DNA of 64,000 bases from a virus (lineage: Duplodnaviria > Caudoviricetes), in IMG/VR virus record IMGVR_UViG_2974594805_000001, positions 1 through 64,000 of that record. One strand, written 5' to 3'. This document shows, piece by piece, positions 1 through 64,000 of this stretch. The stretch's first letter is position 1. Each line of letters begins with the position of its first letter. The notes under the pieces were generated by a model that was not told the origin of the DNA, searched no databases, and worked only from the letters and a program-made list of their open reading frames with translations. Made by a program: the position numbers and the translations under genes.

Positions 1-2
1 AA

Positions 3-83
3 AAAAAAGCCCGTGACTGGGAGATCTCCGAGGAATTCGACGGTCTGATGCAAGCTGCACTGACATTCTACGTTGATGACTAA
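3..83 (+). CDS. 3' end of a truncated hypothetical protein (KKARDWEISEEFDGLMQAALTFYVDD*)
   Basis: Open frame from the window edge to TAA at 81-83; the next gene starts 12 nt later. Confidence 0.5.
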   Translation, partial: KKARDWEISEEFDGLMQAALTFYVDD

Positions 84-95
84 GGATCTGCACAA

Positions 96-530
96 ATGCA
101 CAGACTAGCTCTTCTTTTTTGGTTTCTGTGCATACCTGCACATGCTCAAGACTTCATGACTCGTGAGGACATGGAGGCATATACTCGACAGGCATGGGAA
201 AACGGATGCGAGAATCCCAAAAACATGGATCGCTGGGGCATCCGGGATCCTTTGCCTGAAGAGATTGCTGAGCATGGTGTCGGAATCATGGTTTTCGAAT
301 ACTACAACTCACCACAGGGCTGTTCCAACTCCACTGAGATGGGAATCTGGCACGAAGGCCAACGTTGGGGACTCATGAAAGTCACCACAGGCGGTGAGGA
401 AGTAAACCATAACGAAGAGATCGAGTTCCTGGTCGAGGATATGCCCTACACGGCCCATGGTCACAATTTTCTCTTGGTTCCTGACGCTAAAGAGCCTCAC
501 ACCATCATCCTGTTTCCATTCATATCGTAA
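96..530 (+). CDS. Hypothetical exported protein with Sec signal peptide
   Basis: 144 aa; N-terminus MHRLALLFWFLCIPAHA-Q has a basic residue, hydrophobic core and AxA site; AGGA upstream. Confidence 0.7.
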   Translation: MHRLALLFWFLCIPAHAQDFMTREDMEAYTRQAWENGCENPKNMDRWGIRDPLPEEIAEHGVGIMVFEYYNSPQGCSNSTEMGIWHEGQRWGLMKVTTGGEEVNHNEEIEFLVEDMPYTAHGHNFLLVPDAKEPHTIILFPFIS

Positions 531-541
531 GGACGCCTACT

Positions 542-736
542 ATGGACACCTCAATCCCTTCCAACGTCACTCCTGAAGAGCACATGACAAAACTCAAATT
601 CAACGAAGAGTTTTTCCGTCGCAAGTTCAAGATCGCACTGGCTCAGGAAGAAGATGCACGTATCGACAAAGAAGACTGGCTGGCTAAGCTCCAGAAATGT
701 CGTCGTGATATCTGCACTCTGGAAAAATCACTGTGA
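542..736 (+). CDS. Hypothetical protein
   Basis: 64 aa, AAGGA RBS, phage-typical codon usage. Confidence 0.65.
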   Translation: MDTSIPSNVTPEEHMTKLKFNEEFFRRKFKIALAQEEDARIDKEDWLAKLQKCRRDICTLEKSL

Positions 737-1200
737 CATTTATGCAACTGTTCAGATCTGCACACAGTATTGTGCAAAAATGCAGATCTTGACAGGGGGT
801 GCCGGAATCGAGCATACGTAGGACTCCGCTGCGGCGGTTGGGGGCCTCACCGGGATAAATCCGTTCTCACATACGTGATAACCACACCCGCCCCGTTCAC
901 GCATTGCTTCACTCACCCGTAGCCCCGAAGAGGAACTCCTTCCTCGTTCTCGCTCCTCGCTTTTCCCCGAAAAGCTCGTCGATAGCCGTTGGGCTAAACC
1001 AAAACAAAAACCCTTATGGGGCCGAAATTTCATATATTTTTTGCAGTACAGATTTTTGAATATACTGTGTCGGGTTGCAGGGTAGTGTGTGAGCTACACA
1101 CTGAGTCAACCCACCCCCCCACCTTCGAGTTTACACAGTTGATATGCCCCCCTCTTTTTACACACTCAGTCACCACCGCACATTTACACACACACTGGCT
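737..1200. other. Non-coding region, probable genome-end/terminal-repeat junction
   Basis: Longest intergenic stretch in the window; directly precedes the first hairpin promoter and early genes as in N4-like genomes; inverted repeat AGATCTGCA 754-762 / TGCAGATCT 781-789. Confidence 0.45.
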
Positions 1201-1213
1201 GAGCCTCCGGCTC
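1201..1213 (+). promoter_or_regulatory. N4-type vRNAP hairpin promoter 1 (GAGCC-TCC-GGCTC)
   Basis: 5-bp stem with a template-strand GGA triloop closed by C:G, as in N4 early promoters; upstream of the first early gene. Confidence 0.8.
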
Positions 1214-1248
1214 TCATGGATCCATCACCCAGCACAAGGAGATCAACC

Positions 1249-1503
1249 ATGGGAATCTTTGCATCCGTTCAACGCTTCGTATCCTCCACCTTTGACCAAG
1301 GTACTGAGGTAGTCGAGGCTGTGGGAAAAACCGTATCTATCGCAACCACTTATGTGGACAACAGGGCTACCAAGCAGACCCTGACTGACAAACAGCGAGT
1401 AATGCTGGACACTGCGAAAGAGATGACGGCTATCCAAGCAGAACTAGAGGCTGACGACAAACTGGCAGCCATGTTCGAATCACTCAAATCTGAGTTCAAA
1501 TAA
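1249..1503 (+). CDS. Early hypothetical protein (84 aa)
   Basis: Start re-called to the ATG at 1249 behind AAGGAG, downstream of hairpin promoter 1. Confidence 0.75.
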   Translation: MGIFASVQRFVSSTFDQGTEVVEAVGKTVSIATTYVDNRATKQTLTDKQRVMLDTAKEMTAIQAELEADDKLAAMFESLKSEFK

Positions 1504-1511
1504 CAACCCGA

Positions 1512-1541
1512 GTAGGGAGCTATGGCAACGTAGCTCTCTAC
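1512..1541 (+). terminator. Stem-loop terminator candidate
   Basis: GTAGGGAGCTATG-GCAA-CGTAGCTCTCTAC (GNRA loop, G:U pairs) just after the stop codon; weak U-tract follows. Confidence 0.6.
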
Positions 1542-1575
1542 TCAATCCTTTTCCAGATTGACTGAAGACAGACTG

Positions 1576-1588
1576 AAGCCTCCGGCTT
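1576..1588 (+). promoter_or_regulatory. N4-type vRNAP hairpin promoter 2 (AAGCC-TCC-GGCTT)
   Basis: Same core, compensatory outer stem, intergenic. Confidence 0.8.
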
Positions 1589-1614
1589 TCCTGAGTCACA
1601 AAGGAGATTGACCA

Positions 1615-1902
1615 ATGAACGCAACTTACACCACATGGTACATCCGTGCAGACCAAGCATGGGATGCGTACCACGAAGCCGAGCAAGCTCATGCAGACCT
1701 GTGTGAAGGCCATCTGGCTGAAGCAGAGGAGATGGCAGTCCTTCAGCAAGAGATGAAGGAATGGCGTGAAGCAGCAGAGTTTGCTGAGAAGATGATGAAC
1801 CAAATGGAAGAATGTAGAATGGTGAGCGACAAAGTATGTGCTCAACCGTTGTTCATTCCCGGAACACCTGAAGAAATAGTCCGCAACGAGGTCTTTGCCT
1901 GA
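1615..1902 (+). CDS. Early hypothetical protein (helical/coiled-coil)
   Basis: 95 aa, AAGGAG RBS. Confidence 0.75.
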   Translation: MNATYTTWYIRADQAWDAYHEAEQAHADLCEGHLAEAEEMAVLQQEMKEWREAAEFAEKMMNQMEECRMVSDKVCAQPLFIPGTPEEIVRNEVFA

Positions 1903-1903
1903 G

Positions 1904-2104
1904 ATGTCAGACAACGTGATCTACGTGGACTTTGGAGGAACAGCTAGCAACACAGTTGTTCCTCCTAACGAAATCCAAGTCGGACCGATCTTATCTCGAA
2001 TCAACGGGAGAGTGGTCTTCACCGCAGACAAGACCATCAAAGAGATCCATGAGATCGCTGAGAACTGGGGTCTGAATCTGCCTCAACTTACCTATCAACC
2101 CTGA
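1904..2104 (+). CDS. Early hypothetical protein
   Basis: ATG at 1904 (alternative TTG at 1895), abuts the previous stop. Confidence 0.6.
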   Translation: MSDNVIYVDFGGTASNTVVPPNEIQVGPILSRINGRVVFTADKTIKEIHEIAENWGLNLPQLTYQP

Positions 2105-2121
2105 ACTAGCGAAGAGCGTAG

Positions 2122-2139
2122 CCCAGCCGACAGGCTGGG
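2122..2139 (+). terminator. Stem-loop (CCCAGCC-GACA-GGCTGGG)
   Basis: Perfect 7-bp stem just after the stop; no clear U-tract. Confidence 0.4.
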
Positions 2140-2199
2140 TGAAGCTCTGAGCGAAAAAGACAAACCAACTCAACCCCAAACCAAAGAGAGAGAAAGACA

Positions 2200-2412
2200 A
2201 TGGAAGGAATGATCCTCGCTTACACACTGCTGATGGTGGCACCTGCTTATCATCCAGCAGCCATCCCAAGTGCTGTTGCAGTCGCTGAGTACACCAACAC
2301 AGAAGACTGCATGGATGCCAAGGGATGGATCGAAGAGCACCAGACAGACAAAACACAGGGCTACGTGTTCTGTCTCAACGTGTGGAAGGAGCCTGAAGGT
2401 GAAGAAATCTAA
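2200..2412 (+). CDS. Small hypothetical protein, possible signal peptide, Cys pair
   Basis: 70 aa; hydrophobic N-terminus; DC...FC pattern. Confidence 0.6.
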   Translation: MEGMILAYTLLMVAPAYHPAAIPSAVAVAEYTNTEDCMDAKGWIEEHQTDKTQGYVFCLNVWKEPEGEEI

Positions 2413-2504
2413 AGCACATCTGCTACCGCAGTTGGTGTCACAGGAGGAGTTGGATGCTACCGCATCTGACTCTTTCTTTTCTCGGGTCTCTCGCAGACTC
2501 AGAG

Positions 2505-2519
2505 AGCGCCTCCGGCGCT
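2505..2519 (+). promoter_or_regulatory. N4-type vRNAP hairpin promoter 3 (AGCGCC-TCC-GGCGCT)
   Basis: 6-bp stem, same triloop, upstream of the gp2 homolog. Confidence 0.8.
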
Positions 2520-2563
2520 TTTGGCAATGATGCCACAACAACCATGACTTAGGAGAAAATATC

Positions 2564-2950
2564 ATGGCTTTCACTATCAAGACGAACAAAACCAACAAGA
2601 CCAACGCAGCATCTGACGAAGACGAATTCGCAGGTCTGTGGATCAACTTCGGCCCGGAAATCGAAGTTGGTGATGAAGGCGAGACCAAGCTGGCACGGCT
2701 GCCGCGTGGTGTTGCAGTTTCCGACCTGAAGGATCATAAGATCTACGCTTCGACGAACCCTGAGTGGGCTGAAGAAGCGAAGACCGTCAACGCTGTCATG
2801 GCGATGATCCGCAAGAAGGGCCTGTCTCTTGAAGAGGGCGAGTCCGTCAACCTGAACCTCACTGTTCAACTGTACCGTCGTCAGGAGCAGGTGGAGCAGG
2901 TCGTCAGTGATGTGAACGAGGCCGACCTCGAAGCACAACTGTTCGGGTAA
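2564..2950 (+). CDS. N4 gp2-like ssDNA-binding coactivator of RNAP II
   Basis: 128 aa; LWINFG...RLPRGV...VQLYRR pattern matches N4 gp2 as I recall it (WLNIG...LPTGI...VQLRR); position before RNAP1. Confidence 0.75.
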   Translation: MAFTIKTNKTNKTNAASDEDEFAGLWINFGPEIEVGDEGETKLARLPRGVAVSDLKDHKIYASTNPEWAEEAKTVNAVMAMIRKKGLSLEEGESVNLNLTVQLYRRQEQVEQVVSDVNEADLEAQLFG

Positions 2951-2973
2951 CTCCTAAGTTGCACGACTAAACT

Positions 2974-3013
2974 CTGGCCCTCAACGAAAGTTGGGGGTCA
3001 GGGTCATATTTTT
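2974..3013 (+). terminator. Intrinsic terminator
   Basis: CTGGCCCTCAAC-GAAA-GTTGGGGGTCAG followed by T-runs. Confidence 0.7.
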
Positions 3014-3060
3014 TCACTTTTTTCACCACAGATAGTCTCAGACTGACTCTGCTTACGGAT

Positions 3061-3073
3061 ACGCCTCCGGCGT
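3061..3073 (+). promoter_or_regulatory. N4-type vRNAP hairpin promoter 4 (ACGCC-TCC-GGCGT)
   Basis: Same core, directly upstream of RNAP1. Confidence 0.8.
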
Positions 3074-3155
3074 TCGTGGCGTTCGCCACAGACTGAATCC
3101 TGAAAGTTCACAAATACCCATGAACTGACTAAACCAAACAGAAAGGTAACTGACG

Positions 3156-3944
3156 ATGGAAACTGCTCCAAACATGCAGGAAACTCAGCGAAACCTCGAA
3201 GAGTTGTACTCCAAGAATCAACTGCTCGATGTCCTGCGTGACCAGTTCTCACCACTGACAGATGATCCCTTCAAGCTCGATGTGATCGTCCAGATTTACC
3301 TGCACAAGCAGGCTGACATTCCAACGATGGTGGGACTGTTCTCACCCAAATGGGGTGAGCCTAAAGATGTAGCTCAGATGCTCATCGAGTGTGTGGATGA
3401 AGATCTCCTCGACTTCGATATGGAAGATGAGAGATTCATCATGAAGTATGGCATCACCTCTGATGTCGAAGAGCAGCTTGCTCTCTACCAATTCCCATTG
3501 CCAATGGTGGTTCAGCCCAAGAAGGTTGAGAACAACCACATGGGCAGTGGATACTTCGACACTCGTGGTCACATCGTCCTGAACGGCTCTGACGTGTTCA
3601 GAGATGAGGACGTGTGCCTTGACCACATCAACAGAGCCAACAGCGTTGGACTGACTCTGAACATCGACGTGGTGGCCTCTCCGGAGGGCAACATGATCAT
3701 CCCGAAGCGAAAAGTGGGTGAAGACTTCGAAGACTTCCGCAAACGCCGCAAGCAAGCTGAGGTCTTCTACAACAACTCCATGGAGGTCATGCAGGGAATG
3801 CTGGCACTGGGAAACCAGTTCTGGCTGACTCACAAGTATGACCGTCGTGGCCGCACCTACGCTGTCGGATATCACATCAACTCTCAAGGCACAGACTACA
3901 ACAAAGCTGTCCTTGAACTGGCAAAGAAAGAAACTCTCACATGA
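3156..3944 (+). CDS. RNA polymerase II subunit 1 (RNAP1, N4 gp15-like)
   Basis: YQFPLPMVVQP, CLDHINRAN, FWLTHKYDRRGRTYAVGYHINSQG motifs of the T7-type N-terminal half. Confidence 0.93.
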   Translation: METAPNMQETQRNLEELYSKNQLLDVLRDQFSPLTDDPFKLDVIVQIYLHKQADIPTMVGLFSPKWGEPKDVAQMLIECVDEDLLDFDMEDERFIMKYGITSDVEEQLALYQFPLPMVVQPKKVENNHMGSGYFDTRGHIVLNGSDVFRDEDVCLDHINRANSVGLTLNIDVVASPEGNMIIPKRKVGEDFEDFRKRRKQAEVFYNNSMEVMQGMLALGNQFWLTHKYDRRGRTYAVGYHINSQGTDYNKAVLELAKKETLT

Positions 3945-4147
3945 ACATGATCTTTTTCATCCTCGTCGTAGCCCTGAACTGGGCTATCAAGCTCATCATG
4001 GGCTGGGCTGCATGGCATTTCACTCACTGGGCCTTCACTGATCCTGCTGAATGGGTTGCCATCGTCATCGTGTCTGTCGCTGCTGTCACAACCAAGATCA
4101 ACATCTCATGGACTGATGATCGTGGCAGAAACTGGAGCACAGGCTGA
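3941..4147 (+). CDS. Small membrane protein (2 TM)
   Basis: 68 aa, two hydrophobic segments, ATGA overlap. Confidence 0.65.
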   Translation: MNMIFFILVVALNWAIKLIMGWAAWHFTHWAFTDPAEWVAIVIVSVAAVTTKINISWTDDRGRNWSTG

Positions 4148-4524
4148 TGAAACTCTTCTTCCAATCTCTGATCATGGGCTTCTGCATGGCAGGAGTCACT
4201 GCCATCAGTGCTGAGTTCGGTGGTTCAATCCAAGAACCTCTGTTCTGGATGATATTTGTTGTTCTCGGACTGACTGCATTTGCATTGGTCCGAGGATATC
4301 CTGAACTGGAAAAACGTGAATGGATCGAAGCTCGTAACAAATACGATGATGAAGACCACGCTAAACGAATGTCCAGAGTCAGGATCATCCAGAACATCTG
4401 CAACCAAAACATGAAAACTGCTGAACTCGGTAAACCATTCCCAAAGAAAGAACATGTCGTCGTCAGATACGATGATCTGCTCCGAATCTGGGATAATGCC
4501 GGGAGGATCGAGTACAGTGAATGA
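4147..4524 (+). CDS. Membrane protein (2 TM plus basic C-terminal domain)
   Basis: 125 aa, TGATG overlap. Confidence 0.65.
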   Translation: MKLFFQSLIMGFCMAGVTAISAEFGGSIQEPLFWMIFVVLGLTAFALVRGYPELEKREWIEARNKYDDEDHAKRMSRVRIIQNICNQNMKTAELGKPFPKKEHVVVRYDDLLRIWDNAGRIEYSE

Positions 4525-4672
4525 AACTCTCGACATGCTGAATCAGCATCTTCGTGAAGCCCATGAGATAGGGCTTCATGTCATCGTTCATCTCGAAAGA
4601 GATGGACCGGTTCAAATCAAACTGGAGTATGTAAATGTTAGACCTGATCGGAACGATGATCGGGTGGGGTAG
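4517..4672 (+). CDS. Hypothetical protein
   Basis: GTG start behind GGGAGG; 51 aa. Confidence 0.45.
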   Translation: MNETLDMLNQHLREAHEIGLHVIVHLERDGPVQIKLEYVNVRPDRNDDRVG

Positions 4673-4859
4673 TGTCGCGGTGATCGTACTAATGTTCCGG
4701 TACGCTCATCACTTCGAAAATGGCAACATCGAAAGGTACGATGATGACAAAGACAGAACGAGAAGAGAAGCAATCCTCTCTCAAGAGCCTAAGAATGTGG
4801 GTGATAGTCTTCGGACTGAGCTTCGTATTCTGGCTGATTTTCGCAACAATCATGGTTGA
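4635..4859 (+). CDS. Small membrane-anchored protein
   Basis: 74 aa with an N-terminal TM segment. Confidence 0.55.
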   Translation: MLDLIGTMIGWGSVAVIVLMFRYAHHFENGNIERYDDDKDRTRREAILSQEPKNVGDSLRTELRILADFRNNHG

Positions 4860-4871
4860 AAGGTATGTACT

Positions 4872-5120
4872 ATGATCACTGGTGAAGACATCGAACGTCT
4901 CGAAGAAGAGGCGTCACAAGTGAAGACACAACTCGTTGTGATCGACACACAGCAGTTCTTTGAACTTGAGATCCCCGCAGACATGGATCCTGAAGAGTTC
5001 ATCAACAGTGAGTTCTGCCGATTCGAATGTGCAGCACGCATCATCAATCAAACCACGGATCTGAATATCGACCGTGTAATCACGGAGAAAGACGATGACG
5101 GAGAATGGATCAGTCCCTGA
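4872..5120 (+). CDS. Acidic hypothetical protein
   Basis: 82 aa, AAGGT RBS. Confidence 0.65.
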   Translation: MITGEDIERLEEEASQVKTQLVVIDTQQFFELEIPADMDPEEFINSEFCRFECAARIINQTTDLNIDRVITEKDDDGEWISP

Positions 5121-5709
5121 GCACATCAGACTGATGCAAGAACTTCAGGAGAGCATGACAGATCATATGCGTGATGCTCTCCTGTACGGTCACTCAATGG
5201 GTGGCCGTGGACATGCAAAAACTGCAACACAGATGATGATGGAGGAATCTGCTCGTGTCTATCAACAGAAATACGCAACAGGAACTGTCACCGGAAGAAT
5301 GGCTAATCCGTTGCTTCAGGGTGCCGCTCAATCCCTTCCTTTACGACCTCCTTCAACAGCAGAATTCGCCTTTCCTGCCTCTGTATTTCAGACTGAACAC
5401 CAGAGGCTTATGATGATGCCTGACGAGATCGTACCACCAACCACGGTGCAACAGGACAGGCATTATCTCTGCATGACAGTCGCTGAATACCAAGACTTCA
5501 GTGAGTGCATTCAGACTGGCTGTTACCTCAACAAAGAGGGACACCACTGCAAGTTGAAGAATGCAAAAACCAAGAAGCTGAAGAACTTACGGTACAACAT
5601 CAAGAAAGCTCCATACCTTATGGCGTCTCTCATCTGGCAAGCTCAGCTTCGCATCATCGAGAATGAGATCTCGAAGCGAAGAGGAGTACCCAGACATGCG
5701 CAACCGTGA
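5095..5709 (+). CDS. Hypothetical protein
   Basis: 204 aa, GGAG RBS; contains TGTVTGRMANP. Confidence 0.65.
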   Translation: MTENGSVPEHIRLMQELQESMTDHMRDALLYGHSMGGRGHAKTATQMMMEESARVYQQKYATGTVTGRMANPLLQGAAQSLPLRPPSTAEFAFPASVFQTEHQRLMMMPDEIVPPTTVQQDRHYLCMTVAEYQDFSECIQTGCYLNKEGHHCKLKNAKTKKLKNLRYNIKKAPYLMASLIWQAQLRIIENEISKRRGVPRHAQP

Positions 5710-5896
5710 GAACTTCCTCTTCAGAGGTGATGCATACCTCACCACAAAAATTCTCGTTCCGACATATGCCAGTCGGTGCGAGATCCAAAGAGACTCAGAA
5801 GGCTACTGGATCAACGTCTGGTGGCACTGTGGAGCTATTGCTCCTCTGACTCACAACGAACTCAACCAAGCAATTCAAGGAGAAAACGAATGCTGA
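5696..5896 (+). CDS. Hypothetical protein
   Basis: ATG at 5696 behind GAGGAG; 66 aa. Confidence 0.55.
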   Translation: MRNRENFLFRGDAYLTTKILVPTYASRCEIQRDSEGYWINVWWHCGAIAPLTHNELNQAIQGENEC

Positions 5897-7086
5897 AGGT
5901 ACAGGAATTCCGTGAACTGTCGGGAACGGAATATGTGATGGCTGACATCGCGTGCAAACACGACAAAGCCTACGAGAAGAAAGGCTGGGACGAACGTCTC
6001 GCCCACTTCGAGGAGATTGACCTCTCCGACCCTAAGACCTTCAAGGAAGCATCCAATCCTGTAGGTCTGCGTGCTGCTGCACTGGCCTATGAAAACGGAC
6101 AGGATGGCAAAGAGGTTGGCTACCTCATCAGTCTTGATGCTGCATCATCTGGACTGCAACTGCTCAGCCTGATGGTTTCATGTCCAATGTCGTGGAAACT
6201 GTGTGGTGGTGACGAGAACATTCTCGATGCTTACACCCACATCTACGGAGCTATGGGCGTGGAAGGCAAGATCGACCGCAAGGACGTGAAGCAAACCATC
6301 ATGACAGCACTGTATGGCTCAACAGCCATGCCCAAAGCTATCTTCAAGGATGATGTAGAGACCTTCTACGAAACCATGGAGAAGATGGCACCGGGTGCTT
6401 GGGACTTGAACCTTGGCATCCAAGAACTGTGGGATGAAGTCGATGGCACAACCTATGACTGGGTGCTGCCTGATAATTTCTACGCCTGCATCGAGACAGA
6501 GGACAAGATCGTCATCCCGTTCATGTTCCTCGACAAAGAGTATCAGGTCATCCAAGCAGTGAACGAACGGCCTCGGTTCCACAAGGGACTGGGACCAAAC
6601 CTCGTTCACAGTGTGGATGGCATGATTGTACGTGAGATGTATCGTCGGTGTCAGTTTGACCCGAAGACCATCGAGCGTGTCACTGACCTTCTAACCATTG
6701 GAGCGAAAGGAACTGATGGAAAATCTGCTGAAATCGTGCAGACGCTTTGGAAACACTATGAAGAAAGCGGTTTTCTTAGCGTCCGTATCTTGGACTATCT
6801 CCACCATGACACCATTGGTCTCGTGGACGGCACGACGGTGGCTGAACTCATCAACACACTCCCTTTACGGCCTTTTCAACTGGTGTGTGTTCATGATTGC
6901 TTCCGCTGTCATCCTAACTACGGCAACGATCTACGCCGTCAGTACAACCATATTCTCGCTGATCTTAATGACAGCACTATCCTGCCATTCATTGCTTCGC
7001 AGGTGGCTGATCAACAGATCTCAGCGAGAAAAGTCGGAATCATCCCTCGGGATGTGATCCTCAACGGCAACTACACACTGTCGTGA
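5890..7086 (+). CDS. RNA polymerase II subunit 2 (RNAP2, N4 gp16-like)
   Basis: LDAASSGLQL (motif A), RKDVKQTIMTALYGS (motif B), NLVHSVDG, CVHDCF (motif C); start re-called to 5890 behind AGGAG. Confidence 0.95.
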   Translation: MLKVQEFRELSGTEYVMADIACKHDKAYEKKGWDERLAHFEEIDLSDPKTFKEASNPVGLRAAALAYENGQDGKEVGYLISLDAASSGLQLLSLMVSCPMSWKLCGGDENILDAYTHIYGAMGVEGKIDRKDVKQTIMTALYGSTAMPKAIFKDDVETFYETMEKMAPGAWDLNLGIQELWDEVDGTTYDWVLPDNFYACIETEDKIVIPFMFLDKEYQVIQAVNERPRFHKGLGPNLVHSVDGMIVREMYRRCQFDPKTIERVTDLLTIGAKGTDGKSAEIVQTLWKHYEESGFLSVRILDYLHHDTIGLVDGTTVAELINTLPLRPFQLVCVHDCFRCHPNYGNDLRRQYNHILADLNDSTILPFIASQVADQQISARKVGIIPRDVILNGNYTLS

Positions 7087-7093
7087 CAAGAAA

Positions 7094-7129
7094 CCCCACC
7101 TGCTTTACAGCGGGTGGGGAATCTTTTTT
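7094..7129 (+). terminator. Intrinsic terminator after RNAP2
   Basis: CCCCACCTGCT-TTAC-AGCGGGTGGGG plus T6. Confidence 0.8.
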
Positions 7130-7150
7130 GACCAACTCAGGAGGCGCGTT

Positions 7151-7345
7151 ATGGCACAGGAAGAGCGTTACTACTTCTTTGATGAGGAGTCCAGCACGAT
7201 CTGGCACACCATAGATAAGGAGAGACAGCCTCAAGAGATGCTGTTTCTTGGTTCATCTCTGAATCCAAACCCGAAGATGACAGCATCTGTCATGGTGAAG
7301 CAGCTTGATCGTCGCTTCAATTACAAGGTCAAAGAACTCCCCTGA
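7151..7345 (+). CDS. Hypothetical protein
   Basis: 64 aa, GGAGG RBS. Confidence 0.7.
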   Translation: MAQEERYYFFDEESSTIWHTIDKERQPQEMLFLGSSLNPNPKMTASVMVKQLDRRFNYKVKELP

Positions 7346-7387
7346 TTCTCTCTTTTTTGGTTCCCAACTCTAACCAAGGAAAGAGAA

Positions 7388-8566
7388 ATGTCTTCAATTC
7401 TTCAACTCTCACCCTCCGAGATGTATGACTTCATCACTCGTGCTCTGGGTGCTCGTCAGGTGCCTTATGTCGCTGGGCCACCTGCTATCGGTAAGTCCCA
7501 AGTGGTTCATCAAGTGGCAGAAGATGCCAATGCAAAGATGATCGACGTTCGCTTGTCTCAGATTCTGTCTGAAGATATGACCGGACTTCCTGAACGTGAT
7601 CCCAAATCTGGGAAAGCGACATATCTCCCTTTCGATACCTTCCCGCTGGAAGGTGACACAGTACCGGATGGCTACAATGGATGGCTTCTCTTTCTTGACG
7701 AACTCTCCTCTGCAACAGAAGAGGTTCTGGCCGCAGCTTATAGTCTCATCCTTGACCGCATGGTTGGTGGTAAGAAACTCCACGATAAGTGCTTGGTTGT
7801 GGCCGCTGGCAATCGTGCTTCTGATTCTGCTATTGCCCGTGAACTCCCCGACACGCTGATCACACGGATGCTGCCTGCTGAAATGAAGGTCAGCACCAAA
7901 GACTGGATCAAATGGGCTACACGCCCTGAGTCCCCAACCAACGAAGCAGTGGTGGATTTCATCACGAAAAACCCCACAAAGCTGTATGCCTTCGTTGAAC
8001 AGGGCAATCGTGAAGAGCTTGAGACCTACGCCACACCTCGTGGCTGGGAGAAAGCCTGTGCTCACGTCAATGCACATGAGCGTCTGGTTCAGAAAGCTGC
8101 CAAGCCTCGTCTCGATGAAGCTGGACTGCCTATCCCTCTCGCTGAAGGTGAGAAGCACATGGCTCCCATCGACGATGTGACATTCCAACTGATTGCTGCA
8201 TGTGTCGGTCCTATGGCTGCACAACAGTTCCGTGAGGAATACGATGAAGCGATTCAGCTTCCGTATCCATGGGAAGTGGCACAGTCACCGAACTCAACTC
8301 GCATCCCCACCACAGGTGTGGGCAAAGCCAAGATGATGAACGAACTGGCCAAATACTTCAACGAATCTGATGATCAGAGTCGTGATCAGGTCATGTGCTA
8401 CGTGAATCGTGTTGGTGGTGAGTACACTGCCATGTTCTACAATGAACTGAAGCAGTATTTCGGTGACACACCGAGTGACAAGAAGCTGATGGATGCCATT
8501 GCAAAACGTCTCTCGATTGATCCGTTGCTTGGCACTTCTGGAGGTGGTGCCTCCGGTAGCTTTTGA
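7388..8566 (+). CDS. MoxR-like AAA+ ATPase (N4 gp24-like)
   Basis: Walker A GPPAIGKS, Walker B LLFLDE, AAGNR, TPRGWE. Confidence 0.9.
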   Translation: MSSILQLSPSEMYDFITRALGARQVPYVAGPPAIGKSQVVHQVAEDANAKMIDVRLSQILSEDMTGLPERDPKSGKATYLPFDTFPLEGDTVPDGYNGWLLFLDELSSATEEVLAAAYSLILDRMVGGKKLHDKCLVVAAGNRASDSAIARELPDTLITRMLPAEMKVSTKDWIKWATRPESPTNEAVVDFITKNPTKLYAFVEQGNREELETYATPRGWEKACAHVNAHERLVQKAAKPRLDEAGLPIPLAEGEKHMAPIDDVTFQLIAACVGPMAAQQFREEYDEAIQLPYPWEVAQSPNSTRIPTTGVGKAKMMNELAKYFNESDDQSRDQVMCYVNRVGGEYTAMFYNELKQYFGDTPSDKKLMDAIAKRLSIDPLLGTSGGGASGSF

Positions 8567-8646
8567 TAACAAGTCAAAGGCAAAAGCCAAGAAGAAACTG
8601 AACCAACCAACCAATTCTAACCCACTGGCTGGGAAAGGAAAAAGCT

Positions 8647-9960
8647 ATGGACAGCATGTCTCAGACGGATGGGGACAACACGTCAACCCAAACAAAGATC
8701 CCTTCGACGATATCCTCGACGAATGGAACGACGGACAGTGGTAATCTATACAGTGCCAATGACGTGTTCCGTCTGATCGTTCAGGAGATGATCCTGACAG
8801 ACAAACGATTCACTGGCATGGCTCGCTACGTGACCACCATCAAGTTCTTCTGGTGCAGCAGTATCAAAACAGCATGTGCTGGAGATGGTTTCATCTTCTT
8901 CAATAAAGAGTTCTGGGACAAGCTGGTCCCTGAGCAACAGAAGACTGTGGTGGCTCACGAGATCTGGCACCTGATCTGCGATCACTTGAATCGTGGTCAG
9001 GGGCTGGATCCTGATTCCTACAATATTGCTGGTGATCACTTCATCAACCTGACTCTTCAGGAAGATGGTTTCCCCATCAATGAGAACTCCGACTTCGGGG
9101 GTATTACTCCCTGCTGTGACCCAGCCTATCGTGGTCTCAGCACGGAAGAGATCTATGCTCGTGTCCATGAAGATCGGAAAAAAGACCCCGGATCCCACAA
9201 ACCTCAACAGGGAACCCCTTCGAAAGATCAGATTGAAGACCTGATCAAAGAGGCTTTGGAGGGGTCCGGGGACTCCATTGAAGAGAACAAAGAGAAAGAT
9301 GAGAATCTCAGACAACAAATCGCTAACGAAGCGATGGCCTGCCCACCCGGTGACGGAACAGGTGCAGAAGACCGAGTGCTCAGAACTGAGTGCATCAAGG
9401 TCTACATCAAGAAAGCCACCTACGAAGAGATCTTCGAACCATGGCTCATTGATCCTCTGTCCGGAGGTAAGAGGACATACATACGTCCTTCACGTCGCCA
9501 AGTTGCTGGAGGACTTCGGCTTAAAGGCAAGTTCCCCAAGCGTGGACGGAAGAACAGACTGACTCATCTGGTCTATGCTCTCGATGTGTCTGGTTCGATT
9601 ACTCAGTATCAGGCTCAGCAGTTTCTGAGATCAGCTAAGACTCTGAAAGAAAAGCTGAATCCCAAGCTCATGACTGTGATGCTCTGGGATACTCAGATCA
9701 AGTTCGAGAAAGTATTCCGTGAAGACGAAACCCTCGACAACATCCATGTGCAAGCTGGTGGAGGCACCTGCCTGAAACCAGTTTACAAACGTGTCCAACA
9801 AATAAATCCTGAAGCACTTGTCATCTTCACGGATCTTTGTGTAGACATACCACCCAAACCTGACTGGGAGACTATCTGGTTCGTTCCTGACATGGACATC
9901 TATGAACCGTATCTTCAGCAGGTCACATACGGGGACATTTATTTGGTCCCAGAGGAGTAA
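8647..9960 (+). CDS. Metallopeptidase plus vWA domain protein (DUF2201-like, N4 gp25-like)
   Basis: HEIWH zincin motif, NIAGDHFIN, vWA MIDAS DVSGS, GGGT motif; follows the AAA gene. Confidence 0.88.
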   Translation: MDSMSQTDGDNTSTQTKIPSTISSTNGTTDSGNLYSANDVFRLIVQEMILTDKRFTGMARYVTTIKFFWCSSIKTACAGDGFIFFNKEFWDKLVPEQQKTVVAHEIWHLICDHLNRGQGLDPDSYNIAGDHFINLTLQEDGFPINENSDFGGITPCCDPAYRGLSTEEIYARVHEDRKKDPGSHKPQQGTPSKDQIEDLIKEALEGSGDSIEENKEKDENLRQQIANEAMACPPGDGTGAEDRVLRTECIKVYIKKATYEEIFEPWLIDPLSGGKRTYIRPSRRQVAGGLRLKGKFPKRGRKNRLTHLVYALDVSGSITQYQAQQFLRSAKTLKEKLNPKLMTVMLWDTQIKFEKVFREDETLDNIHVQAGGGTCLKPVYKRVQQINPEALVIFTDLCVDIPPKPDWETIWFVPDMDIYEPYLQQVTYGDIYLVPEE

Positions 9961-9961
9961 C

Positions 9962-10234
9962 ATGCTTGTCTTGAAACTCGAACTGCATTCAGCAGTCACA
10001 GGTGAGGTCAAAGAAATTGGCCGAACCATCATCGCAAACACTGGAAAAGGTAGTTTCCAAAAAGGTGATTACATCGTGAAAGTCGCCAAAAAGAGAAAGA
10101 CCTTTTCCAACACAGACACATGGAAAGAGCCTTTGCGAACTGGCAATGTCGAGAACTACCCTCGTCTGTCATACAACGTCTGGCGACTGGTCATTCGTGC
10201 TCTGCTCTCAGCTTTCCCGGAGGAACAGAAATGA
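9962..10234 (+). CDS. Hypothetical protein
   Basis: ATG at 9962 behind GAGGAG; 90 aa. Confidence 0.7.
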   Translation: MLVLKLELHSAVTGEVKEIGRTIIANTGKGSFQKGDYIVKVAKKRKTFSNTDTWKEPLRTGNVENYPRLSYNVWRLVIRALLSAFPEEQK

Positions 10235-10722
10235 TCGTCAACCGTGAAGCATTGCTTCGTGCCAGTCCCATCAAGGACATGTACGCAGAAAAGATCAAAG
10301 AGAATGGCTACAGCTATGGCCTCTCTGAAGCTGGATATGACATCCGCATTAAGCAGGACATCCAGTTCGACAACAGACAAGGACGACACCTCGTCTTTTG
10401 TGATGGCTCAGTCAACGATGGACATTTCACGTTGGCTTCTGCCATTGAGGAATTCACGATGCCTACCGATCTCGTCGGTATCGTCCACGACAAGAGCACA
10501 TGGGCAAGGCAGGGTCTCTCTGTCTTCAACACTGTGATCGAGCCGGGATGGTGTGGATTCCTTACACTTGAGCTTGCCTACCATGGAAATGGACTGCTCC
10601 ACATCCCTGCGGGTGTTGGCATAGCTCAAGTGGTTTTTCACCAAACGTCCAATCATGCTCAGTACGAAGGAAAGTACCAGCATCAGGAGGACAAACCACA
10701 GGAGGCCAAATTCGATGGCTAA
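10231..10722 (+). CDS. dcd: dCTP deaminase
   Basis: SYGLSEAGYDIR, KSTWARQG, IEPGWCGFLTLE, GIAQ, Y.GKYQ.Q; start re-called to 10231. Confidence 0.9.
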   Translation: MIVNREALLRASPIKDMYAEKIKENGYSYGLSEAGYDIRIKQDIQFDNRQGRHLVFCDGSVNDGHFTLASAIEEFTMPTDLVGIVHDKSTWARQGLSVFNTVIEPGWCGFLTLELAYHGNGLLHIPAGVGIAQVVFHQTSNHAQYEGKYQHQEDKPQEAKFDG

Positions 10723-11179
10723 AACCAAGACCAAGATGGAACTCGTTTCCACGGAGGAGACCCAAGAGTTCAAGAAGCGTCGCATGAAAGAAGTTCGTTC
10801 GATGGTATCTGCTGCTCTGAAGCACAACCAACGTATCGACCTGATGGACTGGGAAGGGACTGACATCGCTCGTGTGATGGTCGCCCTGCAAGACGAGGTG
10901 ATGAACTCTCGCAGCCGTCATCAGAAGGCAACGAAGCATATTGCTGAAAGCAAACAGATCTTCGGTGTCGTCGAAAACGTCGTCGGTTTCACTCTGGAGG
11001 GTATGGGATCCATGATCACTGCTCTCGGTGATCGGAACCAAGAACTCGAAAAAGCTCTGTATGTCGAACGTCAGAGCCACATGCAAACGGCTGAAGTCCT
11101 CGACGCTGCTCATCAGGCTGGTATCCAGCAAGAACATGTCATCGAAGGCATGAAAGCCACAATCAAGGAACTGTCATGA
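10715..11179 (+). CDS. Hypothetical coiled-coil protein
   Basis: ATG at 10715 behind GGAGG; 154 aa. Confidence 0.7.
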   Translation: MAKTKTKMELVSTEETQEFKKRRMKEVRSMVSAALKHNQRIDLMDWEGTDIARVMVALQDEVMNSRSRHQKATKHIAESKQIFGVVENVVGFTLEGMGSMITALGDRNQELEKALYVERQSHMQTAEVLDAAHQAGIQQEHVIEGMKATIKELS

Positions 11180-12594
11180 CAGAATATCAGGAACGCCGTC
11201 CTCGGCTCCTGATCCTTGGCTACGCCCGACACGGTAAAGACACTGTGGCTGAGATCCTTCGGGATCTCTACGGCCTCAAGTTCATGTCTTCATCCGAATT
11301 TGTTGGACGTGAATGCCTCTGGGATCAGTGGGGCAAAGCCGTTTACCCCAGCTTCGAAGCAATGTTCGAAGATCGGGTGAACAATCGTGAACTGTGGATG
11401 CAGATGATCTCTGCCTACAACACACCAGACAAGACACGTACTGCCTCGACCATGTTCGAGCGTGGTTACGACATGTATGTCGGAATGCGTCGTCAGGACG
11501 AGCTTGATGCTTGTCGTGAAGCAGGTACGTTTGATTTGGTGATTTGGGTCGATGGATCTGACCGTCATCCACCTGAAACCGGGTCGATGGACATCACCCA
11601 AGCCTCGGCTCACCCCAATTACATCGTGAACAACAATGGTTCGCTCGAAGATCTGTACCAAGCAGTCGCTGAGCTTCACCATCACATCACGGTGAATTGT
11701 GGTTTCCATTGGCGTCTGGCAGATGAACTGCCTGTGCCTGAAATCAAAACCAACGATCTCGAAGAGGTCGATTTGCTGGAGAGACCAGATGAAAGCACAC
11801 CTGTACTTGACCACGGCTATGTTGCCCTCGTTGATACCATGGGAGATGATGCAGCAATTGCTGAAGCTGCACGTCTATCGTATGGTCGCGGAACTCGGTC
11901 TGTTCGCTCGCCGGAAGGGTTGATCAACTACCTGTACAGCCACCATCACACGTCACCTTTCGAGATGGCTGAGATGAAGTTCCAGATGCGGTTGCCCATC
12001 TTCGTCATGCGACAGTGGGTGCGTCACCGGACAGCAAACCTCAACGAATACTCTGGCCGTTACAGTGTCATGCCACGTCTATGGTATGTGCCTGAAACCA
12101 AAGACATCAAGCACCAAGATACTGTGAACAAACAAGGTTCCAGTGGTGAGTTTGATTTCGCTGAGGCAACTGCCATCCAGTCCATGATCGACCGGGCTTC
12201 TGAACGTGCATTTGACGACTATGAGGAACTTCTTTCTCGTGGGGTCTCGCGGGAGATGGCACGAATCATTCTTCCGCTGAACATGTACACAGAGATCGTC
12301 TGGAAGATGGACTTGAACAACATGCTCAAGTTCCTGTGGCTCCGGGATGATGGACATGCACAGCCTGAGATTCAGGCTTATGCACAAGTGATCGCTGGCT
12401 ATGTCGAACAGGCATTCCCAATGACATACGCAGCCTACAAAAAGGCTCGCCAAGCAGTCACTCTGACCTATCCCGAACTCTATGCCATCTTGACAGGTGA
12501 TCGGTCAGCACTGTCCAAAAGCGAGACAGCGAAAAGTGAGGCATTGCAGCGTGATCTACAGCAGTGGATCCGAGCACAGCTACCAGCCGATTGA
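11176..12594 (+). CDS. thyX: Fusion of dNMP-kinase-like P-loop domain and flavin-dependent thymidylate synthase ThyX
   Basis: N-half GYARHGKDT P-loop, GMR, NNGSLEDL; C-half from about 11803 with H.SPFE, RQWVRHRTANLNEYSGRY, AQPEIQ.YA. Confidence 0.88.
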   Translation: MTEYQERRPRLLILGYARHGKDTVAEILRDLYGLKFMSSSEFVGRECLWDQWGKAVYPSFEAMFEDRVNNRELWMQMISAYNTPDKTRTASTMFERGYDMYVGMRRQDELDACREAGTFDLVIWVDGSDRHPPETGSMDITQASAHPNYIVNNNGSLEDLYQAVAELHHHITVNCGFHWRLADELPVPEIKTNDLEEVDLLERPDESTPVLDHGYVALVDTMGDDAAIAEAARLSYGRGTRSVRSPEGLINYLYSHHHTSPFEMAEMKFQMRLPIFVMRQWVRHRTANLNEYSGRYSVMPRLWYVPETKDIKHQDTVNKQGSSGEFDFAEATAIQSMIDRASERAFDDYEELLSRGVSREMARIILPLNMYTEIVWKMDLNNMLKFLWLRDDGHAQPEIQAYAQVIAGYVEQAFPMTYAAYKKARQAVTLTYPELYAILTGDRSALSKSETAKSEALQRDLQQWIRAQLPAD

Positions 12595-12620
12595 GCTTCA
12601 CATTTCTGCACGCGCAAGTT

Positions 12621-12660
12621 ATGGGAGTCCTGACCAATCTTATGGAAGGGACTCCCTATG
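12621..12660 (+). promoter_or_regulatory. Hairpin occluding the RBS/start codon of the phosphoesterase gene
   Basis: GGGAGTCC 12623-12630 pairs with GGACTCCC 12649-12656, overlapping the purine-rich RBS 2 nt before the ATG at 12658. Confidence 0.5.
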
Positions 12661-13818
12661 AGCAAATACCACGAGTATTGGATTCAAAATGACAAGCCAT
12701 CCTACCAAGCAGTGGCAGATCATTTTGGGGTCAATGAATCCACAGCCCGTCGTTCAATTCAAACCAAAGAAATGAGACTGGAGTCAGCACAACTTGCTGA
12801 GCCAGCAGTCCTTGATGGCATGAAAGAATTAGGCTTCGAAGGTCAACCCGGAAGTGGTTGGGTGAAAAGTCAAGTTCCTGATAAACACGGACGAACTTAC
12901 AGTTTTCATTTCTCAAACAAAGAAGAAGCGAAAACCGAAGAACAAAAGATGGCTGACATTGTAGCCAAGTTCACCGATCCTTCTCCAATACTCTTCACCC
13001 CACCACCCCTAAAACTCACCAACCGGATCAAGAAAGCCTTCATCTCGATCAATGACCTTCACTCTGGTTCATTGGCTTGGGGCAAAGAAACCGGATACGG
13101 TGACTGGGATCTCGAAATCGCCATGAGCCGAATGACAGACTGGCTCTGCCGCTTATTTGAGCACGTCGAACGTGAAGGTGTGAACGAGATCATCCTGTAC
13201 TACAACGGCGACACACTCCACGCCAACGGTCAGGTGCCAATGACTGCCACTCACGGATCTGACCACATCCTCGACACTGACAGCCGTCATTTCAAAGTTG
13301 TCGATGTCACTGGTGAGCAAATCATTCATTGTACTGATATTGCTGCACAAATCTCCGATGTACGCCTCGTGATCAAGCGAGGAAACCATGACGGAGACAG
13401 CTATTTGAGCCTGCTGCAAGGTGCCAAATGGCGTTACCACAACCAAGAAAATGTCACTGTCGAGATGGACCCCAATGCTTACTGGGCGAACATCTTTGGC
13501 AAGGTAGCGATCTTCGGACACCACGGTGACAAGATCAAAGCTGACCGTCTCGTGATGCAATTCCTCCAACGCTATCGGAAAGAGATTGCAGACGTGGATC
13601 ACATCACGGTATGGACGGGTGACAAACACCATCGTAAGGTCGAGCAGTTCCCCGGAGTTATGTGGGAGCAAGCATCGAACTGGTGTGAACCTGATCTGTA
13701 TGGTTCGGCCTACGGTGAAACAGCGATGGCTCAAGCAGTCATCTACGACGAAATCGAAGGTGAAGTATCCCGTTTCACGGTGAAACCATCTTCCTCAACA
13801 GGAGAAGACCATGGCTAA
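12658..13818 (+). CDS. HTH plus calcineurin-like metallophosphoesterase
   Basis: N-terminal HTH (SYQAVADHFGVNESTARR); DLH, GDTLH, GNHD, HHGD, GDKHH metal motifs. Confidence 0.82.
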   Translation: MSKYHEYWIQNDKPSYQAVADHFGVNESTARRSIQTKEMRLESAQLAEPAVLDGMKELGFEGQPGSGWVKSQVPDKHGRTYSFHFSNKEEAKTEEQKMADIVAKFTDPSPILFTPPPLKLTNRIKKAFISINDLHSGSLAWGKETGYGDWDLEIAMSRMTDWLCRLFEHVEREGVNEIILYYNGDTLHANGQVPMTATHGSDHILDTDSRHFKVVDVTGEQIIHCTDIAAQISDVRLVIKRGNHDGDSYLSLLQGAKWRYHNQENVTVEMDPNAYWANIFGKVAIFGHHGDKIKADRLVMQFLQRYRKEIADVDHITVWTGDKHHRKVEQFPGVMWEQASNWCEPDLYGSAYGETAMAQAVIYDEIEGEVSRFTVKPSSSTGEDHG

Positions 13819-14077
13819 GTGGGATCTCGAAAAACTCGACAAGGAAGCGAAACCCTCCCCTACCTATGCAGACCGCATGGACAAGGTGGAAAGCCTATTT
13901 CGCTTTGCTCACCTCCCTGAACATCTTCAAGCAGCCAGCAAGCCGTTTCATGACCTTGCTGTGCATTTGACTGATACACTGCCTCCCTCGGCAGAATATA
14001 CACTGGCTCTCCGGAGCCTGTGGGAAGCGAAGAACCTTGCAGTCTTCGCCGCAGTTGAAGCAGCAGAAGGAGAATGA
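13811..14077 (+). CDS. Small helical-hairpin protein, possibly Acb2/Tad1-hairpin-like
   Basis: F.FAHLP.HLQ..SKPF..LA...LP.SAE.TLALR.L.EAK..AV pattern; the family link is recalled, not searched. Confidence 0.5.
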   Translation: MAKWDLEKLDKEAKPSPTYADRMDKVESLFRFAHLPEHLQAASKPFHDLAVHLTDTLPPSAEYTLALRSLWEAKNLAVFAAVEAAEGE

Positions 14078-14079
14078 AC

Positions 14080-14199
14080 ATGTTTGAACTTTTGATCGGG
14101 GTTGGTATCGGCCTCGTTGTAGGCTGGAATGTCCTGCCCCAGCCAATGTGGGTACAAAATCTGTACTCTCGTTGGTTCGGGGAAGGGGGTGATCAGTAA
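14080..14199 (+). CDS. 39-aa single-TM peptide (MFELLIGVGIGLVVGWNVLPQPMW...)
   Basis: Below the ORF-track cutoff; AAGGAG upstream; GxxxG-rich TM; ends just before the terminator. Confidence 0.6.
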   Translation: MFELLIGVGIGLVVGWNVLPQPMWVQNLYSRWFGEGGDQ

Positions 14200-14227
14200 T
14201 CTCCCTGCTTCGGCAGCGGTAAAGAAT

Positions 14228-14257
14228 AGCCCGTCCCTTAATTGGGGCGGGTTTTTT
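14228..14257 (+). terminator. Intrinsic terminator
   Basis: AGCCCGTCCC-TTAATT-GGGGCGGGT plus T-run. Confidence 0.8.
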
Positions 14258-14338
14258 ATTGACAAACAGTTTATTATGGTCCTCGAAAGCTCAATCTGTT
14301 AGAGCAGGGCAGACCAAGCCTAAACCAGAGGACGTGAC

Positions 14339-14662
14339 ATGACCGAAGTTGTTTATCCCTTCAAGCGTGGTGATGATTTTATCGTCCCAATGACGCTTCG
14401 AGATTCCCAGCAGAACCCAGTCGATATTACCGGCTGGACGATCACATCTGCTGTGACCTATGCCCGGAAACCTGTGTCCACACTTGATGTCACCATCACT
14501 GATGGACCGAACGGGCAATTCACCCTTGCACTACCCAATGCCCAGACTTCTCAATGGCCCATTCGGAAGCTCAAGTGTGACATCCAGTTTGACCGTCCAG
14601 TCGAAGGACGTGTCTCGTCTCGGACTCTGACCATTGACGTACTGGAGGACCACACACCATGA
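14339..14662 (+). CDS. BppU-N-like Ig-fold virion adaptor protein
   Basis: KRGDDF.VP.TL.D....PVDITGWTI.S.V...DG.NG.F.L...YDIQ-like pattern. Confidence 0.6.
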   Translation: MTEVVYPFKRGDDFIVPMTLRDSQQNPVDITGWTITSAVTYARKPVSTLDVTITDGPNGQFTLALPNAQTSQWPIRKLKCDIQFDRPVEGRVSSRTLTIDVLEDHTP

Positions 14663-15159
14663 GCGATCTGAATATCGAAGCAGTCCTTGGACCTCAGTAT
14701 GAGATTGTCATCAATCAAGACGTTGTAAACGCTGATGATCCTTACAATCTCACCCTGACACCTCAAGAGCCTCTGGTTCTTGCGGTAGGTACTGGCTTCA
14801 ACGTCAACCCCACTGCTACCGGTACGCTGGACGTACAGATCACTGCACAAGAAGTGATCAACGCCTATCGTGCTGTCACCTATGAAGGATTCTTTGCCCA
14901 ACCAAACGCAGAGAGTCTCTCCAAATACGCTGGTGTGAATCGTGTTGCCACGATCATCGGTGAACCTCTCATGGTCGTCCGTGAGGGCCTCATGACTGAA
15001 GATGGATGGTCTTGGACTCCCAATGCTCCCATTTTCATTGGAACCGATGGTGTGCTAACACAAGCATCACCGGTCTTTGGAACCCCAGTGCGTCGTATTG
15101 CATGGGCAATTTCAGCAACAACCATCAATCTCGAACCGTATCCCATCATAGGAGTGTGA
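14659..15159 (+). CDS. Structural/appendage-associated protein
   Basis: 166 aa; G.M....W.WTP.APIFIG.DG.LTQ..P motif of fibre-associated decoration-like domains. Confidence 0.6.
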   Translation: MSDLNIEAVLGPQYEIVINQDVVNADDPYNLTLTPQEPLVLAVGTGFNVNPTATGTLDVQITAQEVINAYRAVTYEGFFAQPNAESLSKYAGVNRVATIIGEPLMVVREGLMTEDGWSWTPNAPIFIGTDGVLTQASPVFGTPVRRIAWAISATTINLEPYPIIGV

Positions 15160-15160
15160 T

Positions 15161-15667
15161 ATGCCTGATAAGTTTCTCCAACACGATGCAGCAGGTGGCT
15201 TCCGTGAAGTCGAAGGTACTGCTGTGGGTGGAGCGGGACAGGCCAACAAGATCCCTGCCTTGGACTTGTCAGGTCGTCTCGATTCCACAATGATGCCCAC
15301 TGGTATTGGTGCTGAAACCGCTGCTCTCGAAGCATTCGGTGCTCTCAGTGCTGGTGATCTCGTCAACGTCTTCAATGACGGTGGCGTGATGAAGGTACGA
15401 CGTGCAGATGCATCCACTGGTGTGGCTCCTGCAAATGGTTTCGTTCTCGAAGCCTATGCAGCACTTGCCACAGCCACTGTGTATTTTGCAGGTCTGAACA
15501 GCCAAGTCACCGGACTGACTCCGGGACTGCACTACCTGTCCACCACACCCGGTGCATCGAACCATGTGGCTCCAGCAGCCGCTGGCAACGTCGTACAGCG
15601 TATTGGTACAGCACTGAACTCTACCACGCTGTTCTTCAACCCGCAGGATCCGATCTTGCTGGCATAA
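15161..15667 (+). CDS. Structural/appendage-associated protein
   Basis: 168 aa; ANKIPALD.SGRLD..MMP, ANGFV, GLTPG..YLSTTPG, VQRIG.A motifs typical of fibre cassettes. Confidence 0.65.
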   Translation: MPDKFLQHDAAGGFREVEGTAVGGAGQANKIPALDLSGRLDSTMMPTGIGAETAALEAFGALSAGDLVNVFNDGGVMKVRRADASTGVAPANGFVLEAYAALATATVYFAGLNSQVTGLTPGLHYLSTTPGASNHVAPAAAGNVVQRIGTALNSTTLFFNPQDPILLA

Positions 15668-15682
15668 TATAGGGGTGTCCCC

Positions 15683-18600
15683 ATGGCTGAACGTCGTCCT
15701 CTGGTCCTCGTCAACGGGGCCTTTCAAGAACTTCCCGTAGGGGACACCCTCCCCGGTGCTGGTGGTCTGCAAAACAACCTTGCAGCCACCACTGCACCTG
15801 CTGTCGGAAACGACAACACTGAAGGTTATGCTGTTGGTTCAGTCTGGATCGACGTAACCAATGACAATTCCTATGTCTGTCTCGATGCTTCGACAGGTGC
15901 TGCTGTCTGGGGACAAACCAACGGAGCAGGTGGAGGGGCTTCTAACTTCCTCTCACTGACAGACACTCCCGGTGCATTCGGAACTGCTGGACAGTTTCTG
16001 GCCATCAACAGTGCAGCAGATGCAATCGAATTCGTAGACGCTCCTTCTGGTGGAGGCGGTGGTGGTGCATCAACCAAGAAAGGTTTCTTTGCTTGGGGTA
16101 ACGCTTCTGCTGCTGGTACTCTTGCCAACTGGAACAATGAAGTCTGGGACTCTGAAGACGCATTTGATCCAGTTACTGGTATCTACACTGTTCCAGCATC
16201 GCTGGATGGTGAGTACCTGCTCATCATCTTCAACGTCCGTGGTAACACAGGCGGTGCAATCTACATTCAAAAAGACACTGCTGGTAATAACACCTTCCAG
16301 AACTGGGCTGTTGCCGATCTCGGATCCAGCCAAGCCAGTGCATCTGTAATCATTCAAGTAGCCACTGGTGATCAGATTCGTGCTCAAACCTTTGGTTTTT
16401 CTGCACAAAACGAAACCCGTACAAACTTCGGTGCCTTTGTTATGGGCAGTGGTGGTGGATCTTCCAGTGGTGGAGGTACGTCTTCAGGTATCTACGCTGA
16501 AGTGACTTATGCTGCAAACCATTCACCAACTACAAACGTCTTTGAACAACTGGCCTTCGATCAGGTGACTCTGGATGCTGACAGCATTTATGACAGCCCA
16601 TCAGGTCACTTCATCATTCCTGAGTCAATGAATGACACCAATGTCATCTTGCAACTGACTACTCAGGCTACCAACGACAACTCTGGTGCAGTCGAATGTA
16701 TCATCGAAAAATCCACTGATGGTGGAACCACTTGGAGTCGTCTAGGACAGTCTCCAAACGGTGGTATCCACTTCTTTGGTATTACCAATGCCATTGCCGT
16801 AGATCGTGCATCTACAGGTGATCGGTATCGAGCTATGTTCTTGTCTACAAATGCCATCACTCTTCGAGTTGATAACAACCAGACTCGTTTTACTCTGGCT
16901 CAAGCTGGTGGTGGTTCTTCTGCTCAAAATGCGACTACTGATGTCGTATTCGATTTCGATGCGACTGGCGAAGCCGATACCACTACACCAATCGACAAAG
17001 GTGTTCAAAACTTGGCTGTCACCAATAATGGTGTTGCAGTCCTGTCTGAACGCTACGAGTTTGAATCCACTAACGGTAACGGTGAGTGGTTTTCTGTTCC
17101 TGCTGCTGCTACAGAAAAACTCGGAAACTCTGATTTTGTACTGACAGTTGAACGACTTAGCTTCGATGCATTCCCTCAACAGCAAGGTGTTGTTGGTGAA
17201 TGGGAAGCCACAGGAAACCAACGGTCTTGGATCCTGTTCCACAGTGCAGGACAGCTTCTGTTTTATGGTTCGTCCAATGGTGCAAGCCAAGATGTCACTC
17301 TGTCTTATAACTTCAACGCAGCCAACACAGAGATTGATGTGATTGTCCGTCGTGTCGGTGGAACCATCACTCTCGAAATCAATGGTGCAGTTGAAGCTAC
17401 AGCTAACCCCGGAGCAGGTTATACCTTCTTCGATTCCTCAGCCAATACGATTGAATTCGGTACATACGCTCCCGGCAGCCGTGATCTCGATGGTTCATTC
17501 CGTCGTGCAACCCTGACTATTACAGGTGCCAATCTGGATGCTGGTGTGCCTATCTCATTCCTAACTTTGCCTGATACTCCAGAGACTTACGGCACTGTCG
17601 GTCAGATGCTTGTTGTCAATGGTGCTACAAATGGTCTGGAATGGACTGATGTACCTGCTGATGAACTGCCAGCCCTTGGAGCCGCAGGACAAATCCTTGC
17701 AGTCAATGGGGCTGCTAATGGTGTGGAATGGATTGATGCTCCCGCAGGTGGTAGTGGGGCTTCTTATGGAACTCCTGACTATGGAAATCCCGGTGGTACA
17801 GGAAACCGTACAGGTCTAATCACAGCCTCGACAAACGCTGTTCTGGGTGGTGGTACTACCGTAGATCGCTCTATTGATGGTGCAGTTGGTACAAACTCTG
17901 CATCAGCATGGTACTGGAACAGTGGTCAAAACTCTGGTCTTTATGTTCGGTGGGACTTTGGATCCAAACAACGTATTGACCAGATCCGTTGGCAGCAAAA
18001 CAACACTGCTGGCCATGGTACATGGCGTGTGGAAGGATCTGATGATGCTTCTACGTGGACTCCAGTTTCATCTAACTTCGCTCTGGGTGGTTCTACCGAC
18101 CAAACCATTGATCTTGATCTGATTCCTGCTGACACTGGATATCGGTACTATCAGATCGCTTGGCAGTCTGGTTCTTCCACCAGCAACAGCCCATGGCTTC
18201 AAGAAACTGAATTCCGTCTGGCTCCTGAAAGCAATCCATCAGAACTCCCTGCTGGTGGTACTGCTGGTCAGTTGCTTGCCAAGGTTGATGCTACAGACGG
18301 AAACGTCGAATGGATTGATCCTCCTGCTGGTGGTTCTGGTGAACCAAACGTAACAAGCTGGAATGATCTGGCAGCCGGAGTCACTCCGACAAACTGGATC
18401 GTAAGCTCTGGTACTCCTGTCACCATGGCTTCCAAAGGTAGCCTCACACCCCGCACAGGGGCTGTCTTCGCAGGTGTGGTGGCTTTTGAAGCCTCTGCTG
18501 TGATGTATGAGGATATCACGCTGGAAACTCGTCATCAGGGCATGTACGTCGATCTGACGTACTTCCACGGTCGTGATAACAACGTGAACGACAATGTGAG

Positions 18601-19777
18601 AGTCGATCTGGCTTTCCTTGATTCTGGAAGCACTCAGATCAGCACAGTCGGAACCACAGATGGCAATGCTGTCGCTGAGAACACATGGGAGCGTGTATCA
18701 CTCAATGATACATTGATCCCTGACAATGCTGCATTCATTCGAGTGACAGTCACGTTTACCCGTGGCCAAGGCTCTGAACTGAACGCCTATATCGACGACA
18801 TCAACCTGCGTTTCAAAGCAAATGCTTCGTCTCCTGACGAACTTCCTGCTCTCGGTACACCGGGACAGGTACTTGCTGTGAATGGTGCAGGTGATGGTGT
18901 TGAATGGAAAGCTGATGAAACTGGTGCAGAATCTCCTGCAACTGGAGACGGTGTATCTGATTCTTGGACAGTGACATTGGCTACTGCCAACTCGACTTCA
19001 GCCTTTGCTCTTAAAGGTAACATCGTCACCATGACTGAAGATCGGTGGCTGACTGCTGTTGATATGGGTCATTCGACCAATAATCTTGGACAGACTGTTG
19101 ATCTGTTCGTAGCCAAACTGTCTGAAGTCAATCCGGGAACCATCACAGAAATTGTTCTTGATGTCGGTCAGGTTTCTATTTCTGATCCAATTGATGACAC
19201 ACGGTTTACCGTACCTAATGGTGGTCTTCATCTTGAAAACGGTGTGACCTATGTCATTGCATTCGTTCGAACAGATGCAACAGGTGCTGATGCTCTGCAA
19301 TTGGATTTCCCGTCTGGTGGTACTGAAGCATCCAGCTTCTTTACTCACAATGGTACTGCTCGTGCTGCTTTGAATGCCCCTGCTCTCACAAATACAGTTT
19401 ATTTCAATAATACTGCTGCTGTGAAAATGGACATTATTACAGAGGGTTACGTTGCACCTGCTTCTCCGGGAGACATGGTTCAGACTGAAATCACAGGTGC
19501 AACATACAGCACTCAAGTTTCTGATTTTGCAGGTAATGTCGTCCGTCGAATGAACAGTGCATCGGGTCAGACTGTGACTGTTGAACCAGACATTACAGGA
19601 CAGCCTGTCACCTTCATCCAAGCTGGTGCAGGTACTGTGACGTTTGCTGCTGGGACTGGAGTCACTATCAACTCTCTGAACAGCAATCTCGCAATTGCAG
19701 GACAGTATGGATCTGTTACGCTAATCCCTGATGTGGACACAGCAAACACATTCTATCTGGTAGGTGCCTTGGCATGA
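15683..19777 (+). CDS. Multi-domain tail fibre/appendage adhesin (1364 aa)
   Basis: Gly/Thr/Asn-rich; C1q-like, LamG-like, F5/8-C-like and CBM-like segments separated by five GQ.L.V...G.EW spacers; typical fibre C-terminal domain (GQYGSVTL...YLVG). Confidence 0.8.
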   Translation: MAERRPLVLVNGAFQELPVGDTLPGAGGLQNNLAATTAPAVGNDNTEGYAVGSVWIDVTNDNSYVCLDASTGAAVWGQTNGAGGGASNFLSLTDTPGAFGTAGQFLAINSAADAIEFVDAPSGGGGGGASTKKGFFAWGNASAAGTLANWNNEVWDSEDAFDPVTGIYTVPASLDGEYLLIIFNVRGNTGGAIYIQKDTAGNNTFQNWAVADLGSSQASASVIIQVATGDQIRAQTFGFSAQNETRTNFGAFVMGSGGGSSSGGGTSSGIYAEVTYAANHSPTTNVFEQLAFDQVTLDADSIYDSPSGHFIIPESMNDTNVILQLTTQATNDNSGAVECIIEKSTDGGTTWSRLGQSPNGGIHFFGITNAIAVDRASTGDRYRAMFLSTNAITLRVDNNQTRFTLAQAGGGSSAQNATTDVVFDFDATGEADTTTPIDKGVQNLAVTNNGVAVLSERYEFESTNGNGEWFSVPAAATEKLGNSDFVLTVERLSFDAFPQQQGVVGEWEATGNQRSWILFHSAGQLLFYGSSNGASQDVTLSYNFNAANTEIDVIVRRVGGTITLEINGAVEATANPGAGYTFFDSSANTIEFGTYAPGSRDLDGSFRRATLTITGANLDAGVPISFLTLPDTPETYGTVGQMLVVNGATNGLEWTDVPADELPALGAAGQILAVNGAANGVEWIDAPAGGSGASYGTPDYGNPGGTGNRTGLITASTNAVLGGGTTVDRSIDGAVGTNSASAWYWNSGQNSGLYVRWDFGSKQRIDQIRWQQNNTAGHGTWRVEGSDDASTWTPVSSNFALGGSTDQTIDLDLIPADTGYRYYQIAWQSGSSTSNSPWLQETEFRLAPESNPSELPAGGTAGQLLAKVDATDGNVEWIDPPAGGSGEPNVTSWNDLAAGVTPTNWIVSSGTPVTMASKGSLTPRTGAVFAGVVAFEASAVMYEDITLETRHQGMYVDLTYFHGRDNNVNDNVRVDLAFLDSGSTQISTVGTTDGNAVAENTWERVSLNDTLIPDNAAFIRVTVTFTRGQGSELNAYIDDINLRFKANASSPDELPALGTPGQVLAVNGAGDGVEWKADETGAESPATGDGVSDSWTVTLATANSTSAFALKGNIVTMTEDRWLTAVDMGHSTNNLGQTVDLFVAKLSEVNPGTITEIVLDVGQVSISDPIDDTRFTVPNGGLHLENGVTYVIAFVRTDATGADALQLDFPSGGTEASSFFTHNGTARAALNAPALTNTVYFNNTAAVKMDIITEGYVAPASPGDMVQTEITGATYSTQVSDFAGNVVRRMNSASGQTVTVEPDITGQPVTFIQAGAGTVTFAAGTGVTINSLNSNLAIAGQYGSVTLIPDVDTANTFYLVGALA
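15947..18916 (+). repeat. Five dispersed ~28-33-aa spacer repeats in the fibre gene
   Basis: Copies at 15947-16045, 17558-17656, 17660-17743, 18239-18325, 18836-18916; consensus (E/T)LP..G..GQ.L.VN....G.EW.D.P. Confidence 0.8.
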
Positions 19778-20664
19778 TGAGTCTTCTTCTTGGTTCAGTC
19801 TCGGCTTCAGCGATCATTGCTGGAGGAGGTGGGGGTTATCCTGCCTCTCCCAGCTTTTCGCTGCTGCATGAAGACGAAGATTTAGCCAACACTACAAGCA
19901 ATTACACATGGTCATGGAACATCGTAAATCCCGGAACCTATCTGCTCATCGTTTATGGTGGTACAGGTGGTTCAGGAAACACTGACTCTGGATATGACAG
20001 TTTCACCGTAGACAACGGTGCAGTTTTGACTGAAATTGCCTATGATCAGAACACCGAGTACGAAGCCACAGGATATTTCCGCATCATCGTAAATAATGCT
20101 GGTGTCCACAACTTCGTATTTGATCAACAATCTCAACGCTTTAGGATGCGTGCTGCACTATACGATCCTATCGCTCTGGATCTATACGCTCCCACTTTCT
20201 ACAGCACTGGTACAGCCAATGAAACTGACACTGGCCTCACAGCCAGCACAACAGTTCCTGCTGTTGCAAACCAAGCATTCTTCAGTGTAGCTTTGGGACG
20301 TGGATCTACACCTACCTTTGAGTATCCCGGACGTACTGCTCAGATCATGCCTCTTCTGGAATCGGCTGATTTCAGATCTGAGATCGCATTCGGAGCCTTT
20401 CCAGCAACTCAAAACGAAGATTTCACTGTAGCTTCAAGCACTACAAACAGAGCATTAGTCACTGTGCTAACGTTCCCTTACCTCACAGAATCACAAGCAG
20501 CTTCTATCCGAGTTGGAGATGTGCTTGGATACGCTATTGCTGGTGGTAGACTCCCAACCGGGGTATCAGTCGAAAACGGAAGACCATATGCAGTCTTTGG
20601 TTTTGGAGGTGGACCTCATATAAGAGTTGAAAACGCTCGCCCTTACGTCATCGTGGAGACCTGA
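19774..20664 (+). CDS. Putative virion structural protein (beta-rich)
   Basis: 296 aa, ATGA-coupled to the fibre gene. Confidence 0.6.
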   Translation: MMSLLLGSVSASAIIAGGGGGYPASPSFSLLHEDEDLANTTSNYTWSWNIVNPGTYLLIVYGGTGGSGNTDSGYDSFTVDNGAVLTEIAYDQNTEYEATGYFRIIVNNAGVHNFVFDQQSQRFRMRAALYDPIALDLYAPTFYSTGTANETDTGLTASTTVPAVANQAFFSVALGRGSTPTFEYPGRTAQIMPLLESADFRSEIAFGAFPATQNEDFTVASSTTNRALVTVLTFPYLTESQAASIRVGDVLGYAIAGGRLPTGVSVENGRPYAVFGFGGGPHIRVENARPYVIVET

Positions 20665-20665
20665 T

Positions 20666-21634
20666 ATGGCTATTCTTTTTGTTGGAAACACAGCCGGAGA
20701 AGTCGGCATGGGTATCGACGATGCGGCTGCCACCACTCGTTATGATACGACTTACGTAAACAACTGCATCGAGATGCAGAACAACGAAGGGGGTGCTCTA
20801 CCCATCCCACAAGGTCGTTCTGAACTCTGGATCCACTTCGATCTGGCTTGTGATACTGGAGCCAACAACATCAACTCTGATGGTGATGTCTTCACGATCA
20901 ACACCGACGGAAACCGTGCATGGCAAATGAATTTGTCTAATGGTAACTGGGGCTTGGAAGCCTCAACCAATGGATCCAGCTTTGCTGCAAACGGTGTTGT
21001 TGCAATTGGTCATCCAGCAGATCAGATTGTCACAAGCATGGACATTCACATCGCTTTGAACAGTGGTGGAAATGACTTCTGTCGATTCTACACCAATGGA
21101 AACCTTGCGATGGAACAGTCTGCTGCTCACGTTGCAGGTTCTGACAACATCATGAGCTTTGTATTCAGCCATTTCGATGCTGGTGCTCGTCACTACTACA
21201 GTCAGGTAATCATCGCAGACGAGTCTACCCTTGGAATGAAACTGACTCCTCTCACACCTGAGAGCAACACAGCAGACAATGCTTGGGTCGGTGACTTTTC
21301 TGCTTTGGTTGATCGGAATGACGGTCTTGCAGCATTCAGCGACACTGCTGGACAACTACAAGGCTTCAATCTGACTGACTACATTGGGCCAGCTTCTCCC
21401 ACAGGTCTTCGTGGTGTCTTTATGGCTTCACGGGCTGGTACGGGTGATTCAGGGCCTACAGGTTTTAACCACTACCTTGAGATCGGTGGCACCAAGTATC
21501 ACGGTGCAAATATCGCTAACCCTACTCCTGATGTGACTCAAGTCACTGAATGGGCTACGAATCCAGCTACGGCTTCGGCTTGGGACTCCACTGCTCTCAA
21601 TGCACTGATAGCAGGGATACGATCAAACGCATGA
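20666..21634 (+). CDS. Putative virion structural protein (beta-rich)
   Basis: ATG at 20666 behind GGAG; 322 aa; W.TNP.T..AW...LN.L..G C-terminal motif seen in fibre-cassette proteins. Confidence 0.6.
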   Translation: MAILFVGNTAGEVGMGIDDAAATTRYDTTYVNNCIEMQNNEGGALPIPQGRSELWIHFDLACDTGANNINSDGDVFTINTDGNRAWQMNLSNGNWGLEASTNGSSFAANGVVAIGHPADQIVTSMDIHIALNSGGNDFCRFYTNGNLAMEQSAAHVAGSDNIMSFVFSHFDAGARHYYSQVIIADESTLGMKLTPLTPESNTADNAWVGDFSALVDRNDGLAAFSDTAGQLQGFNLTDYIGPASPTGLRGVFMASRAGTGDSGPTGFNHYLEIGGTKYHGANIANPTPDVTQVTEWATNPATASAWDSTALNALIAGIRSNA

Positions 21635-21861
21635 CACCAGTCAGTCCTTTGAAAACCATCACAAAGATGGACAGGATTCAGCCTCATGACCTCTATTATG
21701 CTGTGGACACGCAAGTTCATCCCTTGCGTTTCCTACATCTGTCTGGCACGAAGCTGACCACAGATAGAAACTACGCTTGGTATGGCACCAAGCGACAGTT
21801 CAGAAATCTCGTGAAGATTCACGAGTGGGATGGATTGGCCCTCATCAATCGACCAAAATAA
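21631..21861 (+). CDS. Hypothetical protein
   Basis: ATGA overlap; 76 aa. Confidence 0.6.
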   Translation: MTPVSPLKTITKMDRIQPHDLYYAVDTQVHPLRFLHLSGTKLTTDRNYAWYGTKRQFRNLVKIHEWDGLALINRPK

Positions 21862-21873
21862 GAGGAAACCTCA

Positions 21874-22416
21874 ATGTTCACTCAACAACTGCCGCCTGAG
21901 CTTTTCCAGCTTCAGCGGGAATTCATCCGTGTGATGGATGCCAACCGGGACTTCGTTTGGTGGGCTGACACGCTCATCGTCGAAGAAACCAAAGAACTCC
22001 GGGATGAGTTCGAAGCCGATGTCACCGACATGAACAAACTGTTCAAAGAACTGGCAGATCTGCTCTACGTCGTGGCTGGCTTCTACAATGTCATGCCCAC
22101 GTTTGCACCTGAAGTCGTCGATCAAGAGACGAACGAACGGATGCAGCGTATCCTCGACGAAGCTGCTGTACTGGTCTCTGAGGTCAGTCAGAAGCTCCAG
22201 ATTCCTCTCCCTGTCATTCTGGCTGCCTTCAAGGTGGTTCACGACTCCAACATGAGCAAGGTGAACCCTGAGACCGGAAAGCCTGACCGTCGAGAAGATG
22301 GAAAGATCCTGAAAGGTCCGAACTACACTGCTCCGTCCATGGATGCAGTGGTCTCCGAGTGGGACAAGTACCGGAAGAACAGCAAAGCAAAGGAGACACT
22401 CGCAAATGCTGGATAA
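21874..22416 (+). CDS. MazG/PRA-PH-like NTP pyrophosphohydrolase
   Basis: EETKEL, KELADLLYVVAG, VHDSNMSK, REDGKILKGPNY. Confidence 0.85.
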   Translation: MFTQQLPPELFQLQREFIRVMDANRDFVWWADTLIVEETKELRDEFEADVTDMNKLFKELADLLYVVAGFYNVMPTFAPEVVDQETNERMQRILDEAAVLVSEVSQKLQIPLPVILAAFKVVHDSNMSKVNPETGKPDRREDGKILKGPNYTAPSMDAVVSEWDKYRKNSKAKETLANAG

Positions 22417-22720
22417 GGTGGATGACACAACCTTCGCTCAGAAGGTTCGCCAAGCTGACGGTTACGTCATGGTTCTGTTCACTGGCTCGTGGTGCCAGCC
22501 CTGTAAGAAGTTCAAACCTGTGTTTGAGCAGTTTCTGGGCAATTTTCCACATATCAAAGGCTATGAAGCCGATGTGGAATCCACAGACCAGTTTGCCACC
22601 GAACTCAACGTGCGATCACTCCCTTCTTTGGTTCTCTTCAGCGACGGCATGGTCGTCGATGTGAAATCTGGAACGATGACGAAGGAAGACCTTCGACTCT
22701 GGACACAAGAGAACATCTAA
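22406..22720 (+). CDS. trxA: Thioredoxin
   Basis: WCQPCK active site, VRSLPSLVLF cis-Pro loop; ATG at 22406 behind AAGGAG. Confidence 0.9.
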   Translation: MLDKVDDTTFAQKVRQADGYVMVLFTGSWCQPCKKFKPVFEQFLGNFPHIKGYEADVESTDQFATELNVRSLPSLVLFSDGMVVDVKSGTMTKEDLRLWTQENI

Positions 22721-22804
22721 CCTCCCTTGAGTGATGGATCCAATGTCACTCTAACTGTCCTCGGTCCTCGGACCGGGGACTTTTCTTTTGAAAGGACCAA
22801 AACC

Positions 22805-25393
22805 ATGGAAGTCATGAACAGCACCGAATTCGAGCAGAAGGATGTGCTTGTAGGTGGTTCCGGAAAAACCGGTAAATTCACCGTCACTGATGACCCGCAT
22901 TTGATGTCGATGCTTTCGACTTCATTGTATGCAAACCCTCTCCGCACAATGATTCAGGAGATCATGTTCAACGCTTGGGACGCCCACCGTATGGGGAAGT
23001 GCCAAGACAAACCAATTGACGTGTATCTCAACGAGACAACCGGTCTGATCGTCCGTGATTACGGTCCCGGTATCAATCCAGCAGAGATCGACACGATCTA
23101 CTGCTCCTATGGCAACTCCACAAAGCGTCAGGACGACACACAGACCGGTGGTTTCGGTCTGGGTTCCAAGAGTCCCTACGCTTACAACGACAGCTTCATG
23201 GTGACAAACCACCACGGTGGAAAGAAATCCATGTATATCATGCGTCGTGTTCATGACGAGAATGATGGTGGCCCCGGCTACGATCTGGTTGTGGAGAATG
23301 TTCCGACTGAAGAGACTGGCCTCATGGTCACTGTCCCCTTCAAGTCGAACTACGACCGTCAGAAAGCCTACAAGTACATGAAAGAGATCCTGTTCCTGTC
23401 AGGAATCAAGGTGAACATTCATTACGAAGGCTCTGACGAAGAAGACGAACTCGTCGAAGCAGAAAGCCTCGCACCGGGTGAATTCATCAATGCTGATGAA
23501 GAGCCTTGTGGGCTGTATGCGGTTTATGGTGGAGTCAAATATGAGATCCCTACTCGTGATGAGTATTTCGAAAACTATGAGTTCCTGAAGAAGCTCAGTC
23601 ACCAGCTTGGTGCTTTGTATATTGGTTTCAAACCAAACAGCCTGACACCTTTGCCGAACCGTGAAGGTCTCAACATGCGTGAACGCTCTATCGAGAGCAT
23701 CACTGAGATCTTGGAGACGATTCAGGAGCACTTCTACAGCCACCTGATCCCTGCAACCAAGGCAACCATGATGGAGACCCTTCAGGCTGCCAAGACCACT
23801 TCTCTCCAGCCCCAGTTTATTGCCTACAAGTGGCAACGGGTCGGAGATGCTCTGTCCATGAGTGAGATGGTTCCCCCAGCATGTCCTATCCACGATCTGC
23901 TGGAGAATCGTCGTCCTGAAGCCTTCAGTCCTTCCATGTGGATGAGTATCACCAAGCTCTGCTTGAAGAACTCCCGGTTTGTGGCAGAACTGATCAGTTT
24001 CGAGAAGTTCTGGAGCCTGAAAGGGCTTCTCTGGGCCAAAGAGTTCCCTGAGTATCGCCACTGGCGTTACAACATCATAGACGCTTCCAAGAAGCCGGAA
24101 ACCATCAACATGGAAGACCGGAGAGACTGGGCCAAGTGGATCATTGGTGTTCAGAAGAAAATCGAAGCAATCACAGACGGTGATAACAAACCTCGTGTGA
24201 AAGGTGACAGTCACAAACTGAACTGGATGATCCTTACCAATCAGCGTCGTGCTGGGAAGTTCGATCACTTGTCTGGTCGTAAGAAAGACATCGTGAATGC
24301 TCTGGCTCGAACCAAGAAGCTCAAGATCCCGGAGAAATTCTACGATGATCAGCTTTGGTTCCAAAAAGACGGGAATCCTTTCAACCACACCATGAAGCAT
24401 GGTGCTGTTATTATTGCCAAAACTGCTCAGGCTCTGAATGACACCAGCTTCAGATTCCAGTCTCTGATGGTTCCCAGCAATCCTGACACCTACGGATATA
24501 GCTCCATGCACTGGAGTCAGTGGGTACACAATTCCAACATCCAGCCTATCGCTGGCTTCATCGTCCACAAGAAAAAAGGACACTATGATGCAGTCAAAGA
24601 GATGCTGGAGATGGAAGGCTATCAGGTCATCGAAGCTGATGAACCAGAAGTCAAAGTCCGTGTTGTGAAACAAGCAGATGGTGAAGAGGTTGAAGTCGAA
24701 GAGAAGCCCAAAGGCTTTCCCGTCGTCGATGTGCGTCGATCTCGTTGGAGTACGGACGAATACGTCCAGAAACCAAGCACATACCTCTACTGCACCGTCA
24801 GCAAGCTGGAAGGCTACGACAGGCCCTACAGCGAGTCTTTCGTCTCTCAGGTGATGAAATATGCACCGAAGATGGTGATGGTTCACAACAAGGTTCAGGC
24901 TGCCAAACTGAGCAAAAATGGCTGCCTGTCATTTGAAGAACGTGTGGAACAGATCGTCGAAGATCTGCTGGCAGACAAAGAACGTATCCGGATCATGCGT
25001 CTGCATCAGTTCATGCACAAGAATTCGAGTCTTCCCAAAGAGTTACTCGACAATTCTGAAGTGCAAAAGATCTTCGGAGTCCCATATCTCCGGACTGCTC
25101 AGAAAGAGAAGTTCAACCGAGATCGGGAGTTCTTGAATGTCTTCATTCGAAATCGTCGTCATCATCGGTACTACGATACCGATTCACTGGGTATCACACC
25201 CAAGCTGAAAGACATGGTGACACGAGCATTCGAAGTTGCAGACGAGGATGACTCTGTTGTTTTGGCTCGCAAGATCGCCAAGGTGTCCAACTGCTTCGAC
25301 GAAAACGTGTTGCAGTCCATGGTTCACCAGATGAAACCGGGCGAACGCAAAATGTTCGCTCAAAAGATCATCAGATTCTTGCGGACTGTTTGA
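22805..25393 (+). CDS. rIIA: rIIA-like protein (GHKL ATPase N-terminus)
   Basis: LYANP.R.MIQE...NAWDAH, VRDYGPGI, STKR.D...TGGFGLGSKSPYAY; likely start 22805. Confidence 0.9.
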   Translation: MEVMNSTEFEQKDVLVGGSGKTGKFTVTDDPHLMSMLSTSLYANPLRTMIQEIMFNAWDAHRMGKCQDKPIDVYLNETTGLIVRDYGPGINPAEIDTIYCSYGNSTKRQDDTQTGGFGLGSKSPYAYNDSFMVTNHHGGKKSMYIMRRVHDENDGGPGYDLVVENVPTEETGLMVTVPFKSNYDRQKAYKYMKEILFLSGIKVNIHYEGSDEEDELVEAESLAPGEFINADEEPCGLYAVYGGVKYEIPTRDEYFENYEFLKKLSHQLGALYIGFKPNSLTPLPNREGLNMRERSIESITEILETIQEHFYSHLIPATKATMMETLQAAKTTSLQPQFIAYKWQRVGDALSMSEMVPPACPIHDLLENRRPEAFSPSMWMSITKLCLKNSRFVAELISFEKFWSLKGLLWAKEFPEYRHWRYNIIDASKKPETINMEDRRDWAKWIIGVQKKIEAITDGDNKPRVKGDSHKLNWMILTNQRRAGKFDHLSGRKKDIVNALARTKKLKIPEKFYDDQLWFQKDGNPFNHTMKHGAVIIAKTAQALNDTSFRFQSLMVPSNPDTYGYSSMHWSQWVHNSNIQPIAGFIVHKKKGHYDAVKEMLEMEGYQVIEADEPEVKVRVVKQADGEEVEVEEKPKGFPVVDVRRSRWSTDEYVQKPSTYLYCTVSKLEGYDRPYSESFVSQVMKYAPKMVMVHNKVQAAKLSKNGCLSFEERVEQIVEDLLADKERIRIMRLHQFMHKNSSLPKELLDNSEVQKIFGVPYLRTAQKEKFNRDREFLNVFIRNRRHHRYYDTDSLGITPKLKDMVTRAFEVADEDDSVVLARKIAKVSNCFDENVLQSMVHQMKPGERKMFAQKIIRFLRTV

Positions 25394-25412
25394 TCAAACC
25401 AAGGAGACAGAC

Positions 25413-26837
25413 ATGTCTGATATGAAACAGATTGTGTCGATGCTGGCTGCTGAAGAGAAAATCACTCTCTTCACTGTCATGGGAGAGGTTCTCGAACTTC
25501 CTTCTGATGGGCCTCATGACACATCGAAAATCGCAGAGTATCTTACTCTGAAGCTCACTGGCGGTAACGTCGTTGAGCTTGACCTGAACGACTATCTCAC
25601 GATCCACCGGGCAATCGTCCCAGAGGGTTACGAGAACACCGGTATCGTCGTGACTCACATCATCGACGGTGTGGAAGTTCAGGGCATCTTCTACCCTTCG
25701 AGCGTGGCTGTAGCCGTGCAGCATGAGGGTGAAGAGGTTGTGATCCCCAAGGTGGAGAAACTGGAGAAGCACGCCAATCGTGCCAATGCAGAAAAATCAC
25801 CGGCTGTACGGAACTTCCTCCGTCGGATCGCACCTGTTGCCAAGGATCGCCTTCACTCGGCAGAAGACCTTATGGACTTCATCGAGCGTTCTGAATTGCC
25901 TCTGACCAACGACGGCATGATCATCGGATACAAGAAGGTGAACATGACTTCTGATGGCTACTTTGTCGATGTCCACTCGGGCAAGATCAAGCAGCGTGTC
26001 GGTAGTCGTGTCTGGATGGACGTTGATGCGGTTGATCCCAGCCGTAATGCATCGTGCTCGCACGGTCTTCACGTCGCCAACCTTGGCTATCTGAGTGGCT
26101 TCAGTGGAAACCATACATTGATCGTCCTTGTGGACCCTGCAAACTTCATCGCTGTTCCGCACAACGAGACCAACAAGTGTCGAGTGTGTGAATATGACAT
26201 CATTGGTGTCATGACAGCACGGGGCCATGAGATGGTTGATTCCGGCAGCTTCGTCAAAGAAGATCAGACGTTCAAGTCTGTCATTGCGGATGCTGTTGCA
26301 GGTCGGTCGATCAAGCCTTTCGAGGCTATCAAGGTCGGTAAGAAAGAGATCCTCGAAGTGGTGGAATTGGTCGAAAATGACCTTCAGCCCCACATCGCTC
26401 TCGAACCCACTGGTGTCGAAACCAAGGAATCTTCTGGGGAGTCGCTCATGAGCGATAAGGCTCCTGAGAAGAAAGAGAAGAAGGACATCGTAAAGATGGC
26501 ACGAAAAGCGACTGGTTCCAATCCATGGGACAATGCACCTTCCGAGGTGATCAACGCATTCACTGCATTGCGTGTTGGTTCGACAAAGACCGACGCTGCC
26601 AAGGCCGGAGATACGTCCACACGGACGCTGGCACGGTGGATGGACAAGTACGACTACGACGGCTGGGCCAAAGCTGCTGAAGGCAGCATGACCCGTGCTG
26701 AGCGTGCTCGCATGTACTTCAACAATGCAGCATGGGAAACGCTTGCGTCGTTCAAACGTCAGGCCAAAAAAGGCTGGGCGGCTCTGGGCTTCAACAAGCG
26801 TGAGATCTCTCAAATCGAGAAGAACCTCACCGCGTAA
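25413..26837 (+). CDS. rIIB: rIIB-like protein
   Basis: F.ER..LPLT.DG.IIGYKKV, CSHGLHVA, VLVDP..F.AVP, K.RVCEY. Confidence 0.88.
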   Translation: MSDMKQIVSMLAAEEKITLFTVMGEVLELPSDGPHDTSKIAEYLTLKLTGGNVVELDLNDYLTIHRAIVPEGYENTGIVVTHIIDGVEVQGIFYPSSVAVAVQHEGEEVVIPKVEKLEKHANRANAEKSPAVRNFLRRIAPVAKDRLHSAEDLMDFIERSELPLTNDGMIIGYKKVNMTSDGYFVDVHSGKIKQRVGSRVWMDVDAVDPSRNASCSHGLHVANLGYLSGFSGNHTLIVLVDPANFIAVPHNETNKCRVCEYDIIGVMTARGHEMVDSGSFVKEDQTFKSVIADAVAGRSIKPFEAIKVGKKEILEVVELVENDLQPHIALEPTGVETKESSGESLMSDKAPEKKEKKDIVKMARKATGSNPWDNAPSEVINAFTALRVGSTKTDAAKAGDTSTRTLARWMDKYDYDGWAKAAEGSMTRAERARMYFNNAAWETLASFKRQAKKGWAALGFNKREISQIEKNLTA

Positions 26838-26844
26838 CCCATTG

Positions 26845-26876
26845 GGTGGACGGGGTAAATACCCCGTTCACCTTTT
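26845..26876 (+). terminator. Intrinsic terminator after rIIB
   Basis: GGTGGACGGGGT-AAAT-ACCCCGTTCACC-TTTT. Confidence 0.8.
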
Positions 26877-26912
26877 GTTCTTAACACACGACTTTCCGCT
26901 GGGATTTGAAAA

Positions 26913-27242
26913 ATGAAACTCTCCACAGTAACCGACCGCCGTCAGCAGATTTTCGACCGCATTATGAAAAAAGTCAAAATCGACAAGGACTCCGGGTGCT
27001 GGAATTGGACAGGTGGAACCAGTGGTGAAGGACGTGGTGGTGGCTATGGCCGTATGAGTCTGGATGGACAGACTGTTGCGACTCATATCGTCATGTTCAC
27101 TAACTTCTATGGCTACGTGCCATCGAAAAAACAGATTGACCACAAATGCAGAAACCGTTTGTGTTGTAATCCTGATCATCTGGAGATGGTCACACACAAA
27201 CAGAACCAAAGGAGACGTGCTCGTGGCGACATACTCGTTTGA
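26913..27242 (+). CDS. HNH endonuclease (HNH_3-type)
   Basis: CWNWTG, GYG, H.V, IDHKCRNRLCCNPDHLE.VT..QN. Confidence 0.9.
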   Translation: MKLSTVTDRRQQIFDRIMKKVKIDKDSGCWNWTGGTSGEGRGGGYGRMSLDGQTVATHIVMFTNFYGYVPSKKQIDHKCRNRLCCNPDHLEMVTHKQNQRRRARGDILV

Positions 27243-27723
27243 CCATATCGAACTAGACGAGGGTGATCAGGGGCTTGTCTTCATTCCCGGTGTCGGGTTT
27301 CGACCCAAGGATGTGACCGAAGAATTGTGCGGTCAGATCGTAGGTGAAAACCATTGCGAATCAGATAGTTGCGCAGGAAAATATGATCTACCTCTCATAC
27401 CAGAGGTTTATGATCCACCTGTCATATACGCTGGACCGTATATTCCGCAAATATACTCTACACCGTATCAAACACCCGTCCCGGTTGTGTTCCCAATTTG
27501 GGAACTTCCAGTATGGGACTGGCCTGATTGGGATCCAAAAGATCCCACCCCGATCTGCTGGGACTGCCAACCACCAACGACAACTTGTATCGGATGTGAT
27601 ACACCCCCACCCACAACTGATGACATCCCACCAGTAGACCTTGGTTCTTCTATGGTTTTCTTGCTGACTGGGATCATCCTTTATGCAGGAGTATCGAGAT
27701 GGATGAAGCCACGGGGTTATTGA
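27223..27723 (+). CDS. Pro/Cys-rich protein with C-terminal TM anchor (PEP/VPLPA-CTERM-like tail)
   Basis: GTG at 27223 behind AAGGAG; C-terminus IPPVDLGSSMVFLLTGIILYAGVSRWMKPR. Confidence 0.65.
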   Translation: MATYSFDHIELDEGDQGLVFIPGVGFRPKDVTEELCGQIVGENHCESDSCAGKYDLPLIPEVYDPPVIYAGPYIPQIYSTPYQTPVPVVFPIWELPVWDWPDWDPKDPTPICWDCQPPTTTCIGCDTPPPTTDDIPPVDLGSSMVFLLTGIILYAGVSRWMKPRGY

Positions 27724-27863
27724 CCATCATCGCCATCACTTCGACCGTTACCTTCGGTCTGGTGATTTGCGGCCTCATTATGCAGGCCATCAACTACGTT
27801 CGCATCAGCAAATACGAACGTGAAATCAAAGGACTGATCAATGATCTTCGTCTTCGGAAGTAA
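27720..27863 (+). CDS. 47-aa single-TM protein
   Basis: TTG overlapping the previous stop; TM plus basic tail; below the track cutoff. Confidence 0.4.
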   Translation: MTIIAITSTVTFGLVICGLIMQAINYVRISKYEREIKGLINDLRLRK

Positions 27864-28257
27864 CAAAGCAGGCATCCACGGTGCGGGTGCTGCAAAATAT
27901 GCACTCGAACATGAGGGTGCAGTGATGGGTATTGGTGAGGGTATCGTTGGCAACAGCTATGCTCTCCCAACCAAAGGACACAAGATCGAATTCATCCCAC
28001 TCAGTGAGGTGGAACATTCGGTCACACGGTTCATCGAAGTCGCTGAATACTGGGCATTACGCGGGGGCGAGTTCAAAGTGACGCAGGTAGGGTGTGGTCT
28101 TGGTGGTTTCACCAAAGAACAGATCGCACCGCTGTTCAAACCAGCACCTGACAACTGTTACTTTGATGAGGAATGGAGACCGATCCTCGGAGACCGCTTC
28201 AAATACTGGGGAACTGTACCCAGTGACCCGCGTCTCAATACGAGATCGGTATTGTGA
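27841..28257 (+). CDS. Macro-domain-like phage protein
   Basis: IFVFGSN..G.HGAGAA, G.SYALPTK, VTQVGCGLGG; resembles macrodomain loops. Confidence 0.6.
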   Translation: MIFVFGSNKAGIHGAGAAKYALEHEGAVMGIGEGIVGNSYALPTKGHKIEFIPLSEVEHSVTRFIEVAEYWALRGGEFKVTQVGCGLGGFTKEQIAPLFKPAPDNCYFDEEWRPILGDRFKYWGTVPSDPRLNTRSVL

Positions 28258-28260
28258 TGC

Positions 28261-28554
28261 ATGGCGAATTTTACTCGGAAGTTCGAGTCACCATCCGGTG
28301 ACTACAACAACGGGTACATCTCTAAGGTCTTGGAGCCGCAACACAAAGACCAAGAAGTACACGTCACCAGAGGTATCATCCAAGTCGATGTGCTATCTGG
28401 AGAAGTGAGTTTAGAGGGGCGTCTTCATCGAGATGCCCCTTGGGTTCCTCTCAAAACATGGACTCAGCCAGCCATGGAAGAGGTGGTTCTAGCGAATCAG
28501 CTTCGAATTGTGGTATCAGAATCAGCACACGCATGGCTAGGAGAAGTCCGATGA
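28261..28554 (+). CDS. Hypothetical protein
   Basis: 97 aa. Confidence 0.6.
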   Translation: MANFTRKFESPSGDYNNGYISKVLEPQHKDQEVHVTRGIIQVDVLSGEVSLEGRLHRDAPWVPLKTWTQPAMEEVVLANQLRIVVSESAHAWLGEVR

Positions 28555-28700
28555 TGAGTAGAATGCTCTCACCGATGACCGGAAGGATGTTTCATCCTAT
28601 GGTTGGTTCGCGGTATGAGGGCATTGAGTTCACTCCCGAACTCATCAAACTGCTCGTGCTCGGACGACTGAGACGGGCTTATGAAAGGAACGTGCTATGA
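28551..28700 (+). CDS. Hypothetical protein
   Basis: ATGA overlap, AGGAG RBS, 49 aa. Confidence 0.5.
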   Translation: MMSRMLSPMTGRMFHPMVGSRYEGIEFTPELIKLLVLGRLRRAYERNVL

Positions 28701-28846
28701 CTTGGCGTGACTTTATTCTGGGTCTTGTCCGGACCCGGATCATCAACAATGTGACTGAGGCTGTCCTCACTGACATTGACACCAACGGTCTGAGTGCTGC
28801 TGATGATGCCATCATTGATGCTTATCTGCTGACCACGAAGCCGTAA
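28697..28846 (+). CDS. Hypothetical protein (49 aa, MTWRDFILGL...)
   Basis: ATGA overlap, AAGGA RBS; below the track cutoff. Confidence 0.45.
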   Translation: MTWRDFILGLVRTRIINNVTEAVLTDIDTNGLSAADDAIIDAYLLTTKP

Positions 28847-28894
28847 GGCAACAGTCCCTCGGCCTCGGTCGGGGGACACAACAAGGAGTTTCAC

Positions 28895-29266
28895 ATGCAA
28901 GTGGAAACCAAAGAACAAACCCTGTCTGAACAAGAAACAGGGTGGAGATGGTGGCTCTTCAACAAGTTCGGGCCTCCAGAACTTCGTAACCTCGTGAACT
29001 ATATCAAGGACTTGACCGATGATGGTGCAGATCCTTTGATGATGTATCGCGGTGGTACATACCAATTCCACACTCGTGTGGCAGAGGGACAACAACCCTC
29101 AGAACCCTTCATCTTCCGGACCGAAGAAGAAAGATACTGCTTCGGTGTGGGGTTGAACTATGGTGTTCAGATTTGTGGCGGTCAGGCTCATGCCATGTCC
29201 GAAGAGCAGTTCGAAGAATTCAACGAGATGAAGAAAAAAGCCACTCACGGTGGTGGTAACGCTTGA
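28895..29266 (+). CDS. Hypothetical protein
   Basis: 123 aa, AAGGAG RBS. Confidence 0.7.
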   Translation: MQVETKEQTLSEQETGWRWWLFNKFGPPELRNLVNYIKDLTDDGADPLMMYRGGTYQFHTRVAEGQQPSEPFIFRTEEERYCFGVGLNYGVQICGGQAHAMSEEQFEEFNEMKKKATHGGGNA

Positions 29267-29329
29267 TCCAGCTACAAGATCTTGGTACTCACCAAAATTC
29301 TGACAATCATCAAAACCAAGAGGCTTGCT

Positions 29330-31696
29330 ATGGGTGAAGCACACTTTGACCAACCCATATCCGAGCAGATTTGGAACCAGAAGTACCGTTTTCAAACGGA
29401 TCGTGAAGGTTTCGAATCTGATAAGGATGTGGTCGATACATGGGGTCGTATTGCAGGAGCAACAGCAAACGTTCCACGTCTCCATAACCAACCTGATGTC
29501 ATCGCAGAGATGGAACAACAGTTCTTCAATGCTCTGTATGGCTTCAAGTTTCTTCCCGCTGGTCGGATCAACTCCGGTGCTGGGACGGAACGCAACGTGA
29601 CTCTCTTCAACTGTTACGTCATGGGTACAATCCCTGACAGTCTTGCAGGGATCTTTGATCACCTGAAAGAAGCAGCACTGACGATGCAGCAAGGTGGTGG
29701 CATTGGCTACGACTTCTCGACGCTGCGTCCTATGGGAGCACCTGTCAGGGGCGTGGAGAGCTTCTCCAGTGGCCCTATCTCCTTCATGGATGTCTGGAAC
29801 TGGATGTGTAAGACCATTGAGTCAGCAGGCAATCGTCGTGGAGCTATGATGGCAACAATGCACTGTGAGCATCCTGACATCAAAAACTTCATCACAGCCA
29901 AGCAGGATCCTACACGTCTCCGGCACTTTAATGTGTCTGTGTTGGTGACTGATGCCTTCATGGAAGCTGTGAAGAACGACGATGACTGGACACTTCACTT
30001 CAAAGGTGAAGTCTACGAGATCGTCAAGGCTCGTGAACTGTGGGACATGATCCTCCAGTCCACCTATGACTACGCTGAGCCGGGTGTGATCTTCATCGAC
30101 CGGATCAACAAGCAGAACAATCTGTGGTTCCTCGAAGAGATTCGAGCCACGAATCCCTGTGGTGAGCAACCTCTGCCACCGTATGGTGCTTGTCTGCTTG
30201 GTTCGATCAACCTGCCACGGTTTGTGTTCAGTCCTTTCACTCAACAGGCTCAGACTGACTGGCAAGAGATGGAAAAGACTGTACGTACAGCCGTGCGGAT
30301 GCTCGACTGTGTGATCGACACGTCCAATTTCCCTCTCGAAGAACAGCGTAAAGAGGCTTTCTACAAGCGTCGTCAAGGTCTGGGTGTCACTGGTGTGGCA
30401 GACATGCTGTTCATGCTGGGGATGAAGTATGGTTCCGGTGAAGCTGTGGCCTTCATGGATCGTCTCATGAAGAACATCGCTATCTGGGCCTACGAAGAGT
30501 CCATTGAGATGGCCAAGGAATGGGGTCCAGCACCTTTCGCTGAAGACCATGAGAACCGTGCCAAGCTCTTGCAGTCTCACATGTTCCAGATTCTGCCTGA
30601 ACACATTGGCGAAGCCATGATGAAGTACGGTATCCGGAACTCTCACCTGCTGAGTATCGCTCCGACTGGGACGATCTCCATGTACGGTGGGAACGTAAGC
30701 TCCGGTATCGAGCCTATCTTCTTCCCAGAGTACAGCCGAAACATCACCAATGCAGATGGAACCAAACGCACAGAGAAGGTCATGACTTACTGTGTTCACA
30801 AGTTCCACGAGCACTTTGACAACAAAGAACCATTCAATGGTGATGCCAAAGACTGGTGGTGGAGTCAGTACATGGTGACTGCACAGGATCTCGATCCAGC
30901 ACACCACATCCACATGCAGGGTGCAGCACAGAAGTGGATTGACTCGTCGATCTCCAAGACTGTGAACATCCCTGTGGATTACAGCTTTGATGACTTCAAA
31001 GCCGTGTACGAACTGGCCTATGACAAAGGCTGCAAGGGCTGCACAACCTATCGTCCGAACGACGTGACAGGATCCATTCTCTTCATTGAAGAAGAGGAAA
31101 CCAAAGAAGATCCTGAAGTTCTCGTCGATGAGGAATACGATGGGGACATGCGAGTCATGGCACGTCCTGCTGTCATGGATGGTTCGACCTACAAAATCCG
31201 TTGGGGTTCAGACAGTTACTACGTCACCTTCAACAACACGATTGATCCAGAACATGACTGGTTCATGCCATTCGAGATCTTCATCAACAGCAAGACTGTC
31301 GAACACCACCAGTGGACGGCTGCCTTGACCCGTATGATCAGTGCCGTGTTCCAACGCGGTGGTGACGTGCGATTCGTTGCTGAAGAACTCAAGCAGATCC
31401 ACGACCCTAAAGGGGGTCAGTGGCAGGAAGGTCGTTACTGGCCTTCTTTGGTTGCTCTGATCGGTCAGAAGCTGTCAGAGCACCTCGACGTAATCGGGTA
31501 TCAATCGACCCCCGAAGAGAGTGATGATGAGTTCGATCCAAATGCTATGGACGTTCGCATCTATCATGGAGAGCCAACAGAGCAGTCGCCCGGTCAGTCA
31601 GTCCCTGACCAATGCCCTAGCTGCAAAGGCTTTAACATGGTCACTGTCTCAGGATGCCCGACATGTCAGGACTGTGGCTACAGCAAATGTGGCTGA
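29330..31696 (+). CDS. nrdJ: Class II (B12-dependent) ribonucleotide reductase with C-terminal TSCPD-like domain and Zn ribbon
   Basis: FLPAGRI, TLFNCYV, GGGIG.DFS.LRP, NRRGAMM, ATNPCGEQPL, IAPTGTIS, QKWIDSSISKT, KGCT.YR; C-terminal CPSC...CPTCQDCGYSKC; no NrdB gene nearby. Confidence 0.92.
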   Translation: MGEAHFDQPISEQIWNQKYRFQTDREGFESDKDVVDTWGRIAGATANVPRLHNQPDVIAEMEQQFFNALYGFKFLPAGRINSGAGTERNVTLFNCYVMGTIPDSLAGIFDHLKEAALTMQQGGGIGYDFSTLRPMGAPVRGVESFSSGPISFMDVWNWMCKTIESAGNRRGAMMATMHCEHPDIKNFITAKQDPTRLRHFNVSVLVTDAFMEAVKNDDDWTLHFKGEVYEIVKARELWDMILQSTYDYAEPGVIFIDRINKQNNLWFLEEIRATNPCGEQPLPPYGACLLGSINLPRFVFSPFTQQAQTDWQEMEKTVRTAVRMLDCVIDTSNFPLEEQRKEAFYKRRQGLGVTGVADMLFMLGMKYGSGEAVAFMDRLMKNIAIWAYEESIEMAKEWGPAPFAEDHENRAKLLQSHMFQILPEHIGEAMMKYGIRNSHLLSIAPTGTISMYGGNVSSGIEPIFFPEYSRNITNADGTKRTEKVMTYCVHKFHEHFDNKEPFNGDAKDWWWSQYMVTAQDLDPAHHIHMQGAAQKWIDSSISKTVNIPVDYSFDDFKAVYELAYDKGCKGCTTYRPNDVTGSILFIEEEETKEDPEVLVDEEYDGDMRVMARPAVMDGSTYKIRWGSDSYYVTFNNTIDPEHDWFMPFEIFINSKTVEHHQWTAALTRMISAVFQRGGDVRFVAEELKQIHDPKGGQWQEGRYWPSLVALIGQKLSEHLDVIGYQSTPEESDDEFDPNAMDVRIYHGEPTEQSPGQSVPDQCPSCKGFNMVTVSGCPTCQDCGYSKCG

Positions 31697-31950
31697 TCTA
31701 AACCTCTGGGTGCTCGGCTATGGAAACACCGAGCGGCGTAGAACGATTGGAGCTTAGCGGCCCTCTCAGTCGAACGGAGATATGTGTATCTTCGCCCGGT
31801 CCAGTTTAGGGCATGGTTCGTGTCTAGTATAGCTCCTTATCGGTGCTACCACGAGCCTACTGATCAGGTGTCCTGTTTCCCCCTCGTGGTCATCCATATG
31901 GATTCATGACCCAGTGGCCCTTGGGGGAGACGAACACCTTGGAGAAAAAC
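31697..31950 (+). ncRNA. Structured intergenic element, candidate ncRNA or cis-regulatory RNA
   Basis: Four consecutive stem-loops, one with several nested helices; no credible ORF; not a tRNA. Confidence 0.3.
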
Positions 31951-31951
31951 C

Positions 31952-32326
31952 ATGATAGAAATCAGCTACGACAATGTGATGAATTGTCTAAACAAAGGCT
32001 GGCACTCGACATCCATTTGTCCAACCAACCAATCAACTGACTGGCTTTTCCAGAGAGCAATAGACCTGTGGTACATCAAAGGTTGGAGCACTGTGAAAAG
32101 ATCAGAAAGATCAATTGAGTATGGGATTACCGTAAACCCCACACTCACCATCAGATTCAAAGCCATCGACAATATGATTCACTCTAATTGGCGTGGTTTT
32201 CGTGGGGTGTATCTTGTACATCCCGACTTCTTTAATGGGAGATTTCCCATAGACGGAGAGAAGCAACAGTTTCTCGACGAGATTGACATGCACAACGAAA
32301 GGTATCTCGAAGAATGGCAAGCCTAA
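31952..32326 (+). CDS. Hypothetical protein
   Basis: 124 aa, GGAG RBS. Confidence 0.65.
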   Translation: MIEISYDNVMNCLNKGWHSTSICPTNQSTDWLFQRAIDLWYIKGWSTVKRSERSIEYGITVNPTLTIRFKAIDNMIHSNWRGFRGVYLVHPDFFNGRFPIDGEKQQFLDEIDMHNERYLEEWQA

Positions 32327-33591
32327 ACCAAGATCAACGAGATGCTTTTGCAGACGTTCTGAACTTCATCAATGACCCGACACGCAAATATCACCGGGTC
32401 TCCGGTGGTGCAGGTGTCGGCAAGAGCTTCTTCATCTCCAAGATCGAGCAAGACATCCTGAAGCATCAGGGTCCAAATGCTGGTCTTCGATATGTGGCAG
32501 TCACAGCCACCACAAACAAAGCAGCAGCGGTGTTGAAGAACACCATGCAGCACAAACGTTCTGAGATCTGCACGATCTACAGCTACATGAATCTCCGGGT
32601 TCACAATGACTATCAGACCGGTGATCAGAAGGTTGTCCCCACTGCCAAGTGGGAGATCCATACCAAGACTCTGATCATCGTGGATGAAGCGTCGATGGTG
32701 AACCGTTCCCTGTTCGATTACATCGAGAAGGGTACAGATTCGACCTGTAAGATCCTGTTTGTTGGTGACAAAAACCAACTGGCTCCAGTACGGGAACACA
32801 TTTCTCCTGTCTATTCAAACTCTTACACTGAGTCTCAGCTACTCACGCCAGTAAGACAGTCTGGACAGCAAGCACTGATGGACCTCGCTGACATGGCGAA
32901 AGACACAGTGCTCACCGGGAAGTTCCACAAGATCAAAGAGGTTCCGGGGGTAATTGACTTCATCGACGGTCCGACTATGAAAGGCATCTTGGAACGTGAG
33001 TATCACACTGAGGATCCTTCCAAGCGTGTGCTCTGCTACACCAACGCCAAGGTGATCGGATACAATGAGTACATCCGACAGCTTCGTGGGTACGAAGAAC
33101 CCTATGCAGTGGGAGAGATGCTGACCAATAACTCGGCAGCAGAACTCGTGGATAAGACACGGCTCTACACTGACCAAGTGGTTGAAGTCCTTTCGAAATC
33201 TCCTCTCCGTGTGGACACTGACTGGGTTCCCGGAGAGGAACTCGAAATGTACGATCTAGAGGTTCGTGATCCTGAGACTTTCGCCATCTATGATGTGTCA
33301 GTCACAGCAGATCCTGAAGATCGTGCAGAGGTTCTGAAGTATTGGAAGTCCCGGAAGAAGTGGGATCGGTTCTTCAAGTTCCGTGACAACATCCCAGACC
33401 TTCGCTCCGTGGCTTCGTCAACGACTCACAAGGCACAGGGTTCTACCTATGACTCTGTGATCGTTGACCTCGCAGACATCGGTAAGAGCACCAACGCTGA
33501 GCAGACAGCACGTCTTCAGTATGTGGCTCTCACCAGACCCAAAGAACGTCTCTACATCCGTGGAGAACTGCCAGAGAGGTATTTCGAATGA
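32314..33591 (+). CDS. SF1B DNA helicase (Dda/RecD-like, N4 gp37-like)
   Basis: GGAGVGKS, ATTNKAA, IIVDEASM, VGDKNQL, TTHKAQGSTY, YVALTR. Confidence 0.93.
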   Translation: MASLNQDQRDAFADVLNFINDPTRKYHRVSGGAGVGKSFFISKIEQDILKHQGPNAGLRYVAVTATTNKAAAVLKNTMQHKRSEICTIYSYMNLRVHNDYQTGDQKVVPTAKWEIHTKTLIIVDEASMVNRSLFDYIEKGTDSTCKILFVGDKNQLAPVREHISPVYSNSYTESQLLTPVRQSGQQALMDLADMAKDTVLTGKFHKIKEVPGVIDFIDGPTMKGILEREYHTEDPSKRVLCYTNAKVIGYNEYIRQLRGYEEPYAVGEMLTNNSAAELVDKTRLYTDQVVEVLSKSPLRVDTDWVPGEELEMYDLEVRDPETFAIYDVSVTADPEDRAEVLKYWKSRKKWDRFFKFRDNIPDLRSVASSTTHKAQGSTYDSVIVDLADIGKSTNAEQTARLQYVALTRPKERLYIRGELPERYFE

Positions 33592-33896
33592 GCAACATGG
33601 AATTCTTTATCGGTCGTTTCGAAGAGATCGACCGTGACGAAATCAACATCGAACCAGAAGACACAGATGACTTCTACGAAGAAGAAGAACGCCTCGGCTA
33701 TCACATTGTGAAAGTCGAAGGAAAGCTCTTCAAATTCTGGGGCATCGCTGAGCTTGATGAGTTTGGTTTCAACACCACAATTCCTCAGCAAGATGGTCCC
33801 TTGGTCGTGTGCTACTGGTACAACGGTGGGGCTGGTCTTCATGAGGTTGTCGAAGCAGCCATTAAGGAGACGCTCAATGCTGGTAAAGGAAGCTGA
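33588..33896 (+). CDS. Acidic hypothetical protein
   Basis: 102 aa, ATGA overlap. Confidence 0.7.
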   Translation: MSNMEFFIGRFEEIDRDEINIEPEDTDDFYEEEERLGYHIVKVEGKLFKFWGIAELDEFGFNTTIPQQDGPLVVCYWYNGGAGLHEVVEAAIKETLNAGKGS

Positions 33897-34206
33897 CAGC
33901 TACACTGTCCGAATCTGGATCGCTGGAAACTACGCCAGAGCCGAAGAGATCTGCCGTGAGTTCTGTGAACAAGGCATGTGTGTCTCCATCTGTCCGATGA
34001 ACTACATCTACACAGGTGGAGAAGAGAGTGGCGTCTGCGTCACTCTCATCAACTATGCTCGGTTCCCAAAACCACAGGAAGACATCGACATTCTTGCGGA
34101 AAACCTTGCAGAGAGACTGCGAATCGGTTTACACCAGCAGTCCTTCACCATTGAAGATCCAGATCGAACGAGATTCTTCTCGGTGAGGCCAGAAGACACG
34201 GGGTAA
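33877..34206 (+). CDS. Hypothetical phage protein
   Basis: ATG at 33877 behind AAGGAG; 109 aa; YIYTGGEESG...INYARFP. Confidence 0.7.
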   Translation: MLVKEADSYTVRIWIAGNYARAEEICREFCEQGMCVSICPMNYIYTGGEESGVCVTLINYARFPKPQEDIDILAENLAERLRIGLHQQSFTIEDPDRTRFFSVRPEDTG

Positions 34207-34210
34207 CATC

Positions 34211-36826
34211 ATGAAGTACGAGATCATTGGTAAGGGCGGTCCTGCCCGTATTGCTATCTTGGTTCCACGAATCCAAGTCGCTGAAGTCAAGAAGCATTAC
34301 ATGCCAGTTCTCGAAACCCTGAATGAAGAGGTGATGATCTGTGATCTGTTCATGGATCGAACCAAGAAGAAGACATCGCAGAAAGACATCAAGGAATACC
34401 TTGCAGATCTGCTGCCGAATCTCACAAATTCAGGGATCGAGTTCCTGATTGTGACGCAACCGGACTACTTCAAAGTCCTGACAAAGCAGGGGAAAACCGA
34501 TGCAAACATTGGTGACATCTTTGATGCGGAAGCTGGGTTCAAAGCAACCTACTGCCCCAACTACTCCCGTATTTTCTACGACCCGGAGAAAACCAAAGGA
34601 AAGATTGACCAATCTCTCCAAGCCGTTGCCAGCTTCTACGCCGGATCCCACAAGAAAGTCGGTTCTGACATCATTAAGACCGCGCTTTACCCTGCTGCCA
34701 CAGCCGACAAACTCTGGTGGCTCGAACAACTGATCACAATGGATGTGGATCTGACCTGTGACATCGAAGGCTTCGATCTGAAGCACTACGATGCAGGGAT
34801 CGGAACCATCACATTCTGTTGGAATCAGCATGAAGGTGTGGCTTTTGAGATTGATTGCTGCTCGACCAAAAAGGAAAACGTCATCCTTCGAGCAGCACTG
34901 AAGAAGTTCTTCAAGGACTTCAAACGTCGAATGATCTACCACAACGTATCATATGATGCGTATGTTCTGATCTATCAGTTGTTCATGGATCATATCCTTG
35001 ATCAAGAAGGTCTCTTGGAGGGACTAGAGGTGATGCTGAAGAACTGGGAATGCACCCAGTTGATCACTTACCTCGCCACAAATTCCTGTGCTGGCAATGA
35101 GTTAGGTCTCAAAGCTCAAGCACAGGAGTTTGCTGGAAACTATGCAGTGGAAGAGATCCACGACATCACTCAGATCGAACTGAGAGATCTGCTGGAATAT
35201 AATCTCGTTGATGGTTTGAGCACTTGGTATGTCTACAACAAGCATTGGCAGACCATGCTCGACGATAAGCAATGGGATATCTACCAGCGATTCAAAGAGT
35301 GGACCGTGGACATCATCCAGATGCAGCTAACCGGTCTGCCTGTGAACATGGATAAGGTGGTTGCTCTCAACAAGCAGCTTAACCAAGAGTCCGACAGGTG
35401 TGTTCGTCGCATGATGCAGACCCAGATTGCCCAAGGCTTCCTGTACCAACTGGAAGAAGAGGCACTGGAGAAGAAGAATGCAAAACTCAAAACGAAACAG
35501 GTATCGAGATCTGACCTCGGAAAAACAAAAGATCTGGTGGTCGAATTCAACCCCGGATCCGCAGTACAGTTGCAACGGTTACTCTATGCTCCTGAGTTTC
35601 TTGGGCTTCCTGTTCTTGATACTACCGATTCTGGACTACCTTCTACTGGGGCAGACACTCTTGAGAAACTTCTCAAGCAGTCCATAAGCGAAGAGACCAA
35701 GGGATTCCTTGAGATCCTGCTGGAGTTCAAAGCCTCAGCCATCATCATCAACACGTTCCTGCCAGCCTTCCTGAAGGCCAAGCAAGGACCAGATGGTTGG
35801 CATTACCTGTTCGGTAACTTTCGACTGGGTGGGACTCTCAGTGGTCGTCTGTCTTCCAACAATCCGAATCTTCAGAACATTCCATCCTCTGCTGGTGGAC
35901 CGCTGAAGAGCAGACTTGCCAAGCTGGTCAAAGAATGCTTTGAAGCTCCTCCCGGATGGTTGTTTGTTGGTTTGGACTTTGATTCGCTTGAGGACCGTAT
36001 CTCAGCCCTGACAACCAAGGATCCTGAGAAGCTGAAGGTCTACACCGACGGCTATGATGGTCACTCACTCAGGGCTTACGGGTACTTCGGAGATCAGATG
36101 CCAGACATCGACCCCTCTTCTGTGGATTCGATCAACAGCATCGCAAAGAAGTACAAACCACTGAGACAGGAATCGAAGGCTCCGACCTTTGCCCTGACGT
36201 ATCAAGGTACGTTCCACACGTTGATGAACAACTGTGGTTTCAGCAAAGAGAAAGCTCAGATGGTGGAGAGCAAATACCGTAAGATGTATGCGGTCTCCAT
36301 CGAGTATGTGGACAACAAACTGGAGGAAGCCACACAGACAGGCTACGTCACTGTAGCGTTTGGGTTGCGTGTTCGGACTCCCTTGCTTGCACAGACTATC
36401 CTTGGCACGGGTAAGACCCCCAAGGAAGCCGCAGCAGAGGGCAGGACGGCAGGTAATGCCATGGGTCAGTCGTACTGTATGCTCAACAACAGAGCCGCTG
36501 CTGCCTTCATGAAGAAGGTGAGAGCCTCGAAGCATAGACTGGACATCAAACCATGTGCTCACATCCATGACGCTCAGTATTATCTGGTCAGAGATGATGG
36601 TTTCGAACCACTCATCTACATGAACAAGCATCTCCCTGAAGAAGTAGCTTGGCAGGATGACCCAGAAATCTGGCATGACGAAGTGAAACTGTCTGGTAGT
36701 GTGGAGATCTTCTGGCCCAATTGGAACCATGGTTTCGATATCCCTAATGGGGCTGGGCAGTTCACAATCGTAGACAAGATCATTGAGCATAAAGAAAAGC
36801 TCAGAAAAGAAGGGGTAATCCAATGA
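34211..36826 (+). CDS. polA: Family A DNA polymerase (N4 gp39-like)
   Basis: Exonuclease CDIEG, YHNVSYD; GRLSSNNPNLQNIP, LDFDSLEDR, RQESKAPTFALTYQG, HIHDAQY. Confidence 0.95.
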   Translation: MKYEIIGKGGPARIAILVPRIQVAEVKKHYMPVLETLNEEVMICDLFMDRTKKKTSQKDIKEYLADLLPNLTNSGIEFLIVTQPDYFKVLTKQGKTDANIGDIFDAEAGFKATYCPNYSRIFYDPEKTKGKIDQSLQAVASFYAGSHKKVGSDIIKTALYPAATADKLWWLEQLITMDVDLTCDIEGFDLKHYDAGIGTITFCWNQHEGVAFEIDCCSTKKENVILRAALKKFFKDFKRRMIYHNVSYDAYVLIYQLFMDHILDQEGLLEGLEVMLKNWECTQLITYLATNSCAGNELGLKAQAQEFAGNYAVEEIHDITQIELRDLLEYNLVDGLSTWYVYNKHWQTMLDDKQWDIYQRFKEWTVDIIQMQLTGLPVNMDKVVALNKQLNQESDRCVRRMMQTQIAQGFLYQLEEEALEKKNAKLKTKQVSRSDLGKTKDLVVEFNPGSAVQLQRLLYAPEFLGLPVLDTTDSGLPSTGADTLEKLLKQSISEETKGFLEILLEFKASAIIINTFLPAFLKAKQGPDGWHYLFGNFRLGGTLSGRLSSNNPNLQNIPSSAGGPLKSRLAKLVKECFEAPPGWLFVGLDFDSLEDRISALTTKDPEKLKVYTDGYDGHSLRAYGYFGDQMPDIDPSSVDSINSIAKKYKPLRQESKAPTFALTYQGTFHTLMNNCGFSKEKAQMVESKYRKMYAVSIEYVDNKLEEATQTGYVTVAFGLRVRTPLLAQTILGTGKTPKEAAAEGRTAGNAMGQSYCMLNNRAAAAFMKKVRASKHRLDIKPCAHIHDAQYYLVRDDGFEPLIYMNKHLPEEVAWQDDPEIWHDEVKLSGSVEIFWPNWNHGFDIPNGAGQFTIVDKIIEHKEKLRKEGVIQ

Positions 36827-37818
36827 AAAAGATAACGAACCAGCACCACATTGATTTGCCCATTGCTGTCTGGCTTCTCCAGAACGGCTACAACAGCGGT
36901 GCTGCTGATGCTCCAGAGGGTGAACTGATCTCAGTCACCACTCTGATGAAACCTACCCGTAGGCTCATTCTAGAGCGTCAGGTGGACTACGACAAAGAAG
37001 TGATGGATGTCAGTGATCTGACAGCCTCACGCATGGGACATGCCCTTCACGACTCCGTAGAGAGGGCTTGGACCGAGGGCGACTGGGAGGAGGCGATGCG
37101 GCGTCTCCATTATCCACAGTCAGTGATTGACCGGGTTAAGATCAATCCAGATCCCTCGCTGATCGGTGAGGATGATATACCCATTTACCTTGAGCAGCGC
37201 CGGTTCAAGGAAGTTGGAGGAATCATTCTCACCGGTCAGATGGATTTCGGCATCAACGGTGCATACCGTGATGTGAAGAGCACCTCGACTTTCAGCTACA
37301 CCAGTGGCTCGAAAGATCAGGATTACATCCTGCAAGGCTCTTTGTATCGTTACATCATGCCAGAACTCATCTGGCAGGATAAGATGAGAATCGAATTCAT
37401 CTTCACTGACTGGGCCAAGTATCGAGCCAAAGTGGATCCCAATTATCCACAGGCTCGTGTGGCTCACAAAGAGTATCCTCTGATGTCTATCGAGGACACT
37501 GAAGCGTGGGTTCTGGATAAGATCCGGGACATCAAAAAGAACGCTAAGCATGTGAAAAACCAAGACAAAATGGTTCGTTGTAATGACAAAGAACTGTGGC
37601 GTCAGGAAGACACATACAAGTATTACGCCAACCCTGAGACTGCCAAGAAAGGTGGTCGTGCAACGAAGAGCTTTGATAAGCTCGCAGATGCTCAGCTTGA
37701 AATGAACAAGCGAGGGAAAGGCACCATCGTCACCGTACCGGGTGAGGTCAAAGCATGTGAGTATTGCCCTGCTTTCCCGGTTTGTGAACAACGCAAGGAG
37801 TATTTCCCAGATGACTGA
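36823..37818 (+). CDS. PD-(D/E)XK exonuclease (N4 gp42-like)
   Basis: SRMGHALHD, LTGQMD...RDVKSTS, Q.SLY, C-terminal CEYC...C cluster. Confidence 0.8.
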   Translation: MKKITNQHHIDLPIAVWLLQNGYNSGAADAPEGELISVTTLMKPTRRLILERQVDYDKEVMDVSDLTASRMGHALHDSVERAWTEGDWEEAMRRLHYPQSVIDRVKINPDPSLIGEDDIPIYLEQRRFKEVGGIILTGQMDFGINGAYRDVKSTSTFSYTSGSKDQDYILQGSLYRYIMPELIWQDKMRIEFIFTDWAKYRAKVDPNYPQARVAHKEYPLMSIEDTEAWVLDKIRDIKKNAKHVKNQDKMVRCNDKELWRQEDTYKYYANPETAKKGGRATKSFDKLADAQLEMNKRGKGTIVTVPGEVKACEYCPAFPVCEQRKEYFPDD

Positions 37819-40006
37819 CTTCTATGATCGTTCTGTCATCGAAAATATACCGCACCACCCAGCAATGGAAGAGTTGGTGGATCTCCTGTGTCACCGTACA
37901 GGCAACGTGAATCGTGATTTCTTTCAGGCCGAGGTAGCTTACTTCCTTGGCTTGATGCCCGCTGCAATGCGGACAACGATCAACAGCCCTGAGCGTGGCA
38001 AGATCCCCATCAACATCTATTCGATTGCCTTGGCCACATCTGGCTTCGGTAAGGGTCACTCTGTCTCTCTGATGGAGCAGGTGCTGCAAGATTTTCGAGA
38101 AGACTACATGCACGGCAGCTTCTACCAGCTTGCTGAGCAGAATCTGTTCGACCTCGCTGTAGACATTGCAGCAGCAAAGGGGGGTGACGAAGCCAAAGAA
38201 AAAGAGGCTCTCGACAACGACTTCAAAAAGCAGGGTCATGCACCGTTCATCTTTGACTCTGGTACTGGTCCTGCTGTGAAGCAGTTGCGGTACAAGCTCT
38301 TGCTCGCTGGAGCAGGCTCAATCAATTTCCAAATGGATGAGATCGGCTCCAATCTTCTGGGCAACAACGAAGTGTTGAACGTGTTCCTCGAACTCTATGA
38401 CCTTGGCAAGATCAAAGCCAAGCTCGTGAAGAACACCCCAGACAACGAACGTGGCATGGACATCGGTGGTATGACACCAGCCAACATGCTCATGTTCGGA
38501 ACCAACAGCAAACTGTTCGACGGAGCCAAGGTGGAAGAAGAGTTTTACTCTATGCTTTCAACTGGTTACGCTCGACGTTGCTTCTTCGGGATCGGTAAAT
38601 CCGAGACCAAATTCGCCACGGTGGATCCAGAGGACGTGTACAACGGTCTCGTGTCCAAGAATCAGAGCATCGCTCTGACCAAGTGGCGTACCTATTTCCA
38701 GAGGTTCGCTGACCCACGGTATCACAAGCTCGAACTCGACGTGCCGAAAGCTGTGGGTGTGGAACTGACTGCGTATCGTCTTCAGTGTGAAGCTGAGGCG
38801 AACGCCATGCCCGAGCATGAGGAAATCCGGAAAGCAGAACTCTCGCACAGGTACTTCAAATCCCTGAAACTGGCGGGTGTCTATGCATTCATCGACGAGT
38901 CGCCTGAAATTACCGACACTCACCTACGGCAAGCCATCAAGGTAGCCGAAGAGTCAGGTGCGTCGTTCCAGAAACTGCTGAAGCGGGAACGGAACTTCGT
39001 TCGATTGGCGAAGTACATTGCGGCTGCACCGGATAACCTCACTCACGCGGACCTCGTGGAAGACCTTCCGTATTACCCCACCTCTACGGTGGCACGGAAG
39101 GAGATGATGGACTTGGCTATGGCATGGGGCGTGAGCAATCACGTCGTCATCACCAAGAACGTCGTCCAGAGTGTGGAGTTCTTCAGTGGTTCAACACTGC
39201 AAGAGACTGATCTGAACAAGCTGATCTTCAGCATGTCAGACCACTTCGCATACGATTATGAACCTCAGCAGCGTAGCCTAGAGGACTTGGAGAAGCTGTT
39301 CAAAGCAGACGGACTCCACTGGGCAAACCATACGTTCGAAGGTGAGCATCGTTCGGAGGATAAGGTCGTTCCGGGCTTCAATATGATCGTCATCGACATC
39401 GACGGCGATATGTATGACAAGAACGGAAACCAGATCAAACATGCAATCCGTAAGGAGATGGTGCATGATCTGCTGAAGGACTTCACCTTTGCCACATACA
39501 CGACGAAGAGTCACACAGACGAAGAGCATCGGTTCCGACTGATCATCCCGACCAACTATGTCCTGCATCTGGACAAGGATGATTACAAGGAATTCATGGA
39601 CTCTTTTGCTCTGTGGCTTCCATTCGATTCGGATACTGCTGCAAACCAGCGTAGCCGGAAGTGGAGAACCAATCCTCTCGGAGAGGTTCACATCAACCGT
39701 GGCCCACAAGTCCTTGATGTCCTACCGTTTATTCCGAAAACCAAGGCCAACAATGAGTATGTTCAACAGGTCGCAGATCTGGGGAATCTTGATGCTCTGG
39801 AGCGTTGGTTCTTGAACAACATGGACGTTGGGAATAGAAACAACCACCTGCTCAACTACGCAATGATGCTGAAGGATGGGGGACTCCCATTCGATGAGGT
39901 AGAGGCGAAAACCCTCGATCTCAACAAGAGGTGTCACGCTCCGCTGAAGCAGGACGAACTCTACTCGACTGTCTTGAAGTCGGTTGGTTCGAAATACTCG
40001 ACGTAA
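37811..40006 (+). CDS. DNA primase/helicase-like replication protein (N4 gp43-like)
   Basis: ATSGFGKG, QMDEIG, GYARR, C-terminal PriCT-like GNRNN.LL.YA; start re-called to 37811. Confidence 0.85.
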   Translation: MTDFYDRSVIENIPHHPAMEELVDLLCHRTGNVNRDFFQAEVAYFLGLMPAAMRTTINSPERGKIPINIYSIALATSGFGKGHSVSLMEQVLQDFREDYMHGSFYQLAEQNLFDLAVDIAAAKGGDEAKEKEALDNDFKKQGHAPFIFDSGTGPAVKQLRYKLLLAGAGSINFQMDEIGSNLLGNNEVLNVFLELYDLGKIKAKLVKNTPDNERGMDIGGMTPANMLMFGTNSKLFDGAKVEEEFYSMLSTGYARRCFFGIGKSETKFATVDPEDVYNGLVSKNQSIALTKWRTYFQRFADPRYHKLELDVPKAVGVELTAYRLQCEAEANAMPEHEEIRKAELSHRYFKSLKLAGVYAFIDESPEITDTHLRQAIKVAEESGASFQKLLKRERNFVRLAKYIAAAPDNLTHADLVEDLPYYPTSTVARKEMMDLAMAWGVSNHVVITKNVVQSVEFFSGSTLQETDLNKLIFSMSDHFAYDYEPQQRSLEDLEKLFKADGLHWANHTFEGEHRSEDKVVPGFNMIVIDIDGDMYDKNGNQIKHAIRKEMVHDLLKDFTFATYTTKSHTDEEHRFRLIIPTNYVLHLDKDDYKEFMDSFALWLPFDSDTAANQRSRKWRTNPLGEVHINRGPQVLDVLPFIPKTKANNEYVQQVADLGNLDALERWFLNNMDVGNRNNHLLNYAMMLKDGGLPFDEVEAKTLDLNKRCHAPLKQDELYSTVLKSVGSKYST

Positions 40007-40015
40007 GGAGAAACC

Positions 40016-40750
40016 ATGACAGACATCAATCCTCACAGCCTCCTGATCTGTGGTGAGTCAGGGGCAGGTAAATCCATGTCCCTGTACGAACTGCGTGATC
40101 GCACGGATGTGCTGTACTTCAACTGCGAGGGTGGTAAACCACTGCCCTTCAAAAACAAGTTCAAGAACAAGGTGATCTCTGATCCTGAAGATATCATCGA
40201 CATGCTCGAAGAGCTTGCAGAGATGGGTTCTGATAACCCGTTCAACTTCATCGTCATCGACACCATCAGTTTCATGATGGACATGTATGAGACCGTCCAT
40301 GTGCTGGGAGCACGGGACACACAAAAGATGTGGGGTCTCTACGGTCAGTTCTTCAAACGGCTGATCAACGTGTCGTCGAAGGTCGATGGGTTCTTCATCT
40401 ACCTTGGCCACCTTGACCGTTATCTGGACGAGGAAGCAGGGATGATGCGTACCAGCGTGCCTGTGAAGGGTGCTCTGGCCAAGAAGGGCTTGGAAGCCTA
40501 CTTCACCACAGTGATCAACGTCAGCAAGATGACCGTCAAGGATCTCCAGAAGACTCCGAATGACATGCTGAACATCACTGAGGATGATGAAGAGCTTGGT
40601 TTCAAGCACGTCTTCCAGACCCGAACCACCAAGAAAACAATTGGTGATCGGATCCGCTCTCCCATGGGGATGTGGAAGAAAGAGGAGTTGTACATCGACA
40701 ATGACATCGCTCCTGTCATCAAACGCATGATCGAATACTACGAAGAGTAA
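40016..40750 (+). CDS. Sak4-like AAA ATPase (N4 gp44-like)
   Basis: GESGAGKS, IVIDTIS, GLEAYF, RIRSPMG. Confidence 0.85.
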   Translation: MTDINPHSLLICGESGAGKSMSLYELRDRTDVLYFNCEGGKPLPFKNKFKNKVISDPEDIIDMLEELAEMGSDNPFNFIVIDTISFMMDMYETVHVLGARDTQKMWGLYGQFFKRLINVSSKVDGFFIYLGHLDRYLDEEAGMMRTSVPVKGALAKKGLEAYFTTVINVSKMTVKDLQKTPNDMLNITEDDEELGFKHVFQTRTTKKTIGDRIRSPMGMWKKEELYIDNDIAPVIKRMIEYYEE

Positions 40751-40806
40751 CTTTGCTTTCGTGGTCTTTGACCAATGATAACCTCATGAAACAGAAGGAA
40801 AAACTC

Positions 40807-41619
40807 ATGGGAAACATTTTCGCAAACAAGAAGCCTGTTGCAACCGAGAAAGTCGAAGACGACTACATCGGTGGCGGTGGCACGCTTGAGACGGACATCT
40901 ACCCTGCTGAGATTAAATACGCCTACATCGGCAAGTCTCAGCGTTCCGATGCACGCTCTCTGAACCTGTCCCTGAAGATCGGGAACAGTGAACAGAACCA
41001 CACCATCTGGATGACCAATGGCAAAGGTGAAGTCACGTACAAGGACAAGAAGTCTGGTGAAGAAAAGAACCTTCCCGGCTTCAACCAAGTGAACTCGCTG
41101 GCCATGCTCCTGCTCTCGAAAGAGGTGGGTGATCTGGACGTGGAAGAGAAGGTGATCAACCTCTACGACTACGAGTCGAAGAAAGAGATCCCTCAGTCTG
41201 TGGAATGCTTCACGGAACTGCATGGTGAGAAACTGCAAGTGGCTCTCCAGAAGCAGATCGTGGACAAGACACAAAAGAACGAGAACACTGGCGAATACGA
41301 TCCGACCGGTGAAACTCGTGAAACCAACGAGATCATCAAGTTCTTCCCTGAAGATCTTGCAGTGACGATCTCTGAGGTGGCTCACTACGTCGAGAGCCTC
41401 GGTGGGGACTTCGACGACGTGCTGGGTGACGGTGATCTGGGCAAAGCCATCGGTCAAATGAGCGAAGAAAACGCTCAGTATGCGACCAAGTGGCTGGACA
41501 AGAACCGTGGCCAGACGTGGGATCGTTCGACCAAAACTGAGGGCAAGTCCTTCGGTGGCGGCAAAGCCAAATCGGAAGGTGGATCCGAGAAGAAGAAATC
41601 GTCCCTGTTTGACGATTGA
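40807..41619 (+). CDS. ssb: Single-stranded DNA-binding protein (N4 gp45-like)
   Basis: Synteny after the AAA gene; LPGFNQVNSL, N.I.KFF, acidic/aromatic tail SSLFDD; start behind AAGGA. Confidence 0.82.
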   Translation: MGNIFANKKPVATEKVEDDYIGGGGTLETDIYPAEIKYAYIGKSQRSDARSLNLSLKIGNSEQNHTIWMTNGKGEVTYKDKKSGEEKNLPGFNQVNSLAMLLLSKEVGDLDVEEKVINLYDYESKKEIPQSVECFTELHGEKLQVALQKQIVDKTQKNENTGEYDPTGETRETNEIIKFFPEDLAVTISEVAHYVESLGGDFDDVLGDGDLGKAIGQMSEENAQYATKWLDKNRGQTWDRSTKTEGKSFGGGKAKSEGGSEKKKSSLFDD

Positions 41620-42542
41620 TCCTCACGGACCTTCTGAATGATGAGGTAAGGGAGTCGTACCAAGTGCGACTCCCAACCTATGTTGCGGTTTCAAAGTCAA
41701 CGACAAAGGCTTGTAATCTCAACACTTATCGGAATCTTCATCATCACCATCTGAACTCGCAAAAGAAAAACTTTGAAGAAGAGGTAGCCCCGTTACTTCG
41801 GGATAAGCCTACAGCAGAGAAGGTCTGGATCCACTACGAGATCTTCGCACCGAGGAACGGGCGACTCGACACCATGAATGTCGGGTCCATCGTGGATAAG
41901 TATTTCAGCGATACGCTGGTCAATCAGGGAAAGCTACCGGATGATAATTATGATCACATCATCCTGTCCTCTTTCTCTTTCGGTGGTGTCTGTCGAATGG
42001 ACGGTCACGCCATCGCAACTGTGAACATTCTAACCAAGGAGAAAACCGACATGCGGATTCTGCTCGATGAGAGCGACATCCAGAATGCTCTGAACGCCTA
42101 CGTAAAGACCCTGCAACTGCCTAACGCAGAACAAGCAGAGGTCGAAATCACTGTCACTGACGACGGTGAGATCGAGGCTGAGGTCATCATGGGTGAAGCC
42201 AAACCAAAGAACAAAGGTGGTCGGCCTCGTGGTTCCAAGACCCGGAAACCTACTCCCAAGAAAGAGGAGGTGACTGCCGATGTGGAAGAAACTGCTTCTG
42301 GCAGCGACGAAGGAGATAGCACTGACTCTGATTCAGGAGGAAGTGCAGCACCGGAGACAACTGCTGACGAAGGAGAGAAAGAATCTCCGAAAGCAGGTGG
42401 CAAGGGAAACCTCTTCGGGGACTCCGACGGAGAGGCATCCTCGGACTCCCCGACCACGACTGAAGACGAAGCCAAGGAAGAAGACGGTGGTCAGAAGAAG
42501 ACCGTCGTGAAGAAGAAGTCGAGCATCTTCGATGTTGACTAA
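41616..42542 (+). CDS. RusA-like Holliday junction resolvase fused in-frame to an acidic low-complexity protein
   Basis: NLNTYRN, D..NVGSIVDKYFSDTL...G.LPDDN; internal AAGGAG plus ATG at 42051. Confidence 0.7.
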   Translation: MILTDLLNDEVRESYQVRLPTYVAVSKSTTKACNLNTYRNLHHHHLNSQKKNFEEEVAPLLRDKPTAEKVWIHYEIFAPRNGRLDTMNVGSIVDKYFSDTLVNQGKLPDDNYDHIILSSFSFGGVCRMDGHAIATVNILTKEKTDMRILLDESDIQNALNAYVKTLQLPNAEQAEVEITVTDDGEIEAEVIMGEAKPKNKGGRPRGSKTRKPTPKKEEVTADVEETASGSDEGDSTDSDSGGSAAPETTADEGEKESPKAGGKGNLFGDSDGEASSDSPTTTEDEAKEEDGGQKKTVVKKKSSIFDVD

Positions 42543-42759
42543 ATTCTTTGGAACATTGATCGGAACGATGGGTGTAATCCTCGCCCTGATCATCGTCGCA
42601 ATCATTGGAGTAGCCGCTGTCTTTATCGGCTACTTCCTGTTGTGGGGCTTCATCGGTCTCTGCATGATCGGATTCATCTGGTTCCTGATCTGGGCTGCAA
42701 TCGACGAATGGAAACAACGTCCTCGTCGAAAGCATGACCCAGATGATCCCGGACCTTAA
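42532..42759 (+). CDS. Small membrane protein
   Basis: 75 aa with about 50 contiguous hydrophobic residues; its stop overlaps the vRNAP stop in TTAA. Confidence 0.65.
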   Translation: MLTKFFGTLIGTMGVILALIIVAIIGVAAVFIGYFLLWGFIGLCMIGFIWFLIWAAIDEWKQRPRRKHDPDDPGP

Positions 42760-45700
42760 TCCGACATCAGGTTTACCCACGGGTTGAGTTCAGGTGCTCC
42801 CCAAAGCATCTCATAACCCGTGGCGTAATCCATCCGACCCTCACCGATCACAGTGAAGATGTTATCCTGAATAGGAGAACCAGTATCTGTGATCGAGTTC
42901 AGGGCCATGGCACGGAACGGGTTGTTACGCATCTGCTTTGCAGCAATCTTGGCAATCCGGATCTTGAAAGCCATGAACCAAGAAAGACCATTACGCTCAA
43001 GCATAGAGCGTGTACGACCGGGCAGAGCACTGAAGTTCACAAACTCTTCGTTCATGACACGAATGGCTGCCACAGGGTCCAGACCCTGATCTAACAAGTG
43101 ATCGTAGTAGATTGATTTCGCAAGGAAATCCCCATACTGCGTAGCCCGGTTAGCAGCCCGATAGAGATCTGTGGACTTACTCACCATACCAATCTTCGCA
43201 ATGTTACCCAGAGTGTCTGGGAGTTGATCAGCCTTGCTTTCCAGCCAGTCTGCAAGACCACCATTGGTCTGAGCACGATCAAGATCAGTGATACCTTCTG
43301 ACAGTTGCTTGTACGCACCAGCAGCGATCATCGGAGCAATGGACATCTTCGCATTCAGATCATTGATCACTTGGATCTTGTCGTCGATCAGACGCTGACG
43401 ACGAGGATCCTGTGTCATACGACGCTGGTTCTCAAGCTCCTTGAGTTTCACATCGTTCTTGTTGAACTCGGTGATCTCAGCCAGCTTCTTCCGATAGCCC
43501 TGAACAATCTTCTTGTTCGGGACACCATTGGTGGACAACTGGATGATGTTGGCTTGGGTGTTAGCCACCGGAACCACGAGAGACTTCACAACAATGATGT
43601 CCTTGGCATCGGATACGATACCTTGGAAACCCTGTTCAGCCTGCACCATGAGAGTACGCAGAGACTTCTGTCCAAACTGCTGCCGTGTGACAGCCTGAAC
43701 GGTCTTCACAAGCTCTTTAGGCATCCGGGTCTTACCGGTCCAGAGATCAGCCACAGACGCCTCACGGTAGCCTACGCTGAGGTTTACCATGGATTCCATG
43801 ATCATTGGTCCCTGACCATCAAACTTGCTGTCCATGTAGCTCTTGATCTCATGAGGGATCAGCTTGAACGACTCTTTGTAGATCGGATCAGTGGTGGTTT
43901 TCAGGTTCACAAACTGATCATCAGTTCCAGTCTCCCGGTTCTGCCACATCTCATCGAGCTTATCGACCAGAGCACGGTTGTATTCGTAGGCCAGAGACTC
44001 TTCCACCTGACGACCAGCCCATGCACCAAGGTTCGTAGCGAGGTTCTCGTCACGTCCCAGCAGAGCCTCAGACAGCACAGGATTCACAGACCGTTCAAAG
44101 CCTACGATGGCACCCTCACCATCAAACACAGGCATGAGAGTCTCGTTCGGATCCTCCAGTTCATAGGAATCCAGCACCAGTTCCTCAGCCACTTGGTTCA
44201 CCACATCCTCACCAGAGATGAAACCAACAGCATCTCCAGTCACTGTGAGGCCCGTGTTTACGTCTACCCCACGATAGGTGGACGACACGTTCTGCATCAC
44301 ACCCTGAGAGTATGCACCCTGCTGGGAGATATTGGTGACGTAGTAGGAGCGAGGGAAGGCGTTGTTCACATCACCAGTGAACGGAGCAACCTTCTTGTAT
44401 CCACGATGCAGCATATCCTCTTCCATGGAGTCCTCAGCCACTACGATACGATGGTTCTCTCGTCCCACATTGGGCAGATATCCTTTGTAACCGTTCAGAC
44501 GTGCAGCTTCTCCGACAGCTTTAGCGTCTTCCTGCTGGTTCAGATACTGCATGTAAGCGATCATCGGACGGATACCGTCAGCATCGTTCTGCCACAGTTG
44601 TACGGTAATTTCCCGTACATCAGCATCCATCGTGTCGATGGCATACATTGTGATCAGTTCATCAATCCATTCGACAACCTGATCAGAAACATCACCTTCG
44701 AGGTTCTTGGCGATGGCATATGCATTGCGAACCAACAGCTTACCGACAGACTTCTTGTTCATGAAGTCAGCCAGTTGCTGGGCTTTCTCTTTCATGTCGT
44801 TAAAGTTCGACGGAGACAGCACACCCTGAAGCTGGTTCTCAAGGATCGAGATCTGACGACGACGTGCAGCACCTTCTTCCAGCATCTGTAGAGACGGCTG
44901 AAGGTTGTTCACATCGACATACCGGGTGAAGTCAGTGTTCCCCAGTGTACGCTGCATAGACGCCCACTGCTCAGGGACAGGAGCTTCCCGGAATTGACGA
45001 TTGAAGATACCCGGAAGCTGTTCCCGGTAGCCCTGACGCATACCAGTGACCTTAGCGTTCACCACGTCCATCATGGCCACGACTTCTTCATTGTCTTTGT
45101 TGGTTCCCACGAATTCGTCCACCAGTTCACGGACAGGAACCATAGACAAGATCGGAATACCTGCATGAGCAGCACGTTGTGCAGCCTGACCAGTCAGTGC
45201 AGTACCAGTATCGTCGAGGAAGTTCGTGATGAATGTCACAGACGACGTAAGGTATTGTTTCATCGAGCCTTCTTGCTCGGCTTTCACCTGAGCATCAATG
45301 TTCCGCATACCTACGGCAGCCTTCTCGAAGCGATTAGAGATCAGGTTATCTGCTGCATCCAGAGTCTTGGTGACTCCACGGAGCACTGCATATTCCTTCT
45401 CGTTGTTGGCTTCGATCAAGGTCTGCTTGAGACCATCAAGAACCTCTTGAGGAGCACCATCTTGGATCGACCCCATGAGTTTGCTCATGAAGATCTGAGT
45501 TCCACGATGCAGATAGCTGTTCAAAGTCCCAGTTACCTGCTGAGTTTCAGGCTCAGGAATCTGTGCCACAACATCCCGAAACTTCTGAGAAGTCTGCTGA
45601 AGAGCAAACATCACAGCCACAGCGTCAGAAGTATCACCCCGTTTGAAACTACCAAACGAGTTGATCACAGCAGAGTATTCGTTACCGGCTTCTGAACCAG

Positions 45701-48700
45701 AACCAAACATCTCAGGAGTCATGTTCTCTTCGACATGCTGGAATACTTTTGTCAGTGCAATCAAAGAGTTCGGATCGAGAGTCATCTCAGACTTCATGAT
45801 ACCGTAGATGGCACGGAAGGTCTGACGATCTTCAGGATTACGAAGCATCCCAGCCTGACGAAGACTGTCGATCACAGCATCTGCATTCAGGATATCCTGT
45901 GCAGTGTCACGACGACGACGTGTACCGGTAGCATCATCTCCCAGTCCGTCGATGTATCCAACCAGCTTCTCGATCCAGTAGTTCGTGTAGTTGTTGGACA
46001 TTGGGGTCAGATCCCCACCGTCTCCAGAACCACCATCACCATTGCCACCACCTCCAGTCACATCATCCAACGGAGGATCAATGATGATCTTGGTGTTGAA
46101 TGCAGTCTGAGTGAACATATCCCGAGAAACCCCACCCATCAGACGACGCATCAGAGCAATCAGTTTCTCACCGATTGCCTGAAGAGGTGTGGTTTTCTCA
46201 GCCTTACGACGGACCTGAGAGTTTGCCAGCACGTAAGCCATGAATTCATTCACAGCCATAGCCTGACGTGTCGGATCTGTCTGATTGACATGCCGTAGTA
46301 TGGCAGCCTGAGCATCACGCACAGTCTGTCCACCATCCTCAATCTTGAGGAAGTCACGCATCAGGGACTCCATACGAGTCACAGCAGCCTGACGATCTCC
46401 ATTGTAGTGGTTCTCTACACGTTTGAACGTAGCAGCATGAACCATCTCATGAAGCACAGTCTCAGGCTTGTCCGTCGTCAGATACACGATGTCATTCACA
46501 TGATCGTATGCACCATTGGCATCGGTCATGATTGCACCGTTGTCTGGGTTGTTCTGTGTTTGCCAGTCACGGATTTGATCCACAGTCCCCAGCACCACAC
46601 GAGTCTCATCAGACAGACCCGGCATGATGATATCCAGAACCTGTTTCTGTTTGGCGGTAAACCGCAGAGATTTCAGGAATGCATCTGCTTTGGTTTCGAA
46701 TACCTCAGCACGAACATCTTCCTGTACCTCTGCGGGTTTACCTTCCATCTCACGCGCAATCAGGACATTGAGTTCTGTGAAGCCAACTTCACGACCTTCA
46801 CGAGTGTAACCGACATCGGAGCCACCCATCTGATCGACGGATGCAGCTACAGTCTTGAAGACAGCCTTTCTTGCTTTGTTGGCAGCCAGTCTCTGATCCA
46901 ATTGTACCATCAGATCGGCTACATTCGAGGCGGTGACTGAAGATTTTTTGTTTTTGTCCATAACCTTTTGATATGCTTGAGAAAGAATATCAGCATCGAC
47001 ATCCGAGTTGATGAAACCACGGAAGTTTTCCACAGCCATAGACATCACATCACGCTGCCAAGTCTGTGATACAGCTTGGTTCACACGAGGTGCATAGTCT
47101 TGGATCTTGGACAGAGGAATATCCAAACCATCGAAGATCCCCAGTACGTCGTCAGGTGCTCCCTCTGTGCCGAAGATGTAGTTCATCATCATGGCGTCGC
47201 CTGAACCAATCACAGAGAATGGGATAGACCGAACACCCACGTCGTCAGGAAGACGCATGTAAGCGAAGTCATTGATCTGCTCATCGAAGTTTGACGATGT
47301 ACGGATCAGACCACGACCTTTCTGGAAACCACCAATCGCAAGAGTCTGGTCATCTGACACGAACAAGGGGGCCATCTGACCCAGTTCAAGCTCAAGCTCC
47401 CGGAAATACTTCCGTGGGATCTGAGACAGATTCTTTTTACTCTTGATGATACCTTCGTTTTCGAGCCGTTCAGCCAGTTCATTGAGACGAATCTCGTAGA
47501 TGTCACGCAGATACTGAGACTGAACGTTTGTCGAGAAAACCATCAGATCATTGAATTCATTGATCTTTTCACCGATCACCTGCTGAGTTGCCTCAGTCAG
47601 AGTGTCACCAATAGTGTACTGGATCCGGGTCCGGAATTTCTTGATCGACTCTTTATCGAAGACCTTCGAACGGGACGGCTTATCGTCAATGATAAGACCC
47701 ATGGTTTCCATGTCTTTCTTGAAACCCGGATAGAAGTATTCGTCCACAGGTACTTCCGGAGGACGTTTCTGCATCTCTTCGTAGAACTTCAGCATCATGT
47801 CATCTGCCACACCGACAGCAACACCACGAACACCAGAGCCATAGTTCACCTTGGTCATTGGGTTCTTAGAAGAGTTACGGCTCATGGTAATGACACCAGA
47901 CTCTTCGTCGATATCGAAGTTCCCGATAGTCGCAGCCAGACGCACAGCAGCACCACGCTGCTCTTGCTGCCATGGTTCCAGACCTTTCATGTTGCCCAGC
48001 ATCTTGTCACCCAGACGAGACACGGTTTCATACATGTCAAGTGAACCAGCTTTCGCATAGTATTTGTTGACGGTTTCACCCATCTTCCCAATGAAGAAAC
48101 CCACTTTCTGGAAGTTGGAATAGTCTTCCGGAGTCAGTTCACCCTGACCGAAGTTCACCATCATGTTGGCAACACCATTGGTCAAACCATCAAGCTCAAA
48201 GCTCAGGCTTGTATCAAAGGTTGATGCACCATCTTCCACTGCCATCTCAAGCTGAGCGACAGCGATGATTGCTTTCAGTTGCTGAGGTTCGATCACTCCA
48301 GTCGTTTCGAACAGAGCATCTTGATCTACTTCTCCAGATCGAATCAGGTTTTTGATATGCGGAACTGCATCACCAAACTTGGCATAGAACTTCTCAGACG
48401 CATTGGCGATGATGTCTGCGTGTGAGAGTTTCTCAGCCTTGTTGATGCCACCGATGTCAGATGCCTGACCCACAGCGATCCAGAAGTTATCCAGATCAGT
48501 CACGTCCACAGTGCTCCATGTAGGAGCCACGACAGCACGCATGACTTTGTTGGACTGGGGGTTTGGTCCCTGAGCCTGATGACGACCCACCTTGGTGATA
48601 CCATAGGGGAAATACACAGGCATACGGTTGCTGGGATTACCAGCAGCAGACAGGAGAGCCTGAGTCTCAGCAATGTTCATCTCGATAGACAAGTTTTTGC

Positions 48701-51700
48701 CACGAATAGAACGCTGAAGAACTGGGTTCGGGTTGTTGTCCACAGTCTCATCGTAACCAAACAGACGACGTAGATTCTCGATACCAGAGAACACAGTGGC
48801 AGCCGCAGCATCCACATAGTTCGGAGTATCCTGCATCTTCTGAAGAGCTTTACGTTCAACATCAGACAGTTGCACACGAGTACGATCCTGTGTCCGAGCC
48901 ACAGATGTGAGTTTCTCACCCACAGCGTAGATCGGAGCACTGTCACCAAACAACACTTCCTTGGCTGTCAGTTTCTTACCCGGTCCATTCTCTGCACGAG
49001 TAGCATCCCGGATCTCACGCATCTCACCGTTGTTGACGATGATTGTGAAGATATCACGATCACCTTCTTCACGAGTCGTGGTGACTTTCTCCACCGATAC
49101 GAGATCTGTGTTCTCACTCAGAGCAGTGAACAGTTCTTTGGCAAAGCCCTGCATCGTACCTTCGAGATCATCCACAGCAGACTCTGGATCTTCTTCAATG
49201 TCGAGCAGACGCATCAGATCAAAGGCCAGACCATCACCAGCTTGGTTAGGCGGAACACCATTCAGGATGGAGTTGAAGTCCCCATCGTTTATGTCGTTCA
49301 CAGAAACTCCAAGTTTTTCAAGGGTTTCTTCCAAGCGGTTCGGATCAGAGCCTGTGTTGGTCAGCAGCCAGTCAGCCATAGCCACAGCAGCCATGTCGAT
49401 GACACGATCACTGAACTCACCGGTCTCAGGATCGACCAGCAGACCAGCTTTGAAGCGACGGAATTGAGTACGACCATCAAGGATGTGCTGACGGATAGTC
49501 TTCGTCACGCCACCATCTTTGACCTTCTTGTCGAGACGAGCACTGAGAGACTCAGCAATGACAGGACGCAGAGACTTCACAAACTCTTTGGTTTGAGAAT
49601 TGAGTGGAGAACCTTCAGTAACTGTCAGAAACTCACCCAAGTTTTTCGGATGAGCTTCTGTATCTTTGGCTTTGAAAAAGCTGAAGAAAGTCGGGTTTAC
49701 TCGGTAGTCACCGGATTCGACCTCGCTCCCAGCGTCTTCTGCTGGGGTGGTGTCTCCGTCAACATCTCCTCCGGTGTCCCCATCTGTGTCGGGCTGTTGT
49801 ACTTCCGTTTCGGATACTTCAGTGGCAGTTCCAGTTGCTTCGGTTCCGATGAGATCGCCATATACATGCTCCAATACTGCTGCGGTTTCAGAGAGATCTC
49901 CCTCGATAACCTCAGTGGTGAAGGCCATCTCAGTGGCCACAGCAAACAGTTCCGAAGAGATCTGCTCCGGAGTACCACGAGTGAATGCATACTCCAATCG
50001 ACCATTGAAGTAGTTGCTGAGGTTTCCACGCAACGCATTCATTTCGTTGAAAACTTTTCCACCTTTGAAGAAAGTACGTGCCGACGACACAGGCATATCC
50101 CCATCAGGATTCCTATGGTTGTCAACGATGTGACCCACTTCATGTACGAGGACTGCACGACCCTGTGCTGTCAACTCTTGGTTTTCATCAAACAGATCTT
50201 CCCGCATACGAACTTCACGAGTATCGAACACAGCACGTCCCAGATCATTGGCACGAGCAGGCATCACATTCAGTACACGCACAGCAGACGCCAGAGGACC
50301 GAATACCAGCTTCATCTGGTTCCGGGCATTGTCACGACGTGCCTTGAGAGTCTCACGCATACGAGCCTTCTCAGCGTCTGTCATTTGATCGACAAAATCA
50401 TTCCATGGGAGAGTAGCATCAAGCTCGGACTCCTCCGTCTCCGTAGACCCTTCCTCAGTCGCTGTCGCTCCTTCGTCAGATTCTACGGCCCCGTCGGACC
50501 CCTCGATAGTCTGCGAGCGTTCTTCATCACTGAGAGTCCCATCGACATCTGTGTCGAGTTGAATGATCTGATCGTTGGACTCAGCAATGATCATTCCTTC
50601 GTTCTCATTGAACAGAAGGATACCATCATACCGACCCTCAGCCTTACGCTGTTCAAGTGTCAGAGCATTGGCAAGCCAGAAGTCCTGTGGATCCATGCCA
50701 TCCGGAACTTGTTCCGACAAAGGATTCGCAAGACGGACATTCATACTGATTAGACGAGGTGTACCAGTCCCATCCCCACGAGCGAACTCACGAGCCAGAC
50801 CCTTACGAGTCGTCAGGAAAATACCTCCATCCCGGAACTCAGAGAATACTGCATTGGTTCCATGGTAGAAGGTAATCGGATCACCATTCTCATCAGAGAT
50901 GATATCGTCTCCGTTGATCTCCATCGGGGGATCTTCACGAGTTATACCATCATCAGTTACATCTGTATTTTGACCCTCCTCAGAGACGGCTGGGGCCGTC
51001 TCTTCGTCGATAGTCTCCGAGGGGTTTGTTTCCACGGACGAATCAATGTCATTACGGGGGTTTTCTGTTTGTATTGTTTCTTCTGCTCGGGCGTTCGCTT
51101 CGCCCTCGATAGCCGTTGGGCTGTCGTTTTCCTTACGCAAAGTGACTGGAACCACCTCAGACAGACCTTCGAAGATCTCCGGGAATTCCTTTTGAATTGA
51201 GGCCAGTACGGTCTCTGCTGTCCGGGTGTCGTTCTCGACCTGTTGCGCAAATGCAACACTTCCCGGAGCACCACGGGAATAACGAACCGGAGCAAAGTAG
51301 TTGTCCGGAGAGTCTTTGTCATAGAAACGTTCACCGTTGGCCAAACCAGAGAACTTCACAGTCGGACCAGACAGTTGACCTGTCTTCGGATTGACAAAGT
51401 TATTGTCGAAGGACTCATTGAGAGCCTCGATCCGGTTGTTCATATGCTGCACGAAGTTACGAAGACGTTTCACTTCACGCTGCACAGTTGTCTTGTTGCC
51501 TTCACGATCAGTGAATTCCCCAGTCGGAGACTGGAGACCGGTGATGATATTGGCAGCCATATCATTCACAGAAGGCAGAGTCTTACCACTGCGAGTCTTG
51601 AAACCAGCAGCAAGGATAGACCGGGAAGTCTGCTGCACCGACTCTCCTTTGCCGGTGGCTTCGCCTTCGCGTGAAAGAGTGACTCCGTTCGATCTCTCGA

Positions 51701-53795
51701 TCTCGATACGGGAGTCCAAGTTACCGTTGATTGCTCGGCTCACGTTGGAAGCAGCACGAGTGATCTTCAGATCTTGTTCACTGATATTTTCTCCCGACTC
51801 TTCCAAGAGTTGATCGGTACGATCAGGATCGACGTTCGCAGGATTGGTCTTCGCCACGTTCACTGTGGTGGAGACCTCCTGCGGCGTTACCGGACCCGTA
51901 GGGGTATTGGTATTCAGATCGAGTTTCTCAGCATCAGCAAGGATCTTAGTTGCAGTCTTTGACGACAGGATCTTCCCAATACGCCGTTTGGCACCAACAG
52001 GCAGAGATTCTGCCACTTGGCGTAGACGGTTGATCTGGGTAGCAGCAAAAGCTGTATCCTCATCACTGGGACGGAAACCTCGCTCAGACATCTTGGCTGT
52101 GATACCAGCCACAGTCTCAACAACGTTGTTACCTTCTAAACCAGCAAAACCTTCTGACGGAGTATCCACAGTGGAGAGGTTTGCCACGACTTGATCGTCA
52201 AGGTTTCCTTCATCCACCAGAGAAATGATGGTTTCATTGGCATCCAGTGCATCCTGAGACGCTTGTGTAGCATCATTGTTGTTCTCACGAGACACAAAGT
52301 CTGTTGCGTATGCCACAGCAGGACTCTGTGCGACAGTAGATGCAAGGTTTCTGGCTTGCGTTGTGACATTGCCAGCCAAATCACTTGCAGCCTGTGTAGC
52401 TCGCTGAGCAGGTGAAGCTGTTCCTACAATGTCCTGACGCAGAGGATCATTGAACTGAGTCTCAGTGAAGAGAGCATCAGCAGCATTTCGTGCTTGGTTT
52501 GCAATGACACGGCCAGTTGCCGTACCAGTCTGCACAGCCATACGAGGTGAACCAAGTGCAGCAGCAGTACCCATACCTGCCAGAGCACCGATTGCAGCCT
52601 CTTCACCAACACCCTCGAATGTGGCTCGACCAATGTTTGCCATCTCTTCGACAGCAACGTTCCGGTTCACAGTGGCAGAACCACCTTGCAGAGCTTCTTC
52701 AACACCTTCACCTGCAACTTGCAGGAGGTTTTGAGCAATAGAGTTTCCACGGAAAGCAGCAGGCCCCAGAGCTTCAAAGCGATTGGTTACATAACCAAAG
52801 GCAATGGTAGGAGCGATCTGACGAACAGCAGCCGTTTCAGCAGTGATACCAGCCAGTTGTACCCGTGCTTCTTCGGGTGTCATATCCGGATTCTCATCCA
52901 TGATGGCTTGAAATACCGGTGAAGTCTCAGACAGTACCTCGATAGGAACACCCATCACATCCTGCACAGTCTCACTGTAGAGGTTTGTGACTTCAGGAGC
53001 ACCTGTGGCAGCAGAGATGGCCGTAGCTTGAGCCACACGCTGTGCCAGTGCATTCTGGGTCATACGGGCTGTCATGCCCTTGGCTACGGCTCCTGACGCT
53101 CCACCGAGTGGTGCAGTGAAAACCATAGAACCAATAGACTCAGCGATGATGTTCCCTGCAAGAGAAGGATCACGGGTAAACCGTTCCACAGCATTCAGGG
53201 CATCACGACCTTGGTGAGCTAAACCAGCAAACAAAGGTGAATCACCTTCAGCCAGATCTCGCTCGTACTGAGCTTGAGAGTCTGCCCGGTCAAGTTCACC
53301 TTCAATGGCTTCAAAATACCGACGGTCTTGGAGTTCTTGAGACAGATTCTGCTCTTGCATTCCTGCCACGATATCACCGTGAGCAGCCAAAAGTTCAGCA
53401 GATCGACGACGACCACCGTCTAGACCTTCATCGTTCCACCATGCACGAGCATAAGAATCAGCGATGATACCGATTGAACCAATGTCTCGATATGCACCAA
53501 TGGATGCAGACTTGGCGATATCCAGAGCACGTTCACCGAAACCCTGTTCTGCATTATCAGACTGTTGAAGACGATCACGTCCGTCCATCAGACGGTGACG
53601 GTTCATTGCAACCTCGTTGCCATACTTGGCAGCAAGTTCCAGTTGCGACATTTCACGAAGATCTGTGTGAAGTTCAGTCTGAGCTAGGTCATTTCCTCGA
53701 TCTTCAGCGACAGCAGCAATGTCTTGCGTAACGGTATCACGCAGAGATTCCGCAATGATGTCATCGGGAGACGGAGTTCGAGGAGTATCGACCAT
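42756..53795 (-). CDS. Virion-encapsidated RNA polymerase (vRNAP, N4 gp50-like) carrying extra ART-like and zincin domains
   Basis: 3679 aa, no Cys; motifs ELDGLTNG, R..SKNPMT..NYGSG, IFDG; core at about 46830-49700. Confidence 0.97.
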   Translation of the reverse strand: MVDTPRTPSPDDIIAESLRDTVTQDIAAVAEDRGNDLAQTELHTDLREMSQLELAAKYGNEVAMNRHRLMDGRDRLQQSDNAEQGFGERALDIAKSASIGAYRDIGSIGIIADSYARAWWNDEGLDGGRRRSAELLAAHGDIVAGMQEQNLSQELQDRRYFEAIEGELDRADSQAQYERDLAEGDSPLFAGLAHQGRDALNAVERFTRDPSLAGNIIAESIGSMVFTAPLGGASGAVAKGMTARMTQNALAQRVAQATAISAATGAPEVTNLYSETVQDVMGVPIEVLSETSPVFQAIMDENPDMTPEEARVQLAGITAETAAVRQIAPTIAFGYVTNRFEALGPAAFRGNSIAQNLLQVAGEGVEEALQGGSATVNRNVAVEEMANIGRATFEGVGEEAAIGALAGMGTAAALGSPRMAVQTGTATGRVIANQARNAADALFTETQFNDPLRQDIVGTASPAQRATQAASDLAGNVTTQARNLASTVAQSPAVAYATDFVSRENNNDATQASQDALDANETIISLVDEGNLDDQVVANLSTVDTPSEGFAGLEGNNVVETVAGITAKMSERGFRPSDEDTAFAATQINRLRQVAESLPVGAKRRIGKILSSKTATKILADAEKLDLNTNTPTGPVTPQEVSTTVNVAKTNPANVDPDRTDQLLEESGENISEQDLKITRAASNVSRAINGNLDSRIEIERSNGVTLSREGEATGKGESVQQTSRSILAAGFKTRSGKTLPSVNDMAANIITGLQSPTGEFTDREGNKTTVQREVKRLRNFVQHMNNRIEALNESFDNNFVNPKTGQLSGPTVKFSGLANGERFYDKDSPDNYFAPVRYSRGAPGSVAFAQQVENDTRTAETVLASIQKEFPEIFEGLSEVVPVTLRKENDSPTAIEGEANARAEETIQTENPRNDIDSSVETNPSETIDEETAPAVSEEGQNTDVTDDGITREDPPMEINGDDIISDENGDPITFYHGTNAVFSEFRDGGIFLTTRKGLAREFARGDGTGTPRLISMNVRLANPLSEQVPDGMDPQDFWLANALTLEQRKAEGRYDGILLFNENEGMIIAESNDQIIQLDTDVDGTLSDEERSQTIEGSDGAVESDEGATATEEGSTETEESELDATLPWNDFVDQMTDAEKARMRETLKARRDNARNQMKLVFGPLASAVRVLNVMPARANDLGRAVFDTREVRMREDLFDENQELTAQGRAVLVHEVGHIVDNHRNPDGDMPVSSARTFFKGGKVFNEMNALRGNLSNYFNGRLEYAFTRGTPEQISSELFAVATEMAFTTEVIEGDLSETAAVLEHVYGDLIGTEATGTATEVSETEVQQPDTDGDTGGDVDGDTTPAEDAGSEVESGDYRVNPTFFSFFKAKDTEAHPKNLGEFLTVTEGSPLNSQTKEFVKSLRPVIAESLSARLDKKVKDGGVTKTIRQHILDGRTQFRRFKAGLLVDPETGEFSDRVIDMAAVAMADWLLTNTGSDPNRLEETLEKLGVSVNDINDGDFNSILNGVPPNQAGDGLAFDLMRLLDIEEDPESAVDDLEGTMQGFAKELFTALSENTDLVSVEKVTTTREEGDRDIFTIIVNNGEMREIRDATRAENGPGKKLTAKEVLFGDSAPIYAVGEKLTSVARTQDRTRVQLSDVERKALQKMQDTPNYVDAAAATVFSGIENLRRLFGYDETVDNNPNPVLQRSIRGKNLSIEMNIAETQALLSAAGNPSNRMPVYFPYGITKVGRHQAQGPNPQSNKVMRAVVAPTWSTVDVTDLDNFWIAVGQASDIGGINKAEKLSHADIIANASEKFYAKFGDAVPHIKNLIRSGEVDQDALFETTGVIEPQQLKAIIAVAQLEMAVEDGASTFDTSLSFELDGLTNGVANMMVNFGQGELTPEDYSNFQKVGFFIGKMGETVNKYYAKAGSLDMYETVSRLGDKMLGNMKGLEPWQQEQRGAAVRLAATIGNFDIDEESGVITMSRNSSKNPMTKVNYGSGVRGVAVGVADDMMLKFYEEMQKRPPEVPVDEYFYPGFKKDMETMGLIIDDKPSRSKVFDKESIKKFRTRIQYTIGDTLTEATQQVIGEKINEFNDLMVFSTNVQSQYLRDIYEIRLNELAERLENEGIIKSKKNLSQIPRKYFRELELELGQMAPLFVSDDQTLAIGGFQKGRGLIRTSSNFDEQINDFAYMRLPDDVGVRSIPFSVIGSGDAMMMNYIFGTEGAPDDVLGIFDGLDIPLSKIQDYAPRVNQAVSQTWQRDVMSMAVENFRGFINSDVDADILSQAYQKVMDKNKKSSVTASNVADLMVQLDQRLAANKARKAVFKTVAASVDQMGGSDVGYTREGREVGFTELNVLIAREMEGKPAEVQEDVRAEVFETKADAFLKSLRFTAKQKQVLDIIMPGLSDETRVVLGTVDQIRDWQTQNNPDNGAIMTDANGAYDHVNDIVYLTTDKPETVLHEMVHAATFKRVENHYNGDRQAAVTRMESLMRDFLKIEDGGQTVRDAQAAILRHVNQTDPTRQAMAVNEFMAYVLANSQVRRKAEKTTPLQAIGEKLIALMRRLMGGVSRDMFTQTAFNTKIIIDPPLDDVTGGGGNGDGGSGDGGDLTPMSNNYTNYWIEKLVGYIDGLGDDATGTRRRRDTAQDILNADAVIDSLRQAGMLRNPEDRQTFRAIYGIMKSEMTLDPNSLIALTKVFQHVEENMTPEMFGSGSEAGNEYSAVINSFGSFKRGDTSDAVAVMFALQQTSQKFRDVVAQIPEPETQQVTGTLNSYLHRGTQIFMSKLMGSIQDGAPQEVLDGLKQTLIEANNEKEYAVLRGVTKTLDAADNLISNRFEKAAVGMRNIDAQVKAEQEGSMKQYLTSSVTFITNFLDDTGTALTGQAAQRAAHAGIPILSMVPVRELVDEFVGTNKDNEEVVAMMDVVNAKVTGMRQGYREQLPGIFNRQFREAPVPEQWASMQRTLGNTDFTRYVDVNNLQPSLQMLEEGAARRRQISILENQLQGVLSPSNFNDMKEKAQQLADFMNKKSVGKLLVRNAYAIAKNLEGDVSDQVVEWIDELITMYAIDTMDADVREITVQLWQNDADGIRPMIAYMQYLNQQEDAKAVGEAARLNGYKGYLPNVGRENHRIVVAEDSMEEDMLHRGYKKVAPFTGDVNNAFPRSYYVTNISQQGAYSQGVMQNVSSTYRGVDVNTGLTVTGDAVGFISGEDVVNQVAEELVLDSYELEDPNETLMPVFDGEGAIVGFERSVNPVLSEALLGRDENLATNLGAWAGRQVEESLAYEYNRALVDKLDEMWQNRETGTDDQFVNLKTTTDPIYKESFKLIPHEIKSYMDSKFDGQGPMIMESMVNLSVGYREASVADLWTGKTRMPKELVKTVQAVTRQQFGQKSLRTLMVQAEQGFQGIVSDAKDIIVVKSLVVPVANTQANIIQLSTNGVPNKKIVQGYRKKLAEITEFNKNDVKLKELENQRRMTQDPRRQRLIDDKIQVINDLNAKMSIAPMIAAGAYKQLSEGITDLDRAQTNGGLADWLESKADQLPDTLGNIAKIGMVSKSTDLYRAANRATQYGDFLAKSIYYDHLLDQGLDPVAAIRVMNEEFVNFSALPGRTRSMLERNGLSWFMAFKIRIAKIAAKQMRNNPFRAMALNSITDTGSPIQDNIFTVIGEGRMDYATGYEMLWGAPELNPWVNLMSD

Positions 53796-53857
53796 TGTAT
53801 GAACCTACGATTAGGATTGTCCCCTCGTATTTTCACACAATGGTCAGGTTTTCAAGA

Positions 53858-55747
53858 TCATTCAGCACGAGAACGACGTTGTTCAACGTCTGCAATCTGC
53901 CCAGTGATGTTGTTCAACTGAGTTTGCAGTGCTCGATACTGTGCAGAACCTTCCGGATACTGAGCCAACTGAGCACGGATAAGCTGTGCTTGGCTCCGGA
54001 GAGAACCCAGTTCCTGTTCCATAACCTGCACAGAACGTTGGCTTTCACGGAAGTCACGTTCATCACGCTGGTCGATAGTACCAATGATCTCGTCGATACG
54101 GTCTCTATCGAAACGATTCGACAGAGTGTTCCGACCCGAGGGATCACGCTCAAAGCCACGAACAAAGGCAGCAGCAGCAACTTCAGGACGAACGTTGTTC
54201 CGACGTGCAGCGTCTTCGATCATACGATCCAGTTGGTTCACGTCAAAACCAGACTCACCAAATCCAAGGATTGAAGTTGGGTTTTCAGGATCTGAATCAA
54301 GACCAAGACGATCAGCAACATTCTGACCAACAGTTGAAGTATCAGTGGCAGCCAGACGATCTGCATCAGCGAAGACTGCGAACCGTGGGTTTGCTTCATT
54401 GGCTGCATTTGCAGCTTCCACAGCACCTTCGACCAGAGCAACAGTCTCTGGATCCTCAGATACGTTGGGACGAAGACGACCCGGATCCTGTTCAATCAGA
54501 CCACGGAGAGTCTCATACCGTGCCTCGTTTTCAGTTGCTGTGAAGCGATCATCAGCAAAGGTAGCACGACGAAGATCTTCAATCGTGTTGATCTCTGGAT
54601 TGTCCAGAAGTTGTTGGTTCGCAGTTGCTGTAAGCTCTTGAAGAGTCTCGTTATTTCGACGAGTTTCCAGTTCCAGCAATTCAGCAGAACGCTGTTCACC
54701 TGCTTGCTGAGCACCAGACAGAGCAGCATCAATCTGATCAGAGCGAAGACCAGCAGCAAGAAGCTGTTCTCGTGCCTGCATCATTGGTGTGGCGATCTGA
54801 ACACCGTTACCACCACCTTTTTCAGACGACCACTCACGGAAACGTCCCACATTCATGTTACGAAGGAATGGATTGGCTTCGATCACATTGGCAGGAAGAA
54901 CATCAACCAGACGAGTATCATCTGATTGTGTCAGCACAGACCGTGCTCCACCCAAACCAAGGAAGTGAGCAGCATAGAGATTGCCCTCAGTAATCGGAAT
55001 GTTCGAATTCTGAAGACCTTGCATATTCACTTCAGTAAAGCGACGCAAAGCACGTTGAGACTGAGCCGGGTCAGTACGACCATCAGCAGTCAGACCCAGA
55101 TCAGGGTGATCACGCATCATCTGTTGCCATGTCGAGTCAATGAATTGACCCAGACCAGTAGCAGAAGACCGTGGGTTTCGTGCATTTGGATTACCACTAG
55201 ACTCAGATTGAATGGTGGCTGCCAGATAGTTTTCGAAAGCATCACCACCAGTCTGAGTGATTGGGCCAACCACATCACCATGTTCACGACGGAATTGCTG
55301 TGATTCTTGGATCAGACCAGCAGCAGCACGAAGTGCTTGGTCATCAGAATAAGCCTGATCCCTCAGACGGTTAGCGTCTGCTTCTTGTCCTTGAGCAATA
55401 GCCAGACGACCATCACGGTTCCCGATGATCGAACGGTCATTCATGAAGCCCAGTGTTGCAGCACGCTGTCCCAAGAGACGTTCACGCATACCATCAGAGA
55501 TCTGGAGATCACTCAGACCACCACCAGCAAGGAATGCATCCAGTTCAGCTTCATCATTGATGCCTGCCAAACGGTGTGCAGCCTCTGCATCACCAGCAGC
55601 TTCACGACCTGCTTGGTAACGGCCAAGAATGTCACTCGCAGCATTTGCAGCGTTGTTGAAACCCTCATTGGCCTGCCGAAGCAGAGGAGCCACATTGGGC
55701 TGTGCGGTTGCGAGTTGCCGCCATTGAAGTCGTGCGTCACGAGTCAT
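53858..55747 (-). CDS. Virion/ejection protein with lytic transglycosylase domain (N4 gp51-like)
   Basis: IQSESSGNPNA, ATGLGQFIDSTW, LYAAHFLG.GGA; Cys-free; synteny. Confidence 0.85.
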   Translation of the reverse strand: MTRDARLQWRQLATAQPNVAPLLRQANEGFNNAANAASDILGRYQAGREAAGDAEAAHRLAGINDEAELDAFLAGGGLSDLQISDGMRERLLGQRAATLGFMNDRSIIGNRDGRLAIAQGQEADANRLRDQAYSDDQALRAAAGLIQESQQFRREHGDVVGPITQTGGDAFENYLAATIQSESSGNPNARNPRSSATGLGQFIDSTWQQMMRDHPDLGLTADGRTDPAQSQRALRRFTEVNMQGLQNSNIPITEGNLYAAHFLGLGGARSVLTQSDDTRLVDVLPANVIEANPFLRNMNVGRFREWSSEKGGGNGVQIATPMMQAREQLLAAGLRSDQIDAALSGAQQAGEQRSAELLELETRRNNETLQELTATANQQLLDNPEINTIEDLRRATFADDRFTATENEARYETLRGLIEQDPGRLRPNVSEDPETVALVEGAVEAANAANEANPRFAVFADADRLAATDTSTVGQNVADRLGLDSDPENPTSILGFGESGFDVNQLDRMIEDAARRNNVRPEVAAAAFVRGFERDPSGRNTLSNRFDRDRIDEIIGTIDQRDERDFRESQRSVQVMEQELGSLRSQAQLIRAQLAQYPEGSAQYRALQTQLNNITGQIADVEQRRSRAE

Positions 55748-55757
55748 GGGCTATTCC

Positions 55758-56222
55758 TTACAGGCTGTGCTCATCCAGATAGGCTTGGGTATCACCCTCA
55801 CCTTGTCCAGAATACGCATGACGAGCACGGATGCGGTCTTCGAGTGCCGTGTTGTACGTCTGTGTTTGGTTTGCGAGGTTGGTATTCCACTGTTCACGAG
55901 CGAACGACATTTGTTCCTTGGCCATCTTGTGAGCCTGATAGGAGTTCCACAGGTTGCCGAGTACCTGCACACCACCCAGAATCAGACCAGCACCACCATT
56001 TTGAGACCAGAAGTTCCCTGAACCACCTGTCTGTGCTGGGTTTGTGGCTCCACCCGGAACAGTCGGAGAATCCACAGTGACGTTAGGCATTGCCGATGCA
56101 CCAGAAGCTCCCATGGTAGGAGCTTGAATCTGTTCACCCATTGCAAAACCAAGAGAACCCATCTGGTTCCCGTTGGTCGTGGCTGAACTGTAGTTTCCGA
56201 AAGAGAGATTTGGCGTTGTCAT
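55758..56222 (-). CDS. Virion structural/ejection protein (N4 gp52-like)
   Basis: Gly-rich; N.W....K.A..Q..F......N...Q...YNT.LEDR.RAR; synteny. Confidence 0.8.
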   Translation of the reverse strand: MTTPNLSFGNYSSATTNGNQMGSLGFAMGEQIQAPTMGASGASAMPNVTVDSPTVPGGATNPAQTGGSGNFWSQNGGAGLILGGVQVLGNLWNSYQAHKMAKEQMSFAREQWNTNLANQTQTYNTALEDRIRARHAYSGQGEGDTQAYLDEHSL

Positions 56223-56224
56223 GT

Positions 56225-58975
56225 TCAGTTCCTCGGCAAAGTTCGCTGAATTTCTGGAAAGTCATTTACCATAGATAGGGTGAGTTCTACAACGTCAGTA
56301 CCCGTCATCGTGGTTCGGCTGATGTAACCATCCAGAGTCTCAGGAAGATAACCGCGTGAGCCGCCAGTGTTCCTTGAGCTATCTGTAAAGATCATCGGGT
56401 TAAAATTCAAACCGTTATTGTCATAAAGCTCTGACAGGAGGTCATTTATCCTGTCCATTTGAGCTTCATACGAGTTTTCATCGTTGGCCAGATCTTCACG
56501 CATCTCATTGATGTCACCCTGTACCCAGCCAGCATAACCGTTTGCCAAAGCATTACCCAAACCAAGGATACCCTGAGTCGAGAAGAGTGATGTACCAGAC
56601 ACACCCATCGACAGGGCAAACCCTGCGATTGCTGCAAACAGTGCTCCCCACTTCTCTCCGAAGAGGGCTGTACCCACGATCTTGAGAACCTCGGCAATGA
56701 TGATCGAAGCAACGTAGTTGGCAACTACACCTGCGACCAGAGCCGCTGTACCCGTAAGGCCCAGAGCAGTGCCAATGGCAAGGTTCCCTCCAAGGATACC
56801 ACCCCCTGCTGCAAAGGCACCGGGGAATACGACCACGGCCACCACAATGATGAGAATCACAAGCAGGATCTTAAAGATTCCTCGCTCGTACCAGCGTTGT
56901 TTTGTCACCTCATAGCTGTTGAATAGGATGTGAGAATTGGCTGTAGACATCTGGGTATAGTCCACAATCCCCATGGCTTTCATCGTGGGGTAATGCAGTG
57001 GAACCAAGAAACCAGATTCTTCAGTATCTGTCAGAGCTTCAGTCGATGTGATTGTCACCGACTTTCCACCGTAGATGTAGTTGTAATGGGTCAGTCCCCA
57101 GATTTGCATTCGACGGTAAGCACCATCAGATACCTGCCACCACACATACATCGACGGAATAGAGCGATTTATCACACGCTCTTCTTCACCATCTCTGGTG
57201 TTGTATGATTCACGTTCCTGCCATGAAAACGAAGGTCCAACTGTCAGAACACAATCGTCTTTCTTGGCATTCTGTCCCAGATTAAGTCCGAGATCGGCTC
57301 GAACATCTGCACTAAAATCAGCCATGTTTCCATTGAACTGTTCGATTTCACAATGGACCCAGAGCATCCGGATATCAAAACCAAGAGCACCATCCCTCAG
57401 AATGATAGAGTTCGTAGGTGGTGGTGAGATACTCGGAATCGTAGGACGTTCAGTGATTGCTCCCCACAAACCACCAATAGCATCAGGATTATTGACGTTG
57501 TTCTCCCAGTCTCGAAGATCATCAAGTGCTTGATTATATGCAATAACCTCAGCTTCAAGATTCGACATAGCGTTGCCAGATCCACCCTGTTGGAATGGAA
57601 TCATCTGCTCAAAGAAGTTGTAGATGTATCGACGGCAAGCGTGCTCTTTCACATTGAGAGATGCACCAAAGCACAGATACGCATAGTCAATATCTGCAAT
57701 AGACGGATTGTCTTCGACAGACTGAACCAATGAACCAAACTTCTTGTCGAAGCCAAAGCCTCGTTTATAAGCCTTGGCCATTTCATCAAAGAGATCTGAA
57801 TAAACAGGTTCAGCGACAGAAACGTTGTTGATTCGAACTGGCATGAACGGGAAAAACTCTTGGAAACCAGATGCATCAACATCAGTAACCAAAGCATCCA
57901 GAGTCGCGTTACCTGTACCGACTTCGTAAATGAAGATCTGCTCAGGACCATATTGTTCACCACTGAAGATGTCAGTGATGTCGAGACGAGTCTCATATGA
58001 CGGAGTGATCTGTTCTCCTGTGGTGGTTTCTGTCCGGGTTTCAATCACCCCACCACCAAGATCTGTTTGAGTCACCTGCACATCCACATAGTCATTTGTG
58101 ACAGTGTAGGTTTCTGTGATGTGCTGATCCTGACGTTCACCAACGGTAGAAATACCAGCTACTTGAGTTACAATCTCACGCTGGTAATGGAACACACCAT
58201 TCGGAAGTTCCTGACCATTGAGGTTTGCAGGAACATCAGTTTCGATCTGATTGTCTGGATCACCATTGTTGTAGCTTAGAACCGTGTTACGGACTCGAAC
58301 CAAATCAACAGGAGTAAATGTGTCATTCGCTAAGATCGTATCCCAGCCAGTCACATCAGGTGCTGTTGGTTGGTTTGTCAGAGTCGGGCCAGTCTGAAGA
58401 GGCTGCTCAGATGCATCCAGATACTCGATATACTCAGCCACGATGTAACGAGCACTCGGATTGTAGACCGGTGCTACGTTGTTCGTCCAACTGAAGAAAT
58501 CGTTGTTGGGAAACTCCACAGAGAAAGTGTTGGTGTCTGGTTCATATTCTCCAAGCCAGTCTTCACCAATTCTTTCTGGGTGGTTTTGTAGGATCCACCG
58601 TTTGATCCAACCTTCGAAATCACCATCTGTGACCTCAGCCTTGTAACAGGAGAGAGTCAATCCGACAGGTGCAGGAGGAACAGGAGACGCAGGAATCTGC
58701 CCCTGAACCACAGTGGTATCCAGAGGGTTGTTGTTCACAATGGTTGCAGTCGGAAGCCCAGAGATGTTGTTCCGGTCGCAATAGCGAAAGAACTGACGTT
58801 GCTGGAGTCCGGGACCACCAAAGTATCCCGTCTGAATATCATCAGCAAGAGATGGGCTGCCAGAGATGACAGAACCAAACACAGTACCTTTGAGGAAATC
58901 AGGACGGTCTCGTTCATCCCCTGCCATATTGTACAGAGTTGACGAGACCGTGATGATCTTCTTGGAGCCAAACAT
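56225..58975 (-). CDS. Structural protein (N4 gp53-like, tail)
   Basis: Start re-called to MFGSKK behind AAGGAG; F.P..P.R, IDYAY..FG, WYERG.F, C-terminal hydrophobic stretch; synteny. Confidence 0.82.
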   Translation of the reverse strand: MFGSKKIITVSSTLYNMAGDERDRPDFLKGTVFGSVISGSPSLADDIQTGYFGGPGLQQRQFFRYCDRNNISGLPTATIVNNNPLDTTVVQGQIPASPVPPAPVGLTLSCYKAEVTDGDFEGWIKRWILQNHPERIGEDWLGEYEPDTNTFSVEFPNNDFFSWTNNVAPVYNPSARYIVAEYIEYLDASEQPLQTGPTLTNQPTAPDVTGWDTILANDTFTPVDLVRVRNTVLSYNNGDPDNQIETDVPANLNGQELPNGVFHYQREIVTQVAGISTVGERQDQHITETYTVTNDYVDVQVTQTDLGGGVIETRTETTTGEQITPSYETRLDITDIFSGEQYGPEQIFIYEVGTGNATLDALVTDVDASGFQEFFPFMPVRINNVSVAEPVYSDLFDEMAKAYKRGFGFDKKFGSLVQSVEDNPSIADIDYAYLCFGASLNVKEHACRRYIYNFFEQMIPFQQGGSGNAMSNLEAEVIAYNQALDDLRDWENNVNNPDAIGGLWGAITERPTIPSISPPPTNSIILRDGALGFDIRMLWVHCEIEQFNGNMADFSADVRADLGLNLGQNAKKDDCVLTVGPSFSWQERESYNTRDGEEERVINRSIPSMYVWWQVSDGAYRRMQIWGLTHYNYIYGGKSVTITSTEALTDTEESGFLVPLHYPTMKAMGIVDYTQMSTANSHILFNSYEVTKQRWYERGIFKILLVILIIVVAVVVFPGAFAAGGGILGGNLAIGTALGLTGTAALVAGVVANYVASIIIAEVLKIVGTALFGEKWGALFAAIAGFALSMGVSGTSLFSTQGILGLGNALANGYAGWVQGDINEMREDLANDENSYEAQMDRINDLLSELYDNNGLNFNPMIFTDSSRNTGGSRGYLPETLDGYISRTTMTGTDVVELTLSMVNDFPEIQRTLPRN

Positions 58976-58985
58976 ATGAGACTCC

Positions 58986-60332
58986 TTACAGGTTGTTGTT
59001 CGTGCGCATCGCCTGAAGAACTGCGTTGATGTTGGCCTCGTTGAACTGTGTCGGAGGTGCGATACCTTCGTCCAGAGTTTTCTGAGTAACCCAAGCATCA
59101 GAGTACAGCTTACCAGCTTTGTACTGAGCATCCTTGATGAAGCTGTCGATCTGCTGATCATACAGATCTTTCTGCTTCCCAACGGAGCCTTCAACCACAG
59201 CACCATCCGAACGGTTGTCCAGAGTCTTGGCACGTTCAGCTTCACCCTGTTCATTGGTCAGAGTGATCTGCTCGTTCAACAGGGTCAACTGTGTCGGCAA
59301 GGTGTTGTTCAGGTTGTACTCTTTGATGTCTGCATCAGCAGTCAGGTTCCGTTTCTGCAAACCAATAACACCAGAGATCGGAGTGAGACCATCACGACGA
59401 GTTTCCAGAGTGTTTGCACGTTCCTTCTCAATCTGCTCATGAATGAGTTCAGACTCAGCAGGCTGACGGATATTGACGATGTGCTGCTGCTGAGCAAGTT
59501 CAATCGGCAGCATGTTGTCACGACGGAATTCCTCGATATCCGCAGCAATGGTGATAACACGATCACGCTGCAAGGTCTGGATATCTGCTTCCAGAGGCTG
59601 GAGAACACGGTTCTGGTATTCTGCGATAGAAGCCTGTGCAGGAAGGATACGATCCACCTGTACGTTATTCATAGCCACAGTCGAAGGCATCACTTGCTGA
59701 CGCTCGTAATGTTTGATGGCCACATCAGCAGGCATATCGTAGTTCAACTGATACTGCTTCATGGCAGTTTCGACAGTGATACCGTCATGACGTGCTTCCT
59801 CAGAAGCAAGCTGCATCTTCGTGAGAGCGTATTGTGCAGCCGTCAGGTTCAGTTGGAAGTTGTCATTTGCAGCTTGGATCTTGGCTCGTTCGAGTTCAAC
59901 CAAAGCAACAGTGGCTTGGATCTCTGCAATACGGGCCTGCATCTGTGCGGTCACAGCAGCCCAGCGAGCCTGATCTTTCTGTAGGGTGAAGCTGACAGCC
60001 TGTCCCATCACCTGATTGGCGACAGCAGTGTAGACCTCAGCGTATTGAGCACCGGTAATTCGATTGCCTTTGAATTCACGCTCAAGATGAGCATCCATTG
60101 ACTTCATGAAGACATCAAAAGCACCTGCACCGTCGATGTTTGCTTCTGTGACTTCTGCAATGGTTGCTCCGGTAATGTCGGAATACAGGGCAGAGTTTTG
60201 ATCAGGAGTGAAAGAGAACTTCGGATCATTAAAGTCAGGAGACGCAGGAATAGTTACCCCTGCGGTGAGGGTCGTAAACAGAGAATTCGCCAGATCGGAC
60301 GAATTGTCGATGTTGGTGACAGATTCAGACAT
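58986..60332 (-). CDS. Structural protein (N4 gp54-like)
   Basis: G.GAFDVFM....AHL..EF...RITGA.YA.VY; G.VGKQK.LY.QQI.SF; start behind AAGGAG. Confidence 0.85.
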   Translation of the reverse strand: MSESVTNIDNSSDLANSLFTTLTAGVTIPASPDFNDPKFSFTPDQNSALYSDITGATIAEVTEANIDGAGAFDVFMKSMDAHLEREFKGNRITGAQYAEVYTAVANQVMGQAVSFTLQKDQARWAAVTAQMQARIAEIQATVALVELERAKIQAANDNFQLNLTAAQYALTKMQLASEEARHDGITVETAMKQYQLNYDMPADVAIKHYERQQVMPSTVAMNNVQVDRILPAQASIAEYQNRVLQPLEADIQTLQRDRVITIAADIEEFRRDNMLPIELAQQQHIVNIRQPAESELIHEQIEKERANTLETRRDGLTPISGVIGLQKRNLTADADIKEYNLNNTLPTQLTLLNEQITLTNEQGEAERAKTLDNRSDGAVVEGSVGKQKDLYDQQIDSFIKDAQYKAGKLYSDAWVTQKTLDEGIAPPTQFNEANINAVLQAMRTNNNL

Positions 60333-60367
60333 GCCAAAAACTCCTTTGTTCACGACCCTCTATAGCG

Positions 60368-61093
60368 TCAAGCAGCAGCGGTGTCGATTGCTCCGCGTGC
60401 TTTCTGGTCCTGACCCAGAGCTTCAAGCTCCTGTTCGGTCAGTTCATCCAGATACTCGATGTTGAAACGAGGCATCTGAACAGTCTTGTACTGTTTGACA
60501 CCGAAGCTCGATCCGGGAGTTTTGATCTCCTTCCGCATCGTGTACTTCTCTTGTTTCATCGAGTTGATCAGACACTCTGGCAGGTGCCAGCCATGTTCGT
60601 TCTCGTCACCATATGGGACGTACTTCGACACTTTGCCGAGGTATTTGTTGAACACGGTCTTGATGGCACCCGGAACAGCAGCTTCCGAAGGATCGAGATT
60701 GTGAACACGCACACGATGCAGACGCAGTGCCTTGGCACGAACGATTGCACGTTTCTCGACTTCAGAGAGACCCGGTTTCCGTGGATCCATCTTGGCCAGC
60801 AGAGTACGGGGCTGATCCAGAAGACTCTTTGGCTCAGGAGCAGGTGCAGGTTCTGCCTGCTTAGCTGCCAGAGCAGCAGCAACCGGATCATTCGCATCCG
60901 GAGGAGTCTCAGTCTCAGCTTCGATCTTCGCTTGCAGAACAGGAATGATCTTTTCTTTCAGCGTACCGTTGCCGGTATTGCCGGAAAAAGTGATGTCCAG
61001 TTCGTTTGCGATAAACCGCAGCACTTCTTTGTCTTCGGTGTCAGTCACCAGTTCCAGAAGTTCTGCGTTGGTTTTGTTGGAGATATCATCCAT
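60368..61093 (-). CDS. N4 gp55-like protein
   Basis: LHRVRVHNLDP, V.KYVPYG, GWH.P, F.IEYLD.LT..EL; start behind AAGGA. Confidence 0.82.
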   Translation of the reverse strand: MDDISNKTNAELLELVTDTEDKEVLRFIANELDITFSGNTGNGTLKEKIIPVLQAKIEAETETPPDANDPVAAALAAKQAEPAPAPEPKSLLDQPRTLLAKMDPRKPGLSEVEKRAIVRAKALRLHRVRVHNLDPSEAAVPGAIKTVFNKYLGKVSKYVPYGDENEHGWHLPECLINSMKQEKYTMRKEIKTPGSSFGVKQYKTVQMPRFNIEYLDELTEQELEALGQDQKARGAIDTAAA

Positions 61094-61128
61094 TGGGTTA
61101 TTCCTTTTGAAGTTACCATGGTGTGGCT

Positions 61129-61157
61129 CGCTTAACACAGCCTAAACCCTATGGCAA
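61129..61157 (-). promoter_or_regulatory. Possible host sigma70-type late promoter (TTGCCA-N17-TAAGCG)
   Basis: Correct spacing, just downstream of the MCP terminator and upstream of gp55; weak -10. Confidence 0.3.
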
Positions 61158-61184
61158 ATGAAAGAGGCCCCACAAGGGGGCCTC
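61157..61184 (-). terminator. Intrinsic terminator after MCP
   Basis: 8-bp GC-rich stem GAGGCCCC/GGGGCCTC followed by TTTCATTT on the minus strand. Confidence 0.75.
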
Positions 61185-61207
61185 AATCAATCACTTAGTG
61201 GATCAGA

Positions 61208-62653
61208 TCAATCCGGGATCGGGCTGTAGGCAACCGCCATACGCTCGCCACGGAGCTTGATGAAGCCATAGAAGAACTTCACCGAGGAGAACCCGATCTT
61301 ACCGTAGGGATCGGTCCGGTCGGCAGTTTTCTCACCGGGCTTCTTGACGATGATCCGGAACTTCGCTTTCGCACCAGTACCCATGCCTTGCAGACCAATG
61401 GTCGCAAATGCCTGATCACCGATCACGAGCAGCGGAGCCACGTCGTACTTGCCGCCAGTTGCTTGGTAGCCACCGTTGGTGGACTCAGCAGCACCGACAC
61501 CCTGCCAACGCATCATCTGCGGAACCACAACGATCCGAAGGTGAGCAGTCGGGATTGCACCGATTTCACCGTTCATGATGGTTGCAGCATCTGCATACTG
61601 CTCAACCGGCACGAAGTCAGCCCAGTCACTGATCATGATCTGGAGTTCCGAACCGATGTAAGCGATACGCGAAGCCGAGATCACGCGGGTATCCGTCATA
61701 CGGGAACCTTTGATGATCGTGGTCTTCTTGGGCGTTCGGTTGTCATCGAGAGTCACCGACAGACGCTTCAGGTCGCCAACGTCCAACAGGTCCACAGAAC
61801 CGGATTCACCGGAGATCTCGTGAATTGCAGTTGCAACGCCGGGGAACACTTTCACGTCGGCTGCGTTCAGCAGGTCAGCTTGCAGCAGATCCTCGTTGAT
61901 TTCGTTCGCACCACGCAGCATCTCACGGCTCAGGTGGCCATAGAGATCCGAGTCGGTATCGAACATCAGCGAGTCCTCAGTCCACTCCATGAAGAAGCCG
62001 TACTCTTGGATCTCACCTTTCCGCTCCAGACGGGTAAAGCCGACGCGGTTCACGCGACCACCTTGTTCCGTCAGGGTCGGCATCTTGCCGAGAATCGTAC
62101 CCACGTCACGGGAACCACCGTACAGAGCACCAACGTTCTCCTGCTTCACACCAGCACCAGCAGCCGCAATTGCAGCATCGGCAGTGGCTTCGTCAGCATA
62201 TTCAACGACGTTGGTCGTCATGCCGAGCAGGGTCAGGCCAGTACCACCAGTGTCATCAGCAGCGTCCGAAGCAACCACGACGGCAGAACCATCAGCAGCA
62301 GAGACGTTGTTGTTGATCGCGGTTACAGCAGCAGCCGAACCAGCGTTCGCAACACGAACACCAGTCACAGGGAAAGTGACCGTGAACGTACCGGGGACAC
62401 GAGCAGCACCCAGAGCGTCGATACCCTGATCGTTCACGTTCAGTTCGTCGAGCAGCGGGACGTAGTAGTAGACCCGCAGTTCTTTACCGTAGTGCTTCGG
62501 CATAGAACGAACATCAGCCAGCGGCGAGAAGTACATTTCTTCCGCAGCGTCGATCAGAGATTTCCGGTCCCAATAGTGGGTGTTGAACTGAGGGCCGACA
62601 CTGGACTGATTACCAGCGACGTTTACCTCGGGGGCGTTATAAATCTGAGTCAT
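61208..62653 (-). CDS. Major capsid protein (N4 gp56-like) with ~90-aa insertion
   Basis: MPKHYGK, YVPLLD..N.NDQGIDA.GA, LTEQGGRVNRVGFTR, DPYG.IGFSS.KF.YG. Confidence 0.95.
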   Translation of the reverse strand: MTQIYNAPEVNVAGNQSSVGPQFNTHYWDRKSLIDAAEEMYFSPLADVRSMPKHYGKELRVYYYVPLLDELNVNDQGIDALGAARVPGTFTVTFPVTGVRVANAGSAAAVTAINNNVSAADGSAVVVASDAADDTGGTGLTLLGMTTNVVEYADEATADAAIAAAGAGVKQENVGALYGGSRDVGTILGKMPTLTEQGGRVNRVGFTRLERKGEIQEYGFFMEWTEDSLMFDTDSDLYGHLSREMLRGANEINEDLLQADLLNAADVKVFPGVATAIHEISGESGSVDLLDVGDLKRLSVTLDDNRTPKKTTIIKGSRMTDTRVISASRIAYIGSELQIMISDWADFVPVEQYADAATIMNGEIGAIPTAHLRIVVVPQMMRWQGVGAAESTNGGYQATGGKYDVAPLLVIGDQAFATIGLQGMGTGAKAKFRIIVKKPGEKTADRTDPYGKIGFSSVKFFYGFIKLRGERMAVAYSPIPD

Positions 62654-62687
62654 GGCGATATCCTTTCTATGCTGTGCTCAGAAGCGT

Positions 62688-63974
62688 TTATTCGGGAGGA
62701 GCCATCTTCAGGAATTCCTCATCCGACATCTTGGAGAAGTCAGGCTGGGTAGGTGTCGTGTTTCCAGACTGCTTCGAGGGAGGTGTCGAAGAAAGATGTG
62801 GATTGGCAGCAGGTTTCTTCGGAGCCTGATTCTGCTTCCTTGCTCCCGACGCGACTGGCTGACCCTGTGGTTGGCTTGCTAGAGGAGCCATCGGATTGCC
62901 ATTTGCAGCGGGGGTTTTTGCTTCGTCGAAAACTCCAGCGTTCTTCATGGCTTCACCAACTTGGTCAAACGCTTGAAGGAACGGAACACCGACTAGATAG
63001 CCCTGTGCCTGCTGGTAGTCCAACTCTGCAACCACTTTGTCGTACACACCGGACATCTTCATCTGGGTCAAATTGCCGAGAATACTCGGGTTTTCCCGGA
63101 GTTTTGCCTTAGACTGCACGTCCCAGTTAGCGTGAATGTCGTTCACCAGAGCCTGACCTTCAGGGATGGCAATAGCTTCATCCAGAGCATCACGGAACGC
63201 ATTGTCTTGTGCGTTACCACCGTAGTTAGTGGCCTGATAACCCGAATCCTTTTCGGTATCAAGGTCCATGGGATCAATATTGTGACTTTTCAGCAACTTC
63301 GCAATGGCTTCTTTGTTGCCTTTCATCAAGTCGATTGCAAAGTTCAACTTGTTCTGATCGGCCAAACCATTGTCTTGAAGCATCCGATTCATTGCTTTCA
63401 TCGGCTTCAGTTCATGCATACGACGTGAATAGTTCACGCCTTGCTGCATCAGTCGGATGGCATCTTCAGGACTGCGAACAGTGAAGTCTTTGCCATCTGC
63501 TTTGAAAGGCACAGACAGTTTCTTGTAGAAATCGACTGCTGCGTCGAGTCCTGCACTGTCCATGCCTTCCGGAAGTTTGTAGTACCCAGCTTTTGCAGGA
63601 GTTTCAGCCTTGGCCTCAGCCTTTGGCTTTACTTCTCCATCTCCGGATACATCTCCCACTCCTCCTTCTCCGGCTTCGGAGCCAGTCTTCCCTTCTTCTT
63701 GGGAGTCTGGAGTGGGCTGCTGATTGTCCGTCGATTCACCTGCTTCGGATGCTGGTTTGCCTTCACCTGCCATGGGATCCTGTTGTCCATCGACATTCGC
63801 TTCGTCTTTCGAGGCACTGCCGTCGGTATCAGGATCAGGTTGGGAACCATCAGACTCAGCAGCGTTGCTGCCGTCGTCGCCATCCACGTCTTCATCGGCG
63901 TCAGGTGTTTCTTGAGCATGAGCATCTCCTTCAGGTGCTTTGGCTTCGGAGAAATCAGTTTCTCCCTCTGCCAT
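62688..63974 (-). CDS. N4 gp57-like protein (acidic N-terminus; scaffold/tape-measure-like)
   Basis: PFKADGK, E.I.LMQ.G.NY...M, AI.KL.K...IDPMDLD; the frame stays open to the window edge, so the start is uncertain. Confidence 0.85.
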   Translation of the reverse strand: MAEGETDFSEAKAPEGDAHAQETPDADEDVDGDDGSNAAESDGSQPDPDTDGSASKDEANVDGQQDPMAGEGKPASEAGESTDNQQPTPDSQEEGKTGSEAGEGGVGDVSGDGEVKPKAEAKAETPAKAGYYKLPEGMDSAGLDAAVDFYKKLSVPFKADGKDFTVRSPEDAIRLMQQGVNYSRRMHELKPMKAMNRMLQDNGLADQNKLNFAIDLMKGNKEAIAKLLKSHNIDPMDLDTEKDSGYQATNYGGNAQDNAFRDALDEAIAIPEGQALVNDIHANWDVQSKAKLRENPSILGNLTQMKMSGVYDKVVAELDYQQAQGYLVGVPFLQAFDQVGEAMKNAGVFDEAKTPAANGNPMAPLASQPQGQPVASGARKQNQAPKKPAANPHLSSTPPSKQSGNTTPTQPDFSKMSDEEFLKMAPPE

Positions 63975-64000
63975 ATTACCAGAAAACTCGGACTCATCCA

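Follow-up and report, generated by a model that had tools for sequence, protein, structure and literature searches.

An ART-PolyVal ADP-ribosyltransferase domain in the virion RNA polymerase of an N4-like roseophage

The virion RNA polymerase (vRNAP) of an uncultivated N4-like marine phage (a roseophage) carries an ADP-ribosyltransferase (ART) domain of the ART-PolyVal family, inserted between its N-terminal domain and its polymerase core. We identified this domain in a 64,000-nucleotide stretch of DNA (the window; positions 1 to 64,000 of IMG/VR record IMGVR_UViG_2974594805_000001), the source record of which is complete at 76.5 kb. Judging from its sequence, the domain is probably an active ART on flexible tethers that is carried into the host by the vRNAP and mono-ADP-ribosylates a host macromolecule early in infection, as T4 Alt does. 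That some N4-like RNA polymerases carry a fused, NAD+-dependent ART domain, and that such a fusion might act as an Alt-like carrier, was already published by Iyer et al. 2017 (PMC5512222).

Organization of the vRNAP

The vRNAP gene is located in a late, minus-strand structural block, and its product was divided as follows:

42756..53795, minus strand: virion RNA polymerase gene, encoding a polyvalent carrier protein of 3679 aa (open reading frame list, translation and Pfam)
51138..53795, minus strand: N-terminal domain, aa 1-886, common to other N4-like vRNAPs (PHROG 2206)
50895..51137, minus strand: acidic linker 1, aa 887-967 (30% D/E, 19% S/T; unaligned in ART-less relatives)
50553..50894, minus strand: ART-PolyVal ADP-ribosyltransferase domain, aa 968-1081 (Pfam PF18760, AlphaFold2 model, ART-fold neighbors)
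50421..50552, minus strand: acidic linker 2, aa 1082-1125 (36% D/E, 30% S/T)
49776..50420, minus strand: N-proximal zincin metallopeptidase module, MP1, aa 1126-1340, with HEVGH at 50130-50144 (motif, Peptidase_M90 matches)
46536..49598, minus strand: polymerase core, about aa 1400-2420 (Pfam vRNAP domains; 78% identical to vB_SupP_AX and 24% to N4)

In Pfam searches with the 3679-aa open reading frame, vRNAP_dom matched aa 2188-2324 (E = 7.6e-44), vRNAP_dom_2 and N4_RNAP_helical were also matched, and identity to N4 gp50 was 24-28% across the polymerase and C-terminal parts. The N-terminal domain, which ends at FPEIFEGLSEVVPVTL (aa 871-886), matched PHROG 2206, 'virion RNA polymerase', over profile positions 16-817 (E = 5.5e-174). 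A preliminary description of this DNA had quoted a segment beyond that point as ART-like; the segment is present as written, and positions 50553-50894 of the minus strand translate to aa 968-1081 of the vRNAP. The D/E/T-rich linkers said to bracket it are indeed acidic, with a D/E share of 30% (aa 887-967) and 36% (aa 1082-1125) as compared to 15% for the whole vRNAP. HExxH modules occur at two places in the protein, aa 1218 and aa 2449, the second of which corresponds to the C-terminal metallopeptidase described in N4 by Iyer et al. (PMC5512222).

Domain identity and predicted fold

The Pfam profile ART-PolyVal (PF18760; curated gathering cut-off, 31.2 bits) matched aa 968-1077 with 36 bits (E = 1.4e-8) over profile positions 1-130 of 140. 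When the whole phage genome was searched in six frames, this profile matched a single place (E = 1.2e-11, 41.5 bits), and the same profile search matched 0 of 14 control genomes. A match of this strength lies far outside what chance would produce. When 1.84 billion representative proteins were searched exhaustively, 174 relatives were recovered at E<=1e-3, almost all of which are very large proteins and many of which contain multiple copies of the domain, up to 18 per protein. The family HMM, built from the 150 matches listed among these 174 relatives, covers 609 domain copies. The column make-up of these copies gives the order YHGT, G-x-[YF]-F-T, NPL, [G]YDG[IV], QIK, with which the motif order given in the preliminary description (YHGT, GxYFT, NPL, GYDGI, QIK) agrees. 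That description had also named the domain as an ART-PolyVal member of an 'H-Y-E' clade; the family holds, but its third catalytic residue is Asp rather than Glu, which makes it an H-Y-D family within the HY-[EDQ] clade. The domain resides in a large multidomain phage protein with a zincin metallopeptidase, which is the context expected of ART-PolyVal domains: polyvalent proteins of phages or conjugative elements, most often ones with a zincin. A search for proteins of similar length returned no stand-alone ART homolog, and neither single-sequence nor profile searches returned a sequence relative in the PDB.

An AlphaFold2 model of aa 958-1091, constructed with an 18-sequence alignment, had a mean pLDDT of 93.2 and a pTM of 0.86. 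Comparison of the model to the PDB using Foldseek gave no match at E<=1e-3; the best was MbcT (6fkg, E = 6.6e-3), and the top rows belonged almost purely to the ART superfamily (MbcT, tankyrases, PARP4, diphtheria toxin, exotoxin A, ParT, Tpt1 and AcrIF11). Realignment of the Foldseek candidates using VIA gave a Z of 7.6 for PARP2 (rmsd 4.5, 107 aligned). PARP2 also ranked first in an unbiased VIA scan of 48,161 PDB chains (cluster representatives; Z 7.3, rmsd 4.1, 107 aligned), with PARP1 (Z 6.8), exotoxin A (Z 5.8) and diphtheria toxin (Z 5.6) as further neighbors and ART-fold proteins filling nearly all of the top 43 rows. Since all of these Z values are below 8, which is middling by the tool's own scale, the structural support comes from the near-purity of the hit list, taken with the sequence profile, rather than from any single score. 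A fold check of this kind had been suggested in the preliminary description; with the profile above its cut-off and the neighbors nearly all of ART fold, the model supports a predicted ART fold (split beta-sheet core) for aa 968-1081. The Pfam profile, the family HMM and a confident model with ART-fold neighbors thus agree in supporting these residues as an ART-PolyVal domain.

The best structural neighbors, PARPs and toxins of the diphtheria toxin and exotoxin A type, share with the window ART an HG[TS] motif on strand 1 and an aromatic residue on strand 2. They differ in that the window ART has Asp in place of the catalytic Glu, is a minimal core of ~115 aa and lacks a regulatory helical domain.

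Active-site residues and selective constraint

Iyer et al. described the polyvalent-protein ART family, a part of the Tox-ART-HYD2 clade, as having His on strand 1, Tyr on strand 2 and Asp on strand 5 (PMC5512222). In the model of the window ART, the corresponding residues lie within or at the beginning of strands 1, 2 and 5, if a short N-terminal strand is left out of the numbering:

50862..50864, minus strand: codon of His978, the predicted NAD+-binding His in YHGT on strand 1 (model strand E19-24)
50817..50819, minus strand: codon of Phe993 in GIFLT on strand 2, where the family description has Tyr (model strand E35-38)
50625..50627, minus strand: codon of Asp1057, the predicted catalytic acid in YDGI at the start of strand 5 (precedes model strand E101-105)

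These positions are highly conserved. His occupies the 978 column in 543/568 family copies (96%) and Asp the 1057 column in 529/546 (97%), Gln is found at the 1076 column in 92% of copies, and the combination of His, aromatic residue and Asp is kept in 460 of the 504 complete copies. The literal strand-2 Tyr is replaced by Phe993, which retains the aromatic character; across the 569 copies with this column, Y (209; 37%) and F (201; 35%) are followed by W (88; 15%). All three residues are unchanged in 10/10 vRNAP-borne copies examined. Phe993 is therefore not a defect of the window copy, as Phe is present in all ten, including the prototype of the family. Position 1004 is Phe in the window and Y or F in most family copies, and its distance from 993 is presumably the one that separates the two tyrosines stacking on nicotinamide in diphtheria toxin (54/65) and in PARP1 (896/907). 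Certain well-conserved, non-catalytic columns are off consensus in the window ART: 1019 (N; usually Y/F), 1072 (E; usually F) and 1078 (I; usually K).

The ART domain is under strong purifying selection. Comparisons to vB_DshP-R7L and L010 gave a dN/dS of about 0.08 (pN 0.13-0.14; pS about 0.7, with synonymous sites saturated), which indicates that the domain is maintained as protein.

The family, designated ART-PolyVal or 'N4-like/N4-ART', has as its prototype the vRNAP of Roseovarius Plymouth podovirus 1 (RPP1; CBX87992.1) (PMC5512222). The two ART domains belong to the same family, are both carried by an N4-like vRNAP in the slot between N-terminal domain and polymerase, and share the His, aromatic and Asp residues, yet they are only 30% identical; for comparison, the window ART is about 77-80% identical to that of Dinoroseobacter phage vB_DshP-R7L. 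At strand 2, Tyr is given in the original account (PMC5512222), whereas the vRNAP-borne copies examined here, RPP1 included, carry Phe.

Distribution and mosaic history

Searches by tblastn with the polymerase core identified 236 phage records. The ART segment identified only 17 vRNAP records, all of them from roseophages, plus two unrelated polyvalent proteins, and a second tblastn with the ART of the RPP1 prototype revealed no ART-bearing vRNAP outside of roseophages. By Pfam, the ART-positive vRNAPs were those of vB_DshP-R7L, RD-1410W1-01, DSS3phi2, EE36phi1 and RPP1. Ten representative metagenomic vRNAPs bear the domain at the same position, some of them with quite divergent polymerases. 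The preliminary description suspected that the domain was missing from the N4 vRNAP and proposed an alignment across relatives as a check for lineage-specific insertion. Both points were borne out: the vRNAPs of N4, DFL12phi1 and vB_SupP_AX yielded no ART by Pfam or by the family HMM (filters off, E<=10), and the domain is a lineage-variable insert and not a universal part of vRNAPs. Window aa 935-1125 are opposite only 29 residues in Sulfitobacter phage vB_SupP_AX (AX), the nearest isolate, and the PHROG vRNAP profile skips from position 817 to 842 over the ART stretch. Since close relatives do well without it, the ART domain is dispensable for polymerase function.

N4 gp50 has homologous N-terminal, polymerase and C-terminal regions and is encoded in the same late-gene neighborhood, but lacks the ART and any detectable MP1 counterpart. 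The AX vRNAP is 78% identical to that of the window in the polymerase core and C-terminal region and is its sister in the polymerase tree, although it lacks the ART and its MP1 is only 32% identical. The nearest relative differs from segment to segment:

aa 1-500: RPP1, 56% identity
aa 501-886: AX, 68% identity
ART: vB_DshP-R7L (R7L), about 77-80% identity
MP1 zincin: EE36phi1, 58%, and R7L, 57% (AX only 32%)
Polymerase core: AX, 78% identity
C-terminal region: AX, 78% identity

In the polymerase tree, the window and AX are sisters with 100/100 support. In the MP1 tree, the window groups with R7L, DSS3phi2 and EE36phi1 (96/97 support), and an AU test on MP1, for a group chosen after the identities were known, rejected window plus AX (p = 0.008). 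The ART alignment of 124 columns showed no conflict with the polymerase topology; it is too short to contradict the polymerase tree, and we draw no conclusion of ART transfer from topology. Identities are nevertheless discordant: R7L and the window share about 77-80% in the ART versus 48% in the polymerase, while R7L and DSS3phi2 share 48% in the ART versus 76% in the polymerase, which implies that modules were exchanged or that one lineage accelerated sharply. The AU test on MP1, the clean insertion/deletion relative to AX and these discordant identities together provide the evidence for a separate history. The GC content of the region is unremarkable.

ART and MP1 also vary independently among vRNAPs: RD-1410W1-01, L010 and L011 have an ART without MP1, and AX and DFL12phi1 have MP1 without an ART. 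In 7 roseophage vRNAPs, MP1 keeps its H-E-x-x-H and, downstream, an acidic ligand motif (E-x-F-A...E) without variation, and 4 of these 7 members match Peptidase_M90 (best E = 2.3e-8). Weak profile matches to the MtfA structures 3dl1 and 9srw were also obtained; a scan of viral contigs provided no further MP1 relatives.

Proposed role and alternatives

We infer the enzymatic activity of the ART, its injection, its processing by the zincin and its target, and propose the following scheme. The domain would be a compact transferase of about 115 aa whose active site is an H-F-D form of H-Y-D; acidic linkers tether it in a variable slot, with the N-terminal domain on one side and, on the other, the M90-like zincin ahead of the polymerase core. 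Packaged in the capsid, N4-type vRNAP enters the cell together with the first DNA, and the ART would therefore be in the cytoplasm before any phage gene expression; packaging and delivery of the N4 enzyme were described, and the analogy to Alt drawn, by Iyer et al. 2017 (PMC5512222). Once inside, it would take NAD+ from the host and use it for mono-ADP-ribosylation of a host macromolecule, most probably a protein. T4 Alt, the functional model invoked for the family, is likewise a virion-carried ART delivered with DNA, but it is an R-S-E-clade enzyme without a fused polymerase, and its activity and targets are known from experiment (PMC5512222). The adjoining MP1 zincin may free the ART by cutting the linkers, a step that is speculative because N4 vRNAP is packaged unprocessed (PMC5512222). 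We found no biochemical assay of the ART-PolyVal family in the literature searched, from which papers in subscription journals may be missing.

We also considered genes that might counteract the ART. Profiles for Macro, ARH and NADAR, representing possible eraser or immunity genes, gave no match at E<=1 anywhere in the 76-kb genome. An open reading frame at 27841-28257 was evaluated as a macrodomain (eraser) partner and rejected; it has no Pfam hit and is an N4 gp14-like core gene, and it does not co-vary with the ART, as its homologs are present in 454 phage records, those of ART-less phages included.

Other functions are conceivable for such a domain. It is possible, although we think it unlikely, that it modifies nucleic acid rather than protein (DNA bases or RNA/DNA ends, in the manner of DarT or Tpt1/KptA), and so could label early transcripts or the phage genome as it enters, or put host DNA out of action. 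[quoted passage not shown] However, the structural scores of PARP-type protein modifiers are no lower, and protein targets were favored by Iyer et al. (PMC5512222). Moreover, the family reaches up to 18 copies per polyvalent protein without a polymerase, and its presence in proteins of this type argues against a special tie to transcription. A non-catalytic ART-fold module that acts as a spacer, takes part in packaging or ejection, or binds NAD+ or a host protein would account for the off-consensus columns, for Phe in place of Tyr at both nicotinamide-stacking positions, and for the fact that close relatives function without an ART. Such a role seems distinctly improbable to us, as vRNAP-borne copies only about 30% identical to one another all keep His978, the aromatic residue at 993 and Asp1057, Phe is as common as Tyr at 993 across the family, and selection on the domain is strongly purifying.

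That the best Foldseek match is MbcT, a RES-family NAD+ phosphorylase, and that Xre-RES toxins are also among the structural neighbors, raises the question of whether the domain degrades NAD+ (as an NADase or phosphorylase), lowering local NAD+ or destroying NAD+-derived defense signals. We regard this as very unlikely: PARPs and toxins score level with the RES rows, the motifs are those of the H-Y-D transferase family and not of RES, and the few molecules injected would deplete the cellular pool only weakly. There is still less reason to expect that the ART acts late in the producing cell, on host or phage proteins before packaging, and is a mere passenger after injection. Location of the vRNAP gene in the late structural block would imply many cytoplasmic copies late in infection, but the family is associated with proteins that are passed on together with DNA (PMC5512222), and the Macro, ARH and NADAR searches offered no eraser or immunity gene. 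An early-acting, mono-ADP-ribosylating ART appears to be the most probable function of the domain.

Biological significance

Because the fusion of ART and vRNAP had already been described as the family prototype, the novelty of the present example is low; the window contains another ART-PolyVal member and no new kind of system, and the 'N4-like' ART family was counted among the most frequent viral ARTs in a 2022 survey (PMC9503650). Its additions are modest: a model of the ART fold, the consistent occurrence of Phe at the aromatic positions of vRNAP-borne copies, and the pattern of presence, absence and mosaicism among near-sister roseophages.

A bolder reading, to which we attach little confidence, is that the slot between N-terminal domain and core in roseophage vRNAPs serves as an exchangeable 'warhead' bay, in which ART and zincin are swapped or lost independently of the backbone, and that the ART may act on nucleic acid, or on a host factor needed by the vRNAP, rather than on host RNA polymerase. 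If this were true, the window phage, which has the ART, and its sister vB_SupP_AX, which lacks it, would form a natural pair for target finding. Near-sister roseophages differ by clean presence or absence of the ART, and several such phages have culturable hosts (Dinoroseobacter, Ruegeria and Sulfitobacter); together these phages and hosts may offer a tractable system for target finding and for the study of a possible effector injected on a polymerase.

Domain neighbours of the ADP-ribosyltransferase within the virion RNA polymerase

In the N4-like virion RNA polymerase (vRNAP), the ART-PolyVal ADP-ribosyltransferase domain (ART) is followed closely on its C-terminal side by a second zincin module, here called MP1. 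A further metallopeptidase-like motif lies towards the C terminus.

49776-50420 (-), second zincin module (MP1), aa 1126-1340 of vRNAP; HEVGH with a downstream E-x-F-A...E
46437-46451 (-), HEMVH motif, aa 2449-2453, C-terminal in vRNAP

MP1 was classed by Pfam as M90/MtfA-like in four of seven relatives. Because MP1 is carried also by vRNAPs without ART, namely those of Sulfitobacter phage vB_SupP_AX and DFL12phi1, and is missing from some ART-bearing vRNAPs, the two modules vary independently. The SprT-like match at the HEMVH motif was weak (E 0.0073) and fell below the cut-off, and the motif is probably the counterpart of the metallopeptidase domain that follows the polymerase in N4, as described by Iyer et al. 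(PMC5512222).

Chain B of PDB 9k3a, from the cyanophage A4 pre-ejectosome, is an ejection protein located inside the capsid of this cyanopodophage (PMC12002296). It was one of the best structural matches to the AlphaFold2 model of ART (Foldseek E 7e-3; VIA Z 6.8, 110 aligned). This match between a predicted model and 9k3a may be spurious, given its poor rmsd and an aligned range that covers >1100 residue numbers. A search by term of PMC12002296 found no mention of ADP-ribosyltransferase or ART.

Genomic context and mosaicism of the vRNAP gene

48870-50753 (+), 627-aa open frame antisense to the vRNAP gene, spanning the ART and zincin region
27841-28257 (+), N4 gp14-like core gene (PHROG 2072, E 4.9e-51)
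53858-55747 (-), 629-aa SLT lytic transglycosylase-domain protein upstream of the vRNAP gene (Pfam E 3.1e-7)
52296-53795 (-), N-terminal stretch of vRNAP, aa 1-500

The antisense frame most likely represents a shadow ORF opposite the long vRNAP gene on the minus strand. The gp14-like gene, which had no match in a Pfam search, was rejected as a specific partner of ART because, among the 454 phage records containing it, some have an ART-less vRNAP. The SLT-domain protein is probably a further ejected virion protein; the annotation of its counterpart in Dinoroseobacter phage vB_DshP-R7L reads cell wall hydrolase.

The nearest relative of vRNAP aa 1-500 is Roseovarius Plymouth podovirus 1 (56%), and that of aa 501-886 and of everything beyond aa 1350 is vB_SupP_AX (68-78%). 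This switch between aa 1-500 and aa 501-886 marks an additional mosaic boundary within the vRNAP gene.
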